Shown here: positions 1 through 63,275 of the stretch, piece by piece
How positions within the stretch are numbered: the stretch's first letter is position 1
Layout of the letters: each line of letters starts with the position of its first letter
Origin: Candidatus Omnitrophota bacterium
Lineage (GTDB): Bacteria > Omnitrophota > Gorgyraeia > Velamenicoccales > Velamenicoccaceae
DNA: 63,275 bases
Direction of reading: 5' to 3'
Assembly (NCBI GenBank): GCA_043802125.1
Contig: JAZDLG010000036.1
Location: 1-63,275 of the forward strand
Made by a program: the position numbers and the translations under genes
The notes under the pieces: model-generated
Databases searched by the model: none
What the model was told of the DNA's origin: nothing
What the model saw: only the letters and a program-made list of their open reading frames with translations

Positions 1-9
1 TGGCCTCAT

Positions 10-579
10 TTAATTATATGAATAGCCGCGATATTGAGCGCTGGAGTTCAACGTGACCTGAGGATTCGTATAATTTGCCGCTAATGAAGCGTTCTTTCTT
101 AAAGTGACAGATATATTAGATACACCGTTTACCGGAGCAGAAATGGAAAACTGTGCAGCCCTATTTGTCAATTGCGTATAGCTACCAGTAGTGCTGTCCG
201 GACGATAATCCAAAGTATAATTTGAAACATTGTAGCGATATTCAGCAAATCTATCACCGCTATCTGCCAAGCCGTTGCTGTTAAGATCTCTTCTTATCTG
301 ATATCGGCTAATTCCACCGGACAAAATGTAGTTATAAGGATAATCAGCCGCAACATTGACAACATCACCAACAGCCTGGTTGATATCTTTAGTCACCATC
401 GTCATAATTGGCACAGCCTCGGCTAAAAGTTGAGCCTCAGAATCTGTGGACGAAAATATGCGCCTCATACCCAACTCCATAGAAAGGCCGGTCAATATAA
501 TGATGTTCAATAATATTATAGCCAGTACGAGCTCTACTAGCGTCATAGCTCTCTTATCGGATCTAAATTGTTGTATCAT
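10..579 (-). CDS. minor pseudopilin with prepilin-type N-terminal helix (GspJ/PilW-like)
   Basis: N-terminus ...SDKRAMTLVELVLAIILLNIIIL is a methylation-motif-type hydrophobic helix with Glu at +5. It is the last gene of the pilin block. ATG at 579 is preferred over the TTG at 588 used by the track. Confidence 0.5.
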   Translation of the reverse strand: MIQQFRSDKRAMTLVELVLAIILLNIIILTGLSMELGMRRIFSSTDSEAQLLAEAVPIMTMVTKDINQAVGDVVNVAADYPYNYILSGGISRYQIRRDLNSNGLADSGDRFAEYRYNVSNYTLDYRPDSTTGSYTQLTNRAAQFSISAPVNGVSNISVTLRKNASLAANYTNPQVTLNSSAQYRGYSYN

Positions 580-919
580 TCCACGCAACCTGTACAGTTA
601 CTTTCCTGTAAGTAGCAGTGCCCGTGCCGCTATCAACTCTATAACGCACACTGTATGGAGGGTATGCTGTTGTATCCCATGCCCTCCACGTTCCGGTAGC
701 GTCAAAAAGGCCTGAGGGCGTATAGAACGTGACAGCATCTACCAAAGATCTCATCCTCTCTATTTCAGCCCTGGCTATTTCAACTGCCGTAACTCTGGTT
801 TTAGAGCGCGCCACAAGGTAGCGTGAAGACACAAGCACGCTAAAAATACCCGCGGCCAGCAAAGCCAAAATAACCGTGGAGACCATGATTTCAACAAGCG
901 TAAACCCGTTTTTCCTCAT
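563..919 (-). CDS. pseudopilin, GspI/PilV-like
   Basis: MRKNG|FTLVEIMVSTVILALL is a prepilin cleavage/methylation motif. The protein is small with a beta-rich C-terminus (YRKVTVQVAWND). The ATG at 919 forms an ATGA overlap with the upstream stop; the track start at 925 is GTG. Confidence 0.6.
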   Translation of the reverse strand: MRKNGFTLVEIMVSTVILALLAAGIFSVLVSSRYLVARSKTRVTAVEIARAEIERMRSLVDAVTFYTPSGLFDATGTWRAWDTTAYPPYSVRYRVDSGTGTATYRKVTVQVAWNDTTI

Positions 920-1323
920 AAGCACGTACCAGAACAGCTGGGATCAGTCGCGCTCTGACTAATACTCCATGTCCTGCCGCCCCTAGTAGCAGTCGCAGTG
1001 AATGTCGTTCCGCCGCTGCCTGTGACCGCGTAAGACCAACTTGCGCTATTAAGGTCAAGGCTTAAATTATTGTTGATAGCGGATAGGCTCGTTATAGAAC
1101 CCGAAAAAGGAACATATTTATTATATCTGGCAAAATATTGTTTATTAGCCGCGCGCACTAATTTTAAAGCAGATATTGCCTCCTTGTCTACGGCTTTCTC
1201 TTTCGTATTCGTATAAGTGGGTATGGCTATGGCCGACAATATGCCAATGATAACGACAACGATCATTAATTCAATAAGAGTAAAACCGTAAAATTTTTTA
1301 CTGCTTAAACATTCGTTATACAT
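916..1323 (-). CDS. type IV pilin-like protein
   Basis: Leader ...KKFYG|FTLIELMIVVVIIGILSAIAIPTY is a canonical type IV pilin N-terminus. There is a C-terminal Cys pair (PSCSGTC). It overlaps the upstream gene by 8 nt. Confidence 0.7.
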   Translation of the reverse strand: MYNECLSSKKFYGFTLIELMIVVVIIGILSAIAIPTYTNTKEKAVDKEAISALKLVRAANKQYFARYNKYVPFSGSITSLSAINNNLSLDLNSASWSYAVTGSGGTTFTATATRGGRTWSISQSATDPSCSGTCL

Positions 1324-1726
1324 ATGGTGGCGTACCTCCGAGAACTCCGTTTTGGGTTATATTCAACACATAAGCAACACCACCCGGAGAATTAGGTGCC
1401 TTTCCGCCAGAAGTGCATCTAGTAGCGCTGGCTATAAAACTCGCGCCGCCTCCGGAGATACTGTAATTATAATAAAAACTGGTATTACATGATGTGGGAA
1501 TACCCAGGGATAACATGGCGATATTGGTCGTATAAGAGTCATATTCCAAATAATAACCGAGCTCTGTGGCGCGTATCTGTCCTAAAACATTCTTGGCTTC
1601 GGCGGTGCGGCTCTTTTCCGCGACAAGTATATAGCGCGGCCAGGCTATAGAAACCAAAACACCTATAACCACGACGACAATCATGAGTTCCATCAATGTA
1701 AAACCAATTATCTTATGTGCCTTCAT
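1316..1726 (-). CDS. type IV pilin/GspG-like pseudopilin
   Basis: MKAHKIIG|FTLMELMIVVVVIGVL followed by AEKSRTAEAKNVLGQIR. There is a Cys pair in the C-terminal region (TSC...RCTSG). Confidence 0.7.
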   Translation of the reverse strand: MKAHKIIGFTLMELMIVVVVIGVLVSIAWPRYILVAEKSRTAEAKNVLGQIRATELGYYLEYDSYTTNIAMLSLGIPTSCNTSFYYNYSISGGGASFIASATRCTSGGKAPNSPGGVAYVLNITQNGVLGGTPPYV

Positions 1727-1747
1727 AACTATAACCTAAGTTTACTG

Positions 1748-2737
1748 CTACAGTAAACTTAGCTTTCTGTAGCAGTAAAAACAACTGTTAAAATCAGCGT
1801 CCTTCTTCTGGCTTGTTTGATCGTTGAAATCTTCTATCCTTGATATCAGCAAGCGGTGTATATTTTCAGAAAAAAGCTTAAAACCCTCATGGAATGAAAC
1901 GTCGCGAAGCGAAACTATCCTTAAGCGTTTTTCTACTTCGCCCGCCAGATCATACTGAGTCATAAAACAACAAAAATGCACGCTGCCGTCTACGTCTAAG
2001 GTAACGACGCGCAAAGACTGATTATTGCACATAACGATATTATTTGAAGCAAAAATAGACTCTGCAATATAAACCGGTACATAAAACAACCTGAAGAAAT
2101 CCATGGAACTGACACGCGAGAGCCTTATTAACTCCTGGTGTATCTTTGACCTTTGCTGCTCGCTTAAGATAAGCTCATTGTCTTTTGTGTTAGTGCATGG
2201 TAATGCCGTAGAGAAAAAGATCTGACTGGCTTTATGCTTTCTTGCAAAACGCACAAGATTAATAGGCCCCTCGCAATTAAGCTTGTTCAAACACGTAAGG
2301 ATGCCGAACGGCAATCTTCTCGACCTGCAAAAATCAAAAGCGCCCAATACTTGCTCAAAAGTGCCAACGCCTCGTATCTTCTCGTGAATATCTCTATAAA
2401 GGCTATCAAGGCTGATATTAAGCAGGCGTATTGTCTTTTTATACCGTTCTATAAGCTCAGCATTTTTTTTAAGGAGCAGGCCGTTAGTTGAAAAAGTGAC
2501 AGGGATATCATTATCCTGAGCCATCTTAAGAACCTGCGGCAAGGCTTCATATAAAAAAGGCTCGCCGCCTGTAAGATGGATACTATCTAAACCGAATCGC
2601 TTGGCGCCAGTTACCGCTTTTTCTAATATATCAAACGGTAATTGTTGTACTTTAACATCGCCTCTCAAACAATGTTTACAGTTCAAGTTACACGCCGTTG
2701 TCGTCACTAAAGCCAAGCTTATCACAAAGACCCTCAA
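1748..2737 (-). CDS. radical SAM enzyme with C-terminal twitch/partial-SPASM Cys motifs
   Basis: CNLNCKHC (CxxxCxxC) lies near the N-terminus and a GGEPF motif is present (LTGGEPFLY). The C-terminal domain carries C-x13-G-x4-CC and CFYC. The start codon is TTG or a nearby GTG. Confidence 0.75.
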   Translation of the reverse strand: MRVFVISLALVTTTACNLNCKHCLRGDVKVQQLPFDILEKAVTGAKRFGLDSIHLTGGEPFLYEALPQVLKMAQDNDIPVTFSTNGLLLKKNAELIERYKKTIRLLNISLDSLYRDIHEKIRGVGTFEQVLGAFDFCRSRRLPFGILTCLNKLNCEGPINLVRFARKHKASQIFFSTALPCTNTKDNELILSEQQRSKIHQELIRLSRVSSMDFFRLFYVPVYIAESIFASNNIVMCNNQSLRVVTLDVDGSVHFCCFMTQYDLAGEVEKRLRIVSLRDVSFHEGFKLFSENIHRLLISRIEDFNDQTSQKKDADFNSCFYCYRKLSLL

Positions 2738-2863
2738 TTTGCGCTTAGAAAAAAGATGCCCCAGTGCGACACATTAGCTCTAACGCTAACTCTTATTGCA
2801 CCGGAGCATTTTTGTAAAGACTGCGCTATGCGCAGCTTTGCGCAGCTATTCGCAAATACGCTG

Positions 2864-3268
2864 TTACATTACTGTTTGTGCCGTTGCATCGCCTGTCATG
2901 TTACCGGCTTGGCTTATATTAATAACATAGCCGCCTAATCCTGGATTGTCTACGGCATTCCTTGTAGCAGTAGAAACAACCGTAGTTTCGACACCGATAG
3001 CGCCTCCACCAACAGCAGTGATTGTAAAGTATTTTGGCGTCTGGAATGTTAGGTCAAGTTCTGTAAGGGTACCAGTAAAAAGACCTCTCTCCGCGGAATA
3101 TCTCATCTGTGAGCTCCTGACCTGCCCTAACAGAGCCTTTGCTTCAGCAACTCTACCCTTCTCAGCTATCTTGATATATCTGGGCAAAGCTATAGATGCT
3201 AAAATACCAATGACGATAACCACGATGATAAGTTCAAGTAACGTGAAACCTCTCTTGTCTTTACGCAT
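2864..3268 (-). CDS. type IV pilin/GspG-like, candidate major pilin
   Basis: MRKDKRG|FTLLELIIVVIVIGILASIALPRY followed by AEKGRVAEAKALLGQVR. It has its own sigma70-like promoter and a very strong SD (GGGAGGGAGGAATAAGATG). It contains no Cys. Confidence 0.75.
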   Translation of the reverse strand: MRKDKRGFTLLELIIVVIVIGILASIALPRYIKIAEKGRVAEAKALLGQVRSSQMRYSAERGLFTGTLTELDLTFQTPKYFTITAVGGGAIGVETTVVSTATRNAVDNPGLGGYVINISQAGNMTGDATAQTVM

Positions 3269-3292
3269 CTTATTCCTCCCTCCCTGTTTACT

Positions 3293-3321
3293 TGTTTATT
3301 TGTTTATTTCCCTATTGTCAA
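3293..3321 (-). promoter_or_regulatory. sigma70-like promoter for the candidate major pilin gene
   Basis: On the minus strand: TTGACA, 17 nt, TAAACA. This sits upstream of the strong SD. Three AAATAAAC-like 8-mers overlap the spacer and -10. Confidence 0.45.
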
Positions 3322-3423
3322 AAAAATCACCAAACTTATAACTGCCCTATCCACTAGGCCACCTCCCTTAATTATCTTGCGAAGGTTGATTAATATTAAC
3401 ATTAATATTGATATTAGTCAACA

Positions 3424-4665
3424 TCAACTTGTTTTCATGAACGCTATGCTAAAGATCGGCATAAAGATGGCTATGACCATGGCTCCGATGATGATACCGA
3501 TAAAGACTATCATAAGCGGCTCAAAAATAGAAGCCAGGCGCGTGACAAAGGTCTCAAGATACTCCTGATAAAATTTTGCCACCCTTTTGAGCATATTGGA
3601 TAATTCGCCGATCTCCTCGCCTATGGCAACCATTTGAACAAGCATAGGCGTAAAAAAATCGCTCTTTTCCATAGGCGCTGCCATGCTGCGGCCTTCCTTG
3701 ACGCTCTTCTTGATAAACTGAATAGTGTCAGCCATCCTTATGGAACCTGCGCTGCGCTCTGAAATCTCAAGCGCGTAAAGAATAGGCACACCGCTCTCTA
3801 TCAATATAGACATCGTAGTCGTAAACCTTTCAAGCAAAAGATAGCGGAAGAACTCTCCGAAGACAGGGACTTTAAATTTAATATCCTCTATTACTTTATT
3901 AAACGGGGGTTTATTGTTAAAGTGTTTATACAAATAGACAAATCCTGTTATAGCGCCGATAATAAGAAAGAAGTTTTTTGTCAAAAATTTACTCATATCT
4001 ATCAGAAGCCTCGTGGCCAGGGGCAGCGGTACGCCAAAAGAATCCAGGATCGTTGCAAAAGTCGGCACTATCTTTAAAATAAAGAACAGGACCGCGGAGA
4101 TAGCGACAAAAAGCAGGATACCAGGATAGACAAGGGCTGAGATGATCTTGCGTTGAAAACCGACGCTCTCTTCCAGATAAAAAGCGAGCTTATCCAATAC
4201 GTTCGGAAGATTACCGCTCGCTTCACCCGTCTCTACCAAATTGACCCATAAAGGAGAAAATACTTCCGGATATTTCGCCAAGGAATCTCTTAATGTCCTG
4301 CCTCCCTCCATATCCTGCCGGATCTGGCCTATTATGCCAAAAAGTTTTTTGCTGTCCACTTGTTTTGATATGACATCCAAAGACCGCAAGAGGCTGACAC
4401 CCGCGCCGAGCAACATAGCCAACTGGCGCGCAAAAAGCACGAGGTCATTGGCGTTTATACCGGAATGAGTGAATTGCTTTTTTACCCTACCTGGTTCTCT
4501 TATAAAATCAGTATCTTTTTTCCCTACGTCAAACGGTATTATAGATGTTACGAAAAGCCCTTTCTTCTGAAGCTGGGAAACTACGTCGTCCTGGCTCGGG
4601 CCTTCAATCACACCAGCTTCTTTTTCTCCGGTGCTCTTGCGGCAGATATAAGAGAACTTGGGCAT
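3424..4665 (-). CDS. pilC: type IV pilus/T2SS platform protein (GspF/PilC family)
   Basis: 413 aa with two T2SSF-type repeats and three TM segments. It shares 1 nt with the pilB stop. Confidence 0.9.
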   Translation of the reverse strand: MPKFSYICRKSTGEKEAGVIEGPSQDDVVSQLQKKGLFVTSIIPFDVGKKDTDFIREPGRVKKQFTHSGINANDLVLFARQLAMLLGAGVSLLRSLDVISKQVDSKKLFGIIGQIRQDMEGGRTLRDSLAKYPEVFSPLWVNLVETGEASGNLPNVLDKLAFYLEESVGFQRKIISALVYPGILLFVAISAVLFFILKIVPTFATILDSFGVPLPLATRLLIDMSKFLTKNFFLIIGAITGFVYLYKHFNNKPPFNKVIEDIKFKVPVFGEFFRYLLLERFTTTMSILIESGVPILYALEISERSAGSIRMADTIQFIKKSVKEGRSMAAPMEKSDFFTPMLVQMVAIGEEIGELSNMLKRVAKFYQEYLETFVTRLASIFEPLMIVFIGIIIGAMVIAIFMPIFSIAFMKTS

Positions 4666-6377
4666 TATTCTACTCCGATGGTCGCGCTCAATGCTTCTTC
4701 AAGGGAAGTCGTGCCATCTTGCACTTTTTTTAAACCGCTTTCATAAAGAGTGGACATGCCGTGCGCGCAAGCGATCTTTTTTAACTCCTGGGCATTTACA
4801 TTTGCTACGATATGCGACCGTATCTCATCATCTACAAACAAAACTTCTCCTATGCATGTCCTTCCTCTATAGCCGATGTGATTACATTTATCGCACCCTT
4901 TAGCGCGATAAATAAGATCCTGCCCAAGGTTGAACCTCTCTCTCTCTTCTGGGGATGGCTCAAAAGCTTCCTTACACTCTGAGCAGAGCCGACGCACCAA
5001 ACGCTGTGCCACTATGAGGACAATAGAAGGCATCAATAAATATGGCTCCACCCCTATGTCTATCAATCTGGTTATGGCAGAAGCCGCATCGTTCGTATGC
5101 AGCGTGCTCAACACTAAATGCCCTGTGAGCGCCGAGCGCACGCAGATCTGAGCGGTCTCAAGATCCCTGACCTCACCTACCATCATGATATCCGGGTCCT
5201 GCCTTAAAAAAGACCGTAAGGCCGATGCAAATGTAAGCCCGATCTCTGGTTTTATCTGGACCTGGTTAATACCCTCCATATGGTATTCAACAGGGTCCTC
5301 AACGGTGACTATATTTTTCGTCGGAGTCTTGATCTCGTTTAAAGCGGCATAAAGGCTTGTAGATTTGCCGCTGCCGGTGGGGCCTGTCATAAAGATCAAA
5401 CCGTACGGCATACGGATGGCCTTTCGAAACCCCTCTAACTGCTGAGAATGAAATCCCATCTGAGCCAGGTCTAAAGTCACGCCTTCTTTATCCAGGATCC
5501 TCATGACGATCTTTTCACCATAAATGGTGGGCATGACAGAGATACGAAGGTCTATATTCCTTCCTTCTATTTTGACTGTAAAACCGCCATCTTGAGGCAA
5601 TCGTTTTTCAGCAATATCCAGCTTAGCAAGTATCTTTATCCTGGAAATTATAGGCAGGTGCAAATGCTTGGCAGGAGGCGGGATCTCATGAAGCACTCCG
5701 TCAATTCTATAACGCAAGCTTATCTTTTCCTTAAAAGGCTCTATGTGGATATCAGATGCCCTTTCATCAATGGCCTGCTTGATTATCAGGTCCACAAGCT
5801 TGACAACAGGCGCTTCTTCAGCTCGCGCGATAAGACGGTCAATGCTTAATTCTTCGGCTTCTATCTCTAATGCCGGTTCAAAATCATCCGTCGTTTTATA
5901 AGAATCTTTGACCGCCGCTTTCAGTATATCCCTCTTACCATAAAAATCATCTATGGCTTTTAATACCTCTGACTTAGTAGCCACAACCGGATTGATCTCA
6001 CAATTCGTCATCTTGCGTAGATTATCTATGAGGATGATGTCTAACGGGTCGGTAATGGCGCAAGTCAAAGAATTCATATTTTTTGACAAAGGCAGGACTA
6101 AATTTTTAATAGCGAATTCTTTGGATATCAGACTGTCAAGGTTTTGATCTGCGGAGGGTTTTAAAAGGCCCGCGCCCATTGAGACATAAGGAAGGTTGAG
6201 CTGTTTACCTAAAGCTATTACAACGTCTTCTTCGGTCGCAAACCCCAGCTTAAGAAGGATCTCACCTAATCTTCCTCCCTCTTTAGCCTGGATCTTTATG
6301 ACCTCATCAAGTTGGCCCTGGGTTATAATGCCTTCCTTGATAAGGATCTCGCCTAATTTTAAATATGCCCTTGCCAT
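4665..6377 (-). CDS. pilB: type IV pilus/T2SS assembly ATPase (GspE/PilB family) with N-terminal MshEN-type domain
   Basis: Walker A GPTGSGKST, a tetracysteine cluster (CSECK...CDKC) and a T2SSE core. The N-terminus has two tandem 24-residue RLGxxLLxxG motifs. The ATG at 6377 lies 4 nt after the secretin stop. Confidence 0.9.
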   Translation of the reverse strand: MARAYLKLGEILIKEGIITQGQLDEVIKIQAKEGGRLGEILLKLGFATEEDVVIALGKQLNLPYVSMGAGLLKPSADQNLDSLISKEFAIKNLVLPLSKNMNSLTCAITDPLDIILIDNLRKMTNCEINPVVATKSEVLKAIDDFYGKRDILKAAVKDSYKTTDDFEPALEIEAEELSIDRLIARAEEAPVVKLVDLIIKQAIDERASDIHIEPFKEKISLRYRIDGVLHEIPPPAKHLHLPIISRIKILAKLDIAEKRLPQDGGFTVKIEGRNIDLRISVMPTIYGEKIVMRILDKEGVTLDLAQMGFHSQQLEGFRKAIRMPYGLIFMTGPTGSGKSTSLYAALNEIKTPTKNIVTVEDPVEYHMEGINQVQIKPEIGLTFASALRSFLRQDPDIMMVGEVRDLETAQICVRSALTGHLVLSTLHTNDAASAITRLIDIGVEPYLLMPSIVLIVAQRLVRRLCSECKEAFEPSPEERERFNLGQDLIYRAKGCDKCNHIGYRGRTCIGEVLFVDDEIRSHIVANVNAQELKKIACAHGMSTLYESGLKKVQDGTTSLEEALSATIGVE

Positions 6378-6381
6378 GCGC

Positions 6382-7938
6382 TCAATTGTCCCATCTTTCC
6401 AACATGTTGTCAACCGCTTCCTTCCTGGAAACAGCCGAAGACTGCTCTCTATAAGGCATAAGGCCGGAAGAGGTTATGTCATTCTTGGCAAAAGTACTGG
6501 CATTATCAAAACCTATTATGCGCGGCGTGATAAAAACGATCAATTCTCTTTCTTCTTTTGTGCTATTCTTATGCCGGAATAGCGCGCCGATAATAGGGAT
6601 ATCCCCCACAATAGGCATTTTACTTATTGTAGTCTCTTCATTTGTCCTGATCAAACCACCAACAACTATGGTCTCTCCGTCTTTGACCATAAGCGTAGTG
6701 GAAGATGACCTTACTTCAGGATCCTTAAAAGTCGTGCCCCCAAAAGTACCCCCTGACCTTGCCTGAGAAACCGTAGGCTTGATAAACATGGTCACAGTGC
6801 CTGTAGCAGGGTCAACCTGCGGCGTCACATTAAGAGAAATGCCTGTCTCGTATCTCTCGGCCTCCTGGGTCTGAGTGGATGCCCCTTGAGCTGATTGTGT
6901 AGTCGTCTTCAAACCGACTGCTTCATTAGTAGTGATCTTGATCTCTGCGGTCTCATTACTCAAAGAAAGTATCCTCGGCCTCGCTAAGAATTTTGTTTTA
7001 GTGTCCGTGGTCAAATAATCCAGAACAGCCTGAAAAACAGCTGCGCTTAGAGTGCCATATGTGAAAGAAGGTGTAGCGAGACCCGACAAATCCTGTCCTT
7101 TCCACATAAAATTAGGAAACTTCGTAGGAACGGACGAACCGGTAAGCGACATAAGTCCAGGCGTTGTTTTGACACCCATCTGGTCAACAGTCCTTTTAGA
7201 AACATCAAGCATTTCTACCTCTATCATCACCTGGGGCGTGGGAACATCCAATAAAGCGACCACTCTATCAATAAGCTCAAATTGACTGGGAATATCAGTG
7301 ACGATCAGGCTGTTCGTGCGCGGATCCTGCATGACTTTCCCGTATGATGTCATTACTCCCTTTATTGAAGATTCAATGCCTGTTTCACCACCGCCTTCAC
7401 CTCCGGCACCGGCCTGGGCTCCGCCACTGCTAGCCGATCCTCCGCCTGCTGCTGCAGCGCCGCCTCCTGCGGCAGACCCTTTTGCGCTACCTGCAGAAAT
7501 AGCCTTTTGAAGAGTTGAAGAAGCGAGCCTCGTATATTTTAAGTTGTATACTTTGGTGATCGTCTCAACTTCCGGCCTGCCCCATTCTTTAACGATAAAG
7601 ACATTACTGCCGGGTTCAAGCTCATAGATAAGATTATTTGCGGACATGATCTTATCCATGGCCTCTTGAAGCGGAACATTATCTAAAAATAAAGTTATAC
7701 TCCTGTCCTGAACTACCTGTGAAGCTATAAAATTCAGGCCGGCCTGTTCCGAGAATACTTTTAAAATAGTCTTTAAACTCGCGTCTCTGAAATCCATTGA
7801 GATCTTACGGTAAGATTCCTTGCTGATGAGATCCGGCGCGTAGAAATCAAAATCAACAGCCAACGCGATAGGAACAAAAAGAGCGATCAAAGATAATAAT
7901 GACACGCCTAATAACTTCACAGTATTTCTATTTTTCAT
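6382..7938 (-). CDS. pilQ: secretin (PilQ/GspD family)
   Basis: Signal peptide, secretin N-domains (NSLIVTDIPSQFELIDRVV) and a C-terminal secretin motif (PIVGDIPIIGALFRHK...ELIVFITPRII). There is an internal Gly/Ala/Ser-rich low-complexity linker. Confidence 0.9.
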   Translation of the reverse strand: MKNRNTVKLLGVSLLSLIALFVPIALAVDFDFYAPDLISKESYRKISMDFRDASLKTILKVFSEQAGLNFIASQVVQDRSITLFLDNVPLQEAMDKIMSANNLIYELEPGSNVFIVKEWGRPEVETITKVYNLKYTRLASSTLQKAISAGSAKGSAAGGGAAAAGGGSASSGGAQAGAGGEGGGETGIESSIKGVMTSYGKVMQDPRTNSLIVTDIPSQFELIDRVVALLDVPTPQVMIEVEMLDVSKRTVDQMGVKTTPGLMSLTGSSVPTKFPNFMWKGQDLSGLATPSFTYGTLSAAVFQAVLDYLTTDTKTKFLARPRILSLSNETAEIKITTNEAVGLKTTTQSAQGASTQTQEAERYETGISLNVTPQVDPATGTVTMFIKPTVSQARSGGTFGGTTFKDPEVRSSSTTLMVKDGETIVVGGLIRTNEETTISKMPIVGDIPIIGALFRHKNSTKEERELIVFITPRIIGFDNASTFAKNDITSSGLMPYREQSSAVSRKEAVDNMLERWDN

Positions 7939-7995
7939 CTTGTCCCCCTTAGACCCTTCCTTTACACGGAATTAGGAAAGTCTGCACTTTTTGTG

Positions 7996-8463
7996 TTATT
8001 TGCCGGCTACACCTTCTCTTTTCATTAAATATTGCTTATCCTTAAATTCAAAGAGTATTCCATCCTTGGTTATATTAAGTATTTTAGCTTCGTTGACGAC
8101 ATCTCCGATGCCCATGACCTGGTCGTTGATGATCGCTTTGGGCATATTATTCCCCCATACCGACCCAGTAACTCGCAAAGAAGAATAATCAAATTTGTCC
8201 TCTGAAGCGCCTGAAGACGCATCAAGCGACCCGCCTGCGCCGTATATCTCCTGCACGGCAGGCTCTTCATCAAGCGGGGTATATGGTTGGAATGGATTTT
8301 TTGAGCCTTGTTCATCATCAACAGGTGAAGCTGATATATTCTGCTCCAGAGCAGCCTCTTTTGTATTTTCTACTTGAGGATAAGCATATGGCATTCCTAT
8401 AAAAAAAGTTATCATGGCAAGCATACACGGACAAATAATAAATGTTTTAATGTTTTTATACAT
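7996..8463 (-). CDS. PilP/GspC-HR-like periplasmic pilus assembly protein
   Basis: N-terminal signal/anchor and an acidic linker. The C-terminal beta-domain is LRVTGSVWGNNMPKAIINDQVMGIGDVV...ILNITKDGILF. It sits between the PilO-like gene and the secretin. Confidence 0.4.
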   Translation of the reverse strand: MYKNIKTFIICPCMLAMITFFIGMPYAYPQVENTKEAALEQNISASPVDDEQGSKNPFQPYTPLDEEPAVQEIYGAGGSLDASSGASEDKFDYSSLRVTGSVWGNNMPKAIINDQVMGIGDVVNEAKILNITKDGILFEFKDKQYLMKREGVAGK

Positions 8464-8473
8464 ATGCGTTATT

Positions 8474-8583
8474 GCCTACGCCTGATACCCCACAATAAAT
8501 TGCATGGATGCGGGCGTAGGGATTGAAGTATTGTAAAAAACTTTATGTACACCCTGCGGCTTGCCGCAGGGGGCTTCATTTCA
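8474..8583 (-). repeat. intergenic element family B, copy 1
   Basis: Minus-strand reading: AAATGAAG, then hairpin CCCCCTGCGG-caag-CCGCAGGG, a spacer, then CAATCCCTACGCC, a 30-nt loop and GGCGTAGG. Roughly three quarters identical by eye to 28523-28630. Confidence 0.8.
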
Positions 8584-9109
8584 GATATACCGCCTCAACA
8601 ACCATATCAACTTTCAGCATTATGTCGGTTTTTTTCTGTTGGTCGGCGCCGATGGGGCCAAGTGATACGGACCTTATCCTGATCAACATCTCAGAAGTCT
8701 CGATATTTTTGGCAAACTTCATAAAATCGCTATAAGTAGCCTCCCCGCTCAAAGCAAGAGGTATCAAGATATAATTTTTTTCATCTCTCTTTTCACCGGG
8801 AGAAATATCCCTGAGCTTGACCTGCGATTCAAGTCCGACGTTATATACCTTTTCTATGATCCGGTTGGTGTCTGAGGTATCCCAACCCTTGGTTTTGAGC
8901 TTTTTTATTTTTTCATTCACAGCCACTATACGGCTCAACGTTTCGCCCTTTTCTTCTTCTGTCTTAATATTGTCAGTTAACTTACTATATTTCAACATCT
9001 GTTGCCGATAAAAGCTCCTGGATATGACGATAGAAAGAATGATAATGACTACGATCACGATCTGATCGCGCTTATTCTTGACTATTTGGGCATAGTTTAC
9101 GTCAGCCAT
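8576..9109 (-). CDS. PilO-like pilus assembly protein
   Basis: Single N-terminal TM, a coiled-coil segment and a C-terminal ferredoxin-like region. It follows the PilM-PilN gene. Confidence 0.45.
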   Translation of the reverse strand: MADVNYAQIVKNKRDQIVIVVIIILSIVISRSFYRQQMLKYSKLTDNIKTEEEKGETLSRIVAVNEKIKKLKTKGWDTSDTNRIIEKVYNVGLESQVKLRDISPGEKRDEKNYILIPLALSGEATYSDFMKFAKNIETSEMLIRIRSVSLGPIGADQQKKTDIMLKVDMVVEAVYLK

Positions 9110-9112
9110 TAT

Positions 9113-10741
9113 TTATATTCCGCCTATGGTCGCTATTTTTTCGCTTTTATTTTCACAAGTTACGTCAAACTGCATGTAATAGACTTTGCCTACGTTAACC
9201 TCGCGATATGATTTTAGTTCTATTGAAGGCGTATCCTTAGAGAAATCATTGTTTCCTTTAAGATTCAAGATAAATTTATTTATATTTTCTGACCTCATCT
9301 TCTGATCCGCATCATAAGAATAACAATGAAATTTCAGCGAATGTGGATTAGCGGAATAATCCAGCCCGGTCAACCATACGCCGGTCGGCATCAATCTTGA
9401 CAAAAGCAGGACCTTTTTATAGAAAAATGTGTTGTTAACTACCAATTTGCTGAAATCCCTTTGCTTTTCATTGAAAACCCTCTCGCTGGACTGAATACTC
9501 TCCAGGCTTGAGAGATCTACGCCCGGCAAAAGAGGCAGCTGTTTGACAGAAGCTGTGGCAAGCTGTTTTTCTAATGGAAATAGCTTTGAGAAACTCATGC
9601 CATAACCGGCGAGAAAGATCGCAACTCCTATTGCGAGGCCTTTCAAAATAGATGCTTTTGACTGTTTTAAAAAATCTGTAAATAAGACCTGCAGGTCTTC
9701 ACCCGAAGGTGCCGCTGCAGCCAAAGCTAATTTATCTGCTTTTTCTTTGGCTTTCCCGAGATTAAGTGTCACCAGAGACGGCCGCTCTATCCGAAGAGCA
9801 GCTCCATATGCCTTGGCTATATCTGATAACATATCTTCCTTGACGTCCTTTATCTTAAACAGGTCGTTAAGCGCTACAAAACTTACTTTAAGCCCCAATT
9901 CTTTGCTAAAATTGTCCACCCATGAACTATAACTTTTATTGGATATGACGATCATCTCGTCAATATCCCTTTTCATAAACTGCCTTCTATAGTAATCAAG
10001 CGATACTCTCACTTCATTGATAAGCCTAAAGAGAATGGCGTCAAATCCCTCATCCTCTTTAACGGCAGAGGCCGTGGAGATAAGTTTGATATCCCTGGTG
10101 AAATAAGGAAAACCTTTCTCCGCTATCAGGATATTCGCTTCTTGTTGATCGAACTCCAGGATAACGTAAGACTTTGTACTCAAGATCTTATTTTTAATGA
10201 CAAGAAGCCTGAAAAGACTGAATAGCGCAGGTTCAAAAGCTACGACGTTTAAATTAAGCTGCCTGAACAATCCTATATACTTATCAATAGGGTCTTGCTT
10301 GATGCCGCATAATACTACTTCAATGATATTGGCCTTTTGCTTTACGCGATACTGAAAATCATAGGCTAGTTCTTCTATCTTGAAAGGTATGTATTTCTTC
10401 ATCTCAAAATTAATACCCGCCAATACCTCAGACCTGGGTATATTGGGCATTTCAAAAAATCTGATTATAAGGTCTTTTGGCGGAAGAGCCACTACGACGC
10501 TTGACGTATCGATCCTGCTGTCTCTGATCGATTTTTGCAAAAAGGCGATCATTTCCGTTTCTTTATTTTTAAAAAGTTCAAATATATCATCAGAAAAAAT
10601 ACCCGTTGTGTCCTCGCGCTTTACAGGATAGGGCACACCCAATTGATTTTTTATTTTTCCCGCGGCCTGCTGGATGATGACCATACCTTTAGAGCTAAAG
10701 AAAAGCCCGGCTACATCTTTTTTAAAAAAATTGGCCAGCAT
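9113..10741 (-). CDS. PilM-PilN fusion protein
   Basis: The first ~330 aa are an actin-like PilM-type region. This is followed by a TM helix (GLAIGVAIFLAGYG) and a PilN-like C-terminus (LMPTGVWLTGLDY). An SD AAGGTGAGGG lies upstream. Confidence 0.6.
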   Translation of the reverse strand: MLANFFKKDVAGLFFSSKGMVIIQQAAGKIKNQLGVPYPVKREDTTGIFSDDIFELFKNKETEMIAFLQKSIRDSRIDTSSVVVALPPKDLIIRFFEMPNIPRSEVLAGINFEMKKYIPFKIEELAYDFQYRVKQKANIIEVVLCGIKQDPIDKYIGLFRQLNLNVVAFEPALFSLFRLLVIKNKILSTKSYVILEFDQQEANILIAEKGFPYFTRDIKLISTASAVKEDEGFDAILFRLINEVRVSLDYYRRQFMKRDIDEMIVISNKSYSSWVDNFSKELGLKVSFVALNDLFKIKDVKEDMLSDIAKAYGAALRIERPSLVTLNLGKAKEKADKLALAAAAPSGEDLQVLFTDFLKQSKASILKGLAIGVAIFLAGYGMSFSKLFPLEKQLATASVKQLPLLPGVDLSSLESIQSSERVFNEKQRDFSKLVVNNTFFYKKVLLLSRLMPTGVWLTGLDYSANPHSLKFHCYSYDADQKMRSENINKFILNLKGNNDFSKDTPSIELKSYREVNVGKVYYMQFDVTCENKSEKIATIGGI

Positions 10742-10750
10742 ACCCTCACC

Positions 10751-10834
10751 TTAATGAGCACATCAGTTATGGAGCGTTAGCAAACATAACTGATAAGTGC
10801 GAATTAATCCCGTACCCGAAGGGTATCGGGATCT
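10751..10834 (+). repeat. intergenic element family E, copy E1
   Basis: AATGA, P1 GCAC/GTGC, P2 ATCAGTTATG/CATAACTGAT (loop GAGCGTTAGCAAA), GAATTAA, then P3 TCCCGTACCC-gaa-GGGTATCGGGATCT. Confidence 0.85.
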
Positions 10835-10846
10835 ACTGTAGGTTTT

Positions 10847-11029
10847 TTACCTTATCTTTGCCCTTCTGTAATTAGACCTAAGCCACTTATCTACTTCTTT
10901 CTTATCAAAACGCCAGACTCCGCCCACCTTGATCCCGGATATCTTACTCTCGTGGAGCCAATTGTAGATAGTCTGTTTCTTGAGCCGTAAATATCCCGCC
11001 AATTCCTCTAGATCCATAAGACTGTACAT
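10847..11029 (-). CDS. excisionase/MerR-type helix-turn-helix DNA-binding protein
   Basis: LEELAGYLRLKKQTIYNWLHESKISGIKVGGVWRFDKKEVDKWL matches the excisionase-family HTH pattern. It is the first gene after the promoter at 11077-11105. Confidence 0.7.
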   Translation of the reverse strand: MYSLMDLEELAGYLRLKKQTIYNWLHESKISGIKVGGVWRFDKKEVDKWLRSNYRRAKIR

Positions 11030-11076
11030 AACAAAACTCCGCAGATCCTATTGATGAACACTTTTACGTCAAATTA

Positions 11077-11105
11077 ATTAAATCATAATATAATTACTTT
11101 GTCAA
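11077..11105 (-). promoter_or_regulatory. sigma70-like promoter heading the HTH-pilMNOPQBC operon
   Basis: Minus strand: TTGACA, 17 nt, TTTAAT, in an AT-rich 270-bp gap. A GGAG SD lies 9 nt before the HTH ATG. Confidence 0.55.
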
Positions 11106-11300
11106 TAAAATTTTTATATAGACTTACTTATACTTACTTTGAGTCCTCCAATGTGCACCGAAGGTGCGTTCAGCGAAATCTTGAGTACCAAAATGTATAA
11201 TTTTAGCGAAACCCCGCTCTAGCGGGCCCCGCGGGTTTTGCGGCGATTTAATCAGGAGCGCTTTAGTATCAGTATCTATCAGGAATATCTTAGGTAGGAA

Positions 11301-11648
11301 CTACCAGCTTGCTGAATAATTGAAGGTGGAATTAAGACGCGTAGTGCCAAAAACACCCGCGCCTGGCTCACTCGTAATGGAAGTAGGCGTTCTCCAGGCA
11401 GTGGGCGTTCCGCTTACAGCATCATACGTCCATTCTACGCTTGGTGTCGCTATCGCCTCCCCTCTGGAAAGACTATCAAAAGCAGCTACGGCACCTGATT
11501 CAGCGACATAGTATCCTTTGACGCGGCGTATATGGGTTTCCATAAGGCGGGTCTGCGAAGAAACGATGGTCAGGGTAATCCCAGCTAAAATAGTGAAGAT
11601 GAGCACAAAAAGAAGCACATTGATGATAGCAAGAGCTCGGCGTGTCAT
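11301..11648 (-). CDS. PilX-N-like minor pseudopilin
   Basis: N-terminus MTRRALAIINVLLFVLIFTILAGITLTIVSSQTRL...YYVAESG resembles the PilX_N / GspK-type N-terminus. Confidence 0.45.
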   Translation of the reverse strand: MTRRALAIINVLLFVLIFTILAGITLTIVSSQTRLMETHIRRVKGYYVAESGAVAAFDSLSRGEAIATPSVEWTYDAVSGTPTAWRTPTSITSEPGAGVFGTTRLNSTFNYSASW

Positions 11649-11653
11649 CGTCT

Positions 11654-11854
11654 TTATTTTCTCAAAGATATCCTATAATCGCCATCCCCTTTAATAAGGA
11701 CAATATGGCCTTCCCGGGCAAGCCAACCCATGCTCATCAAAAGCAGCTCTCTTGATTTATCAATATGTTTTACCATCTCTGAAAAAAGCACTTCTCCGTG
11801 CGCGTCAAGATAATGCCAGATGTCTCCTGCAGCGATGCCGATTTCCGTGATCAT
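11654..11854 (-). CDS. winged-helix protein, DUF2582-like
   Basis: IAAGDIWHYLDAHGEVLFSEMVKHIDKSRELLLMSMGWLAREGHIVL matches my memory of the DUF2582 wHTH family. There is a 4-nt overlap with the upstream gene. Confidence 0.55.
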   Translation of the reverse strand: MITEIGIAAGDIWHYLDAHGEVLFSEMVKHIDKSRELLLMSMGWLAREGHIVLIKGDGDYRISLRK

Positions 11855-12099
11855 ATATCACCCCCGGCTTTTTTTATTGTTTTCTGATTAAAACTTCCGC
11901 ACAATGGACACGAGCTTATATTGGAAGCCTTGGATTCAAAATACACATAAAAACAAGTAGAACATTGCCAGATCTGATCGTTCCTTAAAGCCCTTTGCCT
12001 GACGGCCGATCTTTTATCATACAGCCAAAAAAACAAGAACAAGATCAACTGACCACATAAATAATAACAGATAAGGATAGAAAAATCAATTTTAAACAT
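11851..12099 (-). CDS. small membrane protein with C-terminal zinc ribbon
   Basis: A TM helix (ILICYYLCGQLILFLFFWLY) followed by CSTC...CPLCG. The first 19 codons of the track ORF run through repeat E2, so the ATG at 12099 is preferred. Confidence 0.4.
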   Translation of the reverse strand: MFKIDFSILICYYLCGQLILFLFFWLYDKRSAVRQRALRNDQIWQCSTCFYVYFESKASNISSCPLCGSFNQKTIKKAGGDI

Positions 12100-12217
12100 T
12101 AAATGAGCAGACGACTTATAGCTCGCCCTACCGTAGGTAGGGGAACAACGAGACATAAGTCGTAGGCGTAAGCCGTCTGCGAATTAATCCCGTGACCGTT
12201 TTTTGGTCATCGGGATG
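12099..12217 (+). repeat. intergenic element family E, copy E2 (extra nested hairpin)
   Basis: AAATGA, P1 GCAG/CTGC, P2 ACGACTTAT/ATAAGTCGT enclosing the extra hairpin CCCTACC-gtag-GGTAGGG, GAATTAA, then P3 TCCCGTGACC-gtttttt-GGTCATCGGGAT. Confidence 0.85.
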
Positions 12218-12222
12218 TACAC

Positions 12223-12885
12223 CTACTTTATCTTAAACCGCACATCCACCACCGCTTCTTCTTTCTCAGGGACAGCCAGAAACCGCGCGTTTTTTAATTT
12301 TAACATTAAATAAAAATCCAAAATTGGGTCTCCACAACCCGTTATTTTTTTAATAGATCTTACCTCTCCGTTCCTATACAGAGTTATCTTAAATACAACT
12401 GCGCCGAAAAGATCTTCTCTTGAAGCCATTCTTTTCAAATCTGAAAAATCAACGTTAGCAACATAACGTGAAAAATCTGAAAAACCAAAAGATACCTGCC
12501 GGCCTAAAAGTGCCCCACCTATGGTCTGAGGCGGCGTCGCTTTCGTCTCATCCCGCGCCAAAGGCACAGCTTTGAGAAGCACCTTCGGTTTATAAACTTG
12601 CTGAAAAGACCTATCAAAATATGAATCCTGTGCCAGGCCCTGCCTGGTTTTATCGCTTACAAAGGAGATCTTCTTGGGCCGTAGCTGCGCACTTTCTGTC
12701 TGTTGCAAAGGCACTAGATCCTGGTCCTTGAGAAGCGCGCCTAAAAAAAAAGTGGAAGATCCCGGCGCGGTAAATACCGAGCAGCTCAAAACCGGGACAA
12801 TAATAAAGATCAAAGAAATATGCCATAACAAAGAAATAGAAAGCCCGAAAGAAAGGAAATCCTGGTGTGGGGCGCTATCATTCAT
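12223..12885 (-). CDS. TonB/TolA-like energy transducer
   Basis: N-terminal TM anchor, a linker and a C-terminal TonB_C-like domain (VVFKITLYRNGEVRSIKKITGCGDPILDFYL...VDVRFKI). It overlaps exbD by 8 nt. Confidence 0.5.
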   Translation of the reverse strand: MNDSAPHQDFLSFGLSISLLWHISLIFIIVPVLSCSVFTAPGSSTFFLGALLKDQDLVPLQQTESAQLRPKKISFVSDKTRQGLAQDSYFDRSFQQVYKPKVLLKAVPLARDETKATPPQTIGGALLGRQVSFGFSDFSRYVANVDFSDLKRMASREDLFGAVVFKITLYRNGEVRSIKKITGCGDPILDFYLMLKLKNARFLAVPEKEEAVVDVRFKIK

Positions 12886-13276
12886 TAGTTGCTATACTGA
12901 CTTTAAAAACACCTGCCTGCCTAAAAATATCCCAGACCTTGACCAAAGCCCCAACACTTGCCCTGCGATCTACCTTGATCAAGACCTGTTGCATCTTATC
13001 CTGCGATGCTTTGACAAAATGTACCAGCTCCTGATGGGAGACATTCTTTGAATCCAGGTAAATCGTATCATTCTTTAAAATAATAACTGTGATATCTTTA
13101 TGAGACAGGGGTTCGCCTGTAATAGCCCGTGGCAAGACTACGGAAAGACCCGTGGGATTTGAGAAGACAGGCAAAAAAAGGACGAATATCAAGAGTATTA
13201 AAAGGCAGTTGAGCAACGCCAAAAGAGATACAAATCTGAAATTACGGCTGACGACAGGGGCCCTAGCGAATCTCAC
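12878..13276 (-). CDS. exbD: ExbD/TolR family biopolymer transport protein
   Basis: Single TM followed by a periplasmic ExbD fold (ITVIILKNDTIYLDSKNVSHQELVHFV...VLIKVDRRASVGALVKV). Confidence 0.8.
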   Translation of the reverse strand: MRFARAPVVSRNFRFVSLLALLNCLLILLIFVLFLPVFSNPTGLSVVLPRAITGEPLSHKDITVIILKNDTIYLDSKNVSHQELVHFVKASQDKMQQVLIKVDRRASVGALVKVWDIFRQAGVFKVSIATNE

Positions 13277-13968
13277 ACCGACATCCTCCTGTCAATGAGA
13301 AAAATAAGAAGGTCACTGGCCCCCCTCTCTATCTCTTCTTGAGCTGACTTCAGGCGCCCCATCAAATAATTATAGGCGAACAAAACTGAAACTGTGACGA
13401 AAAAACCTGACGTTGTACAGATCAAAGCCTCCCAGATACCTATTGCCACATCCCCTCCCAAAAGAGGGGTAAAAGAAATGCCTTTGGCTTGAATGGTCAA
13501 AAATATCTTTATCATACCGACAAGCGTACCCAAAAACCCCAAGAGAGGTACAATCTGAATAATGGTAGACAGCATAGAAAGATTTTCTTCAAGAATAGGC
13601 GCTTCATAAAGAAAAGAATTTTCCATAGCCTCTTTTATCTCATCTTTTGAACTGTCATACTTCATAATGCCCTCTTTCAAGACTCTGGATAAAGGAGTAT
13701 TGGATCGCTCGCATAGATCAATGGCCTCTTTGATCCTCTGCCTTTCAATGCGTTCAAATATATCGCTAATGAATTTTTCAACAGGCGCGCCGTATTTAGA
13801 AAATTGCCTCACCTTGGAAAGAACAATAGCAAAAGCAAAAATAGAAGACAGAATGATAGGCACCATGACAGGCCCGCCCTTATGGAACAGATCTACGCCG
13901 ATAAATATAAAATAAGAAACCGCGATACTTAAAATAACAAGGACTACTTTTAGTATTTTATCTTTCAT
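13273..13968 (-). CDS. exbB: MotA/TolQ/ExbB proton-channel protein
   Basis: Three TM segments and the conserved C-terminal channel region (IVPLLGFLGTLVGMI...GGDVAIGIWEALICTTSG). The ATG at 13968 (MKDKILK) is preferred because the track N-terminus overlaps the TPR gene. Confidence 0.85.
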   Translation of the reverse strand: MKDKILKVVLVILSIAVSYFIFIGVDLFHKGGPVMVPIILSSIFAFAIVLSKVRQFSKYGAPVEKFISDIFERIERQRIKEAIDLCERSNTPLSRVLKEGIMKYDSSKDEIKEAMENSFLYEAPILEENLSMLSTIIQIVPLLGFLGTLVGMIKIFLTIQAKGISFTPLLGGDVAIGIWEALICTTSGFFVTVSVLFAYNYLMGRLKSAQEEIERGASDLLIFLIDRRMSV

Positions 13969-13990
13969 TGATTTTGCCTCATAAAGGAGT

Positions 13991-16474
13991 CTATTTGTCC
14001 AACCTGCTGTCTTGCTGTAGCCCTGCGAGCTTTTCTTTGGCATATTTAGCCTCGGGCACGTTATAGGCTGCTATCTTCTCCAATATATTCTTTAGTTCTC
14101 TCAAGTTTTCTTTGTTCTCATAGACCCTGGCGACGCGTAAGAGGGCCTTTACAACCCATGCATCCTGCTCGGGATAAAGATAAGATACCTTTAAGTAAGC
14201 TTCCAGCGCATCCTGAGTCGCTCCTTGTTCCTCAAGAAGCGAGGCTAAGTTAAACTGGATCTCGGCATTTGATTCCGTGCCTTCAATTGCCAATGCCTTA
14301 TCTAAAAACGCGACTGCTTCTTTATAAAGCTTTTTCTTTCTATAGACAGACGCAGTTTTAACGCAAGCAGTCTTTCCAAATCCACAACCGACAGAAACTG
14401 CCTCCTGGTAATTTCTTAACGCACTATCCAGGTCAAGCCTAAGAGCATAAATATCTCCGATAAAAAGATAGGCCTTAGCTAAGGTCCCTTTTTTGCCATA
14501 ATCTTTAGCCTGCCGGAAGTTCGTCAGAGCCCTATCCTGATTTCCTTCTCCCATGAAGCTGACGCCCATTTCTAAAAAAGCGTCTGCGATAAATTCATGC
14601 TGCGGATAGTTTCTGATCAATCTCTCAAAATATTTCCTGGCTGAAATGTAATCTTTTTTTTCTAAATATAACTCACCCAGCCAAAAAATTATATCCGGAG
14701 AAAGGTTAGAATCCGGATTGCGGGCGATAAAATCAGCGAACCTCTTGTCGGCTTCAGCCTCATTGCCCATTTGCGCGTAAGCGCTTGCGATCTCGTATTC
14801 CGCCTTCTGGCGCAGTGCCTCTGAACCTAAAGCCCCTTTTAAAATATACGAGAAAACATCTACAGCGTCTTTCCACCTGGAAAGATTCAAGAGAGCTTCG
14901 CCTAAAAGAAAAACAGCCTCGGGCCTATAAGAAGAATCTTTAAAGTGGTCTGAAAAATCTTTAAGCTGTTCCGCGGCGGCAGAGAAATCACCCTTCTGAA
15001 AATACGCTACGCCGATAAAATAATTGGCGCCATCTATCAGTTTTGAATCCGGATAGTCTTTTAAGAGCTTGCGAAAGGCCAGAATAGCCGAATCCAGGTC
15101 ATCGGTCTTTAGCCAGGTCATACCAAGCTGATATTGGACATAATCATTGTAAACGCTGTCCGGATAATCCTCCAGGAAACCGCGATATGTCTCAACCGCC
15201 TTTTTATATTCACCGGCATCCTGATACGCGTCACCCATCTGGCATAACGCGCTTAATTTGAAGATCTTGTCGGTTGATAAAGAAGCTACCTTCTGGAACT
15301 CATCCACTGCCGACCTGAAATCACCCACCTTTAAATAAGACCAGGCGAGGCCATAGTGGATCTTGTCCCTGAGTTCCTTGCTATCCGCATAGCCGCCTAC
15401 AGCGACTTTTAACTTATCTAAAGATATCCTATAGGCAATAATGGCATCCTGGAAACGAGTAAGATTATATAATGCCTCGGCCCTTCCAAAATAGGCAATA
15501 GGCGCATATTCACCCTCTTTATCTTTTGCGATGACATTATCAAAAAGCTCAAGCGATACCTCAAAAGACCCCAAGCCGCTTTCTAAAACGGCCCTGCCCA
15601 GCGTCACACCCAAAGGCTGGCCCTCATCACCTTCAAATTTTGAAAAGACCTCTTTGGCTTCTTGAAATCTCTTTACCCTAAGATATGACCATCCCATGCC
15701 GATCTGTGAAAGTAAATTCATTTCTTCATCTACAGAAGCACTCTGCGAATCACGATAAGCGGTAATAGCCTCATCGTAAAGTTCCAGGTAAAAATTAGCT
15801 TCACCTAAATAGAAGTAGGCGCGATTCAACAATTTAGAATCTGGGTACGAAGACACAAAAACCGATAATTCTTTCTTTAAGTCAGCGTAATCCCTCGTCA
15901 TATAAAGCGTTTCACAAATACCAAAAATGGCTTCCTCAACTACAGCCGCATCCTTAAAATGGGTGGAAATAAAGCGGTACGTATCCCGGGCTTCCTGTAA
16001 TTTAGCATCGTTCATCTGAGCCAATGCGAGAGATTTATGCGCGGCGAGATAATAAGAAGATTCCTTATAGTTATTTGTCAATTGTTTATAGAATTCCGCG
16101 GCCTGCTTGTAATCTCTTCCCCTGGAATAGACCTCACCCAACCAAAACAAGACCTTATCTTTGATGCGCTCGGCACCATCCATCTTTAAGAGAACTTCAA
16201 ATTGGTCAAGGGCTTTAAGATATTTCTCCTGGTAGAAATAACACTGTCCGGTATAAAGCAACGCTTCAGGTTTTTTATCGCTTGAAATATACGTTTTTAA
16301 AAAACGTTCAAACATTGCCATGGAGACGTCATAAAAGCCGTCTTCATAGGCCTTCGCGGCTACATAAAAAGCATCCTCTTCTTTTTTGTTGAAGTCCGCA
16401 GCCTCTATGCTGTTCAAACAAAAAAGACTCAAAACAACCAGTAAGGATATTTTAAAATATATTTTCATCATCAC
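13991..16474 (-). CDS. secreted multi-TPR protein (YbgF/CpoB/BamD-like repeats)
   Basis: Signal peptide followed by roughly 20 TPR-like units. It has repeated F..F...YPDS......A.Y.LG signatures. Confidence 0.85.
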   Translation of the reverse strand: MMMKIYFKISLLVVLSLFCLNSIEAADFNKKEEDAFYVAAKAYEDGFYDVSMAMFERFLKTYISSDKKPEALLYTGQCYFYQEKYLKALDQFEVLLKMDGAERIKDKVLFWLGEVYSRGRDYKQAAEFYKQLTNNYKESSYYLAAHKSLALAQMNDAKLQEARDTYRFISTHFKDAAVVEEAIFGICETLYMTRDYADLKKELSVFVSSYPDSKLLNRAYFYLGEANFYLELYDEAITAYRDSQSASVDEEMNLLSQIGMGWSYLRVKRFQEAKEVFSKFEGDEGQPLGVTLGRAVLESGLGSFEVSLELFDNVIAKDKEGEYAPIAYFGRAEALYNLTRFQDAIIAYRISLDKLKVAVGGYADSKELRDKIHYGLAWSYLKVGDFRSAVDEFQKVASLSTDKIFKLSALCQMGDAYQDAGEYKKAVETYRGFLEDYPDSVYNDYVQYQLGMTWLKTDDLDSAILAFRKLLKDYPDSKLIDGANYFIGVAYFQKGDFSAAAEQLKDFSDHFKDSSYRPEAVFLLGEALLNLSRWKDAVDVFSYILKGALGSEALRQKAEYEIASAYAQMGNEAEADKRFADFIARNPDSNLSPDIIFWLGELYLEKKDYISARKYFERLIRNYPQHEFIADAFLEMGVSFMGEGNQDRALTNFRQAKDYGKKGTLAKAYLFIGDIYALRLDLDSALRNYQEAVSVGCGFGKTACVKTASVYRKKKLYKEAVAFLDKALAIEGTESNAEIQFNLASLLEEQGATQDALEAYLKVSYLYPEQDAWVVKALLRVARVYENKENLRELKNILEKIAAYNVPEAKYAKEKLAGLQQDSRLDK

Positions 16475-16597
16475 GGGTATTCCCGCTTACGCGATGGTCC
16501 TGCTAACGCAGGATATCGCTAAATAATTGCGTTAATGTGCTCAATTTCGCTGAACTAATACATTATGGTGCTCAATTTTCCTATTAACTATAAAATT

Positions 16598-19414
16598 TTA
16601 ACTCAGAATTTTTTTCAAATATCTCCCAGTATAAGACCTGGAATTTGCCGCTACCTCTTCAGGACTTCCGCAGGCGACCACTTCCCCGCCCTGATCTCCG
16701 CCCTCAGGGCCAAGGTCAATGCAGTAATCCGCACATTTTATCACATCCATGTTATGCTCCACAACTAAAACCGTATTACCCAGATCGACCAATCGTTGAA
16801 GTACGCTTACGAGCCTTTCTACATCAGCAAAATGAAGTCCGGTCGTAGGTTCATCAAGGATATACAACGTCGAACCCGTAGAACGTTTGCACAATTCACT
16901 GGCAAGCTTGACTCTTTGAGCTTCACCACCGGATAAAGTAGTCGCTGACTGGCCTAACTGGATATAACCCAAGCCCACATCATAGAGAGTCTGTAAGGTA
17001 TCCTTTATTTTCGGGATATTTTCATAAAGAGAAAGGGCTTCCTGGACAGACATACAAAGGACATCCGCGATAGACTTTCCTTTGTATCGGACCTCTAACG
17101 TGGCCTCGTTGAACCGCTCGCCGCCACAAACCTCGCATTTGATATAGACGTCAGGCAAAAAATGCATTTCTATCTTTTTGATGCCATCCCCGCCGCATGC
17201 CTCGCACCTGCCGCCTTTGACGTTAAAACTGAAGCGTCCGGGTTTATAGCCGCGGGAGCGCGCTTCAGGAAGCATAGAGAAGATATCTCGTATATGTGAA
17301 AAAACACCGGCATAAGTCGCCGGATTAGAGCGCGGCGTCCTGCCGATAGGAGATTGGTCAACTACAATGACTTTATCTATATGTTCAACTCCTGTTATCT
17401 CTTTGTAGGCGCCGTGCCTATCTTTTGAACGGTATAATTTGCGCGATAAAGCCCTGTATAATGTCTCATCTATCAAAGTAGACTTTCCTGAACCGGATAC
17501 ACCGCTGACACAGATCAATACACCTAATGGGAATTTGCAATTTATATTTTTTAGATTATGAGTGGTAGCGCCTTTGAGTTCTATATTTTTTTTAGAGCGA
17601 TAATCGCGCCGCTTTTCGGGTATTTTTATCTCCAGTTCGCCGTTCAAGAATTTAGCAGTAAGAGAATCTTTACTTTTAAGCAGATCCTTAAATGTACCGC
17701 TGAAAAGCACCTCCCCGCCGTATTTGCCAGCACCTGGCCCCAGATCAATGACGTGATCGGCATGGCGAATGGTAGCCTCATCGTGTTCTACGATCAAAAG
17801 CGTATTTCCAAGGTCACGCAAGGATTCTAGCGTAGCTAGAAGCTTGTTATTGTCTTTAGCGTGAAGCCCTATGCTTGGCTCATCCAATACATAACATACG
17901 CCCACGAGGCCTGACCCTACCTGAGTAGCCAAACGGATGCGCTGGAACTCACCCCCTGAGAGCGTCTGGCTCTTGCGGTCTAATGACAGATAACCTAGCC
18001 CCACGTTCTGGCAAAACTTCAATTTCTCTTTAACATCTTTTAAGGCCTGGGCCGCTATCAGCTTCTCGCTCTCGGTCAATGGCATATCAGTAAAAAAATC
18101 ATAGGCCTTTGAAATAGTCAGGCGCGTAACATTCCAGATAGACTTATCCTTAATAGTCACGGCCAAACTCTCTTTTTTAAGCCTGGAGCCGTCGCACTCA
18201 GGACACGGCATCTGAGACATAAATTTCGATATCTCCTCTTTTAAAAAGATACTGTCTGTCTGATCAAAAAGCCTTGTTAAATGGGGAACTAATCCTTCAA
18301 ACCTCCTGCCCCATATTTCCTCATCGCAGCCATACATAATTGCTCGCCTGTGTTCCTTCTTTAATTTTTTAAAGGGTGTTGCCAGATCAAAACTCAGGCG
18401 AGCCGACAATTCTCTAAGAAGGCTTCGGTAATAAAGAAGATACCCCTTACCGCCGCGCTTCCATGGTTCAAGCGCGCCCTCCAAAATGGATTTATTCTTG
18501 TCCGGTATAATAAGATCCAGGTCAAATTCCATCTTAAGGCCAAGGCCTTTGCACACAGGACAGGCGCCATAAGGAGAATTGAAAGAAAAGATCCTGGGTT
18601 CTATCTCCGGGATGTTGATGCCGCAATCCGGGCACGCGTATAATTCGCTAAATACCATTTCTGAGCCCTTATACCTACGCCCGGAAAGGCTAATGATCAC
18701 GACTCCTTTACCGAATTTTAAGGCCGTCTCCACAGAATCCGTGAAACGAGTTTTTATCTCCTCATCTACAATAAGCCTGTCTACAACCGCCTCAATATGG
18801 TGGACTTTATACCGGTCCAGGCTGAATTCTTCGCTTAACTCATATATCTTTCCATCTATGCGCGCCCTGACAAAACCTTCTTTTTGCATCTGCCCTAAGA
18901 TCTTCCTGTATTCACCTTTTCGGCCCTGGACCAAGGGTGCCAAGACTTCTATTTTTGAGCCCTTCATTAACCTCAAGACAATTTCAACGATCTCCTGGGC
19001 GCTCTGCCGCTCAACCTTGCGTCCGCACTTAGGGCAGTGCGGGATGCCGATGCGCGCGAACAAGAGCCTTAGATAATCATATATCTCTGTCTGAGTACCT
19101 ACGGTGGACCGCGGATTTCCGCCGGCCGTCCTCTGCTCAATGGAAATGGTCGGTGACAGGCCTTCAATAAAATCCACGTCGGGCTTCTGAAGCTGTTCAA
19201 GAAATTGCCTGGCATAGCTGGATAAGCTCTCTACATACCTACGCTGTCCTTCTGCGTATATCGTGTCAAAAGCAAGCGACGACTTACCCGACCCTGAAAG
19301 GCCGGTGATAACGACCATCTTATTACGCGGTATCTCAAGAGATATGTTCTTTAGGTTATGCTCGCGGGCGCCTTTTATGATCAAAGAAGAATGGCTCATG
19401 TTTTTATCTACCAT
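16598..19414 (-). CDS. uvrA: excinuclease ABC subunit A
   Basis: Two ABC ATPase modules ([20 protein letters not shown]), zinc-finger Cys clusters and a full length of 938 aa. The alternative start is MSHSS at 19399. Confidence 0.97.
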
Positions 19415-20808
19415 TTGGCTTTCAGGAAATAACTTATATCGTAGAGAATATCATTCATGCGCAAGCTCCTCCAAAAACGCCGCGCGAAATAACTCGGCCT
19501 CAGGTAAAACTCACGGAATGCCCTTTTATAGCAAGACTCTATCTTATCCCAGGAAAGATTGGGATGATCAAACAAAGGCGACTCTGTTTGATGACAGATG
19601 TATTTTGACCAATCATAACTCTTGATGCGGCCCTGCTCTTTGAGCTCATTATAGTAGCGTGTGCCCGGGTAAGGGATGCATATGTCAAATTTTGCAGTAT
19701 CCAAAGGCAGCCTCTTAGCAAAAGCAATGGTGCGCTCCATAGACTTTTCTGTTTCACCAGCCAAGGCAAAAATAAAAAAACCGAATGTGTCCAGGCCAGC
19801 CTTTTTTGCGAGGCGGACCGCATTCTCCGTCTCCTCAAGCGTGATCTTCTTATTGATCCTGTTAAGGACGTCCTGATCACCGGTCTCTATCCCAAATCCA
19901 ACCTGCCAGCATCCTGCCTTCTTAGCTAGAGAAAGGAATTCAAGATCGACCATATTAACACGAATGCCGCTTATTAAGGCCCACGGAAACTTAAGGCCCC
20001 GTTTTAAGATCTCCCTACAGACCTCCTTGGCTCTTTGAATATCCTGCGTAAAGCTGTCATCAGCCACATGGATCTCTTTAAAACCACAGTCGAGCATATA
20101 CGCCATTTCATCTACGACCCTTTTGGGAGACTTAGCCCTGGGCTTACTCCCAAAGATCAGCTTACTACAAAAATTACATTGTGCCAAGCACCCGCGGCTT
20201 GTCTCAATATGGCCTACCGGATTCCGGCGTGAAGATAATCTCGAATTTTTATACTGCGTGATATCAAATAAAGACCAGGCAGGATAAGGCAAAACGTCCA
20301 GATCTTGTATGAGACCACGATGAGCTGTGCGCACAATACCTTCGGCTTGCCTATTTCTAATGATAATGCCTGGAACGTTTTTTAGATCACTGGCTGATAA
20401 AATCTCACGAAGAGCCGTATCACCCTCTCCGACAGCTATGATATCAAAACACGGCGCTGCAATTGCCTCATCCTGACAAGCGGTCACATGGACACCACCA
20501 ACGATCGTCAGGACCTTGGGATATTTTTCTTTGACGGCCGCCATAAGATCGCGCACAGTGAAGTAATCGTGCGTTTTGGCTGATGCCGCGACAACATCTG
20601 CGTGGAAATCTTCAACAGCATTTAACAATTCCCGAGAAGAGGTATTCACAACATCCAGATCTACGATCTTAACCTCGTGCTCAGGGACCAGGTGGCTTGC
20701 CAGCGTAGCGAGGGTCAAGCTTGGATAACTTGGCGCCCCAACGCTCACATTAGTATTTAAATAAACGTTTTCCCTTGATGGAGGGTTAAAAAACAATACC
20801 TTGGCCAT
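19408..20808 (-). CDS. B12-binding-domain radical SAM protein (class B)
   Basis: N-terminal Rossmann-like B12-binding region followed by [14 protein letters not shown] (CxxxCxxC). It overlaps the uvrA start. Confidence 0.85.
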
Positions 20809-21720
20809 TTACAATCCTTTTTCGGATACGATCAGAAGGACTTCTCCCCTTTTTGAAAAGAAAAATAGGATATTGATCAAAAAACAAACGGGGAAAAGAA
20901 GCATAAAGAGAACTATGTGCAATAACAGCGAGGGCCTGGATCTTCCTGTCTGAAGCCATTCAAATAACAAATGATCTGTATGCGTAAGCCGACTGACAAT
21001 GCTGGATGTTGATATAAATATAGAATATTCCAGAGAGAATGTATGGACGGTTTTTATCTTAAAACCGTACTTTTTTAACAAGGATATCAACGTGGCGGGT
21101 GAAAAAAAATAAAGATGATATTTAAGATCCAGCCCCATCCAATAAGAGCCCGTCCAACGCGCTGTCCACGAATCAAGGTTAGGCACTTCTATAACAAGCC
21201 TGCCCTGGCTATTAAGATATCGGGAGATCTTTTCGATATAACGTTCCGGTTCAGCCACGTGTTCCAAAACATGCCACATCGAAATTATATCAAATTTCCG
21301 ACCGTCAAAATCAAGGCCAAGAAAATCCTGGCCATAGACTTCAAGGCCCAGTTTGTTCTTTGAAAAATCTAAAGCCGGCTTGGATGGCTGGATACCGACA
21401 ACAGTATTGTAGCCATAAAATTTTTTTAGATAATAAAGCATAAAACCGCGGCCGGAGCCTATGTCTAAAATACTCTTAGCTGCTGGAAATATGGAAAAGA
21501 TCTTTAATGCCCTGAAGAAACGAAACATCCGAATGACATATTCTACGCCAAAGTTAAATCGCCCTCCGGTCTCATTCTTATAGTATTGCTCGTAGAGGGC
21601 TGCAGGTTCGTGCGCCTTGGCTTTGGTATCTACGAAAACCAAACCGCAGCCGCTGCATCTAGAGAGCGCAACTGAACCAAACGTTGAATACTCCTCGCGG
21701 CTCTTATGTTCGCAGATCAT
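20809..21720 (-). CDS. class I SAM-dependent methyltransferase with N-terminal zinc ribbon and C-terminal TM
   Basis: CSGCGLVF, the SAM motif ILDIGSGRGF, and ISMWHVLEHV. Confidence 0.75.
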   Translation of the reverse strand: MICEHKSREEYSTFGSVALSRCSGCGLVFVDTKAKAHEPAALYEQYYKNETGGRFNFGVEYVIRMFRFFRALKIFSIFPAAKSILDIGSGRGFMLYYLKKFYGYNTVVGIQPSKPALDFSKNKLGLEVYGQDFLGLDFDGRKFDIISMWHVLEHVAEPERYIEKISRYLNSQGRLVIEVPNLDSWTARWTGSYWMGLDLKYHLYFFSPATLISLLKKYGFKIKTVHTFSLEYSIFISTSSIVSRLTHTDHLLFEWLQTGRSRPSLLLHIVLFMLLFPVCFLINILFFFSKRGEVLLIVSEKGL

Positions 21721-22351
21721 TGGCGGGCTTTTTTTTACCTATATAAAAAAGTTCCATCTTAAGGATGCGTTTTTCAAAAAATTCCTCTTCAAAAAAGCCC
21801 TCACAATGCCGGCGCAGAAGTTTCTGCGTATAGCGCGTGGGGTGCACATCTTTCAAATAAGATTTACAGTTTCCCCCGAAGAACCTGTGCCATGTGTTTT
21901 CAAGGATGACCCACAATGGATTAGCATAATTCACAGTGCAAATGAGGATCTTGCCTTGGGGCTTTAATACCCTATGCAACTCACAAAGCACGCGCACTGG
22001 ATCCGTAAAATGTTCGATTGCGTCAAGAAAAAATATGAGCTCAAATTCATTGTCGCCAAAAGGTATATCGTAAAGGCTTGCGTGGACATAGCGGCCCTTA
22101 AAGTGCTGCGTGCAATATCGGATCGCGGATAATTGTTCATCGACACCTGTTACTTCATGGGCCTGACAATACGGAGCGCTGATCTGGCCTATGCCGCATG
22201 CCGCGTCAAGGACTTTCACCCCTGGTTTAGCCTCATCGAACATTTTTCTTACCATTTGATGCTTTGCGCGATGGTAGACCGACTGAGGAAACCTATCTGT
22301 CCTTTTTAAATACTCAAAATAATATTTATTTTCATCAACAGTCGGACTCAT
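21704..22351 (-). CDS. class I SAM-dependent methyltransferase
   Basis: VLDAACGIGQ motif I and LIFFLDAIEHFTDP. Confidence 0.75.
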   Translation of the reverse strand: MSPTVDENKYYFEYLKRTDRFPQSVYHRAKHQMVRKMFDEAKPGVKVLDAACGIGQISAPYCQAHEVTGVDEQLSAIRYCTQHFKGRYVHASLYDIPFGDNEFELIFFLDAIEHFTDPVRVLCELHRVLKPQGKILICTVNYANPLWVILENTWHRFFGGNCKSYLKDVHPTRYTQKLLRRHCEGFFEEEFFEKRILKMELFYIGKKKPANDLRT

Positions 22352-22373
22352 CTATTCCTTTCATAAAAATATA

Positions 22374-24059
22374 TTAAGAAAACTGTTTAATACGCCACGC
22401 ACCGCAATGGTGAAGGCAATACTTGGCCAAAGTCATAAGGATACCGAAGCCATAACAAACTGACGGCCAAAATTTGATCATAGAGGCCTCGTCGAAATAA
22501 CGAGTGCGTATTGGCACTTCTTCGATTCGCATATTTTTGAGCAACCCTTGTACAATGATCTCCGTATCAAAAATAAATCCGTCGGAATCCAACATAAAAC
22601 TCACGCTCTTAAGATACTTAGCGCTGTATGCGCGAAAACCCGAATGGTATTCAGTCAAATATGTACCCAGGACCACATTCTCTAAAGCCGTTAGAAGAAT
22701 ATTCGCATTATGCTTCCAGACAGGCATACCACCCTCTAGCGCTCCCCGCTTCATCATCCGCGAGCCGAAAACAGCATCCGCCTGACCCTTAAGGATCGGC
22801 TCTATAAGTTCGGGTATAACGCGAGGGTCATACTGATAATCCGGATGCACCATGACCGCGATATCCGCGCCCGACTCCAATGCCTTTTTATAACATGTCT
22901 TCTGATTAGCTCCATATCCTCTGTTTTTTTCATGGACATAAACTTTGAGCCCTAGTTTATGCGCCGCCTCTACAGTATCATCGCTGCTATGGTCATCGAC
23001 CAGAATGATCTCATCTATGGCATTTTTAGGGATATCAGCGACTGTACGGCCCAAAGTCCTGGCTGCGTTATAAGCCGGTAACACAACGACAACTTTCATC
23101 CTCTTTTTTTCAACAGCGACATCCGGGTGCTCCATTTCCTCCAGGTACTCCAACTTTCGGCTTTTCCTGGCAAACACCTCGACCCTGTCCCAAAGATTGA
23201 CCCTGAGTATCATAAGAGCGATATTCGTCCTTTTTAGAAAAGAAAATACCTTGTACAGGCCTCTGTTATAAAACTCTATCTTCTCCAACCAGTATTTTAC
23301 GGAATAGGCGCGCACATACGGCCTTGAGGCCATATGGACAAATCCCGTTGCGTCCAACATTTTCGATAATGTCCTGGGAGTAAAATAAAAAATGTGCGCA
23401 TGCTTTATGCCCCACCATCGCGCCTTTAGCAATCTGCTTATCGTAGAGTCGATATTGGGCGTGTTAAGATACAATACCCCGGAAGGTTTCAAAATGCGCC
23501 TGATCTCAATAAGCGCTTTTTTGGGGTCTTCAAGATGATCCAGTATGTCTTTCAGCATTATAAAATCAAAATGCTTCGCTGGAAAAATTGAAGGTTCGAA
23601 CTGCCCCTCGATCAAATTCTCAAGGCCAAATTTATCTTTAGCAAAAGCTACGGCCGGCTTTGAAAATTCTACACCGTGGACCTCCCATCCGGACTTCTTT
23701 GCCTCATCCATGAAAAAACCTACGCCGAATCCTATGGCAAGCAACTTTTCCTGCGCCTTCTTGAACTTCTTAAGTTTTTTCAAAATAGCTTTTGCCCCAA
23801 GCCTCGCGCCTCGCTCTTCTTCCAGATAACTTCCGCTCTCTAAAGTCACGTCATCCGAAACAAGACGATCAAAAGGCGGCATGGGATTAGTATAGACAAG
23901 ACCGCACTTGCGGCATCGCACGATACGGACAGGTATGCTGATCGATCGATCTTTCATCTTCATGGAATCCGCCCCGACAGACATATCGCCTGAGTAGGTT
24001 TTAAATAAAACCTCGTAATTATCGGCGCCACAAAGATTGCAGTTAACTTTTTTTAGCAT
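22374..24059 (-). CDS. methyltransferase / family-2 glycosyltransferase fusion (polyprenol-phosphate glycosyltransferase-like C-terminal half)
   Basis: The N-terminal half has a Zn ribbon (CNLCG...CRKCG) and a SAM-MT fold. The C-terminal half is VVVLPAYNAARTL...ILVDDHSSDDT...NRGYGANQ (GT2, DPM1/GtrB/ArnC-like) with a C-terminal TM. Confidence 0.8.
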   Translation of the reverse strand: MLKKVNCNLCGADNYEVLFKTYSGDMSVGADSMKMKDRSISIPVRIVRCRKCGLVYTNPMPPFDRLVSDDVTLESGSYLEEERGARLGAKAILKKLKKFKKAQEKLLAIGFGVGFFMDEAKKSGWEVHGVEFSKPAVAFAKDKFGLENLIEGQFEPSIFPAKHFDFIMLKDILDHLEDPKKALIEIRRILKPSGVLYLNTPNIDSTISRLLKARWWGIKHAHIFYFTPRTLSKMLDATGFVHMASRPYVRAYSVKYWLEKIEFYNRGLYKVFSFLKRTNIALMILRVNLWDRVEVFARKSRKLEYLEEMEHPDVAVEKKRMKVVVVLPAYNAARTLGRTVADIPKNAIDEIILVDDHSSDDTVEAAHKLGLKVYVHEKNRGYGANQKTCYKKALESGADIAVMVHPDYQYDPRVIPELIEPILKGQADAVFGSRMMKRGALEGGMPVWKHNANILLTALENVVLGTYLTEYHSGFRAYSAKYLKSVSFMLDSDGFIFDTEIIVQGLLKNMRIEEVPIRTRYFDEASMIKFWPSVCYGFGILMTLAKYCLHHCGAWRIKQFS

Positions 24060-25962
24060 TGATCACAAGCTCTCTTAAAAAGATCCTTCCCAGAGGGTCC
24101 TGGGAATTGGCAAAATACAATAGCCTGGTCCTAAAATCAAAAAAACCCATCTCCAAACTATAGCGGCCAGGAGCTAGATGAGACGGGATCGTCAAATAAG
24201 CCTCCTCAGCTATCCATTGTCCGGATCTCCAGGCATTTGTGGGATAAATGCGGTAACAAATGGGCCATAAAGCCCGGTAAACGTCTTTGCCGTTCTCATC
24301 GATAAAATCAATAAAGACGATGAAATCACTCTGCGTCTCTTTCAATGATCTCCAATAAAACGTTAAATGCATGGACTGCGCGTCAATTTCTTTGTCATCA
24401 AAACCCAAAAATTCAATTTGCTGGTCTATAGCGACAGGTATATTGTGTTCCGGGTTAGGCTCTAAAGAAAGAACGCTATACAGTGTCATTTTATCCTGCG
24501 CATCCTTACGAAATAAGACTATGGAATCCTTTGCGTCCGCGACACCCCACTTCCCACGGCTAAGCAACTCCTGAGTATTCTTATACCCCTGTGGCGAGTA
24601 AAAACTATTGAATGTCAAATTATCATTAAAATCCAACAATGCATAACGGACCGTATCGGGAACACGATAGGGACGGCTGGATAAAGTGTAATGCCCCATA
24701 TAATGATGATGAAAAGAATAAAGCTCGCGCCTATTGGCCATACGTGGAAGGAACTCAAAGGTAGCCATTATCGGCGCATCAAAAGGCACCTTTTTTAAAA
24801 ATGCCTCCTTCTGATGATCACTATCGTCCTTTATGTAATCACGCGTCGCCATCCCGAGTAATTTAAAATGAGGCCCAAACGAAAAAGTGGACACTATAGA
24901 AACAAAAAACAAAAAAATCCCAAAAAACAAACGATATTGAGCGATCTTTTTAAATCTCAGGAGGCTCTTTATTCCAAAAACAAAAGCTACAAAAATAAAC
25001 GCAATGAGCTCTGATGAATAGTGATAATAGATCATTACCTGGGTTATGCGGCTAGATAGAAGGTGCTGTGCGAACAGAGGGAACGCGGCCAATAGCCATA
25101 AGGGTGAAAAAAGAGAGATAAAAGAAAGCGGCGAGAAAAGCTGGAACAAATAAACACATTTTTGCGGGGCCAGCATGATCTTCATGATTTGCAGAGGATG
25201 CGTAAATATATTTGCTGCTATCTGAAAAGTGGAATTCCCCAACTGGTTATAAAGATAGATAAATTGGACCGTGTCCTCGTTAAAATAAGGCATGATGATC
25301 TTAACGCATATGAGAAAATATACTCCCGCCGAAATGACAGGCACAAACACCCACTTTAAGCCACGGCGCTTGTAAGCGGCATAAAATCCCATACCTAAAG
25401 CAACCAAGGCAATATTCTCCTGACAAAAAACAGCAAGAAAAAGAAAGAGCATGAACAACGCGAATCTTTTATTATGGAAAAAATAAAACATGCTAAACAT
25501 AAAAAATGGCAAAAAAGCCGTTGAATGAAGTTCGAATAGATTAATATAGCCCACGGCAGGATAAATGAGATACATAGAAGAAACAAGCAGCCCCCATTTA
25601 TGGCCCAGGGCCTGTTTAGCCAACAGATATAGCGGACAAGCGGCTACTCCCAAAGCCAGGCTTTGGAGGATCAACAACGTCATGGGATGGGGTAACACAA
25701 AATAAATAGGCGCGATGATAAACCAGATAAGCTGCACATGGACTCCTAGAAAAACCATCCCTAAAATAGAACTATATAGGGATCCATGGCAGATATTCCA
25801 GACGATCTGGCTAAAATAGGCAAGATCATAATCAGTATAAGAAAAGGAATAAAATTTCAAAAAAGAGATGACAGAAAAACAACTTACATAGATGCCGATA
25901 AAGGCCCACAAGAGCACGCTCGTTATTTTCTGGGTCAGATATTTTTCAAGAAATATTTTCAT
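24043..25962 (-). CDS. polytopic membrane protein, DUF2079-like (GT-C-type candidate)
   Basis: Roughly 12 TM helices. An N-terminal loop YTDYDLAYFSQIVWN resembles the DUF2079 signature. There is a large C-terminal extracytoplasmic domain. The ATG at 25962 is preferred over the GTG at 25971. Confidence 0.6.
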   Translation of the reverse strand: MKIFLEKYLTQKITSVLLWAFIGIYVSCFSVISFLKFYSFSYTDYDLAYFSQIVWNICHGSLYSSILGMVFLGVHVQLIWFIIAPIYFVLPHPMTLLILQSLALGVAACPLYLLAKQALGHKWGLLVSSMYLIYPAVGYINLFELHSTAFLPFFMFSMFYFFHNKRFALFMLFLFLAVFCQENIALVALGMGFYAAYKRRGLKWVFVPVISAGVYFLICVKIIMPYFNEDTVQFIYLYNQLGNSTFQIAANIFTHPLQIMKIMLAPQKCVYLFQLFSPLSFISLFSPLWLLAAFPLFAQHLLSSRITQVMIYYHYSSELIAFIFVAFVFGIKSLLRFKKIAQYRLFFGIFLFFVSIVSTFSFGPHFKLLGMATRDYIKDDSDHQKEAFLKKVPFDAPIMATFEFLPRMANRRELYSFHHHYMGHYTLSSRPYRVPDTVRYALLDFNDNLTFNSFYSPQGYKNTQELLSRGKWGVADAKDSIVLFRKDAQDKMTLYSVLSLEPNPEHNIPVAIDQQIEFLGFDDKEIDAQSMHLTFYWRSLKETQSDFIVFIDFIDENGKDVYRALWPICYRIYPTNAWRSGQWIAEEAYLTIPSHLAPGRYSLEMGFFDFRTRLLYFANSQDPLGRIFLRELVINAKKS

Positions 25963-25974
25963 CACTAGCACGTT

Positions 25975-26032
25975 TAATTTTTAAACCCCCGCTGCTTTGC
26001 TTAGCTATCTCTAGCAAACGAAACAGCGGGGG
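25975..26032 (-). terminator. rho-independent terminator after the small basic protein gene
   Basis: Minus strand: CCCCCGCTG...CAGCGGGGG, a long stem extended by TTTGCT/AGCAAA, followed by TTTAAAAATT. Confidence 0.6.
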
Positions 26033-26046
26033 CTTTATTAACACTT

Positions 26047-26292
26047 TTACTTTTTACCTTTTTTCTTCTTTCCGCCTCTGACCAGCTTCGCGCAGGAAAT
26101 ATCACCCTGCTTATCAAGAAAATAGAGGTAACCATCTTTCTTGGTTATGCCGACCTTGGCGACCTTCTTAGGCTTGCCGCCCTTCTTCTTGCCTCTCGCC
26201 ATAACTGCGCAAGAGACATCGCCGTGCTTATCAATGAAGTAAAGAAATCCTTTCTGCCTCTTCACTCCTACTTTAGCAACTTTCTGAGCCAT
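26047..26292 (-). CDS. small, highly basic protein made of two ~40-aa tandem repeats
   Basis: KVAKVGVKRQKGFLYFIDKHGDVSCAVMARGKKKGGKPK and KVAKVGITKKDGYLYFLDKQGDISCAKLVRGGKKKKGKK. It has an SD GGGGGGTGA and its own terminator. Confidence 0.6.
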   Translation of the reverse strand: MAQKVAKVGVKRQKGFLYFIDKHGDVSCAVMARGKKKGGKPKKVAKVGITKKDGYLYFLDKQGDISCAKLVRGGKKKKGKK

Positions 26293-26334
26293 CTAAAATC
26301 ACCCCCCTTCGTTTATAAATTATGACAACTTTCG

Positions 26335-27144
26335 TTAAGAACCGATGTTGACAACATCCGAGATGCCGGAAATAACTGAAAAAGCCGATAAGACAGCCAG
26401 ATAACTCGTCTTTGGATTATCCGGGCTGGGGACATTTTCGCACCTGATCAAAAGACGCGCTGCCTTTGATCTTATCTCAATAACATGGATATTCCTCTTT
26501 GATCCGGGTGACGCAATGATCTCCACCCTGGGAACACACAAACCGCAAGCAGCGATGCTTAAAAGAGCCACGACATTGATATTCTGAGGAAATGCCTTAA
26601 CAGCCTCTAAAGCCACGCCTCTAAAGATAATCTTGTCCTCTTTGATCCGGCTCAGATCTATCTTATTTTTAACAATATAATCCGCACCCTCCAAAGCCCG
26701 GGGAGGTTTCATGGTCCTTAAAGTGATCCCCTCTATGCCGGCAGGGATAAGCGCTTTCAACCCGTCCAAACCACATATAGCGCCGCTCGGAAAATATATC
26801 CTGGCCTTATTCTTTCTCGCTATGTCAAAAAGCTTTTTCTCGCGGCCTAAGACGCCTCCTATGCTCATGAGCAATACATCCTTGCGGCAAAGAAGCGCCT
26901 GTTTTGCTATTTCAAAAGAGGCTTTTGCCGAAGCAGCCTCTACCAGAAGATCGCATGCCTTAACCGCTTGTTGCAGAGAACAAACCGATCCGCGCCTAAG
27001 TTTCTTTTTTAATGCCCGGGCCTTTGCCTCATCAACGTCACACAAAGAAACGACTTTTGCGCTGATCAGTCTTTTATCAATCAATACTGCAAGACTCGTC
27101 CCTATCGCTCCGCAACCTACAATTCCTATCTTTAGCTTTTTCAT
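26335..27144 (-). CDS. nadX: L-aspartate dehydrogenase
   Basis: GIVGCGAIG, FPSGAICGLDGL, FPQNINV, NIHVIEI and ENVPSPDNPKTS match the Thermotoga NadX pattern as I remember it. Confidence 0.8.
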   Translation of the reverse strand: MKKLKIGIVGCGAIGTSLAVLIDKRLISAKVVSLCDVDEAKARALKKKLRRGSVCSLQQAVKACDLLVEAASAKASFEIAKQALLCRKDVLLMSIGGVLGREKKLFDIARKNKARIYFPSGAICGLDGLKALIPAGIEGITLRTMKPPRALEGADYIVKNKIDLSRIKEDKIIFRGVALEAVKAFPQNINVVALLSIAACGLCVPRVEIIASPGSKRNIHVIEIRSKAARLLIRCENVPSPDNPKTSYLAVLSAFSVISGISDVVNIGS

Positions 27145-27986
27145 TTTACTTTCAAGATCGTATTATCAATCAGCCGTGTTTTGCCGATATAAACCGCCAT
27201 AAGCAGCAGCGCTTCTTTCTCAATGACTTTAAGCGATTCAAGAGTGTTTGGGTCAACTATTTCAATATAATCAATCCGAGCTAATTGCTTACGGCCTATA
27301 AAATCTGCCAAAATACCCTTTATTTTGGCAGTGTCTTTGGTCCCCTGCTTAGCCAGACGTTCAGCTGATTTTAAAGACTGGAACAAAATAACAGCATCGC
27401 TGCGCTCCTGAGCCGAAAGATAGACGTTGCGCGAGCTCATAGCAAGCCCGTCTTTTTCCCGCACGATCGGCAAGACCGATACCATCACGGGAAAATTCAA
27501 GTCTCTTGCCATCTTTTTTATTATCGCGGCCTGCTGAGCGTCCTTTTGGCCGAAATACGCGTTATCCGGTGAAACGATATTGAACAATTTCGCGACAACA
27601 GTCGTAACGCCGATAAAATGACCTTTTCTCGTACTTCCGCACAGGATATCGCTTGTCCCCCTGACTTCAACAAAAGTACAGGAATCTCTCGGATACATAT
27701 CCTTTGGAGTAGGGGTAAAGACAATATCGCAAAATCCTTTTAAAAGCCGCAAATCTTTTTTTAAGTCTCTGGGGTACTTTTTGAGATCTTCGTGGGGGCC
27801 AAACTGGGTAGGATTAACAAAAATACTCACGACTACAACGTCATTTTCTTTACTCGCGCGGCGCACAAGGGAAAGATGTCCCTCATGCAGATAACCCATC
27901 GTAGGCACAAGGCCTATGCGCCGGCCATTGCGTTTTAAGCGGCTGACTTTTTTCTGAAGGATGCTTATTTTTTTTACTATCTTCAC
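27141..27986 (-). CDS. panC: pantoate--beta-alanine ligase
   Basis: VPTMGYLHEGHLSL, FVNPTQF and GQKDAQQ. Confidence 0.95.
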   Translation of the reverse strand: MKIVKKISILQKKVSRLKRNGRRIGLVPTMGYLHEGHLSLVRRASKENDVVVVSIFVNPTQFGPHEDLKKYPRDLKKDLRLLKGFCDIVFTPTPKDMYPRDSCTFVEVRGTSDILCGSTRKGHFIGVTTVVAKLFNIVSPDNAYFGQKDAQQAAIIKKMARDLNFPVMVSVLPIVREKDGLAMSSRNVYLSAQERSDAVILFQSLKSAERLAKQGTKDTAKIKGILADFIGRKQLARIDYIEIVDPNTLESLKVIEKEALLLMAVYIGKTRLIDNTILKVK

Positions 27987-28014
27987 GCCGGAAAAATCCT
28001 ACTCTTTTATTTCG

Positions 28015-28518
28015 TCATGGTATAATCTCTTCATGGCATTTCCTCCAACGGCCGCGCTCCCTTAAAGATAAAAGCATTGCTGACACGTTCCGGCCGCTTA
28101 ACGAATGCTTTAAGCTGGGTGCTATATCACTCAAAGGCTTTAATACAAAAAACCTGTCCTGTATCAACGGATGAGGCACTTTTAAAGCTTTTTTTTCTAT
28201 TCTTTCGCCGCCGTAGAAAAGGATATCAAGGTCTATTTCTCTTGCTGCCCGGCGCCTCTTGCGCGGCTTTCTTCCAACCTTCTTTTCTATCGTCTGTAAA
28301 ACTTTAAGCAGCCTGCCAGGTTCAAGGCTGCAATCTGCCATTAAAACCAGGTTTAAATAATCACCTTGTCCTCTTGGGCCGCCCTGCGGCTTTGTCTCAT
28401 AAACCGACGATACCTTTTTTAGGCGGATGCCAGGAGTGTTTTTTAAAAACTCAACGGCCTTGTTGATATACGCCCATCTATCGCCAATGTTTGAGCCAAC
28501 GCCGATATAACAAACCAT
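28015..28518 (-). CDS. folK: 2-amino-4-hydroxy-6-hydroxymethyldihydropteridine diphosphokinase
   Basis: MVCYIGVGSNIGDR..., YETKPQG, IDLDILFY and VPHPLIQDRFFVL. The track N-terminal extension runs through repeat B2, so the ATG at 28518 with a GGAGG SD is preferred. Confidence 0.9.
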   Translation of the reverse strand: MVCYIGVGSNIGDRWAYINKAVEFLKNTPGIRLKKVSSVYETKPQGGPRGQGDYLNLVLMADCSLEPGRLLKVLQTIEKKVGRKPRKRRRAAREIDLDILFYGGERIEKKALKVPHPLIQDRFFVLKPLSDIAPSLKHSLSGRNVSAMLLSLRERGRWRKCHEEIIP

Positions 28519-28522
28519 TATT

Positions 28523-28630
28523 TCCTCCGCCAATACCCTACAATAAATTACAAGGATGAGGCGTAGGGACTGAAGCAAAGTATAAAAACCTTAAATTTAT
28601 CCTGCGGCTTGCCGCAGGGGCTTCATTTCT
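28523..28630 (-). repeat. intergenic element family B, copy 2
   Basis: AAATGAAG, hairpin CCCCTGCGG-caag-CCGCAGG, a spacer, then CAGTCCCTACGCC, a loop and GGCGGAGG. The last stem arm doubles as the folK SD. Confidence 0.8.
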
Positions 28631-29600
28631 TCTTAAACATATCTCCGAATAACCCTGAAACATCCATAACTGAACTGGAATGTTCTCCCACAGGATACGC
28701 ATAGATCTGAAGCTTATCTGAGATCTTTTCCGCCACTTTTAAAGCCACAACATTTTGACCGCCGCCCAAAGCTTCCGCTTGCAGCCTTTTACCTTCAGCG
28801 TCCGCTTTATAAATAGCTAAATTACCCTTTGCTTCTGCTTCTAACTGATATTGTCTCGCATCAGCTTCTATCTTTGCTGACTGGGCACGGCCTTCAGCTT
28901 CCTGGACAACCCTTAATTTATTACCACGAGCTTCTGCCTCAACTCTTAATGCTTCTTGTTCTTGTGACAATGCCTTATTTTTATTGATCTCTACGCCTTG
29001 AGCAGCTAACTTCTTTTGTTCAATCGCGCTTTCAAATGCCTGGCTAAACTGGAAATGCCTTATCAAAGCATCATGTATTTGAATAGCAGGATATTGTTCA
29101 AGCGATTTAGTTAGTTTATCCTTAAGCATTTGCTGTATTTCCTCACGCACTTTGCCCTGATAGATCTCTTCTGCCGAATAACCACCAATTGCCAACCTTG
29201 CTTCAGAGCGTATTTGAGGCAATAAGATTTGGTCTTCAAAGTTCTGCCCTATCACCTGATGCAATAGAGGAACTTCCTTTGCCTTGAGCGCGTAAATAAC
29301 AGTTAAGTCAACCGAAATGTTCTGTCCGTCATTTGTTTTTAGCTCAAGGTTATACTTCTTTGTGTTCTCATTGCCTTCCGTATCACCGGGAAACGCCCTG
29401 GCTGCAATTTTATAAACAACCATGTCCGTTATCCAGCGGTTAAAAAAATGATACCCGACACCTTTGGGCGTATCAGAAACCTTGTGAGCCACTTTATTGA
29501 TCTCAACCGCCACTTGTGTCGGATGAACATTAACCCAACCAAAGCTCGAAATAAATAAAAACAGAATAAAAATACCGACTACCGATTTTAATGTATTCAT
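28623..29600 (-). CDS. SPFH/band-7 (prohibitin-like) membrane protein
   Basis: N-terminal anchor, an SPFH core and a C-terminal Ala/Glu-rich coiled coil. The ATG at 29600 with a GGAGG SD is preferred. Confidence 0.85.
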   Translation of the reverse strand: MNTLKSVVGIFILFLFISSFGWVNVHPTQVAVEINKVAHKVSDTPKGVGYHFFNRWITDMVVYKIAARAFPGDTEGNENTKKYNLELKTNDGQNISVDLTVIYALKAKEVPLLHQVIGQNFEDQILLPQIRSEARLAIGGYSAEEIYQGKVREEIQQMLKDKLTKSLEQYPAIQIHDALIRHFQFSQAFESAIEQKKLAAQGVEINKNKALSQEQEALRVEAEARGNKLRVVQEAEGRAQSAKIEADARQYQLEAEAKGNLAIYKADAEGKRLQAEALGGGQNVVALKVAEKISDKLQIYAYPVGEHSSSVMDVSGLFGDMFKKK

Positions 29601-29712
29601 AATTAATACCTCCTTTTGCTTTTTAGAGAACCTTCTTAAAAAACCTGGGAATTTAGCCAAAGCATCCAAAATATCATCCCAAAAATCCATTACCAACCCT
29701 TTCAGGCACTTC

Positions 29713-30891
29713 TTAAAGTATATCTACCAGATAAACCTTCATTCTCCCAACGGCTTCTTTAAGCATTTCTTTATCGACTGTCATCGCGAAACGCACATAC
29801 CCTTCGCCGTATTTACCGAATCCGACACCGGGCGTTGCTACGATATTAGCCCTGTCTAAAAGTATTTGAGCGAAGCCAATGGACGATTTGACTTTACGCG
29901 GCAGTTTTGCCCAGACATAAAAAGAGGCTTTGGGTTTATCAACCTTCCATCCTAAGGACCTGAGGCCGTCAACAAACACCTGGAGGCGTTCCGCGTAAAT
30001 TTTATTGTTCTGCTCAATTACGGATGCGCCCTCTTTCAACGCAGCGATGCCTGCTATCTGGATGGCCTGAAAAATACCGGAATCAATGTTGGACTTGACT
30101 TTGGCAAGCGCGGCTATCACATGTTCATTGCCGCAAGCCCAACCTATCCTCCAGCCGGTCATATTAAAGGTCTTTGATAAAGAATGGAATTCAACTCCGA
30201 CATCTTTTGAGCCGGGAAGTTCCAGAAAACTCGGCGGTTTATAACCGTCAAAAGCAATTTCCGAATATGCGGCATCATGTGCTACGACAATGTTAAATTT
30301 AGACGCAAAAGCAACGGCTTTTTCAAAGAATCCTTTATCGGCGGTCGCGGCCGTCGGGTTATTCGGGAAATTCAGGAACATAAGCCTTGCCTTTTCGGCG
30401 ACTTTCGCAGAGATCCCGTCCAGATCAGGCAAGAAACCATTGCTCTGCCTCAAAGCCATACTTTGAGGTTTTCCATCTGCCAAAATAGTTGCATTCCTGT
30501 AGGGCGGATAACCCGGGTCAGGCACAAGTACCACATCTCCTTTATCAATTAACGCGACAGGCAGGTGCGCAATGCCTTCTTTTGACCCTATCAAAGGAAG
30601 AACCTCTTTTTCCGGATCCAGGCTAACATTAAACCGCTGTTTATACCAATCGGCTATTGCCTGCCTTAACTCAAGGCTCCCCTGGTCAAGCGCGTAGCGG
30701 TGGTTCTTTGGGTCTTTGGATGCCTCGTATAGCTTTTCTATTACAAAAGAAGGCGTCGGCATATCCGGATCGCCAACACCTATATCTATAATATTCCTGC
30801 CTTCCTGCCTTGCCTTCCTTTTTGCTGCGTCTATCTGAGCGAATAGATAAGGCGGCAGGCTCTCTAATTTCTTGGATATTGCGATGTTCAT
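29713..30891 (-). CDS. dapL: LL-diaminopimelate aminotransferase
   Basis: KLESLPPYLFAQIDAAK...IIDIGVGDPDMPTP and SLSKTFNMTGWRIGW. The start at 30891 forms an ATGA overlap with the dapB stop. The track N-terminal extension is spurious. Confidence 0.85.
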   Translation of the reverse strand: MNIAISKKLESLPPYLFAQIDAAKRKARQEGRNIIDIGVGDPDMPTPSFVIEKLYEASKDPKNHRYALDQGSLELRQAIADWYKQRFNVSLDPEKEVLPLIGSKEGIAHLPVALIDKGDVVLVPDPGYPPYRNATILADGKPQSMALRQSNGFLPDLDGISAKVAEKARLMFLNFPNNPTAATADKGFFEKAVAFASKFNIVVAHDAAYSEIAFDGYKPPSFLELPGSKDVGVEFHSLSKTFNMTGWRIGWACGNEHVIAALAKVKSNIDSGIFQAIQIAGIAALKEGASVIEQNNKIYAERLQVFVDGLRSLGWKVDKPKASFYVWAKLPRKVKSSIGFAQILLDRANIVATPGVGFGKYGEGYVRFAMTVDKEMLKEAVGRMKVYLVDIL

Positions 30892-31610
30892 TTCATCTCC
30901 TTCAAAACATCCGCCATTCCGAAAAGGCCTGTTTTCTTTTTTACGATGAACTTCGCAGCCTCCAAAGCGCCTTTGGCAAAAATATCGCGTGTTTTTGCGC
31001 AGTGGCGCAAAACAAGCGTATCCCATGGGCTTTCAAATACGACTTCGTGGTCTCCTACGATCTCGCCCTCACGGATAGATTTAATATCAACATCAACATC
31101 CCCGCGCTCCTCTCGGACGATCTGAGCCAGGAATTTAGCAGTGCCTGAAGGCGCGTCTTTCTTATGGACATGATGGGCTTCAGTCATATTAATCTTATAT
31201 TCTGAAGGTAGCTGAACTGCTGCCTCGCGCACAAGCTGGAAAAGAAGATTGACTCCGATAGACATGTTAGGTGAAAAGACGATCGGTATTTTTTTAGAAG
31301 CTGCATTGATGCGGTCTTTTTGTTCCTGTAGAAAACCCGTTGTGCCTACAACAACGGCTTTTTTGAACTTGAGGCAATATTCTATATTAATAAGGGTTGC
31401 CTCCGGCGCGGTAAAATCAACGAGAACATCAACATCCTTGATCATCTCGTGATCGCTGACGACTTCTACATCAACGGCTTTCTCGCCTATCTGCGGATGG
31501 CTCAAACGCTCCAGAGCTAAAATAACCTTGAAATCTTTGTCCTGCGCAGCCAAAGACAAGATACTTGCGCCCATCTTCCCTAACGCGCCGCTAACACCTA
31601 GTTTGATCAT
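30888..31610 (-). CDS. dapB: 4-hydroxy-tetrahydrodipicolinate reductase
   Basis: MIKLGVSGALGKMG, and EAHHVHKKDAPSGTA, which contains the dapB motif E-x-HH-x-x-K-x-D-APSGTA. Confidence 0.9.
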   Translation of the reverse strand: MIKLGVSGALGKMGASILSLAAQDKDFKVILALERLSHPQIGEKAVDVEVVSDHEMIKDVDVLVDFTAPEATLINIEYCLKFKKAVVVGTTGFLQEQKDRINAASKKIPIVFSPNMSIGVNLLFQLVREAAVQLPSEYKINMTEAHHVHKKDAPSGTAKFLAQIVREERGDVDVDIKSIREGEIVGDHEVVFESPWDTLVLRHCAKTRDIFAKGALEAAKFIVKKKTGLFGMADVLKEMK

Positions 31611-32485
31611 AATAAACCATACTCTTTCATGGCAATTTTTAGCTTTGCTAAATTCTCAGGCATCATCTCGCACATCGGAAGCCTCAATGACGGTTCACAA
31701 AGCCCCATCAACCCCATCGCCGTTTTCACAGGTATAGGATTGGTCTCAATGAAAACCGCTTTAATAAGAGGTAACATCTTATAATGCAGCCGACGAGCTT
31801 GGCGTATATCGCCCTCATTAAACGCCGTCACCATTGCCTTAACGTCTTTTGGTATGATATTGGCCACAACTGAAATGATCCCTTCCCCGCCAATAGCCAT
31901 AAGCGGGAGCGTCAATGAATCGTCCCCGGAAAGCATAGTCATTTTTTTCCCGCAAAGTGCTATGATACGCGACATCTGGTCCAGAGAACCGCTCGCTTCT
32001 TTAACTGACACTATATTTTTGCAATCAGCGGCTAATCTCGCTATAGTCTCAGGCTCAATATTCACGCCTGTGCGTGAAGCGATATTGTAAAGAATGATAG
32101 GCAGGTCCACTTTATCGGCTATAGCTTTAAAATGAAGATACAATCCTTTTTGCGTCGGCCTGTTGTAATACGGCGACACCAAAAGGAGGCCGTCAGCTCC
32201 CGCCTTTTTCGCATACAGGCTCATCTCAATAGCTTCCTGGGTAGAATTAGAGCCTGTGCCGGCTATTATAGGCACCCTTTTGTCTGAAGCCTTGATACAG
32301 ATCTCAATGACGCGCTCATGCTCTTCATAATTTAGCGTCGCCGATTCACCGGTCGTGCCGCATGGCACGATACCGTCGGTGCCGTTTTTTATATGGAACT
32401 CTACTAATTTTATTAATGTGCTCTCATCAACGTCGCCTTTTTTAGTGAACGGCGTCACTATCGCTACGATGCACCCTTTAAACAT
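31607..32485 (-). CDS. dapA: 4-hydroxy-tetrahydrodipicolinate synthase
   Basis: AIVTPF, GTTGES, LLVSPYYNRPTQ and the active-site region VKEASG. The ATG at 32485 has an AAGGAG SD. Confidence 0.95.
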   Translation of the reverse strand: MFKGCIVAIVTPFTKKGDVDESTLIKLVEFHIKNGTDGIVPCGTTGESATLNYEEHERVIEICIKASDKRVPIIAGTGSNSTQEAIEMSLYAKKAGADGLLLVSPYYNRPTQKGLYLHFKAIADKVDLPIILYNIASRTGVNIEPETIARLAADCKNIVSVKEASGSLDQMSRIIALCGKKMTMLSGDDSLTLPLMAIGGEGIISVVANIIPKDVKAMVTAFNEGDIRQARRLHYKMLPLIKAVFIETNPIPVKTAMGLMGLCEPSLRLPMCEMMPENLAKLKIAMKEYGLL

Positions 32486-32495
32486 GATCTGCTCC

Positions 32496-33332
32496 TTAGA
32501 TGGGATAACTACCCGTAAACACAATTTGCGCTTTACCTTCAAGCCAAACATCCGTTATCTTCTTTTTAGATATCTTAAAATAAACATTGAGCGACTCTGA
32601 GCTCTTCGTCTTTACAGAAACCTTATGCGACGCGCCGGGATTATCCATTGATTCACCGCCGCTCCCTAATACCGCGACGATCGCGGAGGCCACTGAACCT
32701 GTGCCGCAGGCCAATGTCTCATCTTCAACCCCACGCTCATAGGTCCTCACCAAAATATGATCTGTGTCCGTGACTTTTATAAAATCAACATTCGTTCCAG
32801 CCGGCCCAAAGATCTCGTGGCGCCTGATGGCCCGGCCCATTGCCCTAACATTGATCCTTGATAAGTCTGCTACCTTGACAACCGCGTGAGGCACACCGGT
32901 ATTTATATAATCAACCTCACATTCTTTCCCTCCCGCGTGGATTTTCATGCCCAATTTCACGTCAAGAGGGTCGGTCATCTTCAGCTTGATTATCTCCCCT
33001 TTGACAAAAGCTTCTAATATCCCTGCCTTTGTCTCTATGGTTACTCTTTTTTTGCGGCCTGAAGTTGAAAACCCATGGCTGACATACAGGGCAGCGCACC
33101 TTGCGCCATTCCCGCACATTTCTGCCTCTGAGCCGTCCGCGTTAAAGATCCTCATGCGTATATCCGCCTTATTGGTTTTTTCCAACAACAGCACTCCGTC
33201 TGCGCCTATGCCGTATTTACGGTCGCACATCTTTATAATTAACTGGCGGCTGATGAGTGATGACTGACGGCTCTCAACGACGACAAAATCGTTCCCCGAG
33301 CCCTGCATTTTTGTGATCTTTAAGTGTTTCAT
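32496..33332 (-). CDS. dapF: diaminopimelate epimerase
   Basis: KMQGSGNDFVVV, and the two catalytic Cys contexts EMCGNGARC and ACGTGSVA. Confidence 0.9.
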   Translation of the reverse strand: MKHLKITKMQGSGNDFVVVESRQSSLISRQLIIKMCDRKYGIGADGVLLLEKTNKADIRMRIFNADGSEAEMCGNGARCAALYVSHGFSTSGRKKRVTIETKAGILEAFVKGEIIKLKMTDPLDVKLGMKIHAGGKECEVDYINTGVPHAVVKVADLSRINVRAMGRAIRRHEIFGPAGTNVDFIKVTDTDHILVRTYERGVEDETLACGTGSVASAIVAVLGSGGESMDNPGASHKVSVKTKSSESLNVYFKISKKKITDVWLEGKAQIVFTGSYPI

Positions 33333-34591
33333 AACCTGACGACTCTTTCTGACTTAATGAGGTCGCTCAATTTTTCCCGTTGGCGGATCAAATAAAATTT
33401 TTTGCCCTTGACCAGAACTTCAGCAGCCCTGCGCCTTGAATTATAATTAGACGCCATGGAAAAACCGTATGCCCCTGCTCCCATACAAGCTAAAAATGTG
33501 CCGGGTTCTAAAACGGGCAGGTCCCTGTCCTTAGCCAAAAAATCCCCGCTTTCGCAAATAGGGCCGACAACATCGGATCTTTTTAAAGCGCCATGCATCG
33601 CGATAGCGCCCCTCTTCAAAAGCTGCACTTCATGATAAGCCCCATACAGAGAAGGCCTTATCAGATCGTTCATCCCGGCGTCTACCACAACGAATCTTTT
33701 TACGGGCGAGTCTTTGACGTAAATGACGCGCGTCACCAAAATACCGGCTGAGCCTACGATAAAACGGCCCGGCTCTAAAATAATTTTTAATCCGGCCTTT
33801 CTCAATAAAGGCACGACGCGCGAAGCAAATTCCTCGGCAGTCTGAGATTTTTCTTCTTTATAAATAATACCGAGCCCGCCTCCGATGTTTAACCACTCCA
33901 AACTGACACCCATCTTTTTTAATACGTTAATAAAATAAATTACCCTGCGCAACGCTGCCAAAAAAGGAGCGACCTGAGTTATTTGTGAACCAATGTGGAC
34001 GTGCAAACCTAAAATATGGACCCTTTTGAAATTTTCTTTATTTAAAAAGATTATGCGCGCCGTATCAAAATCAACCCCGAATTTGGTCTCCACAGTGCCT
34101 GTCGCAATATAACGGTGCGTGTGCGGGTCTACATTAGGATTGATGCGCACGCAGACGCGCACGTCTTTTTTTAAACAGCACGCTACCTCGCTTAGCAGGC
34201 CAAGCTCCTGAAGTGATTCAACGTTGAAAAATAAAATGCCATATCTTATAGCGGCCTCCATCTCTTCTCTGGTCTTGCCTACGCTTGCATACACTATTTT
34301 TTTTGGGTTAGCTTTTATCTTTTGAGCGCGATAAAGCTCACCTCCGGATACGATATCAAGGCCAGCACCTTTATCCGTCAGGGCTTTTAATAACGAAAGA
34401 TTTGAGTTTGATTTGACGGAAAAACATATCAAAGGATCAATAGAGGCAAAAGCCCTCTTTAATTTAAGATAGTGGCCTATGAGAGTTTTATAGCTGTAGA
34501 CATAGAGAGGCGTTGAGAACTTTAAAGCTATATCCTCAATACGAACATTTTCGCAATAAAGCTCATTATCCCGGTATCTAAAATCGTGCAT
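33329..34591 (-). CDS. lysA: diaminopimelate decarboxylase
   Basis: Fold-III PLP decarboxylase: FSVKSN, HIGSQI, GGGLGI and CESGD. Confidence 0.95.
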   Translation of the reverse strand: MHDFRYRDNELYCENVRIEDIALKFSTPLYVYSYKTLIGHYLKLKRAFASIDPLICFSVKSNSNLSLLKALTDKGAGLDIVSGGELYRAQKIKANPKKIVYASVGKTREEMEAAIRYGILFFNVESLQELGLLSEVACCLKKDVRVCVRINPNVDPHTHRYIATGTVETKFGVDFDTARIIFLNKENFKRVHILGLHVHIGSQITQVAPFLAALRRVIYFINVLKKMGVSLEWLNIGGGLGIIYKEEKSQTAEEFASRVVPLLRKAGLKIILEPGRFIVGSAGILVTRVIYVKDSPVKRFVVVDAGMNDLIRPSLYGAYHEVQLLKRGAIAMHGALKRSDVVGPICESGDFLAKDRDLPVLEPGTFLACMGAGAYGFSMASNYNSRRRAAEVLVKGKKFYLIRQREKLSDLIKSERVVRL

Positions 34592-34650
34592 TTGGAGCTC
34601 CTAAATATCTTATTTAGCGACATCCTCCAATGTTTTAGTGGCGGAAATAC

Positions 34651-36006
34651 CTATCTTTTTACAGACTTTTTAGAAGAAACTGAAAAAACAGGGTCCAATC
34701 TTTTCAATACTTCTTTTTTATCAAAGTGCGTGGAAAATTGTTTCAATTCTCCATCGCTCATATCTTTGATCTTTTTATTCATTGATAAAGAGAATCGTAT
34801 AAGCTTGCCCACGCTTTCGTGCGCTGCCTTAAACGGCACGCCTTGAGTTACAAGGTGATACGCCAGATCAGTGGCATAAAGCGATTCGTCCTGAAGTTGT
34901 TTATCTACGCTTGCCTTCTTTATCCTTATGGACTTTAAAAGAGGGCAAAGAATATTGACTTCATATCGGACTATATCAAGCGAAGAAAAAAGCGGCTGCT
35001 TATCCCATTGCATATCCCTGTTATACGACATTGGTAACCCCTTCATCGTAGTTAGGACGGCGACAAGGTTCCCGTATAAGATACCACACGCGCCCCGCAT
35101 CAACTCTAAGGCATCGGGATTTTTCTTCTGCGGCATGAGCGAGCTGCCCGTGCAAAATTCATCGCCTATCTCTATAAAATCAAACTCCTTTGTGGACCAA
35201 AGAATAAGGTCTTCCGCAAGGCGGGAAATATGCATGCCAACTATAGCTAAAATTGATAAGGCCTCAATAACAAAATCGCGATCAGCCACAGTAACGAGGC
35301 TGTTCTTAGGAGGTAGCACCTCAAAAGTAGCGTCATCTATCTTTAATTCTTTTAACGCCTTTTTTATCTCTGCTTTATAGATAGAGGCCGCTATAGGTGT
35401 TCCGGCCAAAGCGCCTGAACCCAGAGTTAACTCCAGCCGGCCCACAAAACACTCAAGCCGAGCCGCGTCTTCAACAAACATAGCCTCATATGCGCCTATA
35501 TGATCCCTAAAATAAACAGGCTGCGCGTGCTGCATGTGCGTATAACCCGGAATGACTAAAGACGGATATTGAGACCTAAGATCTTTCAGGCTCTTATTAA
35601 GCTCGGAAAGAGTTCTGTGCAGCGCAAGGGCCTCCTGCATGCAATAAGCCTTAGCGTCAAAGACGACCTGGTCATTCCTTGAGCGGGCAGTCTGCAGTTT
35701 ATCAACCACCGAGCCTAACTTTTTTTCAAGCGCATTCTGCAGGCACGTATGGATGTCTTCACTGGATGCGTCATATTTAAATCTCCCCTTTTGTACATCT
35801 GAAAGCAAAGACTTGATCCCCATCTTAAGCGCTGAAAAATCAGCCTTTGAAATAAGCTTGGCGCCATACAAGACATAGATGTGCAAAAAAGACCCCACGA
35901 GATCACACTCAGCCAGACAATGATCCGTTGATATAGACGAACCAAACTTTTCAAGAAGCGGATGCGTCTTTTTAGCGAACCGGCCACCCCAAAGTTTTTT
36001 AGCCAT
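34651..36006 (-). CDS. argH: argininosuccinate lyase
   Basis: MAKKLWGGRF, GYTHMQHAQP and GSSLMPQKKNPD. Confidence 0.95.
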   Translation of the reverse strand: MAKKLWGGRFAKKTHPLLEKFGSSISTDHCLAECDLVGSFLHIYVLYGAKLISKADFSALKMGIKSLLSDVQKGRFKYDASSEDIHTCLQNALEKKLGSVVDKLQTARSRNDQVVFDAKAYCMQEALALHRTLSELNKSLKDLRSQYPSLVIPGYTHMQHAQPVYFRDHIGAYEAMFVEDAARLECFVGRLELTLGSGALAGTPIAASIYKAEIKKALKELKIDDATFEVLPPKNSLVTVADRDFVIEALSILAIVGMHISRLAEDLILWSTKEFDFIEIGDEFCTGSSLMPQKKNPDALELMRGACGILYGNLVAVLTTMKGLPMSYNRDMQWDKQPLFSSLDIVRYEVNILCPLLKSIRIKKASVDKQLQDESLYATDLAYHLVTQGVPFKAAHESVGKLIRFSLSMNKKIKDMSDGELKQFSTHFDKKEVLKRLDPVFSVSSKKSVKR

Positions 36007-36026
36007 TTTCCCCTCGATTTAATTTA

Positions 36027-36133
36027 TTGACCCTCGCCATTTACCTAATAAATGCATCATGGTAAATGCCAAGGGTCAAATTCGGCCCTATAACTTATGT
36101 TCTCTTTCGCTCCATAAGTTATGGCCTCATTTG
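36027..36133 (-). repeat. intergenic element family E, copy E5
   Basis: Minus strand: AAATGA, P1 GGCC/GGCC, P2 ATAACTTATG/CATAAGTTAT (loop GAGCGAAAGAGAA), GAATT, then P3 a 19-bp stem TGACCCTTGGCATTTACC.../...GGTAAATGGCGAGGGTCA. The last four argG codons (Q, M, R, P) and the stop lie inside it. Confidence 0.85.
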
Positions 36134-37294
36134 AAAAGGTAATCCCCAAAGCCGTATAAAACCTTCAGCTAGCTTTTGGTCAAATTTATCTTTCTCGGTA
36201 TATGTGGCCAACGACTCCTTATATAAAGACTTCGGAGATTTTCTACCCACCACGATACAATTACCTTTATAGAGTTTTAGACGCACTGTCCCTGCCACGT
36301 TCTTTTGAGTCTCTTTGATAAAAGCATCCATGGATCTCTTTAGCTCGGAGAACCATAAGCCGTAATAAACGAGCTCCGCGTATTTTTGTTCCAGGGACTG
36401 TTTGAAATGCATAAGCTCCCTGTCTAATACTAAGCTCTCTAAATCCCTGTGAGCAGCATAAAGGCACGTCGCCGCAGGAAATTCATAGATCTCGCGCGAC
36501 TTAATACCCACGAGCCTGTTCTCAACCATGTCCACCCTGCCGACGCCGTTTTTGCCACCGGCTTCATGCAGTCGCCGGATAAGAGCCTGCAATTCCATCT
36601 TTTTTCCGTTGACCGAAACCGGAACACCCTTATCAAAGCCTATCTCAATATAAGTAGGTTTTGAAGGCGCGTCCTCGGGTGCCACTGTCATCTGATAAGC
36701 GTCCTTTGGCGGCTCGTGATATGGGTCTTCCAATACGCCGCATTCAATGCTTATGCCCCAAAGATTCTTATCTATACTGTAAACCTTTTTCTTAGTGACA
36801 TTTAAAGGGATATTGTTCCGCTTGGCATAATCTATCTCTTCCTCTCTTGATTTAAACTCCCACTCCCGGACAGGCGCTACTATTTCAAGCTTTGGATCCA
36901 GAATATGGGCCGTCACTTCAAAACGCACCTGGTCATTGCCTTTACCTGTGCAGCCATGGCCTATGGCCGTCGCTTTTTCCAGGTGAGCCACTTCTACTAA
37001 ATGCCGTGCGATCAGTGGCCGAGTCAATGCCGTAGCCAGTAGATACTTACCCTCATAAGCTGCATTAGCCTGTAGCGTAGGAAGGATATAGTCACTAATA
37101 AACTCCTGTTTCAGATCACCAACATAGACTCTTTTGGCCCCGGTCTTTAAGGCCCTTTTTTCAACTTGCGCGAAATCTTCGCCCTGGCCTACATCACCGA
37201 TGTAAGCAATGACTTCATAACCTTTATCTTTAAGCCATTTGATGGCGCAGGACGTATCCAGGCCGCCTGAATATGCTAATACGACTTTCTTCAC
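36119..37294 (-). CDS. argG: argininosuccinate synthase
   Basis: VVLAYSGGLDTS, HGCTGKGNDQVRFE and the remaining conserved motifs. Confidence 0.97.
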   Translation of the reverse strand: MKKVVLAYSGGLDTSCAIKWLKDKGYEVIAYIGDVGQGEDFAQVEKRALKTGAKRVYVGDLKQEFISDYILPTLQANAAYEGKYLLATALTRPLIARHLVEVAHLEKATAIGHGCTGKGNDQVRFEVTAHILDPKLEIVAPVREWEFKSREEEIDYAKRNNIPLNVTKKKVYSIDKNLWGISIECGVLEDPYHEPPKDAYQMTVAPEDAPSKPTYIEIGFDKGVPVSVNGKKMELQALIRRLHEAGGKNGVGRVDMVENRLVGIKSREIYEFPAATCLYAAHRDLESLVLDRELMHFKQSLEQKYAELVYYGLWFSELKRSMDAFIKETQKNVAGTVRLKLYKGNCIVVGRKSPKSLYKESLATYTEKDKFDQKLAEGFIRLWGLPFQMRP

Positions 37295-37301
37295 AATTCT
37301 C

Positions 37302-38219
37302 TCACTTTCCGATCAACTTAAGCATTATCGCCTTCTGCACATGCAGCCTGTTCTCTGCCTCATCAAAAACGACTGAGTTAGGGCTGTCCATCACGTCGTC
37401 GGATATCTCCATACCTCTGTGCGCAGGCAGACAATGCATGATCAACACATTCTTTTTAGCTAAAGCTACCAGGTCCGAATTTATCTGGTATTTCTTGAAG
37501 ATCCTAGAGCGTCTGGCTGCTTCCTTCTCCTGGCCCATGCTAGCCCAGGCATCAGTATACAAAACATCGGCATTGCTTGCCGCTTCTTTGGGATCAAGCG
37601 TTACTGAAACACGCGCCCCTGTCTTTGCGGCCTGGATATGCGATAGATGCAGAATATCCCTGTCAGGCGCAAAGCCTTTAGGCGATGCCACTTTCATATT
37701 GATACCTAAGATACTCGTTATCTGCAGTAATGAATTACATACGTTATTGCCGTCTCCGATATAACTCAACGTCAGGCCTTTTAGTTCACCGCGTTTTTCT
37801 TTCAGCGTAAAGATATCGGCTAACGCCTGGCACGGATGGAAAAGATCGCTTAATCCGTTGATGACAGGCACCAGCGAATACTGCGCCAGTTCTTCTACTT
37901 CCCTGTGTTTGAAGACGCGGGCCACGATAAGATCAAGGTAGCGTGATAACGTCAAAGCCGCGTCTTTAATGGTCTCACGGACGCCTATATTTACTTCCGC
38001 AGGAGACAAAGACATACACTGGCCGCCCAACTGCCAGACGCCGACCTGAAAAGAGACGCGTGTCCTCAAAGACGGCTTCTGAAAAATAAGGCCTACTGCC
38101 TTATTCTTAAAACTATCCTGAAACTTGTTCTTTTTAAGTTCTTCTGTCCTTTTGAATATCCCATGGATGTCTTCAAAAGAAAGATCCGAGATTGAAAGAA
38201 AATCTTTTTTAACCGGCAT
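37302..38219 (-). CDS. argF: ornithine carbamoyltransferase
   Basis: FQKPSLRTRVSF, DLFHPCQALAD and HCLPAHRGMEI. Confidence 0.9.
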   Translation of the reverse strand: MPVKKDFLSISDLSFEDIHGIFKRTEELKKNKFQDSFKNKAVGLIFQKPSLRTRVSFQVGVWQLGGQCMSLSPAEVNIGVRETIKDAALTLSRYLDLIVARVFKHREVEELAQYSLVPVINGLSDLFHPCQALADIFTLKEKRGELKGLTLSYIGDGNNVCNSLLQITSILGINMKVASPKGFAPDRDILHLSHIQAAKTGARVSVTLDPKEAASNADVLYTDAWASMGQEKEAARRSRIFKKYQINSDLVALAKKNVLIMHCLPAHRGMEISDDVMDSPNSVVFDEAENRLHVQKAIMLKLIGK

Positions 38220-39414
38220 GATTCGTCTCCTCTAAAACAATATCCAGAATTCTTATAGCTGCGTCTATCTGACGTTTAGTAACGTTCAACGCCGGCATAA
38301 GCCGCAGGATCGTATCGTGCGTGCAATTGATCAAGAGCCCGCGCTTAAGACAAAGTTCAACTACTTCTTTTCCTTTAATATCAAGCTCAATGCCTATCAT
38401 AAGCCCCAACCCGCGGACCTCCCTTATCACTTTATATTTCTTCTTTAGAGCATCCAGCTTCTCAAAAATATACGGCGACATCTTAGATGCGTTGCTTAGC
38501 ATCTTGTCTTTCACTATCGCCTTCAATACGCCCAAAGCAGCCTTGCAGACTAAGGGACTGCCTCCAAAAGTAGACGCGTGCATGCCGGGCTGTAAAATAT
38601 CGGCTATCTCAGTTTTCGCGACCATACACCCTATGGGTAAGCCGCCGCCTAATGATTTAGCAAGCGTCATGATATCGGGGGTGATACCATAATGCTGGAA
38701 TCCGAACATCTTAGCCGTCCGGCCCATGCCCGTCTGGACCTCATCAATGATCAATAACATCTTACGCTCATCGCATAACTTTCTTACCTTGCGCGTAAAA
38801 TCAACGCCTGCGACCTGGATGCCGCCTTCGCCTTGGACGACCTCCATAAGAATAGCAACGGAATTTTGCGTCACCGCTTTCTCTAAAGCGCTAAAATCAT
38901 TCATGGGCAGATTGGTCTTAAATCCCTCTACCAGCGGTTCAAAACCCCGGCTATATTTCTTCTGGCCGGTGGCTGTTATAGTAGCTAAAGTCCGTCCATG
39001 AAACGCGTTTTCAAAAGTAATGATCTCATACCGCGGCTGGGGCTCATCCTTTGAACCAAATGCCCGCGCCAGCTTGATAGCCGCCTCATTCGCCTCAGCG
39101 CCCGAGTTAGAGAAAAATACCTTTCCCGGAAAAGACAGGCGGATTATTTCCGAAGCAAGCTTAGCCTGAGCCGGATGGTAATAGTTATTAGGCAAGTGAA
39201 TTAGCTTTGACACCTGGTCCCGCACCGCGCACATTACAGCCGGATGACAATGGCCGACGTTGCCTACTCCCCACCCCGGGAAAAAATCCAGGTATTCTTT
39301 GCCGTCTATATCGCAAAGCTTCATGCCTTTGCCTTTAACGAAGATATACGGCATCTTCGTGTACGTCGGCATAATATAGTCTTTGTAAGATTGAAATATC
39401 TCTTCTTTAGTCAT
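38209..39414 (-). CDS. argD: acetylornithine aminotransferase
   Basis: Class-III aminotransferase: SNSGAEANE, DEVQTGMGRTAKMF and LAKSLGGGLP. Confidence 0.9.
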   Translation of the reverse strand: MTKEEIFQSYKDYIMPTYTKMPYIFVKGKGMKLCDIDGKEYLDFFPGWGVGNVGHCHPAVMCAVRDQVSKLIHLPNNYYHPAQAKLASEIIRLSFPGKVFFSNSGAEANEAAIKLARAFGSKDEPQPRYEIITFENAFHGRTLATITATGQKKYSRGFEPLVEGFKTNLPMNDFSALEKAVTQNSVAILMEVVQGEGGIQVAGVDFTRKVRKLCDERKMLLIIDEVQTGMGRTAKMFGFQHYGITPDIMTLAKSLGGGLPIGCMVAKTEIADILQPGMHASTFGGSPLVCKAALGVLKAIVKDKMLSNASKMSPYIFEKLDALKKKYKVIREVRGLGLMIGIELDIKGKEVVELCLKRGLLINCTHDTILRLMPALNVTKRQIDAAIRILDIVLEETNHAG

Positions 39415-40265
39415 TTTACTATTTCCGTCCCAACACCCTGGTCCGTGAAGATCTCAAGCAGAAGTGCGTGTGGGATGCGCGCGTCTATGATATGGGTCTT
39501 TTTAACATTACCCTTTAAAGCGTCAAGACAGGCATTCACCTTAGGTATCATCCCGGACTGGATCACATTTTGATCTATGAGCGTATTTATATCGTCCACA
39601 CGTAAGCTGCCTATAAGAGATTCCGGATTCTCAGGATCCCTCATGACACCCCGCACATTCGTCAACAAAACGAACTTCTCGGCTTCAAAAACCGCCGCGA
39701 TATGCGATGCCGCCTCGTCCGCATTTATATTGTAGACTATTTTTTTATCATCAACGCCCATGGGAGAGATAACGACTATGGAGCTTGCTTTTAATTCTTT
39801 TTCTATCAATTCTTTATTGACTTGGGAAACAACTCCCACAAATCCCAGATCCAGCGGGCCGTCCAACTTTTTTGATCTGATGATGCTATGGTCTTTGCCG
39901 CTAAGCCCGACTGCCATGCCTCCTATTTTTTTTATATCGTTAACAAGCAATTTATTCAATTGATTCAGTTCCTCTTCCACCACGACGAGCGTTTGGGCAT
40001 CAGTTACCCTCATGCCGTCAACGAACTCCGTCTTTTTGCCGAGCTTCTTTAACTTCTCGGATATATTAGGCCCGCCTCCATGCACGAGGACGGTCTTTAT
40101 ACCCATAAAACTTAAAAAAACCAGGTCTTCCAGAACGCCCTTGCGGATAGAATCCTCGCTTAAAATACTTCCGCCATACTTAATGACAAAGACTTTCTTG
40201 CGAAACTCTCTTATGTATGGGAGGGCTTCTATTAAGACATCAGCCTTTTTTATAGCTTCATCCAT
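39411..40265 (-). CDS. argB: acetylglutamate kinase
   Basis: VIKYGGS, VLVHGGGP and NINAD. The ATG at 40265 (MDEAIKK) is preferred because the track N-terminus runs into repeat E6. Confidence 0.92.
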   Translation of the reverse strand: MDEAIKKADVLIEALPYIREFRKKVFVIKYGGSILSEDSIRKGVLEDLVFLSFMGIKTVLVHGGGPNISEKLKKLGKKTEFVDGMRVTDAQTLVVVEEELNQLNKLLVNDIKKIGGMAVGLSGKDHSIIRSKKLDGPLDLGFVGVVSQVNKELIEKELKASSIVVISPMGVDDKKIVYNINADEAASHIAAVFEAEKFVLLTNVRGVMRDPENPESLIGSLRVDDINTLIDQNVIQSGMIPKVNACLDALKGNVKKTHIIDARIPHALLLEIFTDQGVGTEIVK

Positions 40266-40287
40266 TATTTTGTCCTTCTTTTGATGA

Positions 40288-40394
40288 AGATCCTTGACAT
40301 TCACCTTGACAATACATCGATGAAAATGTCAAGGATGAATTCGGACACATACTTTACATAAACTTTCGTTTATGTAAAGTATGTCCTCATTCAA
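40288..40394 (-). repeat. intergenic element family E, copy E6
   Basis: Minus strand: GAATGA, P1 GGAC/GTCC, P2 ATACTTTACATAAAC/GTTTATGTAAAGTAT (15 bp), GAATT, then P3 ATCCTTGACATT/AATGTCAAGGAT and CT. Confidence 0.85.
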
Positions 40395-41608
40395 TTATAA
40401 TCCGCGTTAATTCTCACATACCCGTAAGATAGGTCCGACGTATAAACGCAAGCCTCTGCTCTTCCTACATGCAGGTCAATGTCTACCCGCACGTTACTAC
40501 CCCGTAAAAAATCATTATTCTTAACAGGAACGGGTTTGCCGTTTTTAAAAACAAACTTTTTATTCAAATTAATATCCAACTTCTCAGCTTTTAAGGCCGA
40601 CGGGATAGAGCCTAACGCAGCTGCGATCCTACCCCAATTAGGGTCAGAGCCGAACATCGCGCACTTAAAAAGATTGGAATTAGCTACGCTAAACGCAAGC
40701 TGCTTTGCCGAAGAATAGTTAGAAGCACCCTTGACACGTATCTCAATGAATTTCGTCGCTCCCTCAGCATCGCGCACGATCATCTTAGCCAATGCCAGGC
40801 AGACTTCTTTAAGAGCAAGACAAAAAACAGCCTCTACAGCAGTGCCGCTTTTAATAAGCGCGCTATCGGATGCGCCGTTAGCCATAGCGACAACAGTATC
40901 GTTGGTGCTCATACAGCCGTCTATAGTAATAGCGTTAAAAGAAACTCCAACCGCGTCTCTGAGCGCTTTCTTTAAGACTTTCCCTGTAACAGAGGCGTCC
41001 GTAAAAATATAAGCGAGCATAGTCGCGTGCCTGCCTGCCGGCAGGCAGGTTTTCATTTGAGGCGCTATCATACCTGCGCCTTTAGCGATACCTGAAATAA
41101 TAACCCTCTTGTGCCCTATCCGGAATATCTTTGAAACCTCTTTTCGGAAAGTATCCGTTGTCAGAATAGCAGAAGCGGCATCGGATAACCCCTTGTAAGA
41201 AAGCTTCTTAGCTAAAACCGGAACCGCTGCCCTTATCTTTTCCATAGGAAGAAACTTTCCGATGATGCCCGTAGAAGATACTAAAACTTGTCCCGCGTCA
41301 ATTGATAGGCTCCTGGCAACAAGCTGTGTTGTGGTTATGGCATCAAGTAATCCCTGTTTGCCGGTCATGCAATTGGCATTACCGCTATTGACAACAACAG
41401 CCTTAAGGCTACCCTTAGTTAGATGCCGTCGGCTGATCTCAAGCGGTGCAGCCTGTATGCGGTTAGATGTAAACAGGCCGGCCGCAACACATGGCCGCAA
41501 CGAGTAAAAAAGCGCCAGGTCCTTTTTGCCGCTCTTTTTTATTTTTGCTGAAATTCCGCTGGCCTTAAATCCCAAAGGGAGGATACCGGAATCAAACTGC
41601 AGGCTCAT
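40391..41608 (-). CDS. argJ: bifunctional ornithine acetyltransferase / N-acetylglutamate synthase
   Basis: GFKASG, KGAGMIAPQM...ATMLAYIFTDA and CMSTNDT. It carries a 9-aa insertion (KTCLPAGRH) encoded by a 20-bp palindrome just before the A|TML self-cleavage site. Confidence 0.93.
   Translation of the reverse strand: MSLQFDSGILPLGFKASGISAKIKKSGKKDLALFYSLRPCVAAGLFTSNRIQAAPLEISRRHLTKGSLKAVVVNSGNANCMTGKQGLLDAITTTQLVARSLSIDAGQVLVSSTGIIGKFLPMEKIRAAVPVLAKKLSYKGLSDAASAILTTDTFRKEVSKIFRIGHKRVIISGIAKGAGMIAPQMKTCLPAGRHATMLAYIFTDASVTGKVLKKALRDAVGVSFNAITIDGCMSTNDTVVAMANGASDSALIKSGTAVEAVFCLALKEVCLALAKMIVRDAEGATKFIEIRVKGASNYSSAKQLAFSVANSNLFKCAMFGSDPNWGRIAAALGSIPSALKAEKLDINLNKKFVFKNGKPVPVKNNDFLRGSNVRVDIDLHVGRAEACVYTSDLSYGYVRINADYN
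41030..41049. repeat. 20-bp perfect palindrome CCTGCCTGCCGGCAGGCAGG (copy inside argJ)
   Basis: Read directly from the sequence. It is identical to 58877-58896. Confidence 0.95.
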
Positions 41609-42627
41609 GACAAAGCTGTCCTTTCATTAAAACCGCACATAATATTCATATTCTGCACAGCCTGTCCGGATGCGCCCTTGATCAGATTGTCAATAACGGA
41701 AGTCACGATAAGTAGCTTTCGCGCCTCATCGCAAACAAGCCCTATGTCGCAGTAATTAGTACCAACAACGTCTTTCAACTCAGGAAGACTACCTAATGCC
41801 CTAACCCTTATGAATGTCTCCAGTTTATAGAATTTTTTGTAGATATCCGCTATCTTGTCAGTTGAAACATGACTTTTAAGACGGATATAGATCGTCGCAT
41901 ATATCCCGCACTTCACAGGCAAGAGATGCGGGCAAAATACGACATTAACTTTGGATAAAGATACCTTGGATAACTCCTGGTTTATCTCCGGAGAATGCTG
42001 ATGGACGTTGAATTTATAACCTTTGAAATTCCCGTTTAGCTCACAAAAAGAAAAATCCAAAGTCGTTTTCTTGCCGGCTCCGGAAACGCCTGACTTGGCA
42101 TCAATGATAATGCCATCTGCGTCAGCCAGGCCCGAGACAAGCGCGGGCACTATCCCTAAAATGGACGCCGTAGGATAACATCCGGGATTGGCCACGAAAT
42201 CCGACTTCTTGATCTTCTCTCGGTATAATTCAGGCAGGCCATAAACGAATTTTTTCAGATTTTTTTTGTCCTTGTGCGCCTTATGATACCATTGCTTATA
42301 TACCCCGTAATTCTTGAGCCGATAGTCCGCGCTCAGATCTATGATCTTCTTGCCCATCTTGGCCAATTTAGGCACGACTTCCATAGAAACTGTATGAGGC
42401 AGCGCGAGAAACAGAAGGTCGCACTTTTCTGAGGCTCTGGAATAAGAAAAATTCTCGCATTTGAGGTTTGTTAAGCCCTTTAAAGACGGGAATACCTCGT
42501 CTATCGGCATAGCCTTATCCAGCGTCGCAGCAAGATATGTCAAGCGCACGTCAGGATGCTTTAATAGCAACCTAATGAGTTCCTCACCCGTATAACCTCT
42601 GGCTCCTATGATACCGACCTTTAGCAT
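41605..42627 (-). CDS. argC: N-acetyl-gamma-glutamyl-phosphate reductase
   Basis: VGIIGARGYTGEEL and the active-site context NPGCYPTA. Confidence 0.95.
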   Translation of the reverse strand: MLKVGIIGARGYTGEELIRLLLKHPDVRLTYLAATLDKAMPIDEVFPSLKGLTNLKCENFSYSRASEKCDLLFLALPHTVSMEVVPKLAKMGKKIIDLSADYRLKNYGVYKQWYHKAHKDKKNLKKFVYGLPELYREKIKKSDFVANPGCYPTASILGIVPALVSGLADADGIIIDAKSGVSGAGKKTTLDFSFCELNGNFKGYKFNVHQHSPEINQELSKVSLSKVNVVFCPHLLPVKCGIYATIYIRLKSHVSTDKIADIYKKFYKLETFIRVRALGSLPELKDVVGTNYCDIGLVCDEARKLLIVTSVIDNLIKGASGQAVQNMNIMCGFNERTALS

Positions 42628-42680
42628 ATCTTAGACTCCTTCATTTTACCGCCGAGGATGTAATGTTTTGTCGTCTCACT

Positions 42681-42709
42681 ATGTTAAAATAAAAAAGCGT
42701 TCTCGTCAA
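42681..42709 (-). promoter_or_regulatory. sigma70-like promoter for the arg operon
   Basis: Minus strand: TTGACG, 17 nt, TAACAT, immediately after the rpsI terminator. Confidence 0.4.
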
Positions 42710-42720
42710 GGGTTTTCGTC

Positions 42721-42755
42721 GCAAAATAAAACCGCCGAGGAGACTCGGCGGTTTT
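42721..42755 (-). terminator. rho-independent terminator after rpsI
   Basis: Minus strand: AAAACCGCCGAG-tctc-CTCGGCGGTTTT followed by ATTTTG. Confidence 0.85.
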
Positions 42756-42792
42756 GACTTTATCCTATATGCTATCAACTATAAACTCATCC

Positions 42793-43188
42793 TCATCTCT
42801 TCGTCCACTGGAAGCGTTTGCGGGCGCCCTTCTGGCCATATTTCTTGCGCTCTTTGGTCCTCGGGTCACGCGTCAAATATCCGCCCTTCCTTAAAACTAC
42901 CTTAAATTCCGTATCAATAGAGGAAAGCGCCCTGGATATACCATGCCTCAAAGCTCCTGCCTGTCCCGTTAATCCGCCGCCGTCAACCAAAGCCTGGACA
43001 TCAAACTTATTGACCGTATTAGTAGCCACAAACGGCTGATTAATGATAATGCGGTCCGTCTCTCTTAAAAAATACTTTTCATAGGGGAGCTTGTTAACGA
43101 CCATCTTTCCCTGCCCGTGAGCCAATCGCACTCTGGCCGCGGCTTCTTTACGCCTTCCGGTTGCTTTATATTTTGTAACTTCTGCCAT
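42793..43188 (-). CDS. rpsI: 30S ribosomal protein S9
   Basis: [10 protein letters not shown]...[19 protein letters not shown]...[18 protein letters not shown]. Confidence 0.97.
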
Positions 43189-43192
43189 TTTT

Positions 43193-43630
43193 TTAGACCT
43201 CTAATTGCTTAAATTCTATTTTTTTATACGGGTGTGATTCGCCCGCGAAAATATCAAGTTTCTTGATCATATCGCGCGATAATGGATTGGCCGGCAACAT
43301 CTTACGCACTGCCGCCTTTAAAACCTCTGTGGGCTTTGTCTTAAGCATAACCTCAAGGGAAGTCTTTTTTAAGCCGCCCGGATACCCAGAATACTTCAAA
43401 TACATCTTCTCTTTAAGTTTATTCCCTGTTACCCTTATCTTTTCGGCGTTTATGACAACCACTCGGTCTCCCACATCAACATGAGGCGTATAGGTCGCCT
43501 TATGCTTGCCGCGGATCACTGTGGCTATCTTAGCTGCTAACCGGCCCAATATCTTGCCTCTTGCGTCTACGAGGAACCAATCTTTATTGGCTGGGTCCGT
43601 ATTCTTCTTACTTGCTACGAAAGTTTTCAT
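43193..43630 (-). CDS. rplM: 50S ribosomal protein L13
   Basis: [34 protein letters not shown]. The ATG at 43630 (MKTFVAS) is preferred. Confidence 0.97.
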
Positions 43631-43653
43631 AAGGCATAAAATATAACATATCC

Positions 43654-45318
43654 TCAAGCCCGTGTCAACTTATTTTTCTTTAAAAACAGGTTTTTGCCGT
43701 CAAAAACAATGGCAAAAAATATCCCCGCCAAGATAAGAACACAGACTCCAAAAGGCACTCGGGCTCGGACAACCTTCTTCTTAAATGTGCTGCCTTCGTT
43801 GGCGTAGAGATAGACCAGCTGTGTTTCAGCTACTTTTTTAAGGCCATAATGCCTGATTGCGTCCGATAATTCCTGAGGGAATATTCCGCCTGGGTCTTTA
43901 AACCAAAGCACAAAACGCGCTGCCTTGAGGGCATCAAGGTCTTGAAAAGGCAGGACTTCCAACAACATAGCGCCCGAAGTAGCTCTGTGCGAAAGCGCGG
44001 AAATGATGCCGCCGCCGTAATTATAGTTAGAAAATAGGATATCGTCTTGGCTTGAATTTTGTTGGACTGTGCGCACGGCTTCGTCTATCAGCCCGGGATA
44101 GTAAAAAGTCCCTCCTTTTTCCGCGTAGATACCTTCTGTTGAATCACTGGCAGGCGCGATCCAGGAACCGCAAAGAAAAACAGGGAATTTTTTAAGAGGC
44201 GAAATGATCACAAGGGGCGTGAGCACAAAAAACACGAACATAACAGCTGCCCAGAAAAAATATTGAGCCCCTCCCGGGCTAAAGCCCGAGATTTCCATTT
44301 TAGCGAAATACTTGAGCGGCCAAACCCATCCGCGGCCTGAAGGCCGCAGCTTTTGGCCGCGAAAGTACAAGCCGCGCCTGTTTTGCTTAGCAGAAACCCT
44401 TTTCCAAAAATGCTCAAGGCAGAAAGCTGCAAAAAAAATAACCGGTATAAGGCCGTGCCCTGAAAAAAACCTGTCGCGATTCGTAAAAAGCAGGACAAGC
44501 ATCACTATACTCAAGGCCACAAAAAAGATATGCGCTCCTCTCTTTTTTAGCGCAAGGAGCATGCCGAAAACAGCCAAAACATAAAAGACAGGATTTATCT
44601 GTGCGTAGTAAAACTCCATCACTCTTAACGGATGTATAAACGCCAGGTATTTTAACTGGTGGTAGATAAGGGGCGAAGCCGAGAGGTAAGCCCAAAATAT
44701 CACCCAAAGACAGGTCTTTCTATCATCACTTAAGAAAAAACCATATAACATTAGAGAAAGAACCATAAGGGACGACATCAGGCTGTGGGTATACAAAGAA
44801 AGTGATAGGACCAAAACAGCGTTGAGGATCTTCTTCTTTTTTATAAAATAGAACGACAGAAATCCAAAAATAAAAGCAATGGTGAACGGTATATTGTTCA
44901 CAAGGGATAGATAAAGCGGATACGAAGAAACAGACAAAAGCAGGCTAAAAAATGCCGTTTCTTTAGAGTAAATACTTCTTATGACGAACCATAAACATAA
45001 TAGGAACAACGGATAAATAGAAAGGTCAAATATCTTCGCTACCAAGATGGGGCTTGCCCCGCATTTGAACACTATCAATTCCAAAATGTGAAATAAGGGC
45101 GGATACAGATGCGGCCGGCCTACAGGGGCGTAATCCCAGAATGACACGCCGACCCATCCTCCGGCATCGGCAAAACCCCTCATTACTGAAAGGTGATAAT
45201 AGCAATCTAAAAAAAGCGGTAGTTTATGCCAGTTTGATATCTGCAAGATAACAACCACCGCAAAGATCAAATATGAGTAAAGATCCCAGCCTGAACTTCT
45301 ATTTTTCATAGACAACAT
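43654..45318 (-). CDS. polytopic membrane protein, GT-C/PMT_2-ArnT-like candidate glycosyltransferase
   Basis: Roughly 11 TM helices and a first loop with LDCYYHL...GRPHLYPPLFH. There is a C-terminal soluble domain and a final TM. A basic loop is encoded by a GC-rich palindromic stretch at about 44290-44400. Confidence 0.45.
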   Translation of the reverse strand: MLSMKNRSSGWDLYSYLIFAVVVILQISNWHKLPLFLDCYYHLSVMRGFADAGGWVGVSFWDYAPVGRPHLYPPLFHILELIVFKCGASPILVAKIFDLSIYPLFLLCLWFVIRSIYSKETAFFSLLLSVSSYPLYLSLVNNIPFTIAFIFGFLSFYFIKKKKILNAVLVLSLSLYTHSLMSSLMVLSLMLYGFFLSDDRKTCLWVIFWAYLSASPLIYHQLKYLAFIHPLRVMEFYYAQINPVFYVLAVFGMLLALKKRGAHIFFVALSIVMLVLLFTNRDRFFSGHGLIPVIFFAAFCLEHFWKRVSAKQNRRGLYFRGQKLRPSGRGWVWPLKYFAKMEISGFSPGGAQYFFWAAVMFVFFVLTPLVIISPLKKFPVFLCGSWIAPASDSTEGIYAEKGGTFYYPGLIDEAVRTVQQNSSQDDILFSNYNYGGGIISALSHRATSGAMLLEVLPFQDLDALKAARFVLWFKDPGGIFPQELSDAIRHYGLKKVAETQLVYLYANEGSTFKKKVVRARVPFGVCVLILAGIFFAIVFDGKNLFLKKNKLTRA

Positions 45319-46078
45319 CCGCCAGATAAAGCCCGCAGGAAGGCGCGCAGCGGCCTGCGGACTTTCTGTCTTGTTTCTTTAAGATCTTAGCGAGGTCACC
45401 TTTCTTTAACCTGCCTGAACCCAAGTCTATCAGAGTACCTACTATATTGCGCACCATGTTACGCAGAAAACCGCTTGCCTCTAACTCAATCGTGACCAGT
45501 TCCAGCCCCCTTGAAATAGGCAGGCCTTTGCTGTTTTTCACCCTTTTGATATCTATACGATTGATAGTAGTCACCGAACTCCGTTTTGCCTTTTCTGACG
45601 CCTGAAAAGACTTAAAATTATGCTTTCCCAAAAGACACTTTGCCTCCCTACGCATCAACTGTAAGTCTAGAAGATGCCTGACGCACCATGCAAAAGAAGA
45701 AACAAACGGCGTCTTTGCCGTAGACGGAAAAATGCAATAGATATACGTCTTAGACCGCGTATCAAAACGGGCGTGAAAGCCTAAAGGCATTTCTTCAACT
45801 TTTAAAACCGCGATATCCTGCGGCAATACTCCGTTTAAGGCCGACATTATCTTATCCAGCTTCATCGGCGAGTCTATCTTGAAATGGGCCACCTGAGCAA
45901 GAGCATGAACACCGGCATCAGTCCTGCCGGAGCCTATAAGACGCGGTTTTTTGAGAAAAATTTTCTGGAGGGCCTCTTCTATGGTTTGTTGAACGGTGTT
46001 TGAATGGCGGCTACCCTGCGACTGCCAGCCGCGATAGTCCGTTCCGTCGTACGCTATAGTCAGTTTAATATTACGCAT
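45299..46078 (-). CDS. truA: tRNA pseudouridine(38-40) synthase
   Basis: IAYDGTDYRGWQSQ and GSGRTDAGVHA. The ATG at 46078 (MRNIKL) is preferred. Confidence 0.93.
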   Translation of the reverse strand: MRNIKLTIAYDGTDYRGWQSQGSRHSNTVQQTIEEALQKIFLKKPRLIGSGRTDAGVHALAQVAHFKIDSPMKLDKIMSALNGVLPQDIAVLKVEEMPLGFHARFDTRSKTYIYCIFPSTAKTPFVSSFAWCVRHLLDLQLMRREAKCLLGKHNFKSFQASEKAKRSSVTTINRIDIKRVKNSKGLPISRGLELVTIELEASGFLRNMVRNIVGTLIDLGSGRLKKGDLAKILKKQDRKSAGRCAPSCGLYLADVVYEK

Positions 46079-46086
46079 AGCATTGA

Positions 46087-46148
46087 CAAGAAAATACCCC
46101 ATACGCGAGTATGGGGCAAGGGTTTATTCCCCACATGTCAGTGTGGGG
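46087..46148 (-). terminator. tandem hairpins after asd, the second followed by a T-run
   Basis: Minus strand: CCCCACAC-tgacat-GTGGGG, a spacer, then CCCCATAC-tcgc-GTATGGGG and TATTTTCTT. Confidence 0.5.
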
Positions 46149-46154
46149 TTGCAC

Positions 46155-47171
46155 CTATCTTTTTACCAGTAATTCTGCTATCTGAACAGCATTGGTCGCG
46201 GCACCTTTGCGCAGATTATCGGCAACCACCCAAAGCCACATGCCCTTTTCATTGTCTGGGTCTTTTCGGATACGCCCCACAAACACATCATCCTTACCCT
46301 CCGCGTCTATTGGCAATGGATAAACGGAATTCTTGACGTCATCAACCACTTTGATGCCTGGCGATTGAGCCAAAACCCTCTTTACCTCATCAATATCTAA
46401 TGGCTTCCTTGTCTCTATATACACGGCTTCACTATGCCCTGTCTTAACAGGAACCCTTACCGTCGTGGCCGTGACTTTTATCTTCTTATCACGCATGATC
46501 TTTTGCGTTTCTTTGGCCATCTTCCACTCTTCCGAAGTATAGTCGTCTTCCGCAAAACTACCGATATGAGGAAAAACATTAAAAGCAATCCTTTGAGGCA
46601 AAGCCTCAGATTTTATAGCAACTTCTTTATCAATGGCGGCCTTAGTCTGGCTAAAAAGCTCATCCACCGCCTTGCTGCCTGCTCCGGATGCTGCCTGATA
46701 AGTAGAAACTATAACGCGCTTTATCTTATACAGCTTATGCACCGGCGCTAAAGCTACAACCATCTGGATAGTTGAACAATTGGGATTGGCGATGATGCCT
46801 CTTTTGGCCTTTTTAACATCTTTCGGATTGACCTCAGGCACAACAAGCGGCACGTCAGGTTCCATGCGAAAATCAGCGCCGTTATCAATTACCACAGCGC
46901 CTCTCTTGACCGCTTCCGCCGCAAAAGTCACAGCAGCGCCCTTCTCCCCTTCTGTGCCCGCGAAAAGGGCTATGTCTATGCCTTCAAAGGCTTCCGGGGT
47001 AATAGCATCAACATGATAATTTGCGCCATCCACATTTATGTCGCGGCTGGAACGCGCCAGAACCTTTAAATCCCCGATCGGGAAATTTCGCTGTTTCAAA
47101 ACCCGGAGCATTTCAATCCCGACAGCCCCTACACCGACCACCGCTACATTATATTTTGACTTTTTACGCAT
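46155..47171 (-). CDS. asd: aspartate-semialdehyde dehydrogenase
   Basis: VAVVGVGAVG, the active-site context NPNCSTI and SGAG. Confidence 0.95.
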   Translation of the reverse strand: MRKKSKYNVAVVGVGAVGIEMLRVLKQRNFPIGDLKVLARSSRDINVDGANYHVDAITPEAFEGIDIALFAGTEGEKGAAVTFAAEAVKRGAVVIDNGADFRMEPDVPLVVPEVNPKDVKKAKRGIIANPNCSTIQMVVALAPVHKLYKIKRVIVSTYQAASGAGSKAVDELFSQTKAAIDKEVAIKSEALPQRIAFNVFPHIGSFAEDDYTSEEWKMAKETQKIMRDKKIKVTATTVRVPVKTGHSEAVYIETRKPLDIDEVKRVLAQSPGIKVVDDVKNSVYPLPIDAEGKDDVFVGRIRKDPDNEKGMWLWVVADNLRKGAATNAVQIAELLVKR

Positions 47172-47183
47172 AATCTATAAATT

Positions 47184-47206
47184 TTTTACTACCAGATCCC
47201 CTACCT
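47184..47206. repeat. 23-bp direct repeat, copy 1 (relic of the leuB 3' end)
   Basis: TTTTACTACCAGATCCCCTACCT is identical to 47327-47349. On the minus strand it reads VGDLVVK followed by NL-stop, 3 nt before the asd ATG. Confidence 0.95.
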
Positions 47207-47316
47207 TAATGAGCAGATGACTTATGGAAAGCAGAGACATAAGTCATAGCAAAGCGTCTGCGAATTAATCCTCGTCATATACCTTAATTTATTTTGTAAG
47301 TGAATGACGAGGATCT
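47206..47316 (+). repeat. intergenic element family E, copy E3
   Basis: AATGA, P1 GCAGA/TCTGC, P2 TGACTTATG/CATAAGTCA, GAATTAA, then P3 TCCTCGTCAT, a 25-nt loop and ATGACGAGGATCT. Confidence 0.85.
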
Positions 47317-47317
47317 G

Positions 47318-48367
47318 TTACAGGTGTTTTACTACCAGATCCCCTACCTCACTCGTAGAGTACCCCATTTTTCCGGCTGCAAGAGACTTCAATTTGGTTT
47401 GCACGATCTTGATCACCGCGTCCTCAATGTACCTTGCGGCCTTTGCCTCGCCGATATTTTCAAGCAGCATGCCTGCGGCGCATATGGCAGCCAAAGGATT
47501 TATTACATTTTTCCCTGTATACTTAGGAGCCGAACCGCCTATAGGCTCAAACATGGACACACCATCCGGATTGATGTTGCCGCCTGCTGCGATCCCCATG
47601 CCGCCCTGGATCATAGCGCCCAGATCAGTGATAATATCTCCGAACATATTATCCGTCACAATAACATCAAACCACTCGGGATTTTTAACAAACCACATCG
47701 TCGTAGCATCAACATGGGCGTATTCAGTCTTAATATCCGGATATTCTTTAGCCACCTCATTGAACGTCCTCTGCCAAAGGTCCCATGCATAGGTAAGCAC
47801 GTTAGTCTTGCCGCAAAGAGTAAGCGTCTTTTTCTTATTGCGTTTACGCGTGAACTCAAAAGCATAACGAATACAGCGTTCAACGCCAGCCCTTGTATTA
47901 TATGAGATCTGTATAGCTACTTCGTCTTTAGTGCCTTTATCTTTGAACTCGCCTAACCCCTTATACAGGCCCTCGCTATTCTCGCGCACAACGACAAAAT
48001 CAATATCTTCCGGTTTTTTATCCTTTAAAGGACAAAATGCGGAATTATATAGCTTTACCGGGCGTAAATTAATGTATTGATCAAGCGCAAACCTTAATTT
48101 TAACAACACTCCTGTTTCTATAATGCCAGGCTTTACTTCCGGGTCACCGACCGCGCCAAGGTAGATCGCGTGATATTCCTTAAGTTCTTCAACGTCTTTA
48201 TCACTGACCAACTTCCCGGTTTTAAGATACCTTTTACCGCTAAAGTCAAATTCGCGCGTTTCATATTTAAAATTAAATTTCTTGCTCGCAGCCTCCATAA
48301 CTTTTAAGCCCTCGGCAACGACTTCAGGGCCTGTGCCGTCACCCGGTATCACCGCTATCTTATGCAT
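47318..48367 (-). CDS. leuB: 3-isopropylmalate dehydrogenase (isocitrate/isopropylmalate DH family)
   Basis: IAVIPGDGTGPEV, LRPVK, VRENSEGLY and NMFGDIITD. It is adjacent to leuCD. Confidence 0.85.
   Translation of the reverse strand: MHKIAVIPGDGTGPEVVAEGLKVMEAASKKFNFKYETREFDFSGKRYLKTGKLVSDKDVEELKEYHAIYLGAVGDPEVKPGIIETGVLLKLRFALDQYINLRPVKLYNSAFCPLKDKKPEDIDFVVVRENSEGLYKGLGEFKDKGTKDEVAIQISYNTRAGVERCIRYAFEFTRKRNKKKTLTLCGKTNVLTYAWDLWQRTFNEVAKEYPDIKTEYAHVDATTMWFVKNPEWFDVIVTDNMFGDIITDLGAMIQGGMGIAAGGNINPDGVSMFEPIGGSAPKYTGKNVINPLAAICAAGMLLENIGEAKAARYIEDAVIKIVQTKLKSLAAGKMGYSTSEVGDLVVKHL
47327..47349. repeat. 23-bp direct repeat, copy 2 (inside the leuB 3' end)
   Basis: Identical 23-mer encoding (E)VGDLVVK of LeuB. 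Confidence 0.95.
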
Positions 48368-48851
48368 TTTTATCCTTTATCCAATTCATAAGCCCGCCTT
48401 TTTCTATGATGGAAGAAATAAACTCCGCAAAGGGCGCGGCGTGATAAGTCTTGCCTGTAGTCAAATTCTTGATCTCGCCGCTGGTAAGGTCGGCTTCAAG
48501 CTCATCTTGCGGGCTTATCTCATCGGCTTTGTCTAATTCGATGATCGGCAAACCGATATTGATGGAGTTCCTGTAAAATATCCGAGCGAAACTCTTTGCT
48601 ATCACTAGTGCAACACCGCAGCCTTTTATCGCGATTGGCGCGTGTTCGCGCGATGAGCCGCAGCCGAAATTATTACCTGCCACGATGATATCCCCGGGCT
48701 GGACCTTCTTTGAAAAATCACGGTCTAAGATCTCCATACAGCGGGCCCCTAATTCCTTGGGATCAATGGTATTCAAATACCGCGCCGAAATGATATCATC
48801 GGTATTTACATCATTGCCGAATTTATGCGCTCTTCCTTTGATGATCTTCAT
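48360..48851 (-). CDS. leuD: 3-isopropylmalate dehydratase small subunit
   Basis: GNDVNTDDII and NFGCGSSREHAP. Confidence 0.9.
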   Translation of the reverse strand: MKIIKGRAHKFGNDVNTDDIISARYLNTIDPKELGARCMEILDRDFSKKVQPGDIIVAGNNFGCGSSREHAPIAIKGCGVALVIAKSFARIFYRNSINIGLPIIELDKADEISPQDELEADLTSGEIKNLTTGKTYHAAPFAEFISSIIEKGGLMNWIKDKNA

Positions 48852-50125
48852 AGACGAACAGCCTCTGGATGCGTGATATAACCTGTCAGGGAGCTCGCCG
48901 CTGCTACGGCCGGGCTTGAAAGGAACACCAGGCTATTTTTATCTCCCATGCGGCCCATAAAATTCCTGTTTGTAGTGGCCAGGCACGCCTCGCCTTCTGC
49001 TAAAATACCCATATGGCCACCCAAACACGGCCCGCACGTCGGCGTTGACACAACACCTCCGGCTTTGATAAAGATCTCTAATAAACCCTCCCTGGCTGCC
49101 TGAAGATATATCTCCTGGGTAGCCGGGATAATGATCAACCGCACATGCGGAGCCACTTTCTTACCTTTTAATATTTTTGCTGATATCCTCAAGTCAGAAA
49201 TGCGGCCGTTGGTGCAAGAACCGATAACTACCTGGTCCACTTTGATCTTACCCACTTTACTGACAGGCTTGATATTGCTGGGTAGATGCGGCATAGCTAC
49301 GACCGGCTCCCACTTGGAAACGTCATATTTCCTGACCTGACAATAAACAGCGTCTTTGTCGCTCTTTAATTCAGACCAGGCTTTAGGCGTCTTTTTCTTC
49401 GTCGTGCTTTCTAAGTATTCAAATGTCACGCCGTCGGGCTCAACAATGCCTGACTTGCCCCCTGCTTCAATAGCCATATTGCACATGGCTAACCTATCAT
49501 CCATAGAAAGTTTTCTGATAGCCTCTCCCGAAAACTCCATGGCGCGATAATTCGCGCCTTCAACGCCGATATCGCCGATGGTATAAAGGATGATATCCTT
49601 GCCGCTGACCCATTTTGGAAGCTTGCCGTTATATACAAATTTTATCGTCTCAGGCACCCTCAACCATACGTGGCCGGTTGCCCAGGCGGCCGCCAGATCC
49701 GTAGAGCCGACGCCCGTTGAAAAAGCGCCTAAGGCGCCGTAAGTGCACGTATGAGAATCAGCCCCGATGACCAGATCCCCTGCCTTGACTAATCCCATTT
49801 GCGGCAGCAACGCATGCTCAATGCCCATGCGGCCGACTTCGTAATAGTGTTCTATCTTATACTTTGCCGCGAACTCTCTCAACTTCTTTGCCTGCCGGGC
49901 ACTTTTAATATCCTTGGCCGGCGTAAAGTGGTCCGGGATAAGAGCGATCTTCCTGCGGTCAAAGACTTTCGCCAAACCTAATTTTTCAAATTCGTCTATT
50001 GCTATCGGAGCCGTGATATCATTGCCAAGCGTAAAATCTACTTCAGCCCAAATAAACTCTCCCGGGCTAACAAACTTTTTGCCGCAGTGCGACGCTAGTA
50101 TTTTTTGAGTGATTGTCTGTTCCAT
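48848..50125 (-). CDS. leuC: 3-isopropylmalate dehydratase large subunit
   Basis: Aconitase-family motifs DHFTP, GADSHT, GSCTNGR and CGPCLG. Confidence 0.9.
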   Translation of the reverse strand: MEQTITQKILASHCGKKFVSPGEFIWAEVDFTLGNDITAPIAIDEFEKLGLAKVFDRRKIALIPDHFTPAKDIKSARQAKKLREFAAKYKIEHYYEVGRMGIEHALLPQMGLVKAGDLVIGADSHTCTYGALGAFSTGVGSTDLAAAWATGHVWLRVPETIKFVYNGKLPKWVSGKDIILYTIGDIGVEGANYRAMEFSGEAIRKLSMDDRLAMCNMAIEAGGKSGIVEPDGVTFEYLESTTKKKTPKAWSELKSDKDAVYCQVRKYDVSKWEPVVAMPHLPSNIKPVSKVGKIKVDQVVIGSCTNGRISDLRISAKILKGKKVAPHVRLIIIPATQEIYLQAAREGLLEIFIKAGGVVSTPTCGPCLGGHMGILAEGEACLATTNRNFMGRMGDKNSLVFLSSPAVAAASSLTGYITHPEAVRL

Positions 50126-50137
50126 ATAACCGGAAGA

Positions 50138-51379
50138 TTATTCCTTAAATTCCTTCACCGCTATTGTCGCGTTATGCCCACCGAACCCAAGCGCGTTTGA
50201 TATGGCTGCCCTTATCTTCTGGCCGCGGGCTTTATGAGGAATATAATCCAGATCACATTCCGGGTCCTTGTGATCCAGATTAATGGTAGGCGGAGCTACG
50301 TGATATTTCATGGCTAAACAACAAGTGATAACCTCAACACCTCCGGCAGCGCCCAAAAGGTGGCCGGTCATGGACTTTGTAGAACTTATGGCCACTTTAT
50401 AGGCATGATCGCCAAAAACTTTTTTTATGGCGAGAGTTTCTATCTTATCGTTCAAAATAGTAGATGTACCGTGCGCGTTAATATAATCTATATCCTGAGG
50501 TTTCAGGCTTGCGTCTTTCAACGTAGCGGTCATTGCCCGAACGCATCCCTCTCCCGAAGGATCGGGCGCCGTGATATGATAGGCGTCGCCTGACATACCA
50601 TACCCCGCTAATTCACAATAAATTTTTGCTCCTCTTTTTTTGGCATGCTCCAGCTCTTCCAAGATCACGATACCTGAGCCTTCGCCCATGACAAAACCGT
50701 CGCGCTCTTTGTCAAAAGGACGCGATGCCTTCTGTGGCTCGTCATTACGGCACGAGAGGCTTTTTAAAGCGCAAAAACCGCCTATGCCCATGGGCGTGAC
50801 CGCTGCTTCCGTGCCTCCGGCTATCATCATATCAGCATCGCCATGCTGAATAATGCGCGCCGCATCTCCTATGGCGTGGTTTCCGGTAGCGCAAGCCGTT
50901 GCAACGCAGGAATTCGGGCCCTTAAATCCAAAACGTATAGAGACATGGCCTGAGGCTTCATTAACTATAAGCATGGGGATAAGAAAAGGTGAGAGCTTTG
51001 AAGGCCCTCTCTCTAAAAGGACCTTATGCTGCTCTTCAATAATACGCAGGCTGCCTATGCCGGAGCCGATCAAAACGCCGCAGCGGGTCAGGTCAAGGTG
51101 GTCTAGTTTGGCGCCGGAATCCGTAACAGCCTCGCAAGCGGCAGCCATGGCGAAATGCACAAATTGTTCGGTATGTCTGACATCCTTCTTTGACATGAAG
51201 ATTTCCGGGTTGAAATCCTTGACCTGGCCGGCTATCTGCGTATCAAATTGAGAAGCGTCAAAATGAGTGATTTTATCTATGCCGCTTTTTCCGGACTCTA
51301 ATCCTTTCCAGAACTCCCGGCAATTATTTCCTATAGGTGTTATAGCCCCTATACCTGTTACAACAACCCTGCGCTTCAT
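50138..51379 (-). CDS. fabF: 3-oxoacyl-ACP synthase II
   Basis: RRVVVTGIG, ACATG, HGTST and GFGGHN. The ATG at 51379 (MKRRVV) is preferred. Confidence 0.95.
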   Translation of the reverse strand: MKRRVVVTGIGAITPIGNNCREFWKGLESGKSGIDKITHFDASQFDTQIAGQVKDFNPEIFMSKKDVRHTEQFVHFAMAAACEAVTDSGAKLDHLDLTRCGVLIGSGIGSLRIIEEQHKVLLERGPSKLSPFLIPMLIVNEASGHVSIRFGFKGPNSCVATACATGNHAIGDAARIIQHGDADMMIAGGTEAAVTPMGIGGFCALKSLSCRNDEPQKASRPFDKERDGFVMGEGSGIVILEELEHAKKRGAKIYCELAGYGMSGDAYHITAPDPSGEGCVRAMTATLKDASLKPQDIDYINAHGTSTILNDKIETLAIKKVFGDHAYKVAISSTKSMTGHLLGAAGGVEVITCCLAMKYHVAPPTINLDHKDPECDLDYIPHKARGQKIRAAISNALGFGGHNATIAVKEFKE

Positions 51380-51451
51380 AGATATCATATGGAAACCCCA
51401 CGTGCTTGCACATTCAGCGACATCCCGCGAAGGCGGGAAAAGCCGCCTCAC

Positions 51452-51480
51452 GTAAAATACCCCGACGTTAATCGGGGTAT
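51452..51480 (-). terminator. hairpin with T-run between acpP and fabF (attenuator-like)
   Basis: Minus strand: ATACCCCGA-ttaacg-TCGGGGTAT followed by TTTAC. Confidence 0.45.
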
Positions 51481-51523
51481 GGGATTGCTGATAGCTTATT
51501 CCAAAAACCGGAAAACCACCGGG

Positions 51524-51766
51524 TTACTTTTTTGCAATCTTGTCTTCTATGTATTTAACAGCATCGCCCACGGTCGTCATTTTTTCAGCGTCTTCATCCG
51601 GTATCTCAATGCCAAACTCCTCCTCTAAAGCCATGACTAATTCCACGGTATCAAGGGAATCAGCTCCCAGGTCCTCAACAAAAGAAGCCTCCGGTGTTAC
51701 CTCTTCGGGCTTGACGCCCAACTGTTCTGCTATGATTGATTTCACTCTGTTTACTGCGTCTGTCAT
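51524..51766 (-). CDS. acpP: acyl carrier protein
   Basis: [19 protein letters not shown]. Confidence 0.97.
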
Positions 51767-51797
51767 TATGTTCCTCCTGTTTGCTTTTTTATGATTT

Positions 51798-52538
51798 CTA
51801 CATGCTCATCCCGCCATCCACCACGATAGTCTGACCCGTGATGTAGCCGGAATCGCTTGACGCTAAGAATAAACACGTCTGGGCCACGTCTTGAGGGACC
51901 CCTAATCTATTTAAAGGAATGTTAGCCAGCATCTTGCTACGCTGCTCTTCTGTCAACTTATCCGTCATGGCCGTCTGGATAAAACCAGGCGCGACTGCGT
52001 TCACGTTGACATTGCGGGAGGCTAATTCTCTGGCTATAGATTTCGTAAAACTTATGATGCCGCCTTTAGATGCTGCGTAATTAGCCTGGCCTGCATTCCC
52101 CATAATACCAATGATCGATGCTATGTTTACTATCGAGCCCTTTCTCTGCTTGATCATAAACTTTGTTGCGGCTTTCGTGCAGTTAAAGACTCCCTTTAAA
52201 TTTACCGCAAGGACCTTATCCCAATCGTCCTCGCTCATCCGCAGCAACAAATTGTCTCTCGTTATGCCAGCATTGTTAACTAATATATCAAGATGTTTAA
52301 AATTGTCAAGTATTAAATTCATCATTTCTTCAACCTGTTTAAGCGCAGTGACATCCGTCTCAAAGCTCATTGAGCGACGGCCCAAAGATTCAACTTCTTT
52401 TTGGGTTTTGGATGCGACTTCTCTGTTAACATCGCATATCACGACATCAGAGCCTTCCTTGGCAAACAAAAGAGCTATCTCGCGGCCTATGCCCCTCGCG
52501 CCTCCGGTCACTAAAGTCACCTTGCCTTCAAGTTTCAT
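51798..52538 (-). CDS. fabG: 3-oxoacyl-ACP reductase
   Basis: SDR family: [12 protein letters not shown] and YAASK. Confidence 0.95.
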
Positions 52539-52562
52539 ACTGCCTCCCTGCAGACCCTTCCC

Positions 52563-53495
52563 TTATAAGGAATTGGGAAGGTCTAATCCTTTCTGGATTA
52601 TATCTGACCACGAACCTGCTGAAATGACTTTCGCATTGATCTCTATCTTCTTCATCAATCCCCTAAGGACCACCCCAGGGCCTATCTCAAAAAATAACCC
52701 CACACCTTTTCCCAGAAGATACCGCATAGAAGCTTCCCAGTAAGTGGCTGAATCCACCTGTTTTATAAGATTTTGCTTGATAACATCCGGGCTTACCTGC
52801 TCTGATGAATCTACATTTGAGATCAGAGGATATTTTGCGGGTTTAAAATCAACCTTGTCTATCTCGGCTTTCAATTTTATTGCTGCATCTTTCATCAGTG
52901 AGCAATGAAAAGCGCCGCTGACATCTAAAAGTATGACGCGTTTAGCGCCTCTCTCCATCGCCATTGACGCAACGGTTTCCAACCTGGCGTTTGTCCCGGA
53001 GACTACCACTTGTCCGGGGCAATTCAAATTCGCTACCTCTGCGCCAACGCTTTTACAGATCTCCATAACATCCGCGACATCCAGCCCCAGGACACAACTC
53101 ATCGACCCTGGATTCTTACGCGCTGCCTCTTCCATAAACTTGCCGCGCTGCCGGACAAGGTAAACAGCGTCTTTGAAATTTACTATACTAGCGGCAACGA
53201 GCGCTGAATATTCCCCCAGGCTAAGGCCGGCTACGTAATCGCATGTAAGATCCGGATGAGCGCCTTTCAAAGCCGCTAGCGCTGCTATGCTTGCGGTTAA
53301 AACGGCAGGCTGACAATTCTCTGTTTTGGTAAGTTCCTCAAACGGCCCCTCAAAACATAGGCGGCTTAAAGAAAAACCGAGCGCCTTATCCGCATCGTCA
53401 AAGACAAGTTTTGCCTGAGGTGAATAATCGTAGAGATCTTTCCCCATCCCGACGTATTGCGCGCCCTGACCGGGAAATATGAATGCTATCTTCAT
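52563..53495 (-). CDS. fabD: malonyl CoA-ACP transacylase
   Basis: FIFPGQGAQ, GLSLGEYSAL and GAFH. The ATG at 53495 is preferred. Confidence 0.93.
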   Translation of the reverse strand: MKIAFIFPGQGAQYVGMGKDLYDYSPQAKLVFDDADKALGFSLSRLCFEGPFEELTKTENCQPAVLTASIAALAALKGAHPDLTCDYVAGLSLGEYSALVAASIVNFKDAVYLVRQRGKFMEEAARKNPGSMSCVLGLDVADVMEICKSVGAEVANLNCPGQVVVSGTNARLETVASMAMERGAKRVILLDVSGAFHCSLMKDAAIKLKAEIDKVDFKPAKYPLISNVDSSEQVSPDVIKQNLIKQVDSATYWEASMRYLLGKGVGLFFEIGPGVVLRGLMKKIEINAKVISAGSWSDIIQKGLDLPNSL

Positions 53496-53506
53496 GTCAA
53501 CTGATT

Positions 53507-54502
53507 TTATTTCTGCCACTGGATGACGCAAGAGCCCCAAACGAGCCCCGCGCCAAAAGCGTCAAGGACGACGATGCCGCCTTCTTTGATCATGCCGGAA
53601 TCATAAGCTTCACAGAGTGCCACGGCAGTTGAAGCAGAAGACATGTTTCCATAGCTGGCGACATTGAAATAGATCTTTTCTAAAGGCAGGCGCATCTTGC
53701 GGGCAACGGCGTCAAGGATCCTTTTGTTCGCCTGATGTGGGATAAAACAATCAATATCATCAACGGTAAGTTTGCATTCTTTTAAAGCCTTGCAGGCGGC
53801 GTCCGACATGATCTTGACCGCCATTTTAAATACCTCGTTACCTCTCATCTTTATAAAATGAAGTTTATTGGCCAATGATTCTTTGCTTGCCGGATTTCTG
53901 CTGCCGCCTCCGGGCATCATCAAAAGCTCAGCCAGCGAGCCGTCACTGCCCAAATAACCGGCAAGGATGCCACCGTTAGAAACGGGGGCCAAAACCGCTG
54001 CTCCTGCGCCGTCACCGAATAAAACGCATGTATTCCTATCCTCCCAATCGGTCACGCTGGATAGCTTTTCCGCGCCTATCACAAGGGCATTCTTATAAAC
54101 GCCTCCGGCTAAGAATTGCTTGGCCGTGACTATTCCGTAGACAAACCCGGCGCACGCGGCGCTCACGTCAAAACAGGCGGCGTTTTTTGCTCCCAATAGA
54201 TTCTGGACTATACAAGAAGTGGCAGGGAAAGGCATATCAGGTGTAATCGTGGCAACAATGATCAATTCCAGATCCTCAGGTTTCACCCTGGCGTTTTTCA
54301 AAGCCTCTTTGGCGGCATTAAAAGCGAGAATACTGGTGGGTTCATTGGAACTTGCGATACGGCGTTCTTTGATGCCCGTGCGAATTGTTATCCACTCATC
54401 GCTCGTATCAACCATGCCCTCCAGATCCTTATTTGTCAGTATCTTTTTGGGCAGATAACTGCCGAGCCCGATGATGCCGATATTATTTTTTCTTTTATTC
54501 AT
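53507..54502 (-). CDS. fabH: 3-oxoacyl-ACP synthase III
   Basis: AACAGF, HQAN and GNMSSAS. Confidence 0.95.
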   Translation of the reverse strand: MNKRKNNIGIIGLGSYLPKKILTNKDLEGMVDTSDEWITIRTGIKERRIASSNEPTSILAFNAAKEALKNARVKPEDLELIIVATITPDMPFPATSCIVQNLLGAKNAACFDVSAACAGFVYGIVTAKQFLAGGVYKNALVIGAEKLSSVTDWEDRNTCVLFGDGAGAAVLAPVSNGGILAGYLGSDGSLAELLMMPGGGSRNPASKESLANKLHFIKMRGNEVFKMAVKIMSDAACKALKECKLTVDDIDCFIPHQANKRILDAVARKMRLPLEKIYFNVASYGNMSSASTAVALCEAYDSGMIKEGGIVVLDAFGAGLVWGSCVIQWQK

Positions 54503-54506
54503 ATAT

Positions 54507-55529
54507 CTATGCCAAGTTAGGTAATTTTATATTTATTGAGAGCTTTCTGGTGCGCTCTAAAATATTCTGGTTAATATTACGCTCTACTTCTTCCTTGGCA
54601 AAGCGTATGGCATTCATGACAGCCTTAGCAGAAGAACGGCCGTGGCCTATGATCACGACGCCGTCTACCCCTAAAAGCGGGGCGCCGCCATATTCGGAGT
54701 AATCTATCTTTTTCTTGAAATTACGAAAACTCTGTTTAGCAAGAAGGAGCCCCAATTTACCCCATATTGTAGACATGAGCTCCTGCTTTAAAAAAAATGT
54801 GATCGTCTCAGCCATGCTCTCCGATACTTTCAAGGTCACGTTACCGACAAAACCATCGCAGACGATAATGTCGCAGCGGCCTGAAAATATATCCTTGCCT
54901 TCAACGTTGCCGATAAAATTGATAGGGCTTTGTTCAAGGAGCTGATAAGTCTCTTTGACGAAGTCCGTGCCCTTTGACTCTTCCTCTCCTACGTTGAGAA
55001 GGCCGACGCTCGGATTTTTCTTACCCAGGATATGTTCAAAATAGGCGCTTCCCATGATGCCGTATTGTACGAGGTGAAGCGGCTTTGGGTCAATATTAGC
55101 GCCCGCGTCAATGATAAGCGAGACACCTTTAAGGTTTGGCATCACTATGGCAATGCCCGGACGTTCAATGGTTTCAAGCAAACCAAGTTTAAGTGTTGCC
55201 GCGCACACAACGCCGCCGGTATTTCCGGCGCTAAAAAAGGCATCCGCTTTGCCGTCTTTGAGCAAATGGATGCCTATGTTGATAGATGAATTCCTCTTTT
55301 TGCGTATGGCCACCGCCGGCGCCTCGTTCATCTCAACGACTTCATCAGCATGAACGACCTCAAGCTTTGATGTGTCATATTTATAGCCCCTCAGCTCGCG
55401 GGTAATAACATCATACTGCCCGACTAAGAAGACGTAGATGTCAGATCTGTCTATAGCGGAGATAACTCCCTCTATGACCGCTTTCGGCGCGTAATCCCCA
55501 CCCATCGCATCAACAACGACTCTCACCAT
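54507..55529 (-). CDS. plsX: phosphate acyltransferase
   Basis: VVDAMGGDYAP and DGFVGN. Confidence 0.95.
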   Translation of the reverse strand: MVRVVVDAMGGDYAPKAVIEGVISAIDRSDIYVFLVGQYDVITRELRGYKYDTSKLEVVHADEVVEMNEAPAVAIRKKRNSSINIGIHLLKDGKADAFFSAGNTGGVVCAATLKLGLLETIERPGIAIVMPNLKGVSLIIDAGANIDPKPLHLVQYGIMGSAYFEHILGKKNPSVGLLNVGEEESKGTDFVKETYQLLEQSPINFIGNVEGKDIFSGRCDIIVCDGFVGNVTLKVSESMAETITFFLKQELMSTIWGKLGLLLAKQSFRNFKKKIDYSEYGGAPLLGVDGVVIIGHGRSSAKAVMNAIRFAKEEVERNINQNILERTRKLSINIKLPNLA

Positions 55530-55532
55530 GTT

Positions 55533-55754
55533 TTACTTTCTGCCCTTTTTCTTGCGTTCTTCTTTCTTGGCCTTCTTGGCTTCAAAATCAAGTATGAGCC
55601 TACCGTTGTAAAAACCACAAACCCCGCATATCTTATGCGACATTTTAGGAGATTTGCACTGCGGACACTCCATAAGCTTAGCTACAGCTACCTTCCAGTG
55701 CGTGCGTCTTCTTCTACCTCTACCTTTTGAATGTCTGCGTCTTGGATTTGGCAT
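55533..55754 (-). CDS. rpmF: 50S ribosomal protein L32 (with Lys-rich C-terminal tail)
   Basis: MPNPRRRHSKGRGRRRRTH and CPQC...CGVCG. Confidence 0.95.
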   Translation of the reverse strand: MPNPRRRHSKGRGRRRRTHWKVAVAKLMECPQCKSPKMSHKICGVCGFYNGRLILDFEAKKAKKEERKKKGRK

Positions 55755-55785
55755 TTCTTTAACCTCCGATTTGGATCATTAAGGT

Positions 55786-56202
55786 TTAACTTACACTGCA
55801 CTTACATTTATTCACATTCAGGTCCGCGCCGCAGCGTATGCATAAGCCTTTGCAATCGAGTTTACACAAGATCTTCTGCGGATAAGTCAATATCAATTCT
55901 TCGCGGATATTGCCATCAACCGGAAATATCTTTCTGCCGGGATCAAGCGGATAGATCATTTTTAGCGTTTTGTCCAACAATGACAAGAATTCCCTAAAAC
56001 ACCTGGCACACGTCAAAGTCGTCTTCGCCTTCAAAACTACTCTCACTCCTACTACGCCGCTCTCCTTCCGGGCATAAGCCCTGACTGATAGAGGGCCAAC
56101 GTAGCTTATGCCCGGAGCGTCAAGATCAAAGATCTTCGGATCCCACTCCTCAAAGAGCTCAACCTCCCGGTCTTCCGAGAGCCGTACCACATCTATTTTC
56201 AT
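55786..56202 (-). CDS. YceD/DUF177 family protein
   Basis: It has the conserved position upstream of rpmF-plsX and the Cys motif CKLDCKGLCIRCGADLN. The ATG at 56202 is preferred. Confidence 0.8.
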   Translation of the reverse strand: MKIDVVRLSEDREVELFEEWDPKIFDLDAPGISYVGPLSVRAYARKESGVVGVRVVLKAKTTLTCARCFREFLSLLDKTLKMIYPLDPGRKIFPVDGNIREELILTYPQKILCKLDCKGLCIRCGADLNVNKCKCSVS

Positions 56203-56224
56203 GCTAGATGTAAAATACCTCAAT

Positions 56225-56312
56225 AGATCCCGATGGCTAAGAAACAGCCACGGGATTAATTCGGCCTTACAACTTACATTTACCTCGTTCTGTAAGTTGT
56301 GGCCTCATTTAA
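56225..56312 (-). repeat. intergenic element family E, copy E4
   Basis: Minus strand: AAATGA (containing the coaD stop), P1 GGCC/GGCC, P2 ACAACTTACA/TGTAAGTTGT, GAATTAA, then P3 TCCCGTGGCT-gtttctt-AGCCATCGGGATCT. Confidence 0.85.
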
Positions 56313-56790
56313 TGCCGAGCTTCTTCTTAAGCGCCGACTCCACGCAAGACGGCAGAAAATATGAGATATCAGCGCCTAACGCGGCCGCTTCCTTAAGTAA
56401 TTTTGAAGAGACATAGCTGTAAGATTCGGAAGGCATAAGAAAAACAGTCTCTATGGAATCGTCAAATTTTCTATTGGTCAGCGCCATTTGAAACTCATAC
56501 TCAAAATCAGAAAGCATACGAAGGCCGCGGATGACAATATTGACTTTGTTTTTACGCGCAAAATCTACGACCAGGCCTTTGAAACTCGCCACAGTCACGC
56601 CCTCTATATCGCTCAAAGACTCTTTCAGCAAACGAACCCTCTCTTCAACCGTGAACATAGGGGCCTTCTCCGGATTAGGCGCGACAGCAACAATAACCTC
56701 GGAAAAAAGCTTAACAGCGCGCTTGATCACATCAATATGGCCGTTTGTAACGGGGTCAAAGGTTCCCGGATATATGGCTCTCTGGCACAC
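56305..56790 (-). CDS. coaD: phosphopantetheine adenylyltransferase
   Basis: AIYPGTFDPVTNGHIDVI. The start codon is GTG. Confidence 0.95.
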   Translation of the reverse strand: MCQRAIYPGTFDPVTNGHIDVIKRAVKLFSEVIVAVAPNPEKAPMFTVEERVRLLKESLSDIEGVTVASFKGLVVDFARKNKVNIVIRGLRMLSDFEYEFQMALTNRKFDDSIETVFLMPSESYSYVSSKLLKEAAALGADISYFLPSCVESALKKKLGIK

Positions 56791-56876
56791 GATTTACCCC
56801 CTGCTAGATACGTAAATCGCTCCGAAGATTACACTAAAATTATCGAAGAAAATTTTAGGGTGTCTAATCTTTGGAG

Positions 56877-57440
56877 TCATTTCCTTCTAAAAAAAGATAC
56901 CCTTATCTTTCCGTACTCAGCCTGCTTATAAAGCTCAAACGCAGCCACTCCAGACTCAAGATCAATCTCATCTGTGGCTGCGTGCTCAACAACAAGAAAA
57001 CCATGAGTTGTTAATATATCACCCAAGGACGGTGTTTTCAAGAGTTTTTTTGCAAGGCCTTTGTGATACGGGGCATCAGCAAAAATAACATCAAACTTGC
57101 GTTTCTTTTTGGCCGCTATCGCTATAGCGCGAAAAGCATCCTGTCGGTATATCTCGACCTTCGGACAAGACCGCGGCACTAGCCCAAGGCTTTCTAAGTT
57201 ATTTTTTATCAAAAAGTTACACTTCCTCTCAATATCCACAAATACAATGTTCTCAGCCCCCCGTGATAGCGCCTCAAGCCCAAAAGCCCCGCTTCCGGCA
57301 AACAGGTCCAACACAACCCTTCCCTGGAAGTCCTGGCCCAAGGTATCAAATATAGCCTGCCTGACCTTGTCCTGCGTAGGCCGGATGTGGTCAGGGAACG
57401 CAATTTTCCGGCCCTTATATTTGCCTGCGATGATCCTCAT
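56877..57440 (-). CDS. rsmD: 16S rRNA (guanine966-N2)-methyltransferase
   Basis: MRIIAGKYKGRKI, LDLFAGSGAFGLEALSRGA and ADAPY. Confidence 0.9.
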   Translation of the reverse strand: MRIIAGKYKGRKIAFPDHIRPTQDKVRQAIFDTLGQDFQGRVVLDLFAGSGAFGLEALSRGAENIVFVDIERKCNFLIKNNLESLGLVPRSCPKVEIYRQDAFRAIAIAAKKKRKFDVIFADAPYHKGLAKKLLKTPSLGDILTTHGFLVVEHAATDEIDLESGVAAFELYKQAEYGKIRVSFFRRK

Positions 57441-57467
57441 GCCAATCCTGCTTTACCGCACGCTTTT

Positions 57468-57647
57468 CTATTTGCTATTTTCATCAACGAATTTCTTTAT
57501 TTCCGCTATATTATCCACGATCAGCTTTGCCTTGGTCATGCCAAAAGAAAAAGGATATTTATCTTCTCCGTCCCTCTTTAAGATAAGAATTGGCTTGCCC
57601 TTAAACTCCCCTCGCTCAACGATACAACCCTTATTTTCGTTTTCCAC
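57468..57647 (-). CDS. 59-aa protein, tentatively PC4/YdbC-like ssDNA-binding fold
   Basis: This ORF is not in the track because it is under 60 aa. It has a GTG start 4 nt after AAAGGAGAGGAAA. Sequence: MENENKGCIVERGEFKGKPILILKRDGEDKYPFSFGMTKAKLIVDNIAEIKKFVDENSK. It has a paralogue immediately upstream. Confidence 0.45.
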   Translation of the reverse strand: MENENKGCIVERGEFKGKPILILKRDGEDKYPFSFGMTKAKLIVDNIAEIKKFVDENSK

Positions 57648-57676
57648 TTTCCTCTCCTTTTGTTATGCTGCCAGTT

Positions 57677-57875
57677 TTACAAGTCCTTTATAAAACCTTC
57701 AACCGTATCCCTTATGACAGACCATTCTTTACCTGAATGGAATGCTAATTTTTTATCCCTTTTCCACACCACCCAACGCATTGTTCTTCTTGATCGTCTT
57801 ATAGCGCAGGACTTTTAGCGACGCGCTGACCGGCAACGGCTCATTATCCTTTATCTCCGCGTTCTCGTCTAACAT
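57677..57875 (-). pseudogene. frameshifted paralogue of the 59-aa gene
   Basis: Frame a (57753-57875, SD GGAGG) gives MLDENAEIKDNEPLPVSASLKVLRYKTIKKNN... Frame b (57677-57781) gives (M)RWVVWKRDKKLAFHSGKEWSVIRDTVEGFIKDL. Together they align along the downstream paralogue, and the frames switch in an A-rich run. Confidence 0.4.
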
Positions 57876-57893
57876 TTTTTCCTCCAAATGGTC

Positions 57894-58095
57894 GCAAGGC
57901 AACTTCCTGCTCCGCCGACTGAAATTTTTTGCCGTTGACGTCGGTTTACGCCTCGTTCGTCACGCTCACATCTCCCTCACAAAGAAAACAAGCGCCTGGA
58001 TTATTCTCGGTCGGTTCGCAACGAACTCGAGCGTAAATCCTCGTAAACACTTGCCAAAAAATTTCTAATGTCAGCTCCGCAGAAACTTACCTTGC
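57894..58095. repeat. ~200-bp imperfect fold-back (MITE-like element or long-hairpin RNA)
   Basis: The termini GCAAGGCAACTTCCTGC and GCAGAAACTTACCTTGC are 14/17 complementary. Inner pairings are AAATTTTTTG/CAAAAAATTT, TTTACGC/GCGTAAA and TCGTTCG/CGAACTCGA. The apical hairpin is CTCGG..GTTCG-caa-CGAAC-TCGAG. Confidence 0.6.
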
Positions 58096-58171
58096 TCCTA
58101 CTTCAACAAACTCTCGCCGCCGCCCATACAACACTTCTTGGTTTTCAAATACCCAATCTCAATTGTATACC

Positions 58172-58750
58172 TCAAATATCTCTTCCTAATTCTGTCTTTA
58201 TTAATATTCGCAAACATCCAATAAAATCCATAATTCCATCTAAATCAAAAGATGCAACAAAACCCAAAGAATACTCCAAGCCATCAGAGAGTTTTTCTTT
58301 TCCTATGGAATCAGCGACAGTAGGAGTAGGATACCGCGCATGCCAGGTTGCATAACGGGAAAGTTTTTTAAGAAGAATTTGCTCTGCAACATCAACTCTT
58401 AATCCAATTTCATTCTTTACTAAATCAAACAAATCATGATTCTTAAGAACTTTGGGGATTTTGCTTAAAGTCATCGCCTCCCATTCTTTCATCTTTCGAC
58501 CAACAATAATAGCTTTGCAGAAATTCTCAATTGCAAAAGCCATTAACATATAGTAAACACCTTGCATGGTTGCCATGTTATTATCAAAGATTATCTTGCC
58601 TTTCTCATCTGAAACTTTTTTCCAGTGAAAATCAAGCTTATTTTTTAAAATATCAGCCACAGAAATAAGTTCAACAGCTTTTGATAACCACTGGACAGGA
58701 TCCTTTAAACGTTTTGAAAATATTTCCAGATTATTTAATTCATTCTTCAT
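58172..58750 (-). CDS. hypothetical protein with a HEPN-like Rx4H motif
   Basis: 192 aa, predicted all-alpha, and AT-rich relative to its neighbours by eye. The motif LSRYATWHARYP gives R-x4-H. It sits next to vapBC in an accessory islet. Confidence 0.4.
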   Translation of the reverse strand: MKNELNNLEIFSKRLKDPVQWLSKAVELISVADILKNKLDFHWKKVSDEKGKIIFDNNMATMQGVYYMLMAFAIENFCKAIIVGRKMKEWEAMTLSKIPKVLKNHDLFDLVKNEIGLRVDVAEQILLKKLSRYATWHARYPTPTVADSIGKEKLSDGLEYSLGFVASFDLDGIMDFIGCLRILIKTELGRDI

Positions 58751-58876
58751 TTTTAATTCTCAATTGTTATCAACTCAATAACCCGTTCGCTCCTACACCA
58801 ATGCCATCCAGGTTTGTGGCGATGTAGCCTTCTGTCCAAGCAGACAATAAGAAATTTTCTACCAAATGTTGGCAAG

Positions 58877-58896
58877 CCTGCCTGCCGGCAGGCAGG
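58877..58896. repeat. 20-bp perfect palindrome CCTGCCTGCCGGCAGGCAGG (intergenic copy)
   Basis: Read directly from the sequence. It is extended by the outer pairing CCAAATGT/ACATTTTGG, with one unpaired T in the longer arm. Confidence 0.95.
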
Positions 58897-59026
58897 GAAT
58901 TACATTTTGGCTGTAGCGACACGGTTCTATGGAGCGTAACAGCGAAAATGCAAACCGAAGCAGACGGCAAAAAACTTCGTTTGCTGAACAGAGCCTTGCC
59001 TTGCCGCTTACCTTCTGTGAAGCCTG

Positions 59027-59425
59027 TCATCTTATCCACGCGATCTTCACTTCGTGCTCTACCGCCTTAAACTCCTTATCGCCTGTTAAAACCTCGGCTT
59101 TACGGAGTTTCGCCAGCGCTGCGGCAAAACAATCAGCATAAGACATTTTATAGCCGGCTTTCAGGCGGCCCGCTTCCCGGGCCAATAATATATCCACATC
59201 TACAATTTCGATAGGCAGGGTTTTTATGAGATTTTCGATCTCGCTGACCTTCTTTGCGCCACACTCGCGCAGCACAATATAATAAACCTCACCATAATTG
59301 ACAGATGCCATCAAGAGAGGACTATCCTTTTCCGCAGCCTCAACAAGGGCCGCCTCAATCTTCTCAAACCCAGCCTCTTTTTCCAAAAAAACTAATAGGC
59401 CGTGAGCATCAAGTATTCTTATCAT
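59027..59425 (-). CDS. vapC: PIN-domain toxin
   Basis: ILDAHGLL (Asp6), DCFAAALA and LTGDKEF acidic residues. 132 aa. It starts 3 nt after the antitoxin stop. Confidence 0.85.
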   Translation of the reverse strand: MIRILDAHGLLVFLEKEAGFEKIEAALVEAAEKDSPLLMASVNYGEVYYIVLRECGAKKVSEIENLIKTLPIEIVDVDILLAREAGRLKAGYKMSYADCFAAALAKLRKAEVLTGDKEFKAVEHEVKIAWIR

Positions 59426-59427
59426 TA

Positions 59428-59673
59428 TCAGGCCTCTCTTTCCCTATCTCTGCGGCGTTCCTCAATTAGCGCTTTTGACAGCTTCCCCTTTGTGCCTAAA
59501 ATACCGGCCATCTTTTCAAAATATCCCGGAGTTACGGCCCTTAAAACAAGCGTATCATCTTTTTCTTCAATAAAAAGCCTGGTTCCTTTTTTAATGTGCA
59601 GCCTTTTGCGGATTTTGGAAGGAATAACTATTTGGCCTTTTGTCGTAACAGTAGTCGTTGTCATTTTATTCAT
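59428..59673 (-). CDS. vapB: AbrB/SpoVT-type antitoxin
   Basis: TKGQIVIPSKIRKRLHIKKGTRLFIEE is a swapped-hairpin motif. There is a GGAGG SD. Confidence 0.85.
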   Translation of the reverse strand: MNKMTTTTVTTKGQIVIPSKIRKRLHIKKGTRLFIEEKDDTLVLRAVTPGYFEKMAGILGTKGKLSKALIEERRRDREREA

Positions 59674-59688
59674 CCTCCTTTCAAAAAA

Positions 59689-59717
59689 AGTATAACATTA
59701 TACTAATAGTAAGTCAA
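59689..59717 (-). promoter_or_regulatory. vapBC promoter with overlapping palindromic operator
   Basis: Minus strand: TTGACT, 17 nt, TATACT. The palindrome AGTATAA-tg-TTATACT (59689-59704) covers the -10. Confidence 0.55.
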
Positions 59718-59756
59718 ATAATAAATATCTTACTTAAATCAAACCGACGCCACCCA

Positions 59757-61838
59757 TTACCCTACCATAATAAACTGCTCAAACCCAGGAAATCTCCTAT
59801 ACAACTGTTTCTTGATCTGGGCATTCTGCCGTTTTTCTAATTTTGGGTCATCGTTTAAAAGCTTCATTGCCTCCTCGCGGCTGGACTTCAAAAGATGAAA
59901 CTGTTTTAATGGGTCAGCAATTTTTAATTCAGTCAAACCGTGCTGGCGCTCACCGAAAAATTCACCCGGTCCGCGGAGCCTTAGATCTTCCTCTGCTATC
60001 TGAAAACCGTCCGAGCAAGACTGCAAAACACCGACCCTTGATTGGGCCTGCTCGGTCTTAGGCTCAGCAACAAGAAGGCAATAAGATTCAAATGTACCGC
60101 GGCCGATACGGCCCCTCATCTGATGCAGTTGGGACAAGCCGAATCTCTCGGCATGCTCAATCAACATCACGGTTGCATTGGGCACATCAATACCTACTTC
60201 CAGGATGGTCGTAGCCACAAGTATATCAAGCGCGCCATCCCTGAATTTTGCCATCACCCTATCCTGCTCTTCTTTCTTAAGTTTGCCATGGACCAATCCG
60301 ACTTTCAATTCCTTAAAAATATCCTGGCTGAACTCCTTGTACATCCTTTTAGCGGAAGCCAGCATAAGCGTAGGGCTCTCTTCTATCAAAGGATAAATAA
60401 TATAAGCCTGCCGCCCGGCTTTCACATGAGACCTCAAAAATTCATAAGCATCATGCCTGCGCTCCAGCTCATAAAGGAGTGTCTGGATCTTTTTTCTTCC
60501 TTGCGGCAACTCGCGTATGGTAGAAATATCCAGATCCCCGAAAAGAGTCATAGACAGAGTCCTGGGTATGGGTGTCGCAGTCATTATGAGTACATCGGGA
60601 TTAACGCCTTTCTGCGGCAAGAGCGCTCTTTGGGAAACCCCGAATTTATGCTGTTCATCCATAATGATCAGCCCGAGTTTTTTAAACACTACGCCCTCCT
60701 GGATCAACGCATGCGTGCCGACAACAATATCTATCCGCCCATCCTTAACGTCTTTTAATATCTTCTGTCTTTCTTTATCTTTCAGGCTGCCTGTTAGAAG
60801 CCCGATCTTTAAATCTTTATTAAAATTTGAGATCTGCGATCTAAGATTTACATAATGCTGGTTAGCGAGTATTTCCGTAGGAGCCATAAAAGCAGCCTGT
60901 GAGGCGTTACTAACAGCCACAAGAGCCGCTATCGTGGCAACGATCGTCTTTCCTGAGCCTACGTCGCCCTGCAACAGCCTTTGCATCGGGCGAGGCGCCT
61001 GCATATCAGCCTTTATCTGAGATAAGACCTCCACCTGAGACCGGGTCAAGACAAAGGGCAGGCTTTGGATAAAACGGCCAAGAAGTTCTTCGTTAATTTT
61101 AAAAGCAATACCCTTCTTCTCCTTGCGTTTAAGCTTGCGCAAGATAAGCGGTATCTGATAAATAAAAAACTCTTCAAATGAAAGCCTCTGGTAGGCTGCT
61201 AGCCTGGCATCTTCGCTTTCAGGAAAATGTATATTGCGCAGGCTTTTCGCGATATTACCAAGGTTGTGACGGCAACGTATATCAAAAGGAAGTATCTCGG
61301 CAACAGAAGTCAGATGCTTATCCAGGATTGACGCGATCATTTTTCTTATGCCTCGTTGCGAAAAACCTTTAGGCAAAGGATATACTGGTATTATCTTGCC
61401 GGATTCGGCACCTTCATCGCCTTCCTCAATAAATTCAAATTCAGGATTGGACAACTGTACCCTGTCTTTATATAATTCCACCTTGCCGTATAGAATGACT
61501 TTTTTACCAAGCTTAAAATAATTCCTTAAGTAAGGTTGATTAAACCAAACCGCGAAAATACAACTTGTCTCATCACCCGCAGAGACCTCAAAAATGTTAA
61601 AACCGCCTTTCCTAAAACTGCGCCTGGCGTTAACCGACAAAACTTCAGCTTTTACGGTCGCCATAGCTCCTATCTCAAGCTGCGCTATAGAAGTAAAGTG
61701 AGTCCGGTCCTGATAACGGCGCGGGAAGTAATAAAAAGCGTCTTCAACGCTGCGGATACCGGCATCTGCAAGCAATTTCGCTCTTTTGGGGCCTATGCCT
61801 TTAAGATATTGTATTGAGGCTGCAAGGGGTGAGTTCAT
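59757..61838 (-). CDS. recG: ATP-dependent DNA helicase RecG
   Basis: Wedge domain and SF2 helicase motifs: GDVGSGKT, DEQHKFG, MTATPIPRT and QLHQMRGRIGRG. Confidence 0.97.
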   Translation of the reverse strand: MNSPLAASIQYLKGIGPKRAKLLADAGIRSVEDAFYYFPRRYQDRTHFTSIAQLEIGAMATVKAEVLSVNARRSFRKGGFNIFEVSAGDETSCIFAVWFNQPYLRNYFKLGKKVILYGKVELYKDRVQLSNPEFEFIEEGDEGAESGKIIPVYPLPKGFSQRGIRKMIASILDKHLTSVAEILPFDIRCRHNLGNIAKSLRNIHFPESEDARLAAYQRLSFEEFFIYQIPLILRKLKRKEKKGIAFKINEELLGRFIQSLPFVLTRSQVEVLSQIKADMQAPRPMQRLLQGDVGSGKTIVATIAALVAVSNASQAAFMAPTEILANQHYVNLRSQISNFNKDLKIGLLTGSLKDKERQKILKDVKDGRIDIVVGTHALIQEGVVFKKLGLIIMDEQHKFGVSQRALLPQKGVNPDVLIMTATPIPRTLSMTLFGDLDISTIRELPQGRKKIQTLLYELERRHDAYEFLRSHVKAGRQAYIIYPLIEESPTLMLASAKRMYKEFSQDIFKELKVGLVHGKLKKEEQDRVMAKFRDGALDILVATTILEVGIDVPNATVMLIEHAERFGLSQLHQMRGRIGRGTFESYCLLVAEPKTEQAQSRVGVLQSCSDGFQIAEEDLRLRGPGEFFGERQHGLTELKIADPLKQFHLLKSSREEAMKLLNDDPKLEKRQNAQIKKQLYRRFPGFEQFIMVG

Positions 61839-61847
61839 CTCAGATCA

Positions 61848-62264
61848 TCACGGCAGGCAATCAGAGCCTGAGCAGGCAATGCGATTGCCGTCAGAATCAA
61901 ATGTATAGGTGGCGTTCTTTGAAGCGGTGCCGCTAAAGACGGTAACATTAAATGACGGCGGCATTGCGGTGTTGTTGTTGACACGGTAATTGCGAAAATA
62001 GCCGTCAGAAACTTTTATAGCCAATTTGTTGTTTGTGTCAACCGTACTACCCGTAGAGACGTAAAAAGTTTGAGTTAGGGAATATGCCTTCTCAGCAGCG
62101 GCAATAGTCCTTGCTTGGGCTAACGCAGAGGTATACTCGTTCCTTTTTTTTCTTTCTGAATAATTCACTGTAGCCATAGATGCAAGGACAGCCAGGATAA
62201 TTACAGTTACAAGGAGCTCTATTAAAGTAAACCCTGTTTGGATGAAAGCTCTCTTTATGGTCAT
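61848..62264 (-). CDS. type IV pilin-like protein
   Basis: ...IQTG|FTLIELLVTVIILAVLASMA, with a C-terminal Cys pair (ACSGSDC). Confidence 0.65.
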   Translation of the reverse strand: MTIKRAFIQTGFTLIELLVTVIILAVLASMATVNYSERKKRNEYTSALAQARTIAAAEKAYSLTQTFYVSTGSTVDTNNKLAIKVSDGYFRNYRVNNNTAMPPSFNVTVFSGTASKNATYTFDSDGNRIACSGSDCLP

Positions 62265-62275
62265 TGAATTAATTT

Positions 62276-62653
62276 TTAATATGGCGGCGTGACAACTAAA
62301 GTGCCGTTAGCTAAATAAACGGTGATATTTTTTGCCGAATCTCCTACGCGCAAAGCAATGATCCTTGGGTTACCACCCGTATTGCTCCAGCCATAAGTAA
62401 AACGGGCAGCGGATGGTGTACTCATCCCGAGCCTGTCCCATCTTCCGTTAACCTGTCCCCAGGCAACAGACTCTTCATTAGCTACCCTTCTCTGATATCC
62501 CGCATAAGCAGTTAAAAGAACCTGCTTTGCCTCTGCTCCTCTGCTTTTCTCAATGATCTTTGAATACTGAACACCTGCAATAGAGACAAGTATGCCCAAA
62601 ACTATGACAACAACGATCATTTCAATTAAAGTGAACCCTTTACGGATCTTCAT
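62276..62653 (-). CDS. type IV pilin/GspG-like protein
   Basis: MKIRKG|FTLIEMIVVVIVLGILVSIA followed by IEKSRGAEAKQVL. Confidence 0.7.
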   Translation of the reverse strand: MKIRKGFTLIEMIVVVIVLGILVSIAGVQYSKIIEKSRGAEAKQVLLTAYAGYQRRVANEESVAWGQVNGRWDRLGMSTPSAARFTYGWSNTGGNPRIIALRVGDSAKNITVYLANGTLVVTPPY

Positions 62654-62741
62654 GTTTTTATTCTATTATAAAAAACCCAATAATTCAATAACTAAATACC
62701 ACCCAGCCCAATCGGATGGGCTGGTGTGCCGCTTTCTGCGG

Positions 62742-62780
62742 CAAAAAATAAAGCCCCTATGGATTTTACCATAGGGGCTT
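62742..62780 (-). terminator. rho-independent terminator after 5S rRNA
   Basis: Minus strand: AAGCCCCTATGG-taaaat-CCATAGGGGCTT followed by TATTTTTTG. Two more hairpins follow at 62699-62744. Confidence 0.8.
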
Positions 62781-62788
62781 AAATTAAA

Positions 62789-62903
62789 GAGGCGCCGTTC
62801 TACTCTCCCAGGCCCTTGCGAGCCAAGTACCATTGACCTCGAGGAGCTTAACTACCGTATTCGGAATGGGAACGGGTGTTTCCTCCCCAGTATAGGCACC
62901 TCA
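62789..62903 (-). rRNA. rrf: 5S ribosomal RNA
   Basis: The reverse complement reads GGTGCCTATACTGGGGAGGAAACACCCGTTCCCATTCCGAATACGGTAGTTAAGC...GGGAGAGTAGAACGGCGCC. It has the conserved CCGAA(C/T)ACGG loop and helix I pairing GGTGCC/GGCGCC. Confidence 0.9.
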
Positions 62904-63022
62904 ATATTTGCGCAGCAAATATTGAAATTTAATTGACAATTTCTGTAAAGTTTTTTTGGATAAGTAAGCCGATGAATCTCTCTTTAAGCCAATCTGTCAC
63001 AATAAATTTTAATGACAAATTA

Positions 63023-63275
63023 GCGGTCAAGCCGATTGACAATTAGTATCCTTTAAGCTGAAACCCTTACGGGTCTTACACTTAGGACCTATCAACCCGG
63101 TGGTCTTCCGGGTGTCTATTCTTGTATTGCTACAAGAGGGAAGTCTATTCTTAAGGCGAGCTTGGCGCTTATATGCCTTCAGCGCTTATCTCTTCCGAAC
63201 ATGACTACCCAGCCTTTGCCCTTGGCAGGACAGCTGGAACACCAGAGGTTCGTTTGTCCTGGTCCTCTCGTACTA
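63023..63275 (-). rRNA. rrl: 23S ribosomal RNA, 3'-terminal ~250 nt (partial, continues beyond window)
   Basis: The reverse complement starts TAGTACGAGAGGACC (sarcin-ricin loop). It then contains GGAAGAGATAAGCGCTGAAGGCAT, GTTGATAGG and ACTAAT, as in the E. coli 23S 3' domain. Confidence 0.9.

Follow-up and report, generated by a model that had tools for sequence, protein, structure and literature searches.

The question raised by this locus is whether the structured element found at positions 10751–10834 of a 63,275-nucleotide stretch of a Candidatus Omnitrophota genome (hereafter, the window) acts as DNA or as RNA. A preliminary description assigned it to a dispersed intergenic family, for which it offered two readings: a REP/BIME- or MITE-like DNA element, or an orientation-tolerant RNA hairpin. 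All six full copies listed there were found again in the sequence, each at its place and on its strand, and the suspected partial copy at the window start was likewise confirmed: positions 1–13, read as the reverse complement, give TTAAATGAGGCCA, with which a seventh copy begins before the window edge truncates it. A degenerate pattern built from the copies matched exactly these six in the window and nothing in 100 shuffles of it, and unfiltered covariance-model scoring added no further copy there. The density is thus seven copies in 63 kb, every one of them intergenic.

Each unit consists of a long hairpin, the module, directly abutted by a second, variable hairpin (P3). From base to tip, the module comprises a 5-bp helix (P0), a tandem G·A/G·A mismatch, P1, a bulge, P2, a second GA/GA loop, P2b and a GNA or GNNA loop. 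The order originally described (AATGA, P1, a perfect P2 of 9–15 bp, a purine-rich apex, GAATT, P3) is correct, subject to several refinements. The AATGA and GAATT segments, taken as single-stranded, are largely paired: NNAAU and AUUNN form P0, whose outer pairs covary, and GA/GA alone is left unpaired, as the tandem mismatch. The "purine-rich loop" is actually the second GA/GA(A) internal loop, followed by a covarying P2b of 2–4 bp and a GAA or GNNA loop (mostly GAA, GATA, GTTA or GCA), and the three stems make up two adjacent hairpins rather than a three-way junction. The core sequence is (U/A)AAUGA…GAAUU(A), and the P1 subtypes GCAC, GGCC, GCAG, GGAC and GCCC occur side by side in many genomes. 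The fold is far more stable than that of shuffled sequence (z = −5 to −8.7), and the opposite strand folds nearly as stably. For the flank that does not carry P3, mean fold energies are distorted by outliers and were set aside in favour of medians and fractions.

The short P3 with a bulged base, described as usual, holds for three of the window copies; in the other three P3 is long, and what is conserved is its base (ATCCC...GGGAT), the interior being exchangeable. The unit is a mosaic of a conserved module and an interchangeable P3 interior. P3 differs between loci L151 and L159, which share the same flanking modules, and P3-type hairpins are also found without any module (L121, L123, L127). 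In the set of 161 full-length modules (119 loci plus the window), all 12 opposite-strand pairs have the arrangement module–P3–inverted module; more doublets occur in L143, L151 and L159, single units being the majority. A tail following P3 (…AGGT-N-TTTTAC) is subfamily-specific, as it is present only in three window copies and in L021. Cases with flanking direct repeats define the unit ends, which do not mirror each other as inverted repeats; one example has ATGAGCAC… on one side and …AGGTTTTTT on the opposite side.

The individual copies are closely fitted to the adjoining genes, and the element frequently overlaps the stop codon of the upstream gene. In the edge-cut copy (1–13, minus strand), the body of which lies beyond the window, the TAA is the stop codon of the ORF at 10–588. 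The plus-strand module at 10748–10810 (P0 TTAAT/ATTAA, GA/GA, P1 GCAC/GTGC, P2 ATCAGTTATG with its complement) is antisense to the genes, its reverse complement ending in CTCATT-AAGGTGAGGG-T-ATG and running into a pilM-like gene (9113–10741); its P3 (10808–10848, plus strand) pairs TCCCGTACCC with GGGTATCGGGA around one bulged base and carries the subfamily tail CTACTGTAGGTTTTTT. Judging from the letters, this copy is probably bounded by a 6-nt target duplication (TAAGGT/ACCTTA at 10746–10751 and 10849–10854). The next plus-strand module (12097–12190), of the GCAG type, has an enlarged apex and an additional small hairpin (GGCGTAAGCC) between P2 and P1; it is followed by a P3 at 12188–12215 (TCCCGTGACC/GGTCATCGGGA, plus strand), and on the reverse complement 2 nt separate the element from the ATG of a small zinc-finger ORF.

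Two of the three full minus-strand copies, all of which are sense to the genes, lie in the arg cluster. At the module in 36074–36136 the argG frame enters the hairpin (…CAA ATG AGG CCA TAA), so that the last argG codons supply one side of P0 (the 5' strand, CAAAT), which pairs with the ATTTG of the element; the long P3 (36029–36077, minus strand; GACCCTTGGCATTTACC … GGTAAATGGCGAGGGTC) is followed by the Shine-Dalgarno sequence and ATG of argH. The module at 40333–40396 has a 15-bp P2 and a P0 of TGAAT/ATTCA, the 5' strand of which holds the argJ stop codon TGA; its long P3 (40290–40336, minus strand; ATCCTTGACAT … ATGTCAAGGAT) is of a "TTGACAT" type seen again in other MAGs. In the third copy (module 56253–56314, minus strand), the stop codon of a coaD-like gene is the TGA within AATGAG, and the P3 (56210–56256, minus strand; ATCCCGTGGCT/AGCCATCGGGAT), with tail CTATTGAGGTATTTTAC, precedes a yceD-like gene.

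The remaining copy (module 47203–47271, plus strand, GCAG type, antisense to genes) also has the additional small hairpin between P2 and P1 and a long P3 (47268–47326, plus strand; ATCCTCGTCAT … ATGACGAGGAT) ending in the tail CTGTTACAGGTG. It is flanked by a 23-nt direct repeat, TTTTACTACCAGATCCCCTACCT, on the plus strand. The left repeat (47184–47206) represents the former 3' end of the Iso_dh gene, now displaced, and the right one (47327–47349) is still Iso_dh coding sequence; read on the gene strand, the tail gives this gene the new final codons CAC CTG TAA, and the related locus L121 has the uninterrupted site.

The earlier statement that the element belongs to no named family holds for Rfam 15, with membership judged by a covariance-model match at or near the gathering score. 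Across the whole window the gathering threshold returned 5S and 23S rRNA only and nothing at the elements, and in region 10700–12300 at E ≤ 10 just two chance snoRNA matches appeared, away from the elements. A literature search found no paper matching the hairpin repeat family, and neither that search nor Rfam yielded any report of repeats or non-coding elements in Omnitrophota. Overall, the family is undescribed until now. The concern that copies might be confined to the window is not borne out: a pattern scan added at least 119 loci, almost all of them from MAGs of Candidatus Omnitrophota, and a covariance-model search gave 154 matches in 100 of the Omnitrophota loci. Some matches fall in bins labelled Planctomycetia or Syntrophomonadaceae, which likely contain mis-binned contigs, and no match to the repeat was found in viral contigs, plasmids or phage records. 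The repeat is specific to, and widespread in, Candidatus Omnitrophota. Its core sequence is conserved across lineages whose ArgB proteins are only ∼60% identical; this persistence exceeds that of ordinary selfish repeats and could reflect a host function, which counts against a mobile-element reading.

The covariation check proposed in the preliminary description gave a strong result once copies were added. Over 114 copies, 19 of 19 modelled pairs covary and all show changes on both sides; 96.8% of the cells are paired vs 79.0% when shuffled, and sliding the partners by 1–3 columns leaves pairing in just 23–37%. Among the 2166 cells, G·U accounts for 19 on the strand in which the module is read here (the G·A strand) and for 28 on the other strand, with 42 other mismatches, and the wobble type has no link to the transcribed strand (Fisher p = 0.70). 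Since G·U is no commoner than other mismatches and does not track transcription, a constraint at the level of DNA is indicated; the wobble-pair test for which strand folds, having returned no strand signal (19 vs 28), is likewise counted against constraint on RNA. The GA/GA tandem is kept in 96–100% of copies (110–114 of 114) between variable flanking columns, even though the other strand is the transcribed one in at least 45 of these 114. The stems are thus Watson-Crick only, independent of the direction of transcription. P0 pairing is held even against a coding strand, CAAA of argG being matched by TTTG of the element, which suggests that the fold is under selection where the element resides and counts against the mobile-element reading.

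Recent insertion in this genome, with patchy presence at orthologous junctions, is apparent from a synteny comparison of 80 arg loci. The argJ|argB spacers in this set are mostly empty and 4–24 nt long, and modules occupy this junction in scattered lineages and in differing arrangements (L143, L151, L159, L157, L174, L156, L195). At 95% ArgB identity to the window, locus L120 lacks the module at two comparable sites (the locus stops before argG|argH); L121, at 92%, lacks it at all three comparable sites and has clean empty sites at isodh|asd and argG|argH. The loci nearest to the window by ArgB (71–95% identity) carry no module in ∼200 kb, vs seven in the 63 kb of the window. Long flanking direct repeats of 14–26 nt accompany 7 of 151 units (≤12 nt in controls). 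Six of these measure 14–23 nt, including the 23-nt repeat at 47184/47327 and four at tRNA genes, where partial duplications of tRNA-Arg and tRNA-Glu genes leave an intact tRNA; the seventh (L108, 26 nt) is a tandem duplication of the whole unit. Most units have no detectable flanking repeat, clear target duplications being seen in ∼5%, and the duplication lengths, from 6 to ∼25 nt, fit no standard transposase, which also counts against the mobile-element reading.

The search for a mobilising enzyme was centred on the module neighbourhood and on Y1 transposases. Inverted modules 0.25–4 kb apart enclose housekeeping genes only and no transposase, and an autonomous parent element was rejected on this basis. 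A tblastn search with an IS608 TnpA sequence gave one weak match that proved to be a genuine Y1_Tnp gene in L036, a member of a conserved, RAYT-like family widespread in Omnitrophota. The preliminary suggestion to look for a RAYT was fruitful as regards the gene family; its linkage to the module did not follow, as the gene in L036 and in L200–L205 is flanked by inverted repeats of another palindrome (GGGGACGTYCCC…GTGCCACCC), and nhmmer found no module near it in L200–L205. The survey covered one conserved Omnitrophota Y1 family, and no Y1 transposase linked to the module was found among those surveyed. That these searches brought up no mobilising enzyme, and that terminal inverted repeats are missing, both count against the mobile-element reading.

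The neighbours of modules span 108 Pfam families, including MreB, Hsp70, SecY, RRF and ribosomal proteins, and a gene-specific riboregulator was rejected for this reason. The occurrence in both orientations, as claimed originally, is correct insofar as strands are mixed within the gene train; it is not neutral, the G·A strand being antisense to genes with a ∼3:1 bias (antisense to flanking genes in ∼70% of copies and within the mRNA in ∼25%). Such a bias could also be produced by RNA-level selection, and so counts against the mobile-element reading. A GC-skew test for the replication strand merely mirrors the bias in gene orientation, without separating replication from transcription. No promoter or terminator consensus was found at the elements and site counts were no better than in shuffles, so that both functions were rejected. 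The terminator scan called canonical terminators elsewhere in the window and none at an element; the sequence after P3 is ATCT… or TTAATTCG, depending on the strand, with no directly following U-tract, which excludes an intrinsic terminator.

Among the alternatives, an unlikely though substantial one is a host-selected cis-acting RNA hairpin, which in operons would stabilise mRNA, be processed by an endonuclease (RNase III-like) or insulate the translation of adjacent cistrons, its spread being secondary. It accords with a very stable fold conserved phylum-wide, with the location of 76 of 161 copies between co-directional genes (likely operons), many of the neighbours being highly expressed housekeeping genes, with the orientation bias and with the P0 pairing maintained against coding sequence. 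In 24 copies the start codon lies 1–6 nt past the hairpin and the Shine-Dalgarno sequence is gone, element-free orthologues having kept theirs, and tandem G·A pairs and GNRA-like loops are classical RNA motifs. However, structured RNAs tolerate G·U, which is as rare here as other mismatches and unlinked to the transcribed strand, and GA/GA is invariant even where the mRNA carries UC/UC. Moreover, equivalent junctions hold either orientation, the closest relatives do without the element at the same junctions where other relatives have unrelated hairpins, and neither a specifically associated gene family nor a promoter or terminator consensus accompanies the elements. A very improbable variant is an independent small RNA gene read from the G·A strand and acting mostly as cis-antisense over the ribosome-binding site of the neighbour. 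In most copies the RNA-like motifs (G·A tandems, GNA/GNNA loops) do lie on the antisense strand, which there directly adjoins the reverse complement of Shine-Dalgarno and ATG; on the other hand, no promoter-like site is seen at the elements, and because unrelated coding sequence lies on either side, a separate promoter within an adjacent gene would be required for every copy. P3 is not followed by a U-tract terminator, G·U pairs are absent, and in about a quarter of the copies the G·A strand is a plain part of the mRNA.

That a host protein binds the element as double-stranded DNA, or recombines it in the manner of an integron attC site, is at least as improbable as such a gene. The palindromic form, the conserved base sequence with a variable centre, and the frequent overlap with an upstream stop codon, as in attC sites, would fit it. 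Against this, the stem sequence varies while complementarity is kept, unlike the evolution of duplex operator sites, and the half-sites differ precisely at GA vs TC; the R'/R'' boxes (GTTRRRY/RYYYAAC) of attC are absent, the neighbours are core housekeeping genes (arg, asd, pil, ribosomal) rather than cassettes, and orientation is mixed in one gene train. The chance that the element is a self-cleaving ribozyme (hammerhead-like, …UGA-stem-GAA-stem…) or a kink-turn protein-binding RNA is close to negligible. Tandem G·A pairs extend a helix in both of these, and AAUGA-[stem]-GAA-[stem] superficially resembles CUGAUGA-stem II-GAAA-stem III. Yet Rfam gave no match to a hammerhead or other ribozyme, even at E ≤ 10; the position matching the essential G5 is an A, 2–3 additional nucleotides separate GA-A from P3, and the would-be open-junction nucleotides are paired as covarying P0. 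A hammerhead, with its CUGANGA…GAAA core at an open three-way junction and cleavage after stem III, is thus rejected on the core sequence and on P0. As for a kink-turn, the tandem G·A lies in a symmetric, bulge-free 2x2 loop between P0 and P1, the required 3-nt bulge being missing, and the presence of the element in both orientations speaks against either motif.

Among known systems, REP/BIME/REPIN-RAYT of Proteobacteria share much with this family: extragenic palindromes that are short and imperfect and keep their mismatches conserved, many copies per genome wedged between genes of the same operon, both orientations with frequent inverted doublets (module–P3–inverted module resembles a REPIN), and mosaic combination with other motifs, as in BIMEs. 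The long persistence reported for REPINs within a lineage (bioRxiv 10.1101/2021.07.10.451892; PMC3116915) is a further likeness. In contrast to REPs, the Omnitrophota hairpin has a greater length and a more elaborate build, with two G·A tandems, a bulge and a second hairpin next to it, and lacks a GTAG-type 5' tetranucleotide at its foot; the conservation of its sequence extends over a candidate phylum instead of a genus, some copies have the 14–23-nt target duplications that REPs do not make, and the RAYT-like gene is flanked by a palindrome other than the module. MITEs such as the Correia elements of Neisseria, the pneumococcal RUP and BOX (the latter also modular) and the Rickettsia palindromic elements are similarly 100–150 nt long, non-coding and hairpin-forming, insert beside or into the ends of housekeeping and tRNA genes, are patchy among relatives, and can supply stop codons and alter gene ends. 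Unlike them, the Omnitrophota element has neither terminal inverted repeats nor a fixed TA/TTAA duplication nor a known parent insertion sequence, and its arms covary inside each copy instead of merely decaying. The ends and miniature derivatives of IS200/IS605 ("peel and paste") resemble it in a probable active form consisting of one folded strand of DNA, with imperfect, bulged or mismatched hairpins, in the lack of terminal inverted repeats and in an orientation bias relative to the G/C-rich strand; their insertion, however, leaves no target duplication and occurs 3' to a tetra- or pentanucleotide of fixed sequence, neither of which is seen here, and the module has no linked Y1 transposase.

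The preliminary interpretation is supported, all the refuting conditions named in it having been checked and none having applied; of its two options, the DNA element is preferred because presence is patchy, some copies have target duplications, and the stems are Watson-Crick only regardless of transcription. We consider it probable, short of certain, that the copies represent a palindromic DNA element of the REP/BIME or REPIN kind, non-coding and mobile but not autonomous. The hairpin would act as folded single-stranded DNA, presumably the strand bearing the G·A tandems and GNA loops, to be recognised by a putative enzyme that copies or inserts the unit at gene boundaries. With spacers of 4–24 nt, the survivors would be only those insertions that leave both genes intact, and therefore the units would lie flush with stop and start codons, at times supplying the stop codon or taking the place of the Shine-Dalgarno spacer. 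A resident unit would be co-transcribed as a very stable hairpin, and by analogy with REP, BIME and Correia elements an effect on mRNA decay and on translational coupling is probable. A bolder and rather doubtful extension is that the family is the visible half of an unrecognised phylum-wide mobilisation system, in which a folded single-stranded hairpin (DNA, possibly with an RNA intermediate) is copied into gene boundaries by a putative enzyme through staggered or template-switching joins. These would duplicate 6 to ∼25 nt of target, enough to restore the cut end of a tRNA or protein gene. If this were true, the family would stand apart from REP/RAYT, from IS200/IS605 and from DDE-type MITEs as a new class among the non-autonomous elements of prokaryotes. 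As a secondary possibility, a hairpin 0–4 nt ahead of a start codon may functionally replace the Shine-Dalgarno sequence.

The bacteria of this phylum are uncultured and for the most part ultra-small, and their genomes are compact. The family implies that the tightly packed housekeeping operons of Omnitrophota have been repeatedly invaded by structured hairpin units able to rewrite stop codons, gene ends and ribosome-binding spacers. In practical terms, the covariance model can be used as a marker of Omnitrophota contigs and flags probable mis-binned ones, and the elements call for caution with gene callers because they create short spurious ORFs and shifted gene ends. Should the mobilising enzyme be found, it could prove to be a new recombinase system acting on single-stranded DNA, its substrate being well defined and shared across the phylum.

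The layout proposed in the preliminary description for a dispersed family of three-stem intergenic elements was found in all six full copies and on the expected strands (10751, 12099 and 47206 on the plus strand; 36027, 40288 and 56225 on the minus strand, each named by its start), and a seventh copy runs off the window edge, leaving its opening bases, TTAAATGAGGCCA, in reverse complement at positions 1-13. A degenerate pattern derived from the copies (AATGAGSMSAYNMNTTAY-N10-40-RTAANKNRT-N4-30-CGAATT) matched exactly the six in the window and nothing in 100 dinucleotide-preserving shuffles, and a covariance model scored unfiltered across the whole window revealed no additional copies. Each copy folds more stably than shuffled sequence (z -5.1 to -8.7), its complementary strand nearly as stably. 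The family is real, beyond chance, and extends outside the window, with at least 119 stretches matching the pattern in species-representative genomes. Among the matches listed, nearly all carry the label Candidatus Omnitrophota or Omnitrophica; Planctomycetia, Syntrophomonadaceae or Thermodesulfovibrionia is given for a few, all of them metagenome bins. Module-bearing contigs with such foreign labels, including Planctomycetales (L008, L010, L013, L014, L022, L033, L036, L043, L071, L076 and L077), may be mislabelled or mis-binned Omnitrophota contigs, since the family is so specific. The element had no match in viral contigs, plasmids or phage records, nor in Rfam, in agreement with the earlier failure to recognize a named family; literature searches covering repeats, palindromes, RNA motifs and REP/RAYT elements of Omnitrophota, and the main Omnitrophota genomics paper (PMC10066038), yielded no description of such an element. 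The window copies locally represent an undescribed family that spans the phylum.

Alignment of 59 simple copies, and then of 114 model-aligned copies, refined the proposed scheme: the three stems are two adjacent hairpins. A three-way junction was rejected, as P3 starts after the hairpin of the conserved module has closed. From base to tip, this single long hairpin comprises P0 (5 bp, NNAAU/AUUNN, the outer two pairs variable yet complementary), a 2x2 loop with G-A on either strand (kept in 110-114 of 114 copies), P1 (4 bp), a bulge of 1-3 nt on the 3' side, P2 (at least 10 bp), a second internal loop (GA/GA(A)), the 2-4-bp helix P2b and an apical loop that is mostly GAA, GATA, GTTA, GCA, GTAA or GCAA. 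P3, which together with the module makes up the unit, starts two or three bases 3' of P0 and in 75-90% of copies opens with (A/T)A(T/C)CCC. Perfect stems of 7 bp or more that begin within 7 nt of the module are present in 55% of units on the P3 side versus 6% on the opposite side. The P3 interior varies from ~10 to ~90 nt, with recurring types (CCCTTGACAT…, CCCCACACC…, CCCGAAGCCTACG…AAATTT… and short CCCGCC…). In the 114-copy alignment, which was fitted to a covariance model and is thus biased towards structure, standard pairing occurs in 96.8% of cells as against 79.0 ± 0.5% with partners shuffled and 23-37% with the partner slid by 1-3 columns, a large margin; the complementarity of the stems can also be seen directly in the unaligned copies. 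Changes on both sides were seen at all 19 modelled pairs (381 cells in total), so that the claim of covarying stems is borne out with the added copies.

Comparison of orthologous loci showed where the element is present or missing. An ArgB probe yielded 80 syntenic metagenome loci (60-95% identity) with a conserved gene order (g425-g163-isodh-asd-…-rplM-rpsI-argC-argJ-argB-argD-argF-argG-argH), in which the argJ/argB spacers are mostly 4-24 nt and hold a Shine-Dalgarno sequence only. The module occupies this junction in scattered lineages and in varying arrangement, as a doublet (L143, L151, L159) or a single reversed module (L156, L157, L174, L195); in these loci argB starts 1-6 nt after a reversed module, and the Shine-Dalgarno sequence of element-free orthologues is absent, which raises the question of how such genes are translated. 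Other lineages have unrelated palindromes there, or a P3-type hairpin without the module. In the closest relatives, no module was found at the two window-equivalent sites covered in L120 (95% ArgB identity; the locus stops before argG/argH) or at any of three such sites in L121 (92%), where the isodh/asd and argG/argH sequence is uninterrupted. Overall, not one module was seen in ~200 kb of the loci whose ArgB is nearest to that of the window (71-95% identity), versus seven in the 63-kb window. At least five other, unrelated families of palindromic insertions, made of short tandem motifs (AGTAAT…, CACAAAG…, GGTTAGCG…, GTTATGGG…, CACGAATTAA…), were observed at argJ/argB and neighbouring junctions of L120, L122, L124, L126, L129, L144, L146 and L194. 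Gene boundaries in this clade are general hot spots for hairpin DNA.

Copy 47206 sits between perfect 23-nt direct repeats (47184-47206 and 47327-47349) corresponding to the dehydrogenase gene 3' end: one repeat retains the original …VKNL* end, now non-coding, and the other runs into the element, which supplies …VKHL*. For copy 10751, which provides the HTH gene with its new stop codon, a 6-nt duplication (TAAGGT) is probable from the sequence. In a systematic scan of 151 units, 7 had long flanking repeats (14-26 nt), mismatched controls giving at most 12 nt. One of the seven consists of an entire unit repeated in tandem (module, P3 and ~60 nt of flank; L108 505-860), and four are partial tRNA gene duplications that left an intact tRNA beside the element (tRNA-Arg(TCT) in L004 and L035, tRNA-Glu in L021 and L006). 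In L035 (~2990-3210, minus strand), 19-bp P3 stem arms (CTCCGTACCAAGAATTTGT / ACAAATTCTTGGTACGGAG) surround the complete tRNA-Arg(TCT) gene, with a partial copy of its 5' part on the far side of the module; in L094 (3536-3670) a module without P3 directly adjoins the 3' end of tRNA-Glu(TTC), whose acceptor and T arm take the usual place of P3. Empty sites in relatives, patchy presence and flanking duplications together show insertion events. With duplications this long and variable, and no terminal inverted repeats, none of the standard transposases fits. The two flanking modules are common to L151 and L159, whose P3 hairpins differ, and all 12 opposite-strand doublets are arranged as module-P3-inverted module; as with BIMEs, the parts thus recombine or insert independently.

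A cognate enzyme was sought. Between inverted modules spaced 0.25-4 kb apart there were housekeeping genes alone and no transposase. An IS608 TnpA query gave one weak tblastn match, to a 204-aa Y1_Tnp protein (L036 7074-7688, minus strand; further genes at L200 4001-4591, L202 4001-4591 and L204 2105-2695). This IS200-like, RAYT-like family (195-204 aa) has 995 relatives at E ≤ 1e-10, of which the best 120 share 60-81% identity with the query and the named ones are all from Omnitrophota; it is usually found on one contig per cluster and looks like a domesticated RAYT. The search for a RAYT suggested in the preliminary description thus did reveal a RAYT-like family in the phylum, but with a different flanking palindrome: in L036 and three further genomic contexts inverted GGGGACGTYCCC…GTGCCACCC repeats lie on either side of the gene, and nhmmer found no module near it in L200-L205. 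For these reasons, the Omnitrophota RAYT most likely serves the separate GGGAC..GTCCC palindromes of other junctions, and with its flanking repeats looks like a second, separate system of REP-RAYT type. Palindromes resembling those repeats (GGGACTGTCCC / GGGGACTGTCCCC, some after GTAG) were observed at isodh/asd and argG/argH junctions of L144, L149, L157, L170 and L180; the type is present in 36 of the loci examined and absent from the window.

Nearly all window genes are on the minus strand, and so are the 5S rRNA gene (62787-62903) and the 23S rRNA 3' end (63023-63275), consistent with a single direction of replication and transcription across the window. The elements lie between argJ and argB (40288), argG and argH (36027), an isopropylmalate/isocitrate-dehydrogenase-family gene and asd (47206), coaD-like and yceD-like genes, and a small HTH gene and a pilM-like gene (10751). 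A type IV pilus-like cluster (9113-16474, minus strand; PilM/PilN fusion-like protein, pseudopilin-like small protein, large TPR protein) has small winged-helix and zinc-finger ORFs interleaved with two elements. Around 161 modules, with ORFs called by a simple heuristic, two contexts dominate. The reverse complement of the reading orientation (AATGA-P1-P2-GAATT-P3) lies immediately 5' of a start codon in 79 modules, the start falling 1-6 nt past CTCATT in 24 of them, too short for a Shine-Dalgarno sequence, and 10-18 nt past it, with AAGGAGG adjoining CTCATT, in 47. In 29 modules in the reading orientation the upstream ORF ends inside (T)(A)AATGAG (stop codon offset -2, -1 or +2). Most units separate co-directional genes (51 reversed, plus 13 ambiguous, and 18 in the reading orientation), with 7 between convergent and 7 between divergent genes; the G·A-tandem strand is the locally C-rich one, usually antisense (94 of 134 cases). 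As the adjoining genes belong to 108 Pfam families (including MreB, Hsp70, SecY, RRF, ribosomal proteins, GroEL and ATP synthase c), regulation of a single pathway is ruled out.

Whether selection acts on DNA or on mRNA can be judged from the mismatches. Structured RNAs are normally rich in G·U pairs. Among 2166 paired cells there are 19 G·U on the reading strand, 28 if the other strand is read, and 42 other mismatches, so wobbles are tolerated no better than any mismatch; wobble type is unrelated to the transcribed strand (Fisher p = 0.70). The GA/GA nucleotides are unchanged even in copies whose mRNA reads UC/UC, and the elements have no promoter-like or terminator-like consensus, canonical U-tract terminators being detected elsewhere in the window. 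Together, these observations favour a constraint that acts on DNA in its folded form, or on both strands, rather than on mRNA. Unusually stable DNA hairpins are also marked by tandem sheared G·A in a pyrimidine-GA-purine context and by GNA/GNNA loops with a C-G closing pair, a point to which we give low weight. A host-level RNA role, either as a rival to the DNA-element reading or as an added layer, is kept alive by the coexistence of P1 subtypes (GCAC, GGCC, GCAG, GGAC, GCCC) in many genomes including the window, which speaks for long persistence, and by the 3:1 orientation bias, which needs explaining. Moreover, the P0 5' strand of copy 36027 (CAAAT) is the conserved last codons of argG, paired with ATTTG of the element, and in copy 40288 the argJ stop codon TGA pairs with TCA; pairing thus seems to be maintained where the element resides.

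Overall, mobile, mosaic palindromic DNA of the REP/BIME/REPIN kind is the best-supported reading of the element. Held against the criteria that define REP-RAYT, DDE-type MITEs, IS200/IS605 ends, attC sites, terminators and known RNA families, it fits none of them; its mode of movement and its effect on the flanking mRNAs are inferences.

Follow-up and report, generated by a model that had tools for sequence, protein, structure and literature searches.

A perfect 20-bp palindrome, CCTGCCTGCCGGCAGGCAGG (PAL in the following), is present in two copies in the 63 kb of the window, by which we mean the whole stretch of 63,275 nucleotides that was analysed: one lies inside argJ (41030-41049) and the other, identical to it and 18 kb away, is intergenic (58877-58896). 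These copies are probably two members of a dispersed, sequence-defined and selfish 20-nt palindrome that is mobilised in trans, a mobility that we infer from comparative patterns. The original prediction had proposed a tiny palindromic element, either mobile or generated by repair, that had entered the gene in frame. Its first half is supported by the dispersal of PAL, by pairs of empty and filled sites, by the nesting of copies and by at least two independent insertions in ArgJ, while generation by repair in situ is excluded as the source of the sequence because the identical 20-mer recurs at more than 160 unrelated sites. It had also been argued that such a pair could not plausibly be due to chance, and none of 100 dinucleotide-preserving shuffles gave a match. 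The window harbours no other 20-bp palindrome, and the longest one in 50 mononucleotide shuffles was 18 bp. As single-stranded DNA, PAL is predicted by folding to form an 8-bp stem with a CCGG loop (-8 kcal/mol). No Rfam family matched at either copy.

The intergenic copy has as its neighbours a hypothetical 192-aa open reading frame (58172-58750, minus strand) and a gene for a PIN/VapC-like toxin (59027-59425, minus strand). It is bracketed by a weak 6-bp inverted repeat (58865-58907, with AAATGT at 58865-58870 and ACATTT at 58902-58907), and would thus also be found in the loop of a possible hairpin, the length of this repeat being within chance expectation.

The insert in argJ

The host gene argJ (40391-41608, minus strand) is a 405-aa open reading frame for a bifunctional ornithine acetyltransferase / N-acetylglutamate synthase, contained in an argC-argJ-argB-argD-argF operon that shows synteny with relatives. 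PF01960 was found in all close homologues, which their sources call ArgJ, and comparison with the PDB gave OAT/ArgJ matches down to E = 1e-55, including 1vz6, 1vra and 3it4. Around the insert the protein reads ...GAGMIAPQM-KTCLPAGRH-ATMLAYIFTDA. The protein alignment of ArgJ homologues (A1) and a codon-level comparison delimit an insert of 21 nt at 41030-41050 (minus strand), corresponding to codons 187-193 (TCLPAGR); its coding strand, ACC TGC CTG CCG GCA GGC AGG, consists of PAL preceded at its 5' end by a single additional base. As the closest uninserted orthologues read QM-KQ-ATML or QM-KH-ATML, the codons of Lys186 (41051-41053, minus strand), 5' of the insert and also present in uninserted orthologues, and of His194 (CAC; 41027-41029, minus strand), 3' of it and represented by CAG (Gln) or CAT (His) in uninserted close relatives, belong to the host gene and lie outside the insert. 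An insertion of 27 nt and nine residues, as first described, is therefore to be corrected to 21 nt and seven residues; nine additional residues are true only relative to Streptomyces clavuligerus OAT2 (PDB 1vz6), which is without any linker.

The assumption that ArgJ cleaves itself before a threonine is in accordance with the beta-chain starts of solved ArgJ/OAT structures, since residue 1 of the chains 1vra_B, 3it4_B and 2vzk_B aligns to residue 196 of the window ArgJ. By this alignment Thr196 would be the first beta-chain residue and the Ala195-Thr196 codons (41021-41026, minus strand) would encode the autoproteolytic scissile bond, so that the insert ends two residues before Ala195|Thr196. 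The ATML motif was invariant in alignment A1, with the Thr nucleophile at the alpha/beta junction. Among 120 homologues the length of the ArgJ linker ranged from 0 to 16 aa, and residues 180-196 had a pLDDT below 50 in the structure model. The insert site is thus, according to the model, a disordered and length-variable linker that forms the C-terminus of the alpha chain after the predicted self-cleavage. This setting would explain why the insert is tolerated, much as had been suggested, although the site belongs to the linker ahead of the nucleophile and not to the catalytic loop proper in which it had been placed. Judged by its position, the insert is probably near-neutral. The disordered linker, its natural variation in length and the persistence of the insert in several lineages suggest that ArgJ with the seven extra residues may still cleave itself and be active.

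Presence and absence of the insert were interleaved in the ArgJ tree, where the inserted P0001, P0002 and P0008 were sisters to the uninserted P0003, P0004 (at 94% identity) and P0010, respectively. Orthologues that are 84-94% identical thus alternate between having and lacking the insert, a pattern that fits gain or loss alike. In the inserted alleles the arms of PAL were conserved at synonymous sites while the adjoining codons had diverged, and decayed copies in ArgJ orthologues were still in frame. All inserted alleles had a His codon after the insert and the close uninserted alleles had Gln, which may point to an old polymorphism that recombination has moved about, and not to recurrent gains within this clade. 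Elsewhere in the family, P0114 carried an exact PAL in a different frame and 5 nt nearer the Thr codon, and sequence comparison accordingly counts at least two independent insertions in ArgJ, in two frames. Independent groundwater and freshwater runs gave contigs of related populations that spanned the argJ site with the insert; two of them had a diverged copy of it and one had an additional 21-nt unit.

Dispersal of the palindrome and its insertion sites

Exact PAL was found in at least 120 stretches of GTDB species-representative genomes, while by our own arithmetic about 0.5 occurrences would be expected by chance in 596 Gb. Among the matches listed, the hosts were Patescibacteria, Bacteroidota, Omnitrophota, Planctomycetota, Verrucomicrobia and Elusimicrobia, and further Ignavibacteria, Thermodesulfovibrionales (Nitrospirota), Thermodesulfobacteriota, Bdellovibrionales and Chloroflexi. 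The cultured Bacteroidota with PAL include Winogradskyella (W. echinorum KCTC 22026), Flagellimonas (F. yonaguniensis), Longitalea (L. luteola), Flavivirga, Aquiflexum (A. lacus), Agriterribacter and Aestuariivivens, and a curated WWE3 genome also carries PAL. In viral contigs exact PAL was present in 35 stretches, and two composition-matched control palindromes gave no match there. When four positions were left free in a degenerate scan, the only sequences obtained were PAL (42 copies in 35 loci) and variants with one or two substitutions. Many copies are decaying and only the perfect form is common, and this star-like spectrum of variants suggests that the perfect sequence would serve as the master for new copies, which point mutations would then erode. 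We know of no mechanism that keeps a 20-mer identical across phyla. A search of literature full text for the 20-mer, its sub-strings and its three peptides gave nothing relevant, and broader keyword queries brought up only the analogues that are compared below. Matches in plasmids were discarded: in Runella, ETGLPAGRIQGE is a native aldehyde-dehydrogenase motif that matches over 18 nt only, and the Sinorhizobium matches were partial (21 nt with one mismatch) and were treated as chance.

To judge from the aligned loci, the 20-mer is the whole unit and carries no gene and no larger conserved element. About 330 flanks revealed no motif, with no enriched tetramer occurring more than 8 times, and the 150-nt flanks had nothing in common except between duplicate contigs, the same PAL-bearing contigs having been recovered from different metagenomes (L130 and L159, L134 and L156). 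The first base outward of PAL was T in 41%, C in 25%, G in 24% and A in 9%. No gene recurred next to PAL in 155 loci, and no transposase, HUH, recombinase or RAYT-like gene was linked to it; when the 2,351 open reading frames of these loci were clustered all against all, the groups obtained were housekeeping families and structural genes of phages only. Longer insertion sequences with PAL half-sites as their ends were also considered, but the solo half-sites were decayed full copies and no parent insertion sequence was identifiable. Nor is there a fixed unit of 21 nt, as the extra base is 5' in the ArgJ clade of the window and 3' in P0114 and ScpB, the net gain in GatB is 12 nt and non-coding sites gain exactly 20.

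Empty and filled sites could be compared directly in a family of hairpin repeats within one viral contig (alignment A2), in which six members were empty and three were filled; the gap was exactly 20 columns, with no target duplication and no flanking base lost. When the 20 nt were removed from tRNA-like fragments with PAL, a canonical D-arm was restored, and one such fragment had an intact paralogue 80 nt away. Flanking inverted repeats of at least 6 bp were found at 23 of 165 sites against 9 expected, and those of at least 7 bp at 11 sites against 3 expected. PAL was also nested in older PAL copies (L018, L042, L021 and L134/L156). Flanking direct repeats were 0-1 nt long at 146 of the 165 sites, as in controls, whereas at eight sites, against 0.5 expected, they measured 5-14 bp, and in five of these exactly 7 bp.

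By these patterns the basic event is a precise 20-nt insertion without target-site duplication, and PAL lands preferentially at the apical loop of existing hairpins or beside it, among them earlier copies of PAL itself and the D-arm in tRNA-like fragments. The machinery that mobilises it would act in trans and would recognise both the sequence and hairpins. In the model that we prefer, the folded 20-nt hairpin would be peeled off and pasted as a single strand into single-stranded loops, and an HUH/RAYT-like or similar enzyme would be the candidate class.

Competing explanations

The most serious alternative concerns the route of insertion, and arises from the variable junctions of the coding copies. 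In break-repair capture, free PAL DNA (a duplex or hairpin oligonucleotide derived from existing copies or from another replicon) would be ligated into nicks or double-strand breaks; such breaks would be frequent at extruded hairpins, and the processing of ends would cause variation at the junctions. The junctions are indeed mixed, comprising gains of exactly 20 nt, gains of 21 nt with the extra base on either side, the gain of 12 nt in GatB and duplications of 1-14 bp, and such a mixture of added bases, an 8-nt loss and some duplications is not what one transposase of fixed stagger would produce. In addition, the insertion point is about 2 nt or less from loop/stem junctions, which is where hairpin nucleases cut. 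Against this, capture needs abundant free 20-mers and exact excision at the ends of PAL, and the junction bias of 33 A^T to 2 T^A is unexpected from random breaks. Patescibacteria moreover have few end-joining functions. Capture of a pre-existing copy is possible as a route of insertion, but as an account of the whole pattern we consider it unlikely.

It is considerably less probable that PAL is a motif of use to the host, such as a site for binding or recombination, or a hairpin that acts as terminator or stabilises mRNA, which is spread and kept by selection and would make the ArgJ copy functional as protein or RNA. Perfect conservation across phyla, the prevalence of the perfect form alone, the stable hairpin and the mostly intergenic location of the copies would all agree with a function. 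However, copies are also found in essential coding regions in all three frames, in pseudo-tRNA fragments and nested in each other. An association with terminators or gene ends was not upheld, as the shares of convergent, co-directional and divergent intergenic regions matched background, and a T-tract rule was looked for among the copies and not found. The missing match in Rfam, the intact gene of the closest ArgJ relatives without insert and the decay of many copies likewise speak against selection.

Independent origin in situ at each site, by template switching or correction of quasi-palindromes during replication and with nothing moving, is very improbable. Strand switching can complete palindromes, and the empty sites in GatB (GGT CAA) and ArgJ (AAA CAG GCG) weakly resemble the right arm of PAL; yet a process that copies local sequence cannot give one 20-mer at so many sites with unrelated flanks, the control palindromes had no matches, and the empty hairpins of alignment A2 are without a half-site. 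We give hardly any credence to an ancestral ArgJ linker retained for protein function, with the second copy in the window a coincidence: linkers resembling ACLPAGRH do occur in several Omnitrophota ArgJ, and (R/K)H is the ending of many other ArgJ linkers, but this reading is contradicted by sister sequences without insert, by conservation at the DNA level at synonymous sites, by the independent ArgJ copy in another frame and by the 20-mer elsewhere in the window and in many phyla. An artefact of assembly, adapters or chimera formation is just as hard to credit, for although no indexed run was found to hold the genome of the window (the best share of words was 0.13), PAL is present in SPAdes, MEGAHIT and long-read assemblies, in curated complete genomes and in cultured isolates, diverged and frame-preserving copies occupy the same ArgJ site in independent samples, the insertions are precise with complete flanks, and 5,426 E. 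coli genomes and 50,697 phage records from the same technologies are without PAL.

Known palindromic repeats and the coding copies

With trans-mobilisation as the preferred explanation, PAL is best read as an extreme relative of repeats of the REP, RPE and GC-cluster types. Rickettsia palindromic elements (RPE) are found in frame in unrelated coding genes and are translated at structurally permissive sites (PMC10969869). Like PAL they are palindromic, insert in frame and are without coding capacity of their own, but they are longer (about 100-150 bp), comprise some ten families and occur in Rickettsia only, whereas PAL is a single sequence of 20 nt (20-21), mostly intergenic and distributed over many phyla and viruses. 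REP and BIME sequences are GC-rich hairpins of 20-40 nt. Most of them lie outside genes, and an HUH enzyme that works in trans on the hairpins as single strands is believed to mobilise them (PMC3733652); the mechanism model for PAL is borrowed from this REP/RAYT system. In contrast to PAL, REPs are imperfect palindromes tagged with a conserved GTAG or CGTC, and each sequence is particular to a species, where it usually has hundreds of copies around a RAYT gene flanked by REPs. A flanking GTAG was present at a handful of PAL copies only, the same 20-mer was found across many phyla, and no neighbouring gene recurred in 155 loci.

The mobile GC clusters of yeast mitochondria are small GC-rich palindromes that spread as selfish DNA; they are inserted in each other and in hairpins, and occasionally sit in frame in a gene, as in yeast var1. 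Small GC-rich palindromes have likewise spread as selfish DNA through AT-richer genomes in the organelles of Volvox (PMC2670323). Both of these are organellar, lineage-restricted and heterogeneous, with a length that is typically 30-50 nt or more, unlike the fixed 20-nt sequence of PAL in bacteria and viruses. Miniature inverted-repeat elements (MITEs) are at least 50 bp long, keep the terminal repeats of an identifiable insertion sequence and produce a target duplication of fixed length. They are non-autonomous and trans-mobilised, have inverted repeats, and are mostly intergenic but sometimes fused in frame to open reading frames (PMC10969869). PAL differs in having no internal sequence, no identifiable parent insertion sequence and normally no duplication, and neither terminal repeats of a parent nor a fixed target duplication were found. 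Elements of the IS200/IS605 family, including the palindrome-associated PATE derivatives, depend on hairpins and enter single-stranded DNA without target duplication. They require a different hairpin at each end and a fixed tetra- or pentanucleotide, on the 3' side of which they insert. The absence of target duplication is shared by PAL, in alignment A2 and in the tRNA-like fragments; in place of two end hairpins and a fixed target of 4-5 nt, PAL is a single perfect hairpin whose flanks gave no motif.

The boldest form of the preferred explanation, which we hold only tentatively and with rather more doubt than belief, would make PAL the smallest mobile DNA yet seen: a 20-nt hairpin of defined sequence that is excised and pasted precisely into single-stranded loops by an unrecognised enzyme, or by a hijacked core replication or repair function, common to Patescibacteria, Bacteroidota, PVC bacteria, Nitrospirota and their phages. 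It would move between phyla and, as a mutagen occurring in nature, would add linkers of 7 residues to essential proteins. A mobile PAL would lower the minimum size of a transposable unit to a single 20-nt hairpin, and a new sequence- and structure-specific activity that cuts and joins DNA, of biological and possibly technical interest, would then be common in poorly studied phyla (CPR, Omnitrophota, Bacteroidota) and their viruses. PAL would also be a source of in-frame heptapeptides in ArgJ, FtsK, GatB, S6 and ScpB that marks structurally permissive sites, and a recurrent cause of length variation beside the ArgJ self-cleavage site.

No frame of PAL contains a stop codon, and coding copies, which occur in all three frames, are therefore translated as LPAGRQ, CLPAGR or PACRQAG. 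Together with the 20-mer itself, these peptides are easy annotation markers for PAL insertions, and help to avoid their misreading as lineage-specific protein features or assembly errors. If PAL were removed from the RNA or the protein by splicing, as an intron or intein is, the frame would not have to be kept. Speaking against this are the coding copies, whose net length is always a multiple of 3 nt, and the decayed copies in ArgJ orthologues, which stay in frame; with 20 nt and 7 aa, PAL is also far below any ribozyme or intein known to us. Copies were located inside the Pfam domains of FtsK, GatB, ribosomal protein S6, ScpB, a dTDP-glucose-dehydratase-type enzyme and a PMT_2 glycosyltransferase; a seemingly shared site in homologous CPR proteins (L043 and L047) turned out to join S6 and an unrelated membrane protein. 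The net change at coding copies was always a multiple of 3 nt, mostly +21, and comparison with the empty GatB site as DNA gave a net +12 nt with about 8 target nt lost. Genic copies are thus rare junction variants that preserve the frame. Among the 104 copies of the low-GC loci, 10 had a read-through open reading frame of at least 60 aa on both sides, and after deletion of the 20 nt in silico only 2 such frames were obtained.

A 20-nt palindrome dispersed across phyla

The perfect 20-bp palindrome CCTGCCTGCCGGCAGGCAGG (here PAL) occupies two sites in the window, 41030–41049 and 58877–58896. Shuffles of the window gave no match and no other palindrome in it reached 20 bp. The original observation of a palindrome in argJ with an identical second copy is, apart from the size of the insert, essentially right. 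The first copy lies in argJ (40391–41608, minus strand, a 405-aa ORF), a member of an argC-argJ-argB-argD-argF operon set in an Omnitrophota-like genome. The second is intergenic: a hypothetical ORF lies on one side and a PIN-toxin/MazE-like antitoxin pair on the other, all within a small islet flanked by rsmD-coaD and recG. From rsmD/coaD to recG this islet (57468–59673) holds a 59-aa ORF, a 192-aa ORF with zero Pfam matches, a PIN (VapC-like) toxin and a MazE/AbrB-type antitoxin. The last part of the window (61848–63275) encodes a pair of pilin-like N_methyl proteins and 5S rRNA, together with the 3′ end of 23S rRNA.

Among GTDB species-representative genomes, exact PAL was found in at least 120 stretches; by our own arithmetic, chance would give about 0.5 occurrences in 596 Gb. 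As labelled, the hosts are Patescibacteria (many classes), Bacteroidota (seven cultured isolates among them), Omnitrophota, Planctomycetota, Verrucomicrobia, Elusimicrobia, Ignavibacteria, Thermodesulfovibrionales, Thermodesulfobacteriota, Bdellovibrionales and Chloroflexi, and the GC content of PAL loci spans 0.30 to 0.72. Some matches labelled 'uncultured Gammaproteobacteria' are probably mislabelled CPR bins, since the GatB of one such locus (L104) is 65–94% identical to that of Candidatus Shapirobacteria/Patescibacteria. Among IMG/VR viral contigs 35 stretches contained PAL and none contained either of two control palindromes (the same arms in inverse arrangement; a CCAG version). Neither the 50,697 deposited phage records nor the 5,426 complete E. 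coli genomes contained PAL, and plasmids gave partial matches only, which may be why no literature on it was found. PAL appears to be an undescribed cross-phylum 20-nt element of which the argJ insert is one copy, and this dispersal supports the earlier interpretation of the insert as a tiny mobile element landed in frame.

The insert in ArgJ

The insert had been put at 27 nt, or nine residues, which alignment of 19 ArgJ sequences and codon comparison corrected. Palindrome-free relatives read ...APQM-K(Q/H)-ATML; the insert is therefore 21 nt (41030–41050), the codons ACC TGC CTG CCG GCA GGC AGG between AAA and CAC, encoding residues 187–193 (TCLPAGR). In solved ArgJ/OAT structures the beta chains start at the residue aligned with Thr196 and the alpha chains are alignable up to residue 185, and thus the insert falls among the last ten alpha-chain residues, two residues ahead of the scissile Ala195–Thr196 bond. 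Linker length at this site ranges from 0 to 16 residues in 120 homologues and pLDDT is below 50 at residues 180–196 of an AlphaFold2 model; this is a disordered tail, permissive by nature. The proposal that the insert is tolerated because self-cleavage would leave it as the alpha-chain C-terminus is sound, judging by linker position, length variation and pLDDT.

At the same nucleotide position the homologues P0002 (89% identical) and P0019 (62%) carry CCGTGCCTGCCGGCAGGCAAG and GCTTGTCTGCCGGCAGGCAGG, P0005 and P0023 carry 18-nt versions, and P0008 (66%) has both perfect PAL arms, parted by an additional 24-nt insert. The Leu-Pro-Ala-Gly-Arg codons are identical across these lineages while neighbouring synonymous sites have diverged; what is conserved is therefore the DNA. 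In a tree computed without the linker residues, presence (+) and absence (−) are interleaved, as (P0001+, P0003−), (P0002+, P0004−, 94% identical), P0005+, P0006−, P0007−, (P0008+, P0010−) and (P0019+, P0023+), a pattern that takes four or more gains or precise losses. A more distant ArgJ, P0114 (51% identical), has 385 aa where other matches of about 50% identity without a linker (NM–ATML) have 378 aa. It contains exact PAL in a different reading frame with the Thr codon 5 nt nearer, ATG GC[C CTG CCT GCC GGC AGG CAG G]GA ACC, read as NM-ALPAGRQG-TML, and so represents an independent insertion.

The insert site is spanned by contigs of related populations from independent groundwater and freshwater runs, two with the common decayed variant (G8 to A) and one with an additional 21-nt unit, which argues against an assembly chimera. 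This last contig, from run X1 and less than 90% identical to the window here, has the extra GCCTGCCTGTTCGGTAGGCAG (21 nt) adjoining the argJ palindrome at 41028, giving a 14-aa linker insert; PAL was either inserted twice side by side or duplicated in tandem and then diverged. Codon 194 (41027–41029; loci L121, L122, L123, L129), which follows the insert, is His (CAC/CAT) in most filled alleles and Pro in P0005, whereas close insert-free alleles have Gln (CAG) with the exception of P0006 (CAT). This difference suggests that filled and empty allele classes are old or have been exchanged via recombination. The 13-mer GCGAAGCCGAGGG is common to the 24-nt centre of the P0008 palindrome (L127, 3560–3603) and the 24-nt linker of P0068 (L168; ACPERSRG), which may point to another family of small inserts that uses this ArgJ hot spot.

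The unit and its insertion sites

PAL copies have the 20-mer alone in common: no flank motif, common flanks, recurring neighbouring gene or longer element with PAL half-sites as ends was found. When four positions were left free in a degenerate scan, the matches were PAL itself (42 copies, 35 loci) and otherwise just its one- and two-substitution neighbours, the star-like spectrum expected of a master sequence with decaying copies. About 40 more decayed copies lie within PAL-bearing loci (1.29 Mb) and none in unrelated GatB loci (148 kb). Decay most often takes the form of a G8 to A transition (or, equivalently, C13 to T) in the base pair that closes the tetraloop. It is seen repeatedly in unrelated loci (L038, L086, L087, L145, L266, L268 and others) and, at the position of 41037, in genes related to the window's argJ, and may mark a hot spot for deamination in the extruded hairpin. 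The variant CATGCCTACCGGCAGGCAGG, a lineage-specific subfamily of 22 copies at 7 loci, forms with an added C tandem arrays of 21-bp period in related viral contigs (L163, 3916–4142; L276, 4718–4758; L257, 6696–6770). The L163 array has at least 10 units up to the contig end, and one ORF translates it as (MACLPVG)n.

Insertion of this constant 20-mer is precise. Alignment A2, of a hairpin-repeat family in one viral contig, sets six empty copies against three filled ones; the difference is exactly 20 nt, target duplication is absent and PAL lies at the 3′ edge of the loop. Deleting exactly 20 nt from six tRNA-like 5′ fragments regains a canonical D-arm, and at L030 an intact tRNA-Val paralogue lies 80 nt downstream of the PAL-bearing fragment. 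PAL recurs in tRNA-like sequences (D-arm in L015, L030, L037, L085, L099 and L161; variable region in L131 and L154), which are mostly truncated 5′ fragments that either precede an intact tRNA gene or lie away from any, with insertion at, or at most 2 nt from, the D-loop/3′ D-stem junction. PAL prefers hairpin apices: it often occupies the middle of an existing inverted repeat or the edge of its loop (at 11 sites the flanking repeats measured at least 7 bp, against 3 expected), and it nests in older PAL, one nucleotide off centre, at L018, L042 and L021.

Direct repeats of 5–14 bp surround PAL at 8 of 165 sites (0.5 expected), exactly 7 bp in five (L045, L080, L082, L101, L148), 8 bp at L132 and 14 bp at L138, frequently within short tandem repeats. 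Copies with exact 7–14 bp repeats sit in short heptamer/octamer tandem repeats, and at L130 (11227–11273) two copies are spaced by 27 nt (20 + 7). Such arrangements could reflect occasional staggered insertion, repeated cycles of insertion and excision, or a preference for slipped tandem repeats. Junctions are strongly asymmetric: among 125 copies (L001–L120) the junction was A^T in 33 and T^A in 2, and G-PAL-G and C-PAL-C combined made up 33. PAL may alternatively be written as 7 nt + GCCGGC (RCCGGY) + 7 nt.

Coding copies, probable movement and relatives

None of the reading frames of PAL contains a stop codon (peptides LPAGRQ, CLPAGR, PACRQAG), and 10 of the 104 copies in low-GC loci lie within an ORF that extends 60 aa or more to each side. 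With the 20 nt deleted computationally only 2 such ORFs remain; the net length added by a coding copy is therefore a multiple of 3 nt. Pfam domains harbouring PAL are FtsK, GatB, ribosomal protein S6, ScpB, a dTDP-glucose-dehydratase-type enzyme (a nested double copy) and PMT_2 glycosyltransferase. GatB reads DD-LPAGRQV-VY in the PAL allele against DD-GQT-VY in relatives up to 94% identical (GAT GA[PAL]TG GTT against GAT GAT GGT CAA ACA GTT), a net gain of 12 nt with about 8 target nt displaced. The +21 events have their extra base on the 5′ side of PAL for the window's ArgJ clade and on the 3′ side for P0114 and ScpB. Our reading is that the standard event adds 20 nt and that selection passes only rare frame-keeping junction variants at permissive sites, which fits the much denser occurrence in intergenic DNA (in low-GC loci, a crude ORF calling put about 64 copies between genes and 17 within them).

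PAL is polymorphic for presence and absence and, having no coding capacity, depends on factors in trans. It folds into a hairpin with an 8-bp stem and a CCGG loop (−8 kcal/mol), which may be recognised by a sequence- and structure-specific activity that would shift it between single-stranded loops, as proposed for REP/RAYT and IS200/IS605. Given the heterogeneous junctions, capture of excised PAL during break repair is a serious alternative. Four other readings, namely generation in situ, a host-functional motif, an ancestral feature of the ArgJ protein and an artefact, each conflict with several independent results.

Like REP elements (PMC3733652), Rickettsia palindromic elements (PMC10969869) and organellar GC-rich palindromes (PMC2670323), PAL is hairpin-forming, non-coding, mostly intergenic, nesting and occasionally translated in frame. 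However, it lacks the GTAG or CGTC tag of REP elements and is not species-specific, has neither the parent IS nor the fixed target duplication of a MITE, measures 20 nt against the 100–150 bp of Rickettsia elements, and, unlike IS200/IS605-like elements, has no fixed target motif. It is therefore set outside every named family, and we file it as an extreme, new member of the short selfish palindromes. A family of REP-like hairpin repeats, GGGTGCCCCATCCTTGC-loop-GCAAGGGTGGGTC, is present in the viral contig L150 (545–595, 1146–1193, 2499–2549, 2990–3037, 8899–8946, 10502–10549); in four copies the loop is swapped for another perfect palindrome, TCCGCCGCGGCGGA, and loop-filling palindromes besides PAL may therefore exist.
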